The notes beneath the pieces were generated by a model. It did no database searches. It was not told where the DNA came from and worked only from the letters and a program-made list of their open reading frames with translations. Positions 1 through 5,001 of a stretch of 5,001 nucleotides of DNA are shown here, in pieces. The stretch is from the IMG/VR virus record IMGVR_UViG_2651869785_000016. The stretch is one strand, 5' to 3'. The DNA is from a virus. Its lineage: Duplodnaviria > Heunggongvirae > Uroviricota > Caudoviricetes. The translations under genes and the position numbers were made by a program. Position 1 is the stretch's first letter, and the number at the start of each line of letters is the position of its first letter.

Positions 1-130
1 GCTGATTGCCCCTCCGCACAGGGGGATTCACCATGCCAGTTTCTTTTAACAAACTCCCCGCAAACCAGACAACAGTCAACCGCCTGAATTGTGAGGTATT
101 TAAAAATTTCAACGGGTAACTGATACCCTG

Positions 131-283
131 CTAATCGCCTGATGCTTTCTTTTTCAGCAACGGGAAAGCAACAACCACCACACCCGCCACCAGCACACCG
201 TCAGCCAGCACTGACATTATCCGGCTGCTGAAGTCCACCATCACCACCAGAAACAGCAGGAGCGCAACCACAGCCAGACGCAT
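131..283 (-). CDS. Hypothetical small hydrophobic protein (50 aa), possible membrane peptide
   Basis: Own translation of the minus strand: ATG at 283-281, TAG at 133-131, product MRLAVVALLLFLVVMVDFSSRIMSVLADGVLVAGVVVVAFPLLKKKASGD. Two hydrophobic stretches and a basic C-terminus. Starts 8 nt after the TerB-like stop. No clear Shine-Dalgarno; below the size cutoff of the ORF track. Confidence 0.25.
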   Translation of the reverse strand: MRLAVVALLLFLVVMVDFSSRIMSVLADGVLVAGVVVVAFPLLKKKASGD

Positions 284-291
284 TTTTACCG

Positions 292-723
292 TCACAGATG
301 ATTCTCCAGACGAAGGCCCAGAACACCGGCAATCTCTTCCAGCACCTTGCGCTCTTCCGGCTCTATTTCGCCGTCTGCTTCGGCAATGGCCACCGCCACA
401 TCCAGCACGTCTTCCGCTTCACGCGTATCGTGTTTCACATCCTCGATCTCACGTAACGCCGCACGACGACCAATTTTAAAGTTCGTATCCAGCTGACCGA
501 TAATGGTTGCGCTAATCGCATTAATTTCTGACGTAAACGCGGACAAGGTGGGCTGGTTACGTAATACCTGTTCGATCTTCGCTTTCTCGGAAGCCTCACA
601 TTCACCATCGGCATAAGCCACCAGGTATGCAGCGTTAATCACTGCCTGTGCCAGATCGCGTTTTTCAAACTTTTTAATTTCCGCAGCCGCTCTGCGGGTT
701 TTCTTTTTGAAGATTCCAAGCAT
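292..723 (-). CDS. TerB-family (tellurite-resistance TerB-like) protein, 143 aa; prophage moron
   Basis: The track ORF 292..795 has an internal ATG at 723-721 (MLGIFKKK...) preceded by AAGGAA 8 nt upstream, so the start was trimmed to 723. The product has the two repeated A-x-A-D-G-x-x-x-x-E-E-K segments typical of TerB (AAYLVAYADGECEASEKAKI and AVAIAEADGEIEPEERKVL). Family assignment is from recalled TerB sequences, not a search. Confidence 0.7.
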   Translation of the reverse strand: MLGIFKKKTRRAAAEIKKFEKRDLAQAVINAAYLVAYADGECEASEKAKIEQVLRNQPTLSAFTSEINAISATIIGQLDTNFKIGRRAALREIEDVKHDTREAEDVLDVAVAIAEADGEIEPEERKVLEEIAGVLGLRLENHL

Positions 724-855
724 TGTGACGTTCCTTTGGGTGGGTGAGCCAACGCCCGGGAGCGATCTGCCCACAGAGAAAGTCACACTGACCACTCCGT
801 AAGCTCACCCCCGAAAGGCTCTGTGGTTGATATGCGCCGGGCGTGGCGCGGAGAC

Positions 856-879
856 AAAAAAGGCCCGCAAAAGCGAGCC
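856..879 (-). terminator. Intrinsic terminator downstream of the tRNA cluster (minus strand)
   Basis: Plus strand has A6 (856-861), then GGCCCGC (862-868), AAAA, GCGAGCC (873-879). On the minus-strand RNA this is a 7-bp GC-rich stem with one G-U pair, a UUUU loop and a U6 tail, about 15 nt after the last tRNA 3' end. Confidence 0.55.
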
Positions 880-893
880 GGGAAAAATAAGTC

Positions 894-970
894 TGGCGCG
901 TTGTACTGGATTCGAACCAGTGACCGGTTGCTTAGAAGGCAATTGCTCTGTCCGGCTGAGCTAACAACGC
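894..970 (-). tRNA. argO: tRNA-Arg, anticodon UCU (77 nt, CCA encoded)
   Basis: Reverse complement folds as a cloverleaf: acceptor GCGTTGT/ACAACGC, D-arm GCTC...GAGC, anticodon arm ATTGC-CTTCTAA-GCAAC, T-arm ACTGG-TTCGAAT-CCAGT, discriminator G, CCA. Symbol assigned by position in the recalled phage ileZ-argN-argO order. Confidence 0.85.
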
Positions 971-983
971 AGGGTACAGATAA

Positions 984-1060
984 TGGACCGCCATCGAGGA
1001 CTCGAACCCCGCGCAACCAGCTTCGAAGGCTGGCGCTCTTTCCTGATGAGCTAATGGCGG
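984..1060 (-). tRNA. argN: tRNA-Arg, anticodon UCG (77 nt, CCA encoded)
   Basis: Reverse complement: acceptor CCGCCAT/ATGGCGG, D-arm GCTC...GAGC, anticodon arm CCAGC-CTTCGAA-GCTGG, T-arm CGGGG-TTCGAGT-CCTCG, discriminator U, CCA. Symbol by position in the recalled phage trio. Confidence 0.85.
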
Positions 1061-1067
1061 TATGTAA

Positions 1068-1143
1068 TGGTGGCCCTTGCTGGATTTGAACCAGCGACCT
1101 GGCGATTATGAGTCGCTCGCTCTCACCACTGAGCCAAAGGGCC
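1068..1143 (-). tRNA. ileZ: tRNA with CAU anticodon (76 nt): tRNA-Ile2 (lysidine-type, AUA-reading) or tRNA-Met
   Basis: Reverse complement: acceptor GGCCCTT/AAGGGCC, D-arm GCTC...GAGC, anticodon arm AGCGA-CTCATAA-TCGCC, T-arm GCTGG-TTCAAAT-CCAGC, discriminator A, CCA. Ile versus Met cannot be decided from the anticodon alone; the ileZ symbol is by analogy with the phage trio. Confidence 0.8.
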
Positions 1144-1152
1144 GGGAGCCGC

Positions 1153-1181
1153 ATAATAACGACGCGTAATTAATTCTTCAA
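1153..1181 (-). promoter_or_regulatory. Candidate sigma70 promoter for the tRNA operon
   Basis: On the minus strand: -35 TTGAAG (1181-1176), 17-nt spacer, -10 TATTAT (1158-1153), about 9 nt before the first tRNA 5' end at 1143. Overlaps the 3' end of the methylase remnant. Motif match only. Confidence 0.35.
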
Positions 1182-1183
1182 TA

Positions 1184-1462
1184 TCATCCGTTCTGGCTGA
1201 CTAAATCCTGAACTTCCCTGACCGTCTGCTCAAAACGTTCAGTCTCCAGCTCAACACCAGTTGCACGACGTCCCAGCGCCATCGCTGCTTTGACTGTCGA
1301 ACCCGACCCCATGAAGAAATCTGCAACCAGGTCACCCGGACGACTGCTCGCGCTGATTATCTGCTGCAGCATTTCTGCCGGTTTTTCGCACGGATGTTTC
1401 CCGGGATAGAACTGCACCAGTTTATGCGTCCAGACATCGGTATACGGCACCTGCGCCGTCAC
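1184..1462 (-). pseudogene. Remnant of an N6-adenine/N4-cytosine DNA methyltransferase (PF01555-like, C-terminal half only)
   Basis: Product contains the HPxxKP-like motif (HPCEKP) and the AdoMet motif DFFMGSGST but no DPPY catalytic motif. The ORF begins at a GTG; the frame stays open upstream to 1543 with no ATG and runs through the terminator hairpin. The N-terminal half would have to lie where the AT-rich cassette now sits. Confidence 0.6.
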
Positions 1463-1520
1463 GCCAAAATACCGCCGCAGTCGGCATTCACAACCACCAG
1501 CGCATTTAACGTTCAGCCAT

Positions 1521-1545
1521 AAAAAAACCCGCTCGCGGCGGGTTT
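1521..1545 (-). terminator. Intrinsic terminator (minus strand) at the left edge of the AT-rich cassette
   Basis: Minus-strand RNA reads AAA-CCCGC-CGCGA-GCGGG followed by U7: a GC stem extendable by A-U pairs plus a long U tail. On the plus strand only three U follow the stem, so it is much weaker in that direction. Could be a tR'-like element or an insulator for the cassette; function not established. Confidence 0.55.
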
Positions 1546-1590
1546 AAGCTGTGTGGCGAAGTAACCACTCTTAACAGATTACAATGATTT

Positions 1591-1619
1591 TTGCGTACGC
1601 GTTAGCATTTTCGTAAAAT
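1591..1619 (+). promoter_or_regulatory. Candidate sigma70 promoter for the cassette operon
   Basis: -35 TTGCGT (1591-1596), 17-nt spacer, -10 TAAAAT (1614-1619), predicted start about 25 nt upstream of the ATG at 1651. Weak -35; motif-level call only. Confidence 0.3.
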
Positions 1620-1650
1620 ACATTACCTTGCAACCATTTCAGTATAAAAA

Positions 1651-3441
1651 ATGAGCACAGAATTAAAACTAAAGAAAATTATGGCATCGTCTAAAATTGA
1701 GCCATTTATTAGACATATTCGTTTTCCTTTTTTTAAAAACCTTGCAGAGGGTAGCAAGATTGATTTTGAGTATCCAATTACAGCATTAGTTGGTCAAAAC
1801 GGAACCAATAAAAGTTCTGTTTTAAGAGCCCTATTCGGTTCTCCAAACAACTATTCTCTGGGTAGCTTATGGTTTTCTACAGATGTAGATGAGATTAAAG
1901 ATGGTGGTCGTTCTAGATTTATTTATGGATATTATGACAAAGCTACTGATTCAATTGTTGAAGTAATTAAAACTCGAATCTCTAAAGAAAATGATCCTGA
2001 TTACTGGGAACCATCCAGACCATTAAAATCCGACAACATGGCTCCAATGCCTAGCACAAAAATCTCAACCAATCAACTAAGGACTAGGTGGAAAGCTATT
2101 GACAAAAATGTAATATATTTAGATTTCAGAGCAACTATCAGTGCATTTGATAAGTTCTTTTATCATTCTGATTTTCATACATACCCTAAGAAAGATTATC
2201 TTAGAAAACGCAGTCAGATGCTAAAAGACATTATAGATAACGATCTTAAAAAATATCAACCTCATAAAGGAAAAAAAGACAAGCTATTTGTTAACACTTT
2301 ATTAGAAAAAAGTAAGGTAGAGGCAATCAGCAAGATTTTAGGTCGCAAATACACAAGCATCCGCCTTATTGAACATAGCTTATTCACTAATGACAAAGCT
2401 CCCACAATTATTCTTCAATCAGAAAACTTAAAATATTCTGAAGCTTTCGCAGGCAGTGGGGAATTTGCTGTATCTATATTAGTGCATAAACTAATGGATA
2501 GCCCTGATGCATCTTTAATTCTGCTAGATGAACCTGAAGTATCACTTCACCCTTCTGCTCAATGTCAATTGATGGAATTTTTATCAGAACAAGCACTTAA
2601 AAAGAAACATCAAATTGTCATATCCACACATTCATCAACAATAGTAAAAGACTTGCCTAAAAATGCCATAAAATTATTCTGTCTGAATGATAAAATAGGA
2701 AAGGTTGATGTTCTTCAAAATGTCAGTCCAGAAGAATCTTTCTTTATTCTTGGTGAACGCATTGATAAAAGAACCGTTATTGTAGAAGATCGGTTAGCGA
2801 AGAGGTTTGTAGAAAAGGCGCTTAAAGCGGGTGGTGAAGCATTATTAAACTCCTTCGAAGTAAAACATGTTCCTGGAGGAGCGGGAAGTATTCTTCAAAC
2901 TTTGGCTGTGCCTTTATGTGTTGCCAATGTTAAAAACGTTATTTTCTTATTAGATGGTGACCAATCGAGAACTGATGATTATCCAACTTCTGATTCCATA
3001 CCAGAAAATCAAAACACAAACCTTCAAAACATCATAAAAGAAATAACCAATCAAGATATAAAATTTAGTTGTGATGGTTCTAATGGCTCATCAAATAACA
3101 ATCAAAAATACAAAATGCAAAGAAATTTTATCGATTTCATCCACGATAAAATTGCTTTTCTTCCTGTTTATACTCCTGAAGCATTTCTTATTGAGAATGT
3201 TCATGGTGATTATAAAGAATATAAAGATCAAATCCCCAAAAACATTCAAGATGCTAAAGAAATCACCAAAGAACTTTGTAAGTTAGACACAGGGTTGGAG
3301 AACGTTACCAGTGACGATATCTTTGAAACACAAATCAGAATTCTTAATAAAATACCAAATAATCATGAAGTGTTAACAAAAACTCGAGAGTTGCTGCAAA
3401 TCTTTTTAGATAATGATACTATCAGACCAAGAGTGAGGTAG
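1651..3441 (+). CDS. ABC-type ATPase (AAA_21/AAA_15-like) fused to a C-terminal Toprim-like nuclease domain; OLD-family/PARIS-like defence protein, 596 aa
   Basis: Long ORF in AT-rich DNA. P-loop GQNGTNKSS (res 48-56), ABC-signature-like AGSGEFAVSIL, Walker B with D-loop LILLDEPEVSLHP (D293/E294), H-loop ISTHS (H327). C-terminal Toprim hallmarks: acidic TVIVEDR (E379) and FLLDGDQS (D435/D437) about 56 residues later. No Shine-Dalgarno at 1651; ATG at 1681 (M11) is an alternative start. Domain calls are by motif recognition, not a search. Confidence 0.8.
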   Translation: MSTELKLKKIMASSKIEPFIRHIRFPFFKNLAEGSKIDFEYPITALVGQNGTNKSSVLRALFGSPNNYSLGSLWFSTDVDEIKDGGRSRFIYGYYDKATDSIVEVIKTRISKENDPDYWEPSRPLKSDNMAPMPSTKISTNQLRTRWKAIDKNVIYLDFRATISAFDKFFYHSDFHTYPKKDYLRKRSQMLKDIIDNDLKKYQPHKGKKDKLFVNTLLEKSKVEAISKILGRKYTSIRLIEHSLFTNDKAPTIILQSENLKYSEAFAGSGEFAVSILVHKLMDSPDASLILLDEPEVSLHPSAQCQLMEFLSEQALKKKHQIVISTHSSTIVKDLPKNAIKLFCLNDKIGKVDVLQNVSPEESFFILGERIDKRTVIVEDRLAKRFVEKALKAGGEALLNSFEVKHVPGGAGSILQTLAVPLCVANVKNVIFLLDGDQSRTDDYPTSDSIPENQNTNLQNIIKEITNQDIKFSCDGSNGSSNNNQKYKMQRNFIDFIHDKIAFLPVYTPEAFLIENVHGDYKEYKDQIPKNIQDAKEITKELCKLDTGLENVTSDDIFETQIRILNKIPNNHEVLTKTRELLQIFLDNDTIRPRVR

Positions 3442-3444
3442 ATA

Positions 3445-4485
3445 ATGGCTAAAAAGATACACGTTTACGATTTCTTTTCCGGCTGCGGCGGAACCAGTGT
3501 AGGCCTAAAAGCGGTGGGAATGGAAATTATTTTCGGTTTAGATATTGATCTAGATTCCGCTAACACCTTTAAAATGAATAATCCATTTGCACATTTTATC
3601 AATGGTGATATCAAAGATACACACGTTGAGGAAATTAAGCATCTGGTTTGTGCGTCAACACAAAGCAAAGCTCTAACCCTATTTTGTGGTTGTGCTCCAT
3701 GTCAACCATTCTCGAAACAAAATAAAATACGGAACGAGGATGATCCGAGAAAAGATCTGCTTACTGAGTTTGCACGGTTTGTCTCTTATTATACGCCAGA
3801 CTTTGTACTGGTAGAGAATGTACCAGGAATCCAAAATGTCGATATTAACAATGGAAATTTCCAGAAATTTCTTGAGGTTTTAGCACATCATCACTACAAC
3901 GTTGATTTTGGTGTGATTCCTGCGTTGTGGTTCGGGGTTCCTCAAACACGTGAACGTTTTGTTTTACTGGCGTCAAAACACACGAATATTAAGCTTCCAT
4001 CACAAACTCATGATGGGTTAAAAACTCCGTATGCAACTGTCAGAGACTGGATCGGCGGATTACCTCCTATTGCTGCCGGTGAAACTCATAAAGATGTTAT
4101 GGATCATACAGCAGCCAAACTATCTGATCTAAATATTAAACGTATTAAAGCGACTCCTGAGGGAAAAGGTAGAGAATCTTGGCCTGAAGAACTTATACTA
4201 AAATGCCATAAAAAATATAAAGGGCATACTGATGTTTATGGACGGCTTTCTTGGGACAAACCAGCAAGTGGATTAACAACTAGATGTATAAGCTATTCGA
4301 ATGGACGTTTCGGACATCCAGAGCAAGATAGGGCTATTTCTGTTAGAGAGGCTGCGTTATTACAGACTTTCCCATTAGACTATTCCTTCACAGGCTCTTT
4401 AGTCTCGAAAGCCAAACAGATAGGGAATGCAGTCCCTCCCAAGATGGCTGAAGCTCTTGGAAGGGCTATCATCGCATCACTTTAA
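3445..4485 (+). CDS. DNA (cytosine-5)-methyltransferase, Dcm/M.HhaI-like, 346 aa
   Basis: Canonical m5C-MTase motifs in standard order: I DFFSGCGG (res 9-16), IV GCAPCQPFS with catalytic Cys86, VI ENV (124-126), VIII QTRERF (167-172), variable target-recognition region, IX REAALLQTFPLDY (301-313), X GNAVPP (327-332). GAGG Shine-Dalgarno 6 nt upstream, inside the 3' end of the upstream gene; 3-nt intergenic gap indicates translational coupling. Confidence 0.9.
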   Translation: MAKKIHVYDFFSGCGGTSVGLKAVGMEIIFGLDIDLDSANTFKMNNPFAHFINGDIKDTHVEEIKHLVCASTQSKALTLFCGCAPCQPFSKQNKIRNEDDPRKDLLTEFARFVSYYTPDFVLVENVPGIQNVDINNGNFQKFLEVLAHHHYNVDFGVIPALWFGVPQTRERFVLLASKHTNIKLPSQTHDGLKTPYATVRDWIGGLPPIAAGETHKDVMDHTAAKLSDLNIKRIKATPEGKGRESWPEELILKCHKKYKGHTDVYGRLSWDKPASGLTTRCISYSNGRFGHPEQDRAISVREAALLQTFPLDYSFTGSLVSKAKQIGNAVPPKMAEALGRAIIASL

Positions 4486-4487
4486 AA

Positions 4488-4509
4488 GCGGAGCCCTAGA
4501 GGGCTTCGC
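4488..4509. terminator. Convergent hairpin between the MTase and Q 3' ends; plausible terminator mainly for minus-strand (Q) transcripts
   Basis: GCGGAGCCC-TAGA-GGGCTTCGC: 9-bp stem with one G-U pair and a 4-nt loop, starting 3 nt after the MTase stop and containing the Q stop codon (4496-4498). The minus-strand RNA has UUUU immediately after the stem; the plus-strand RNA has an A-rich tail, so it is weak in that direction. Confidence 0.4.
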
Positions 4510-4852
4510 CTAACAATAATAGAATACCTGATATAAACCCTATAGCTCCCTGAAGCTCTTTTCTAATTGCTCCATCAGAGCATTTTCTTTTCTTAGCAAT
4601 GGTGCGTAATGAGATACCAATCACAAAATGAGCAATGATCAGCTCATATTCTTCTGGTTTATACTTCCGCAGGCGGGCGACACAGCCATCAATCATGATG
4701 CCTTCATCATCATCGCACTGAATCCGGGACTTTCTGCCATGAGGTAAAAGCCCCTTGAAGCCAGCGGCTACCGGTTGCCAATCCACACCACTGTTCTCTG
4801 CCGCAGCCCACGCTCCCCAACGGTCTAATACTTCATACATATCACACATCAA
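4496..4852 (-). CDS. Q: Phage late-gene antitermination protein Q (QuuD-like family), 118 aa
   Basis: Product has the LDRWGAWAA...AAGFKGL...KSRIQCDDDE...GCVARL...CSDGAIRKELQ pattern I recall from E. coli prophage Q/QuuD antiterminators. GGAG Shine-Dalgarno about 8 nt upstream of the ATG. The C-terminus (...GILLLLGEAL) ends earlier than I recall for QuuD and abuts the cassette junction. Confidence 0.75.
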   Translation of the reverse strand: MMCDMYEVLDRWGAWAAAENSGVDWQPVAAGFKGLLPHGRKSRIQCDDDEGIMIDGCVARLRKYKPEEYELIIAHFVIGISLRTIAKKRKCSDGAIRKELQGAIGFISGILLLLGEAL

Positions 4853-4866
4853 CTTTCTCCACCAAA

Positions 4867-5001
4867 TCAGGCTAGCACACCAATTGCCAACGCACGGTCG
4901 ATAAAACGAAATATCAGCTCCAGCTGGGAGCCATACTTCTCTTCGAATGCCACATTATCCGCATGCAGCTCGTCGTGATGCTTTCTGCACAAAGGCAACA
5001 C
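4867..5001 (-). CDS. C-terminal fragment (44 codons) of an upstream prophage gene; possible HNH/His-Me-finger-like motif
   Basis: Own translation of the minus strand entering at the window edge: VLPLCRKHHDELHADNVAFEEKYGSQLELIFRFIDRALAIGVLA, stop TGA at 4869-4867, 14 nt upstream of Q. LCRKHH...H resembles the C-terminal half of HNH motifs. The gene continues beyond the window. Confidence 0.45.
   Translation of the reverse strand: MLPLCRKHHDELHADNVAFEEKYGSQLELIFRFIDRALAIGVLA

Follow-up and report, generated by a model that had tools for sequence, protein, structure and literature searches.

Within a prophage of Escherichia coli, a cluster of three tRNA genes lies next to an AT-rich two-gene cassette whose reading frames are full of AGA and AGG arginine codons and of ATA isoleucine codons, and an earlier note had suggested that the neighbouring tRNAs could support the expression of this cassette. 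The suggestion draws on the idea that the tRNAs of Stx phages support the expression of stx, and the question raised by the locus is whether the tRNAs are there for the cassette, and whether the cassette needs them. If the tRNAs truly supported the cassette, the prophage would bring along a translation aid for the foreign defence genes that it carries, and this would be relevant to the question of how E. coli comes to make use of AT-rich immune cargo. The DNA analysed is a stretch of 5,001 nucleotides (hereafter, the window), the features of which are collected in Table 1; it is the late-regulatory region of a Stx-phage-like lambdoid E. coli prophage, in which two unrelated modules abut. In our judgement the neighbourhood is very probably an ordinary mosaic adjacency, in which a backbone tRNA trio stands beside a horizontally acquired AT-rich defence cassette, and any help that the tRNAs give to the cassette is incidental and dispensable.

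Table 1. Features of the window, with positions, strands and the basis of each assignment.
Feature	Position	Strand	Basis and remarks
TerB-family protein (TciA-like)	292..723	-	Pfam TerB 9e-16; RefSeq CDS
Terminator-like hairpin with T-run, directly after the third tRNA	862..879	-	Consensus scan; inferred
tRNA-Arg, anticodon UCU (argO-type)	894..970	-	ARAGORN; Rfam tRNA 65.7 bits; 76/77 identical to argO of Stx2a_1447
tRNA-Arg, anticodon UCG (argN-type), decodes CGA/CGG	984..1060	-	ARAGORN; Rfam 55.7 bits; 72/77 identical to argN
CAU tRNA, Ile2 (ileX/ileZ) type	1068..1143	-	ARAGORN; Rfam 71.2 bits; RefSeq tRNA-Ile; 75/76 identical to ileZ
Promoter-like element (TTGAAG, 17 nt, TATTAT), just upstream of the tRNA cluster	1153..1181	-	Consensus scan
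N6-adenine DNA methyltransferase remnant without N-terminus (pseudogene)	1184..1480	-	Pfam N6_N4_Mtase positions 137-220 of 221 only; RefSeq: incomplete
Conserved block downstream of Q, ending in an intrinsic terminator (hairpin 1545-1525)	1524..1612	-	Terminator scan
596-aa ABC-type ATPase fused to a TOPRIM nuclease domain (OLD/GajA/HEC-04-like)	1651..3441	+	GC 0.33; Pfam AAA_15/AAA_21
346-aa DNA cytosine-5 methyltransferase	3445..4485	+	GC 0.40; Pfam DNA_methylase, full length, 3e-59; PADLOC MTase_II 7e-91
Late-gene antiterminator Q	4496..4852	-	Pfam Phage_antitermQ 9e-44; RefSeq annotation

Two modules at a mosaic junction

The three minus-strand tRNA genes (894-1143; ARAGORN and Rfam) include the anticodons UCU and CAU that had been read from the sequence earlier, and a third, UCG, that was absent from that discussion. 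The tRNA-Arg(UCU) decodes AGA and, weakly, AGG. The CAU tRNA and K-12 ileX share 88% of their bases, among them the whole anticodon stem-loop (positions 28-42) and the C4-G69/C5-G68 acceptor pairs, features that we take to be the TilS determinants; once lysidine-modified, the CAU tRNA would read AUA. Judged by sequence, the trio is the ileZ-argN-argO cluster of Stx-type lambdoid phages, which has long been known; the earlier background on this cluster and stx was accurate, stx2A itself having 72 rare codons per 1000. In the literature that was searched, nothing specific turned up on ileZ/argN/argO or on a rare-codon role for the tRNAs of Stx phages. The window differs from strain G1/2 by a single base, at position 1040 inside tRNA-Arg(UCG). 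The hexamers of the promoter-like element upstream of the cluster are kept in four diverged prophages, while the bases around them vary, and this element presumably drives the tRNA cluster; for O157:H7, a 'pS tRNA promoter' has been mentioned in the corresponding interval (PMC2858043).

On either side of the tRNAs the arrangement is that of a phage backbone. The TerB gene occupies the stx slot of Stx phages (compared with Stx2a_1447 and with tciA of phage JLK-2012), and the N6-methyltransferase, of which the window keeps a remnant, is full-length in the O121 and Stx2a prophages. Insertion of the cassette as the cause of this truncation was rejected, since the identical truncation is found at the empty site of a prophage without the cassette. 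The conserved block downstream of Q is common to the window, C4, WP4 and the cassette-less UPEC-245U, and is presumed to be the late-promoter leader with tR'; the late promoter pR' was not located in the conserved interval 1524-1650 by consensus scan and reading by eye. At position 1524, between the Q/cassette module and the tRNA module, there is a mosaic junction, and it is there that homology to the C4-type prophages begins.

The cassette is encoded on the plus strand and the tRNAs on the minus strand, in different transcription units. The methyltransferase gene starts 3 bp past the nuclease stop and is convergent with Q, the two stop codons being 10 bp apart. The same site is cassette-free in UPEC-245U and is filled by unrelated AT-rich two-gene cassettes in the O121 and Stx2a_1447 prophages; this strand-inverted cargo hotspot between Q and the terminator block is possibly worth a study of its own.

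The nuclease was assigned from profiles, motifs and predicted fold. Its best PADLOC match was HEC-04 (1.9e-36, profile positions 155-386 of 494 only), and it also matched ATPase-Toprim_I-B (1e-24); Pfam gave no TOPRIM match, and NCBIfam gave sub-threshold ATPase matches only. The motifs of an ABC-type ATPase (Walker A, Walker B with D-loop, H-loop) are all present, and the Walker A motif (G48-S56), D293/E294, H327, E379 and D435-G-D437 are invariant in 19 homologues, with E379 as the putative catalytic glutamate and D435-G-D437 as the candidate DxD of a C-terminal TOPRIM domain. The top full-length fold matches of the AF2 model (pLDDT 82.5) are the OLD nuclease (6p74, E 4.7e-13) and GajA. By tblastn against 50,697 phage records no close relative of the nuclease was found, the best match having 29% identity over part of the protein, and the cassette was found in no sequenced phage isolate, the nucleotide search matching the backbone alone. 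The methyltransferase, the PDB relatives of which are Dnmt1, M.HaeIII and M.HhaI, follows the nuclease as a conserved partner, with identities of 46-100%, in E. coli, Yersinia, Arsenophonus and Oceanospirillum alike, and the function predicted for the cassette is probably that of a restriction-modification-like pair. That an OLD-type nuclease is paired so consistently with an m5C methyltransferase may itself deserve separate study.

Phage tRNAs can act as anti-defence, and it could be supposed that the prophage tRNAs do not supply codons but replace host tRNAs cut by anticodon nucleases, possibly including the neighbouring TOPRIM nuclease. ATPase-TOPRIM systems are a known defence family (bioRxiv 10.1101/2024.01.29.577857), and the ATPase part of the nuclease matched PARIS AriA at 3e-16 in PADLOC. 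We nevertheless regard this as extremely unlikely, because constant pairing with a DNA m5C methyltransferase suggests that the nuclease acts on DNA, because the best fold matches, OLD and GajA, are DNA nucleases, and because the anticodons of the trio fit the phage codon bias and the trio and the cassette are not co-distributed.

Rare codons and base composition

The rare-codon load proposed for the cassette was confirmed by exact in-frame counts. The 596-codon nuclease gene, for which at least a dozen AGA/AGG and a dozen ATA codons had been estimated by eye, contains 12 AGA and 4 AGG (16 AGR) and 12 ATA codons, and the further rare codons expected in the methyltransferase gene are there as well (5 AGA, 2 AGG and 5 ATA in 346 codons). 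The comparison with host codon usage that had been called for was made against a sample of 83 annotated chromosomal genes of the same strain (26,622 codons; AGA 1.43, AGG 0.94 and ATA 3.91 per 1000), and gave 47 rare codons per 1000 in the nuclease gene and 35 in the methyltransferase gene versus 6.3 in the host genes; ranked within that sample, the two fall at the 99th and 98th percentiles. At host frequencies the nuclease gene would be expected to contain 0.85 AGA, 0.56 AGG and 2.33 ATA codons (Poisson tails of 1e-10, 3e-3 and 6e-6, respectively). The excess relative to the host is far beyond chance.

This match between codons and anticodons is real, and it is one of the points in favour of a functional coupling, in which the trio would supply the tRNAs for AGA, AGG and AUA that adequate translation of the cassette requires, and the pair would be kept together for that purpose. 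The tRNAs, moreover, look intact and have the conserved promoter-like element upstream, and trio and cassette, being on one mobile element, are co-inherited in this lineage. Even so, such a coupling is unlikely, and part of the evidence against it lies in the codons themselves. When a neutral model was built on the genes' own four-fold third-position composition, the observed counts in the nuclease gene were 12 AGA against 11.1 expected, 4 AGG against 2.7 and 12 ATA against 19.6, and those in the methyltransferase gene were 5 against 5.0, 2 against 2.6 and 5 against 8.4, respectively; rare-codon use above the prediction from base composition was found in neither cassette gene, and ATA is under-represented. 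Adjacent (tandem) rare codons do not occur in the cassette genes, and rare codons are not clustered at the 5' end, with just one in the first 25 codons of each gene. CGA and CGG, the codons of the UCG tRNA, occur 3 times in each cassette gene, so that this tRNA has no matching demand in the cassette. The host gene yibA, of similar GC and without a tRNA neighbour, has 60.7 rare codons per 1000. Since the composition model reproduces the load, the rare codons are best read as a passive by-product of low GC.

The same codons could be imagined as a brake that holds a potentially toxic nuclease low in the lysogen and that is lifted at induction by Q-dependent read-through into the tRNAs, tying the output of the cassette to the lytic cycle. 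The tRNAs do follow the terminator block on the late-operon strand, and the related single-gene HEC-04 was reported to be apparently toxic when induced (bioRxiv 10.1101/2024.01.29.577857), but we consider a brake very unlikely. Rare codons are no commoner than composition predicts, the cassette exists in tRNA-less prophages, and the tRNAs appear to have a promoter of their own; rare codons as positionally conserved regulatory features were also rejected, as two cassette variants share 12 rare-codon positions versus 9.3 expected.

Distribution of the cassette and of the trio

The cassette, at an identity of at least 99.7%, is present in 8 of 5,426 complete E. coli genomes. It is joined to the tRNA segment in four of them, three of which are sister isolates, and the other four (C4, LR-03, A21 and DLI.6n) match only positions 1524-5001 of the window. 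The C4 and LR-03 loci read in the order Q, cassette, holin, and encode cassette proteins identical to those of the window (WP_231256136.1 and WP_047645442.1); an ARAGORN scan of 19 kb surrounding the C4 copy detected no tRNA, and the annotation of the LR-03 copy shows none within its 3 kb flanks. The LR-03 and A21 genomes appear to be without the trio altogether, to judge from megablast counts in which the whole window matched at one place only. The trio is present in 2,288 of the same 5,426 genomes (at least 80% query coverage), which makes it about 300 times more widespread than the cassette, and four copies of it are found in the G1/2 genome. Across genomes, cassette and trio are not co-distributed.

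Relatives of the cassette are likewise found without the tRNAs. An E. coli variant with about 71% DNA identity is laid out in the same way, its two genes containing 62.5 and 40.7 rare codons per 1000, and no tRNA was found at the one locus inspected among 10 variant-bearing genomes. The nuclease-methyltransferase pairs of Arsenophonus, Yersinia and Oceanospirillum are always 9-15 GC points below their flanks and never have Arg or Ile tRNAs beside them, there being only tRNA-Gly/Thr in Yersinia and no tRNA in the other two. All this speaks against a coupling: the intact cassette with identical proteins occurs in prophages and genomes without the trio, its variants and distant homologues do without Arg/Ile tRNAs, the trio is a backbone element of thousands of cassette-less prophages, and the junction separates the two. 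Adjacency is, besides, irrelevant to a trans-acting RNA, the more so with several trio copies in G1/2. We thus infer that the cassette is independent of the trio; from the proposal that the trio supports the AT-rich cassette the codon-anticodon match stands, and there is no sign that the trio is there for the cassette or that the cassette needs it.

The trio also fits the codon use of its own backbone. AGA and AGG reach 9.4 and 4.8 per 1000 in the prophage backbone versus 1.4 and 0.9 in the host (about 6.6-fold and 5-fold), ATA and CGR being only about 1.6-fold enriched. However, in six lambdoid phages with two or three tRNA genes, five of which carry this trio, codon adaptation was neither better nor worse than in tRNA-less relatives (PMC4631060).

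The mosaic explanation, which we favour, combines two modules. The first is ileZ-argN-argO in its conserved backbone order (Q, terminator block, N6-methyltransferase, tRNAs, stx or TerB, esterase, holin), equipped with a promoter-like element and a terminator-like hairpin of its own; the tRNAs would join the tRNA pool of the cell and act in trans, fitting the raised AGA/AGG use of the prophage itself and, in toxin phages, that of stx2A. The second is a horizontally acquired AT-rich two-gene defence cassette, placed on the opposite strand in a hotspot for cargo that stretches from the Q stop codon to the terminator block, and mosaic recombination at that block would have brought the two together. 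As the trio is standard in Stx-type prophages and the cassette merely landed beside it, the pairing looks coincidental, and with tRNAs that act in trans the adjacency adds nothing mechanistically.

A modest incidental benefit of the trio to the cassette may still exist. The conserved promoter-like element would permit expression of the tRNAs in the lysogen, which could raise decoding of the 40 rare codons of the cassette, and Q-dependent read-through into the tRNAs could possibly boost the cassette during induction. Two different AT-rich cassettes adjoin the trio (that of the window and the O121/Stx2a type), so that tRNA-bearing lambdoid prophages might conceivably be permissive landing pads, in which more AGA/AGG/AUA decoding lowers the cost of AT-rich defence cargo at the Q-proximal hotspot; we think this quite improbable, and, if true, such cargo should be retained more often, or be better expressed, in tRNA-bearing prophages. 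The main value of the analysis is negative: the rare-codon richness of AT-rich cargo should be tested against base composition first, and adjacency to a trans-acting tRNA is no evidence of coupling.

Comparison with known systems

The ileZ-argN-argO clusters of the Stx phages 933W, VT2-Sakai and Stx2a_1447 have the same three anticodons (CAU, UCG, UCU) in the same order and on the late-operon strand, and the identities in Table 1 are to the genes as named in AP012536. The cluster is also placed as in Stx phages, with Q and the N6-methyltransferase upstream of it and the stx/TerB slot and the esterase-holin genes downstream. Unlike in Stx phages, TerB/DUF3927 stands in place of stx, the N6-methyltransferase is only a remnant, and the interval from Q to the terminator block holds a defence cassette. 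The UCU tRNA has its anticodon loop in common with E. coli argU, whereas its body is well diverged from argU, and the trio represents phage-borne genes separate from ileX/argU. Phage tRNAs have been described as offsetting differences from host codon usage (PMC4032129), and those of the window likewise decode codons overused in the backbone.

OLD, Gabija GajA and HEC-04/IbfA are built like the window nuclease, with an ABC-type ATPase followed by a TOPRIM domain with conserved E and DxD, and the spacing of 56 residues from E to D in the window nuclease equals that between the mutated HEC-04 residues E319 and D375. By contrast, HEC-04 and IbfA have been described as systems of one gene, and the partner of GajA is the helicase GajB, whereas the window nuclease always precedes an m5C methyltransferase. 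Type II restriction-modification systems with a Dcm-type methyltransferase likewise combine a full-length m5C methyltransferase with a closely linked nuclease gene, and the pair is kept as a unit across Gammaproteobacteria as in such systems; the window nuclease, however, is an ATP-binding OLD-type protein with a fold different from that of a classical type II endonuclease, and methylation-sensitive cutting is only putative.

Rare codons in the cassette and in the prophage

An earlier note proposed that the tRNA trio of this locus (anticodons CAU, UCG and UCU) could support translation of the neighbouring cassette, an ATPase-TOPRIM nuclease gene followed by an m5C methyltransferase gene, both of which it described as full of AGA, AGG and ATA codons. 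Exact in-frame counts bear out the richness: these rare codons sum to 47 per 1000 in the nuclease gene (596 codons) and 35 per 1000 in the methyltransferase gene (346 codons), at the 99th and 98th percentile, respectively, of a sample of 83 annotated genes (26,622 codons) from the chromosome of the host strain, in which the median gene has 4.5 such codons per 1000 and the single codons occur at 1.43 (AGA), 0.94 (AGG) and 3.91 (ATA) per 1000. Poisson tails against this host baseline range from 1e-10 to 4e-2.

Rare codons in the two cassette genes, observed and expected under a neutral model
Codon	Nuclease gene, observed	Nuclease gene, expected	Methyltransferase gene, observed	Methyltransferase gene, expected
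AGA	12	11.1	5	5.0
AGG	4	2.7	2	2.6
ATA	12	19.6	5	8.4

When synonymous codons are drawn according to the four-fold third-position composition of the gene itself, no load above the expectation of this neutral model is found in either cassette gene, and host genes of similar GC with no tRNA neighbour carry similar loads, namely yibA (GC 0.34; 60.7 rare codons per 1000) and yibG (GC 0.32; 32.7 per 1000). Such richness is thus no more than acquired low-GC DNA ordinarily shows. Adjacent rare codons are found in neither cassette gene, the first 25 codons of each contain one rare codon only, and the UCG tRNA has almost no matching codons in the cassette.

The prophage backbone without the cassette uses 9.4 AGA, 4.8 AGG and 6.2 ATA codons per 1000, against 1.4, 0.9 and 3.9 in the host, as well as 15 CGA plus CGG codons per 1000 against 9, while stx2A reaches 72 AGA/AGG/ATA codons per 1000. 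The trio agrees with the general notion that a phage's tRNAs read the codons it over-uses (summaries in PMC4032129 and PMC3636060). When the six lambdoid phages with two or three tRNA genes, among them five with this three-tRNA set, were compared with tRNA-less relatives, codon adaptation was no different (PMC4631060).

Layout of the locus and the tRNA trio

The window comes from a lambdoid prophage, within its late-regulatory region, and E. coli G1/2 (NZ_CP060083.1, 2,170,870-2,175,870, reverse strand) agrees with it at all but one of 5,001 bases. The single mismatch, at position 1040 (T in the window, A in G1/2), is a D-loop base of the tRNA-Arg(UCG) gene. Read along the minus strand, genes and signals follow one another as DUF968, Q, terminator block, N6-adenine methyltransferase remnant, tRNAs, terminator-like hairpin, TerB and DUF3927, and beyond the window edge follow a SASA-type esterase and then the lysis genes. 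Stx-converting phages have the same gene layout, with stx in the slot where the window has TerB. The flanks of the cassette have a GC of about 0.52, above that of both its genes.

Features of the window
Feature	Position	Strand	Remarks
Antiterminator Q	4496-4852	minus	
346-aa cytosine-5 methyltransferase gene	3445-4485	plus	between Q and terminator block; GC 0.40
596-aa protein (nuclease) gene	1651-3441	plus	between Q and terminator block; GC 0.33
Site between Q stop codon and terminator block	1612-4495		in compared loci: L008 3286-4747; L013 3708-5271; L009 5956-8795; L010 4001-6906; L012 4001-6840
Conserved block with intrinsic terminator	1524-1612	minus	hairpin 1545-1525
N6-adenine methyltransferase remnant	1184-1480	minus	C-terminal remnant only
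Promoter-like element	1181-1153	minus	TTGAAG-17 nt-TATTAT
Three tRNA genes	1143-894	minus	
tRNA, anticodon CAU	1068-1143	minus	well above Rfam threshold; RefSeq: tRNA-Ile
tRNA-Arg(UCG)	984-1060	minus	well above Rfam threshold
tRNA-Arg(UCU)	894-970	minus	well above Rfam threshold
Terminator-like hairpin after tRNAs	879-862	minus	
Rfam family STnc100 (sRNA) match	1-65	minus	48.9 bits vs gathering score 47; clipped by window edge

The CAU tRNA has C4-G69/C5-G68 acceptor pairs and is 88% identical to K-12 ileX, with an identical anticodon arm; relative to ileZ/argN/argO of the Stx2a phage Stx2a_1447, the three tRNAs are identical at 75/76, 72/77 and 76/77 positions and occur in the same order and position. 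By a criterion of at least 80% coverage of a 326-nt query, 2,288 of 5,426 complete E. coli genomes carry the trio, often more than once (G1/2 has four copies). The trio is not always complete, since the prophage of O121 strain 2014C-4423 (L008 1336-1568) has lost the UCG tRNA and retains the CAU and UCU genes. The promoter-like element stands immediately 5' of the first tRNA, in an interval for which an O157:H7 paper mentions a 'pS tRNA promoter' (PMC2858043); both its hexamers are kept in four diverged prophages in which the adjoining bases vary, and it is predicted to be active as a promoter. That the cluster is bracketed by this element and the hairpin suggests a transcription unit of its own within the late operon.

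The N6-adenine methyltransferase is full (352 codons) in the O121 and Stx2a prophages, in contrast to the remnant in the window. The cassette is ruled out as the cause of this truncation, because the identical truncation occurs in the cassette-less prophage UPEC-245U (L003 6203-6490). No consensus match to a late promoter for Q action was recognised in 1524-1650 on the minus strand, a block that is kept beside differing Q alleles. The cassette methyltransferase gene and Q are convergent, with stop codons 10 bp apart (4485-4496) and no terminator-like hairpin between them, and transcription of the cassette may run into Q as antisense. Being on the strand opposite the tRNAs, the cassette must have its own promoter.

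Distribution of the trio and the cassette

The cassette is found at ≥99.7% identity in eight complete E. coli genomes. It is adjacent to the tRNAs in four of these (G1/2, G6/7, G8 and DETEC-S792, the first three being sister isolates), and the other four (C4, LR-03, A21 and DLI.6n) have only 1524-5001 in common with the window. In the C4 and LR-03 loci, both of which were read, Q and a lambda-type holin flank the cassette, whose encoded proteins are identical; no tRNA was found in 19 kb around the C4 copy, and within 3 kb on either side of the LR-03 copy none is annotated. Since the whole window matches the LR-03 and A21 genomes at one place only each, the trio is absent from both at megablast sensitivity, as judged by place counts of whole-window matches. 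Ten further genomes have a version of the cassette with about 71-74% DNA identity, and the one such locus inspected shows a Q-cassette-holin layout, 62.5 and 40.7 rare codons per 1000, and no tRNA. Near distant homologues of the gene pair no Arg or Ile tRNA was found; the Yersinia locus has Gly and Thr tRNAs nearby.

Homology between G1/2-type and C4-type prophages starts at 1524, within the terminator block, and cassette-less UPEC-245U has window 1-1611 in common; hence the cassette moves as part of the DUF968-Q module, whereas the tRNAs belong to the module downstream and move with it, and a mosaic junction marks where the two meet. The Q-to-terminator site is a general cargo hotspot, because unrelated AT-rich two-gene cassettes occupy it in the O121 and Stx2a_1447 prophages. 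It recurs in lambdoid prophages of several genera, with differing AT-rich gene pairs that are always on the strand opposite Q.

Were the tRNAs made in the lysogen, they would join the pool decoding the 40 AGA/AGG/ATA codons of the cassette. Intact cassettes at trio-less loci represent natural 'deletion experiments', which show that the cassette can stay intact without this contribution. Because tRNAs act in trans, adjacency offers no mechanistic advantage, and gives at most a co-inheritance that any prophage position would give likewise. Of the proposed support of the cassette by the trio, the codon-anticodon match is real, but coupling is not evidenced, given the composition-level load, the intact cassettes without a trio and the mosaic junction. 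Their pairing is in all probability a coincidence; a functional coupling maintained by selection, with which the codon match would agree, is improbable, and the more speculative readings, rare codons as a brake that induction lifts and tRNAs serving counter-defence, are, even taken together, less probable still.

The cassette and known defence systems

The components of the locus are of known kinds. The 596-aa protein combines ABC-type ATPase motifs with a C-terminal TOPRIM-like signature, and G48-S56, D293/E294, H327, E379 and D435-G-D437 are invariant across 19 homologues; in PADLOC it matches HEC-04 (1.9e-36, partial) and ATPase-Toprim_I-B best, and the best matches of its AlphaFold model (pLDDT 82.5) are OLD nuclease 6p74 and Gabija GajA. 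The 346-aa protein is an m5C DNA methyltransferase of full length. The two genes adjoin each other in E. coli variants, Yersinia, Arsenophonus and Oceanospirillum, with identities of 46-100% and in every case with a GC 9-15 points under that of the flanks; the pair lies again between Q and lysis genes in Yersinia and Arsenophonus, and in a chromosomal, non-phage setting in Oceanospirillum.

A restriction-modification-like function is most likely, in which the methyltransferase would mark self DNA and the ATP-dependent nuclease would attack unmarked DNA. HEC-04 and IbfA, experimentally supported defences of ATPase-TOPRIM architecture, are described as single-gene systems, whereas the nuclease of the window has an m5C methyltransferase as its constant partner across Gammaproteobacteria; the pairing of an OLD/GajA/HEC-04-like nuclease with such a methyltransferase may therefore be an undescribed restriction-like variant.

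Follow-up and report, generated by a model that had tools for sequence, protein, structure and literature searches.

A prophage-borne ABC-ATPase/Toprim nuclease gene linked to a C5-cytosine methyltransferase gene: a candidate restriction-modification-like defence module

A gene encoding an ABC-ATPase/Toprim nuclease and a gene encoding a C5-cytosine (m5C) DNA methyltransferase (MTase) lie next to each other in a lambdoid prophage of Escherichia coli, and the pairing of such nucleases with m5C MTases across genomes goes far beyond chance. The genes were studied in a window of 5,001 nucleotides, the whole stretch of DNA that was analysed. The pair is probably an uncharacterised anti-phage system similar to restriction-modification (R-M) systems, although a computational survey from 2020 (Krishnan et al.) may already mention such systems. 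No dedicated model for the pair is contained in PADLOC-DB v2 (2023), Pfam, NCBIfam or PHROGs. With regard to its function, we consider the chances about even (a probability of roughly 0.5) that the two genes constitute an ATP-dependent, methylation-protected restriction system, which forms one conserved and horizontally mobile module.

The two genes and their products

The initial annotation of the window proposed two adjacent genes, the first of them encoding a 596-aa protein, and both open reading frames (596 and 346 aa) were confirmed (Table 1). The start of the nuclease gene at position 1651 is favoured over the alternative start M11, since residue L7 is invariant across the homologues. 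In profile searches the 596-aa protein matched AAA_15 and AAA_21 of Pfam, and its ABC head resembles RecF, RecN and Rad50. The full-length AF2 model of the protein has a pLDDT of 83.7. The nuclease family comprises approximately 520 clusters at 50% identity in many phyla and in prophages; its members are about 590–610 aa long and are chromosomal or prophage-borne.

Conservation of the catalytic residues was assessed in an alignment of 21 diverse homologues and then in 123 unique full-length homologues. The ABC-ATPase and Toprim motifs named in the initial annotation proved to be real. Residues K54, S269-G270-E271, D293/E294, H327, E379 and D435/D437 are invariant among the 21 diverse homologues as well as in the larger set. 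The ATPase and Toprim active sites of the family are, as judged from these alignments, under strict selection. The Walker B stretch aligns with the Walker B region of OLD, AriA and PtuA.

Table 1. Features of the nuclease–MTase cassette and of its surroundings in the window.
Feature	Position	Strand	Basis or remark
Left boundary of insert	1512..1629	-	conserved piece, common to many lambdoid and Stx phages
Candidate cassette promoter TTGCGT-17 nt-TAAAAT	1591..1619	+	read from sequence; ~30 nt upstream of nuclease ATG; weak -35
ABC-ATPase/Toprim nuclease gene, 596 aa	1651..3441	+	ORF; RefSeq WP_231256136, annotated 'ATP-dependent nuclease'
ABC ATPase head, ~aa 18-360	1702..2730	+	includes family-specific, highly conserved insert, ~aa 60-260
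Walker A/P-loop G48-QNGTNK54-S55	1792..1815	+	G48 and K54 invariant in 123/123 homologues
ABC signature-like Y262-SEAFAGSGEF-272	2434..2466	+	Y262, S269, G270 and E271 invariant in 123/123
Walker B and D-loop L289-ILLDEPEVSLHP-301 (LLDEPEVSLHP)	2515..2553	+	D293 and E294 invariant in 123/123
H-loop histidine H327 (STHS)	2629..2631	+	invariant in 123/123
C-terminal Toprim domain and variable helical extension, aa 361-596	2731..3438	+	
Toprim catalytic E379 with D380 (VEDxLA)	2785..2790	+	invariant in 123/123
Toprim metal-binding DxD, D435-G436-D437	2953..2961	+	invariant in 123/123
Shine-Dalgarno GAGG for MTase	3435..3438	+	read from sequence; within last nuclease codons, 6 nt before ATG
C5-cytosine DNA methyltransferase gene, 346 aa	3445..4485	+	ORF; WP_047645442
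Antiterminator Q gene	4496..4852	-	PF06530, 8.8e-44; convergent with cassette, 10 nt between stop codons

The second gene had been described as a complete Dcm-like m5C MTase, and this description stands. The 346-aa product matches PF00145 over residues 6–343, essentially its full length (3.3e-59), TIGR00675 dcm of NCBIfam (8.6e-42) and the PADLOC profile MTase_II (6.8e-91). The catalytic motifs FSGCGG (aa 11–16), PCQ (C86), ENV (124–126), QxRxR (167–171) and GNAVP (327–331) are all present and are invariant in the partner MTases. The nuclease stop codon TAG (3439–3441) is separated from the MTase start codon only by the triplet ATA. The translational coupling claimed in the initial annotation was confirmed here, with GAGG in the 3′ end of the nuclease gene; it does not hold family-wide, since MTase-first and convergent layouts occur. 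The candidate promoter upstream of the nuclease gene was not returned by a consensus scan that requires at least 4/6 matches per hexamer.

Linkage of the nuclease to m5C methyltransferases

The genomic context of the nuclease was surveyed in 80 species-representative genome loci from many phyla, each with a nuclease homologue of 37–60% identity. An m5C MTase gene lies within approximately 5 kb of the nuclease gene at 75 of the 80 loci. It is directly adjacent on the same strand at 54 of them; a further 15 have it at a distance of up to 2.5 kb on that strand, five approximately 4.6 kb upstream and one on the opposite strand. Five loci lack an MTase; in three of these the contig end cuts the nuclease gene, so that the MTase is present at 75 of 77 evaluable loci. 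The other two, L048 and L082, have room on both sides and contain the nuclease with no MTase within 6 kb. Among viral contigs the m5C MTase partner was found at every evaluable locus (59/59) and is adjacent at 57 of these (51 co-oriented and 6 convergent). The nuclease is alone at 2 of approximately 136 evaluable genome and viral loci. The pair occurs in Pseudomonadota, Actinomycetota, Bacteroidota, Bacillota, Acidobacteriota and other phyla, and the gene orders R-M, M-R and convergent are all seen. The linkage is therefore conserved across phyla and prophages, which answers the co-occurrence check proposed with the initial annotation.

In a neighbour survey of the dereplicated loci no third gene is broadly conserved beside the pair, which implies that the two genes suffice. 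The MTase is the sole conserved partner, with no restriction enzyme nearby, in approximately 80% of the dereplicated loci. The next most common neighbour is Vsr (11 of 105 dereplicated groups). A classical restriction endonuclease is also present at approximately 10 of the 80 genome loci, namely R.HpaII at eight Bacteroidota loci and a SmaI-like enzyme at two Actinomycetota loci. At the eight Bacteroidota loci a complete HpaII R-M system and the nuclease gene together make up a tight operon.

MTases of the same clade (40–67% identity) mostly occur without the nuclease. It was present at 10 of 80 metagenome loci with such MTases, while 47 of them carry a GHKL/HEF_HK module and nine a DUF262-like protein. 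As far as gene content can tell, the dependence is one-way: the nuclease depends on the MTase, and not the reverse. Decayed copies were also observed. At three loci (L022, L136 and L140) a truncated nuclease gene accompanies an intact MTase gene, and the reverse situation was found in one metagenome-assembled genome (L039).

The divergences of the nuclease and the MTase are correlated: r is 0.60 for the whole set, a value that none of 2000 permutations reached in a Mantel test, and 0.86 for the main clade. Of the two, the MTase is the slower to evolve (60–64% versus 35–42% identity), as M usually is relative to R in R-M systems. At some loci the MTase has been replaced by one from a different C5-MTase clade with the pairing kept, and close relatives of the nuclease are paired with quite different m5C MTases. 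No region of the nuclease was found to co-vary specifically with the target-recognition domain (TRD) of the MTase (partial r ≤ 0.27). The variety of partners and the lack of TRD co-variation suggest that the nuclease does not read DNA sequence itself.

Relationship to known defence systems

According to the profile searches, the nearest characterised relative of the 596-aa protein is HEC-04/IbfA, which is distant, and not OLD or PARIS proper. The best PADLOC profiles were HEC-04 (1.9e-36, partial) and ATPase-Toprim_I-B of retron I-B (1.1e-24). The AriA profiles match only the ATPase (3e-16), and those of Old and GajA match only approximately 50–70 residues around Walker B. In PHROGs the protein belongs to phrog_3940, 'unknown function', and no NCBIfam model matched above its cut-offs. 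No known restriction-endonuclease family is among the Pfam, PADLOC and NCBIfam matches, a point that had been set beforehand as a check on the proposed novelty of the pair. The domain calls of the initial annotation were confirmed, but its designation OLD/PARIS-like does not name the closest relative.

HEC-04 (Hma-embedded candidate 4) is a validated anti-phage protein encoded by a single gene; its Walker A lysine and the acidic residues E319, D375 and D377 are needed for defence, mutation of E319 abolishes it, and over-expression of the protein is toxic (Payne et al. 2024 preprint). IbfA of the IncI plasmids R64 and pUA1135 is likewise a single gene and is apparently abortive. A tblastn search of 72,556 plasmids gave no match to the IncI-plasmid IbfA at E < 1e-6. 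Like the 596-aa protein, HEC-04 and IbfA unite an ABC ATPase and, at the C terminus, a Toprim domain in one polypeptide. In the 596-aa family the lysine of Walker A and the E/DxD residues of Toprim known from HEC-04 are conserved; E379 is by spacing the counterpart of E319, and the distance of 56/58 residues from this glutamate to the DxD motif is identical to that of E319/D375/D377. The match to HEC-04 is nevertheless partial rather than full-length, with positions 155–386 of the 494 in PDLC04149 aligned to residues 209–470 of the query. Specific to the 596-aa family are the N-terminal 200 residues, which include the conserved insert, and 130 residues at the C terminus. Furthermore, HEC-04 and IbfA have approximately 500–520 aa, are plasmid- or Hma-embedded and act alone, whereas the 596-aa family is almost always accompanied by an m5C MTase.

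The predicted N-terminal ABC ATPase motifs and C-terminal Toprim Glu/DxD residues place the protein in the OLD superfamily. OLD classes 1–4 are set by genetic context: a single gene (class 1, P2 Old and Thermus OLD), a UvrD-like helicase (class 2, GajA of Gabija), a retron reverse transcriptase (RT) with ncRNA (class 3, retron I-B, e.g. Eco8) and the split AriA/AriB (class 4, PARIS). The statement in the initial annotation that OLD proteins are not described together with a methylase agrees with the OLD-family literature, in which none of these classes has one listed as partner. Assignment to the stand-alone class 1 was rejected on the basis of the MTase partner at 75/77 evaluable genome loci and 59/59 viral loci. 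Class 2 was rejected as no helicase gene occurs in the window or among the recurrent neighbours, and class 3 as no RT open reading frame or retron ncRNA was found in the window and none among the conserved neighbours. In class 4 AriA and the DUF4435 protein AriB are separate, whereas here ABC ATPase and Toprim are fused in one chain of 596 aa.

With R-M systems the pair has in common the linkage of a nuclease to a DNA MTase predicted to be active, the one-way dependence, the slower evolution of the MTase, the occurrence of all gene orientations, the horizontal mobility and the occasional Vsr neighbour. As in the 596-aa protein, the nuclease subunit of Type I and Type III enzymes contains an ATPase. 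Type II restriction endonucleases are ATP-independent, read the DNA sequence and mostly have PD-(D/E)XK, HNH, GIY-YIG or PLD folds. The pair was not assigned to Type II, given the ABC ATPase and Toprim domains, the lack of a match to a restriction-endonuclease family and the lack of a region co-varying with the MTase TRD. In Type III systems Res combines an SF2 helicase with a PD-(D/E)XK nuclease, and Mod methylates N6 of adenine or N4 of cytosine. This type was rejected too, as the ATPase is of the ABC type, the nuclease is Toprim and the MTase acts on C5 of cytosine; the likeness to Type III lies only in the proposed logic. Among the papers searched, none that cites REBASE together with restriction endonucleases or m5C mentions Toprim.

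The same C5-MTase clade is used by 'two-component-like' R-M-associated systems, which combine a C5-MTase with GHKL (HEF_HK) as well as Response_reg_2 proteins (Bellieny-Rabelo et al. 2021); an ATPase-Toprim partner is not mentioned in that study. At four of our loci (L068, L072, L074 and L081) a GHKL module and the ATPase-Toprim gene lie in one operon, with the latter in the nuclease position and followed by Vsr. The window contains no GHKL or receiver gene. A cluster of MTase, HATPase, REC and nuclease genes named Ambrosia (2025 preprint) is a functional RM-like defence. Its MTase is an N6-adenine enzyme and its nuclease belongs to the HNH type. The layout of the L068-type loci is analogous to this validated system, which favours the R-M-like reading of the pair.

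Proposed function and prophage setting

In the proposed mechanism, the C5-MTase would mark the DNA of the host and of the resident prophage, and the 596-aa protein would act as the effector. Its ABC head would bind and hydrolyse ATP, and the heads would probably dimerise on nucleic acid in the manner of SMC, Rad50 and OLD heads. The ATPase would gate the C-terminal two-metal Toprim nuclease, leading to an attack on incoming DNA without the m5C mark. For the distinction of self from non-self the nuclease would rely on the MTase or on the methylation state, as Res of Type III systems relies on Mod. Unmethylated DNA as the substrate, protection by methylation, a protein–protein interaction and the defence phenotype itself are inferred. 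The R-M-like reading is favoured by the near-obligate linkage, the one-way dependence, the invariant active sites of both proteins, their co-divergence with slower evolution of the MTase, the lack of a third conserved gene and the occurrence of all gene orders. Decay that mostly removes the nuclease and keeps the MTase (three loci versus one) points in the same direction, and the validated anti-phage protein HEC-04 as nearest characterised homologue speaks for defence. Several observations argue against R-M. Both HEC-04 and IbfA function in the absence of a cognate methylase, the latter seemingly by an abortive route; several ABC-Toprim effectors cleave tRNA instead of DNA; and L048 and L082 have no MTase. 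Where a classical restriction endonuclease is present (~10/80 loci), the ATPase-Toprim protein need not serve as 'the' restriction enzyme. The lack of a detectable variable DNA-reading region leaves the choice of target unexplained, and the order of the genes, with the nuclease first and the MTase coupled behind, provides no obvious delay of restriction on entering a new host.

A more specific version, in which the C5-MTase is both the self-marker and the target-recognition module of an ABC-ATPase/Toprim nuclease without specificity of its own, and the pair represents a new ATP-dependent R-M class, is possible but rather doubtful. The context-based OLD scheme would thereby gain a fifth class, and R-M systems their first type that combines a Toprim nuclease with an SMC/Rad50-like ATPase and their first ATP-dependent type that relies on m5C.

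An abortive-infection sensor coupled to the methylase, following the model of PrrC or PARIS, is unlikely, yet it is the alternative that deserves most attention. Here the ABC-Toprim protein would be a latent toxin with perhaps tRNase or non-specific nickase activity, which is restrained by, or itself monitors, the MTase or the m5C R-M activity. The trigger would be methylation that a phage inhibits or overwhelms, for example by means of an anti-restriction protein, a SAM hydrolase or large amounts of unmethylated DNA, and the infected cell would die or arrest, as opposed to a selective cutting of phage DNA. ABC ATPase and Toprim modules are repeatedly found as back-up effectors inside modification-based systems: PARIS senses Ocr, OLD-ABC/Toprim modules occur in BREX loci, and HEC-04 lies inside Hma. 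AriB cuts tRNA, and so, in the account of a 2026 preprint, does P2 Old; the apparently abortive behaviour of IbfA is also in line with a sensor. The operon with HpaII R-M at eight Bacteroidota loci and the position beside a SmaI-like enzyme at two Actinomycetota loci look like a guard arrangement, and the absence of a variable DNA-reading region fits as well. However, in the roughly 80% of dereplicated loci with a lone MTase no restriction enzyme is there to be guarded, and it is hard to see why a bare methylase should need a guard. The nuclease depends specifically on C5-MTases in widely differing genomic backgrounds, and the MTase motifs are invariant, which suggests that the methyl mark matters and not a protein complex alone.

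It is very unlikely that the genes are two independent morons, a HEC-04- or OLD-class-1-like defence protein and an epigenetic or anti-restriction MTase, which are adjacent through co-transfer. HEC-04 and IbfA do suffice for defence as single genes, orphan methylases are frequent in phages (genes for N6-adenine methylases, or remnants of such genes, occur in the E. coli prophage too), and the MTase clade works with other partners too. Nevertheless, the nuclease is almost never alone, and the adjacency is kept across phyla at 37–60% identity despite changes of order and orientation and replacement of the MTase clade. C5-MTases act through covalent intermediates and give rise to T:G mismatches, with Vsr as their classic partner, and in RecF/RecR an ABC ATPase is paired with a Toprim protein. 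A repair or maintenance accessory of m5C methylation, similar to Vsr or RecF/RecR and possibly processing stalled MTase–DNA adducts or deamination damage, would suit the exclusively C5-specific partners, the Vsr neighbours and the RecF-, RecN- and Rad50-like head, but is hardly credible for a patchy, mobile family of low-GC islands that is enriched in prophage moron slots and beside defence-type modules, whose closest profile matches are all defence proteins and without which most MTases of the clade manage.

If the R-M-like reading is true, a widespread module is added to the bacterial immune repertoire, and the OLD-nuclease scheme gains a methylase-linked class. It would explain thousands of genes annotated as 'ATP-dependent nuclease' or 'AAA family ATPase' that lie beside supposedly orphan Dcm-like methylases. 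The pair would also be a natural test of target choice by ABC-Toprim proteins, as the signal for self and non-self (m5C) would be known, unlike in OLD, Gabija and HEC-04. In E. coli, where a prophage carries the pair, it would act as a barrier against phage infection and the uptake of DNA, which bears on phage therapy and on the engineering of strains.

The cassette forms a low-GC island (approximately 33–40% versus approximately 53% in the flanks) between the stop codon of Q and a conserved piece of approximately 100 bp at the left boundary. In megablast searches this piece was matched with 89–97% identity in 23 phage records and also in several hundred genomes of E. coli; it contains a strong terminator-like hairpin at 1545–1525 on the minus strand. 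In other phages the same slot beside Q is occupied by different two-gene cassettes, in agreement with the prophage moron hotspot recognised in the initial annotation. In other prophages the nuclease–MTase cassette lies directly downstream of a CI-like repressor gene. The location next to Q here and downstream of the repressor elsewhere implies expression in lysogens, and a restriction system in this variable slot would shield the lysogen from other phages. The prophage carrying the cassette also has N6-adenine methylase genes or remnants of them. The cassette was observed in commensal and probiotic-type E. coli strains.

Architecture of the gene pair and its products

The methyltransferase gene starts 3 nt past the stop codon of the nuclease gene. 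The junction reads GTG AGG TAG ATA ATG, and a GAGG Shine-Dalgarno sequence for the methyltransferase is located within the final codons of the nuclease gene. The coordinates, the junction and the GAGG motif bear out the two-ORF layout of the initial annotation, which had placed the ribosome-binding site of the methyltransferase in the 3′ end of the nuclease gene. Both ORFs share a frame with only TAG and ATA between them, and read-through of the stop codon would lead to a nuclease–methyltransferase fusion. The shared frame is probably coincidental, because the spacing differs in other family members (-8 to +39 nt).

The Pfam matches in the nuclease are limited to its ATPase part (AAA_15, AAA_21 and SMC_N). 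The best PADLOC matches are to HEC-04, a characterised single-gene ABC-Toprim relative (1.9e-36, residues 209-470), and to the ATPase-Toprim effector of type I-B retrons (1.1e-24, residues 42-484); AriA, PtuA, GajA and Old match more weakly and only in the Walker B region. The NCBIfam search gave nothing exceeding the cut-offs, and PHROGs assigns the protein to phrog_3940, "unknown function". Membership in a known restriction endonuclease family, for which a profile search had been proposed as a check, was rejected, as no such family matched in Pfam, NCBIfam, PADLOC or PHROGs. The residues K54, S269-G-E271, D293/E294, H327, E379 and D435-G-D437 are kept in all unique full-length homologues (123/123). 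The spacing from E379 to D435/D437 is 56/58 residues, equal to that of E319/D375/D377 in HEC-04, where mutation of E319, D375, D377 or the Walker A lysine abolishes phage defence. The most variable part of the nuclease in the homologue comparison is the helical extension past the Toprim core.

The second gene encodes a full-length C5-cytosine methyltransferase (PF00145, 3.3e-59; TIGR00675; PADLOC MTase_II, 6.8e-91). It has intact copies of motifs I, IV (PCQ, C86), VI, VIII, IX and X, none of which varies among the partner methyltransferases. Comparison of the target-recognition domains (TRDs) for target prediction revealed one TRD architecture common to most partner methyltransferases.

Features of the window and of the corresponding slot in related phages (positions are those of the window unless a comparison locus, L-number, is given)
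Feature	Position	Strand	Remarks
STnc100 sRNA, partial match	1-65	-	Rfam RF02076, 48.9 bits vs gathering score 47; cut by window edge; overlaps region downstream of TerB-family gene
TerB-family gene		-	lies, like the tRNA cluster, beyond the methylase remnant
tRNA cluster Ile2 (anticodon CAT), Arg (TCG), Arg (TCT)	894-1143	-	corresponds to the ileZ-argN-argO genes that Stx phages carry upstream of stx
N6/N4 DNA methylase remnant	1184-1462	-	PF01555; C-terminal 92 aa only; annotated pseudogene without N-terminus
Conserved non-coding phage piece, ~100 bp	1512-1629		89-97% identity in many Stx/lambdoid phages and in several hundred genomes of E. coli
GC-rich strong hairpin, then T-run on late-transcript strand	1545-1525	-	inside the conserved piece
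Nuclease ORF	1651-3441	+	596 aa
Methyltransferase ORF	3445-4485	+	346 aa
Antiterminator Q gene	4496-4852	-	convergent with the cassette
DUF968 gene		-
Alternative slot cassette, Stx2a_1447	L227 1771-3334	-	343+179 aa
Alternative slot cassette, vB_EcoS-569R4	L228 2545-3940	+	286+182 aa

Linkage to m5C methyltransferases and direction of dependence

Of the 8,000 candidates that a word-indexed search scored, 2,205 matched the nuclease family, which is well delimited and forms about 523 clusters at 50% identity in an exhaustive search (E <= 1e-30); a search of 72,556 plasmids showed practically no members. The genomic sample comprised 80 loci on one-genome-per-species contigs with nuclease homologues at 37-60% identity, and their hosts belong to the Gamma-, Beta- and Alphaproteobacteria, Actinomycetota, Bacteroidota, Bacillota, Acidobacteriota, Myxococcota, Nitrospirota and others. 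An m5C methyltransferase gene is directly adjacent on the same strand in 54 of these loci (42 downstream, 12 upstream; typically -8 to +39 nt). It is found on the same strand at up to 2.5 kb, not adjacent, in 15 loci, about 4.6 kb upstream in five and on the opposite strand in one. The other five loci are without it, and in three of them a contig end cuts the gene. Only L048 (5941-7752) and L082 (4530-6299) have room on both sides and no m5C methyltransferase within about 6 kb; the former is flanked by an opposite-strand Response_reg_2 gene and the latter by a serine-recombinase-like gene.

The viral sample consisted of 62 nuclease loci on IMG/VR contigs, 59 of them evaluable. The methyltransferase is adjacent and co-oriented in 51, adjacent and convergent in six, 0.8 kb from a frameshifted nuclease in one and at 4.6 kb in one. 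Conserved linkage of the homologues, named in the initial annotation as a check on the pair, thus holds in 75 of the 80 genome loci and in all 59 evaluable viral loci. Genes for m5C methyltransferases are rare per genome, and the chance expectation for linkage rests on this rarity.

A third conserved gene was sought across 105 dereplicated groups, and no broadly conserved neighbour beyond the methyltransferase was found. The neighbours include Vsr (11 groups), a CI/LexA-type S24 repressor directly upstream (about 11), R.HpaII (six) and GHKL/receiver proteins (few). The approximately 11 repressor-associated groups are prophage groups in which the pair lies directly downstream of a same-strand HTH + Peptidase_S24 repressor gene (e.g. 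L131 4624-5451; L032 4546-5454). In lambda, the slot downstream of the CI repressor is the rexAB position, and this placement suggests expression of the pair in the lysogen.

For the reverse survey, metagenome contigs were scanned with a profile of the partner methyltransferases, and the best 80 loci (L147-L226) show 40-67% identity to the window methyltransferase. Among these best loci, 47 encode a protein of about 1,000 aa with HATPase_c_3/HEF_HK, often together with a Response_reg_2 protein, and nine encode a DUF262-like protein. A C5-methyltransferase with HATPase_c_3/HEF_HK as well as Response_reg_2 constitutes the "two-component-like" system of Bellieny-Rabelo et al. The ATPase-Toprim is present in only 10 of the 80 loci. 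Together with the linkage, this indicates that the nuclease requires an m5C methyltransferase, whereas the methyltransferase does not require the nuclease. The nuclease is truncated beside an intact methyltransferase at three loci (L022, L136 and L140), and the reverse is seen in one MAG (L039). The pairwise distances of the two proteins correlate with r = 0.60 overall (Mantel, 0/2,000 permutations as high) and r = 0.86 in the main clade, the methyltransferase evolving more slowly than the nuclease (60-64% vs 35-42% identity). One-way dependence, decay pattern and co-divergence are what one would expect to see in genomes for a restriction component that is toxic and a methylase that protects against it.

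Proposed function and relation to known systems

We propose, with a probability of about 0.5, that the pair is an ATP-dependent, methylation-protected restriction system, the restriction subunit of which would be an OLD-superfamily ABC-ATPase/Toprim nuclease. The earlier interpretation of the pair as a candidate defence module is supported by the gene-level evidence. Nucleases that are 53-57% identical to each other occur with swapped partners, their methyltransferases being only 31-35% identical. A nuclease region co-varying with the methyltransferase TRD, as a specificity or interaction region, was sought by region-wise distance correlation, and none was prominent (partial r 0.13-0.27). Because of the partner swapping and the lack of a TRD-co-varying region, it is unlikely that the nuclease reads the target sequence of the methyltransferase by itself. 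Discrimination of self and non-self would go by way of the methyltransferase or of the methylation state, following the logic of Type III systems.

Additional modules accompany the nuclease at several loci. Eight loci from Bacteroidota (L054, L059, L060, L066, L075, L077, L079 and L080) contain an HpaII-type methyltransferase with a different TRD architecture, and an R.HpaII gene (PF09561, 5e-143) is located between it and the ATPase-Toprim gene. This M.HpaII-like/R.HpaII/ATPase-Toprim operon is tight, with 4-nt gene overlaps (e.g. L054 2438-6530), and in it the nuclease homologue stands beside a full classical Type II system. A SmaI-like restriction endonuclease is encoded in two Actinomycetota loci. 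The loci L068 (257-8180), L072, L074 and L081 combine the HATPase_c_3/HEF_HK + Response_reg_2 module, the ATPase-Toprim and Vsr in one operon.

The main alternative to a restriction system is an abortive sensor of the PrrC/PARIS type that is coupled to the methylase, with the nuclease as a second-line effector. HEC-04 and IbfA, another single-gene ABC-Toprim relative, need no methylase to operate, and IbfA appears to act abortively; furthermore, tRNA is cut by AriB and, according to a 2026 preprint, by P2 Old. We consider this alternative possible, though less likely. It is improbable that two genes with the linkage and correlated distances described are independent morons, and a role of the nuclease as a repair accessory is more improbable still.

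The OLD proteins are divided by genetic context into single genes (class 1), genes accompanied by a UvrD-like helicase as in Gabija (class 2), members of retrons (class 3) and PARIS (class 4). None of these contexts fits the cassette, and a methyltransferase partner is nowhere mentioned in the OLD classification literature. The HEC-04 profile covers the nuclease only in part, and direct membership in HEC-04/IbfA was rejected on account of this partial coverage and of no tblastn similarity to the plasmid IbfA. The cassette falls outside Type II and Type III as classically defined, owing to its nuclease fold, its type of ATPase or its type of methylase. The cassette is built from familiar parts. 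No description of an m5C-methyltransferase/ABC-Toprim pair was found in the literature searched; the cassette is robust and widespread and has no entry of its own in the libraries tested (Pfam, NCBIfam, PADLOC and PHROGs), and an earlier computational mention may exist.

Prophage setting and the insertion slot

The window originates from a lambdoid prophage of E. coli and is identical in strain G1/2 and seven further complete genomes (8 of 5,426); the exact nuclease protein occurs on several hundred draft contigs. The plus-strand cassette forms an island with a GC content of about 33-40%, vs about 53% in the flanks, and is bounded by the Q stop codon and the conserved non-coding piece. The conserved piece probably belongs to a late-operon leader or terminator acted on by Q.

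The initial annotation had assigned the cassette to a known prophage moron hotspot, and the slot is indeed variable: different two-gene cassettes, likewise convergent with Q, fill it in Stx2a_1447 and vB_EcoS-569R4. Neither Pfam nor PADLOC matches these cassettes, and their only matches are to the PHROGs 3482, 16807 and 2802 of unknown function. They are candidates for more prophage defence or moron modules. As they are unmatched in PADLOC and Pfam, the label of a defence hotspot is, variability aside, neither strengthened nor weakened. In other E. coli prophages, the identical slot beside Q is occupied by a divergent allele comprising both genes (nuclease 64%, methyltransferase 66% identical to those of the window).

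A connection of the tRNA cluster with a possible tRNase activity of the cassette was rejected, because Stx2a_1447 also has ileZ-argN-argO and lacks the cassette. At the position of the N6/N4 methylase remnant, the related prophages L003, L004 and L227 have a full-length gene (~350 aa).
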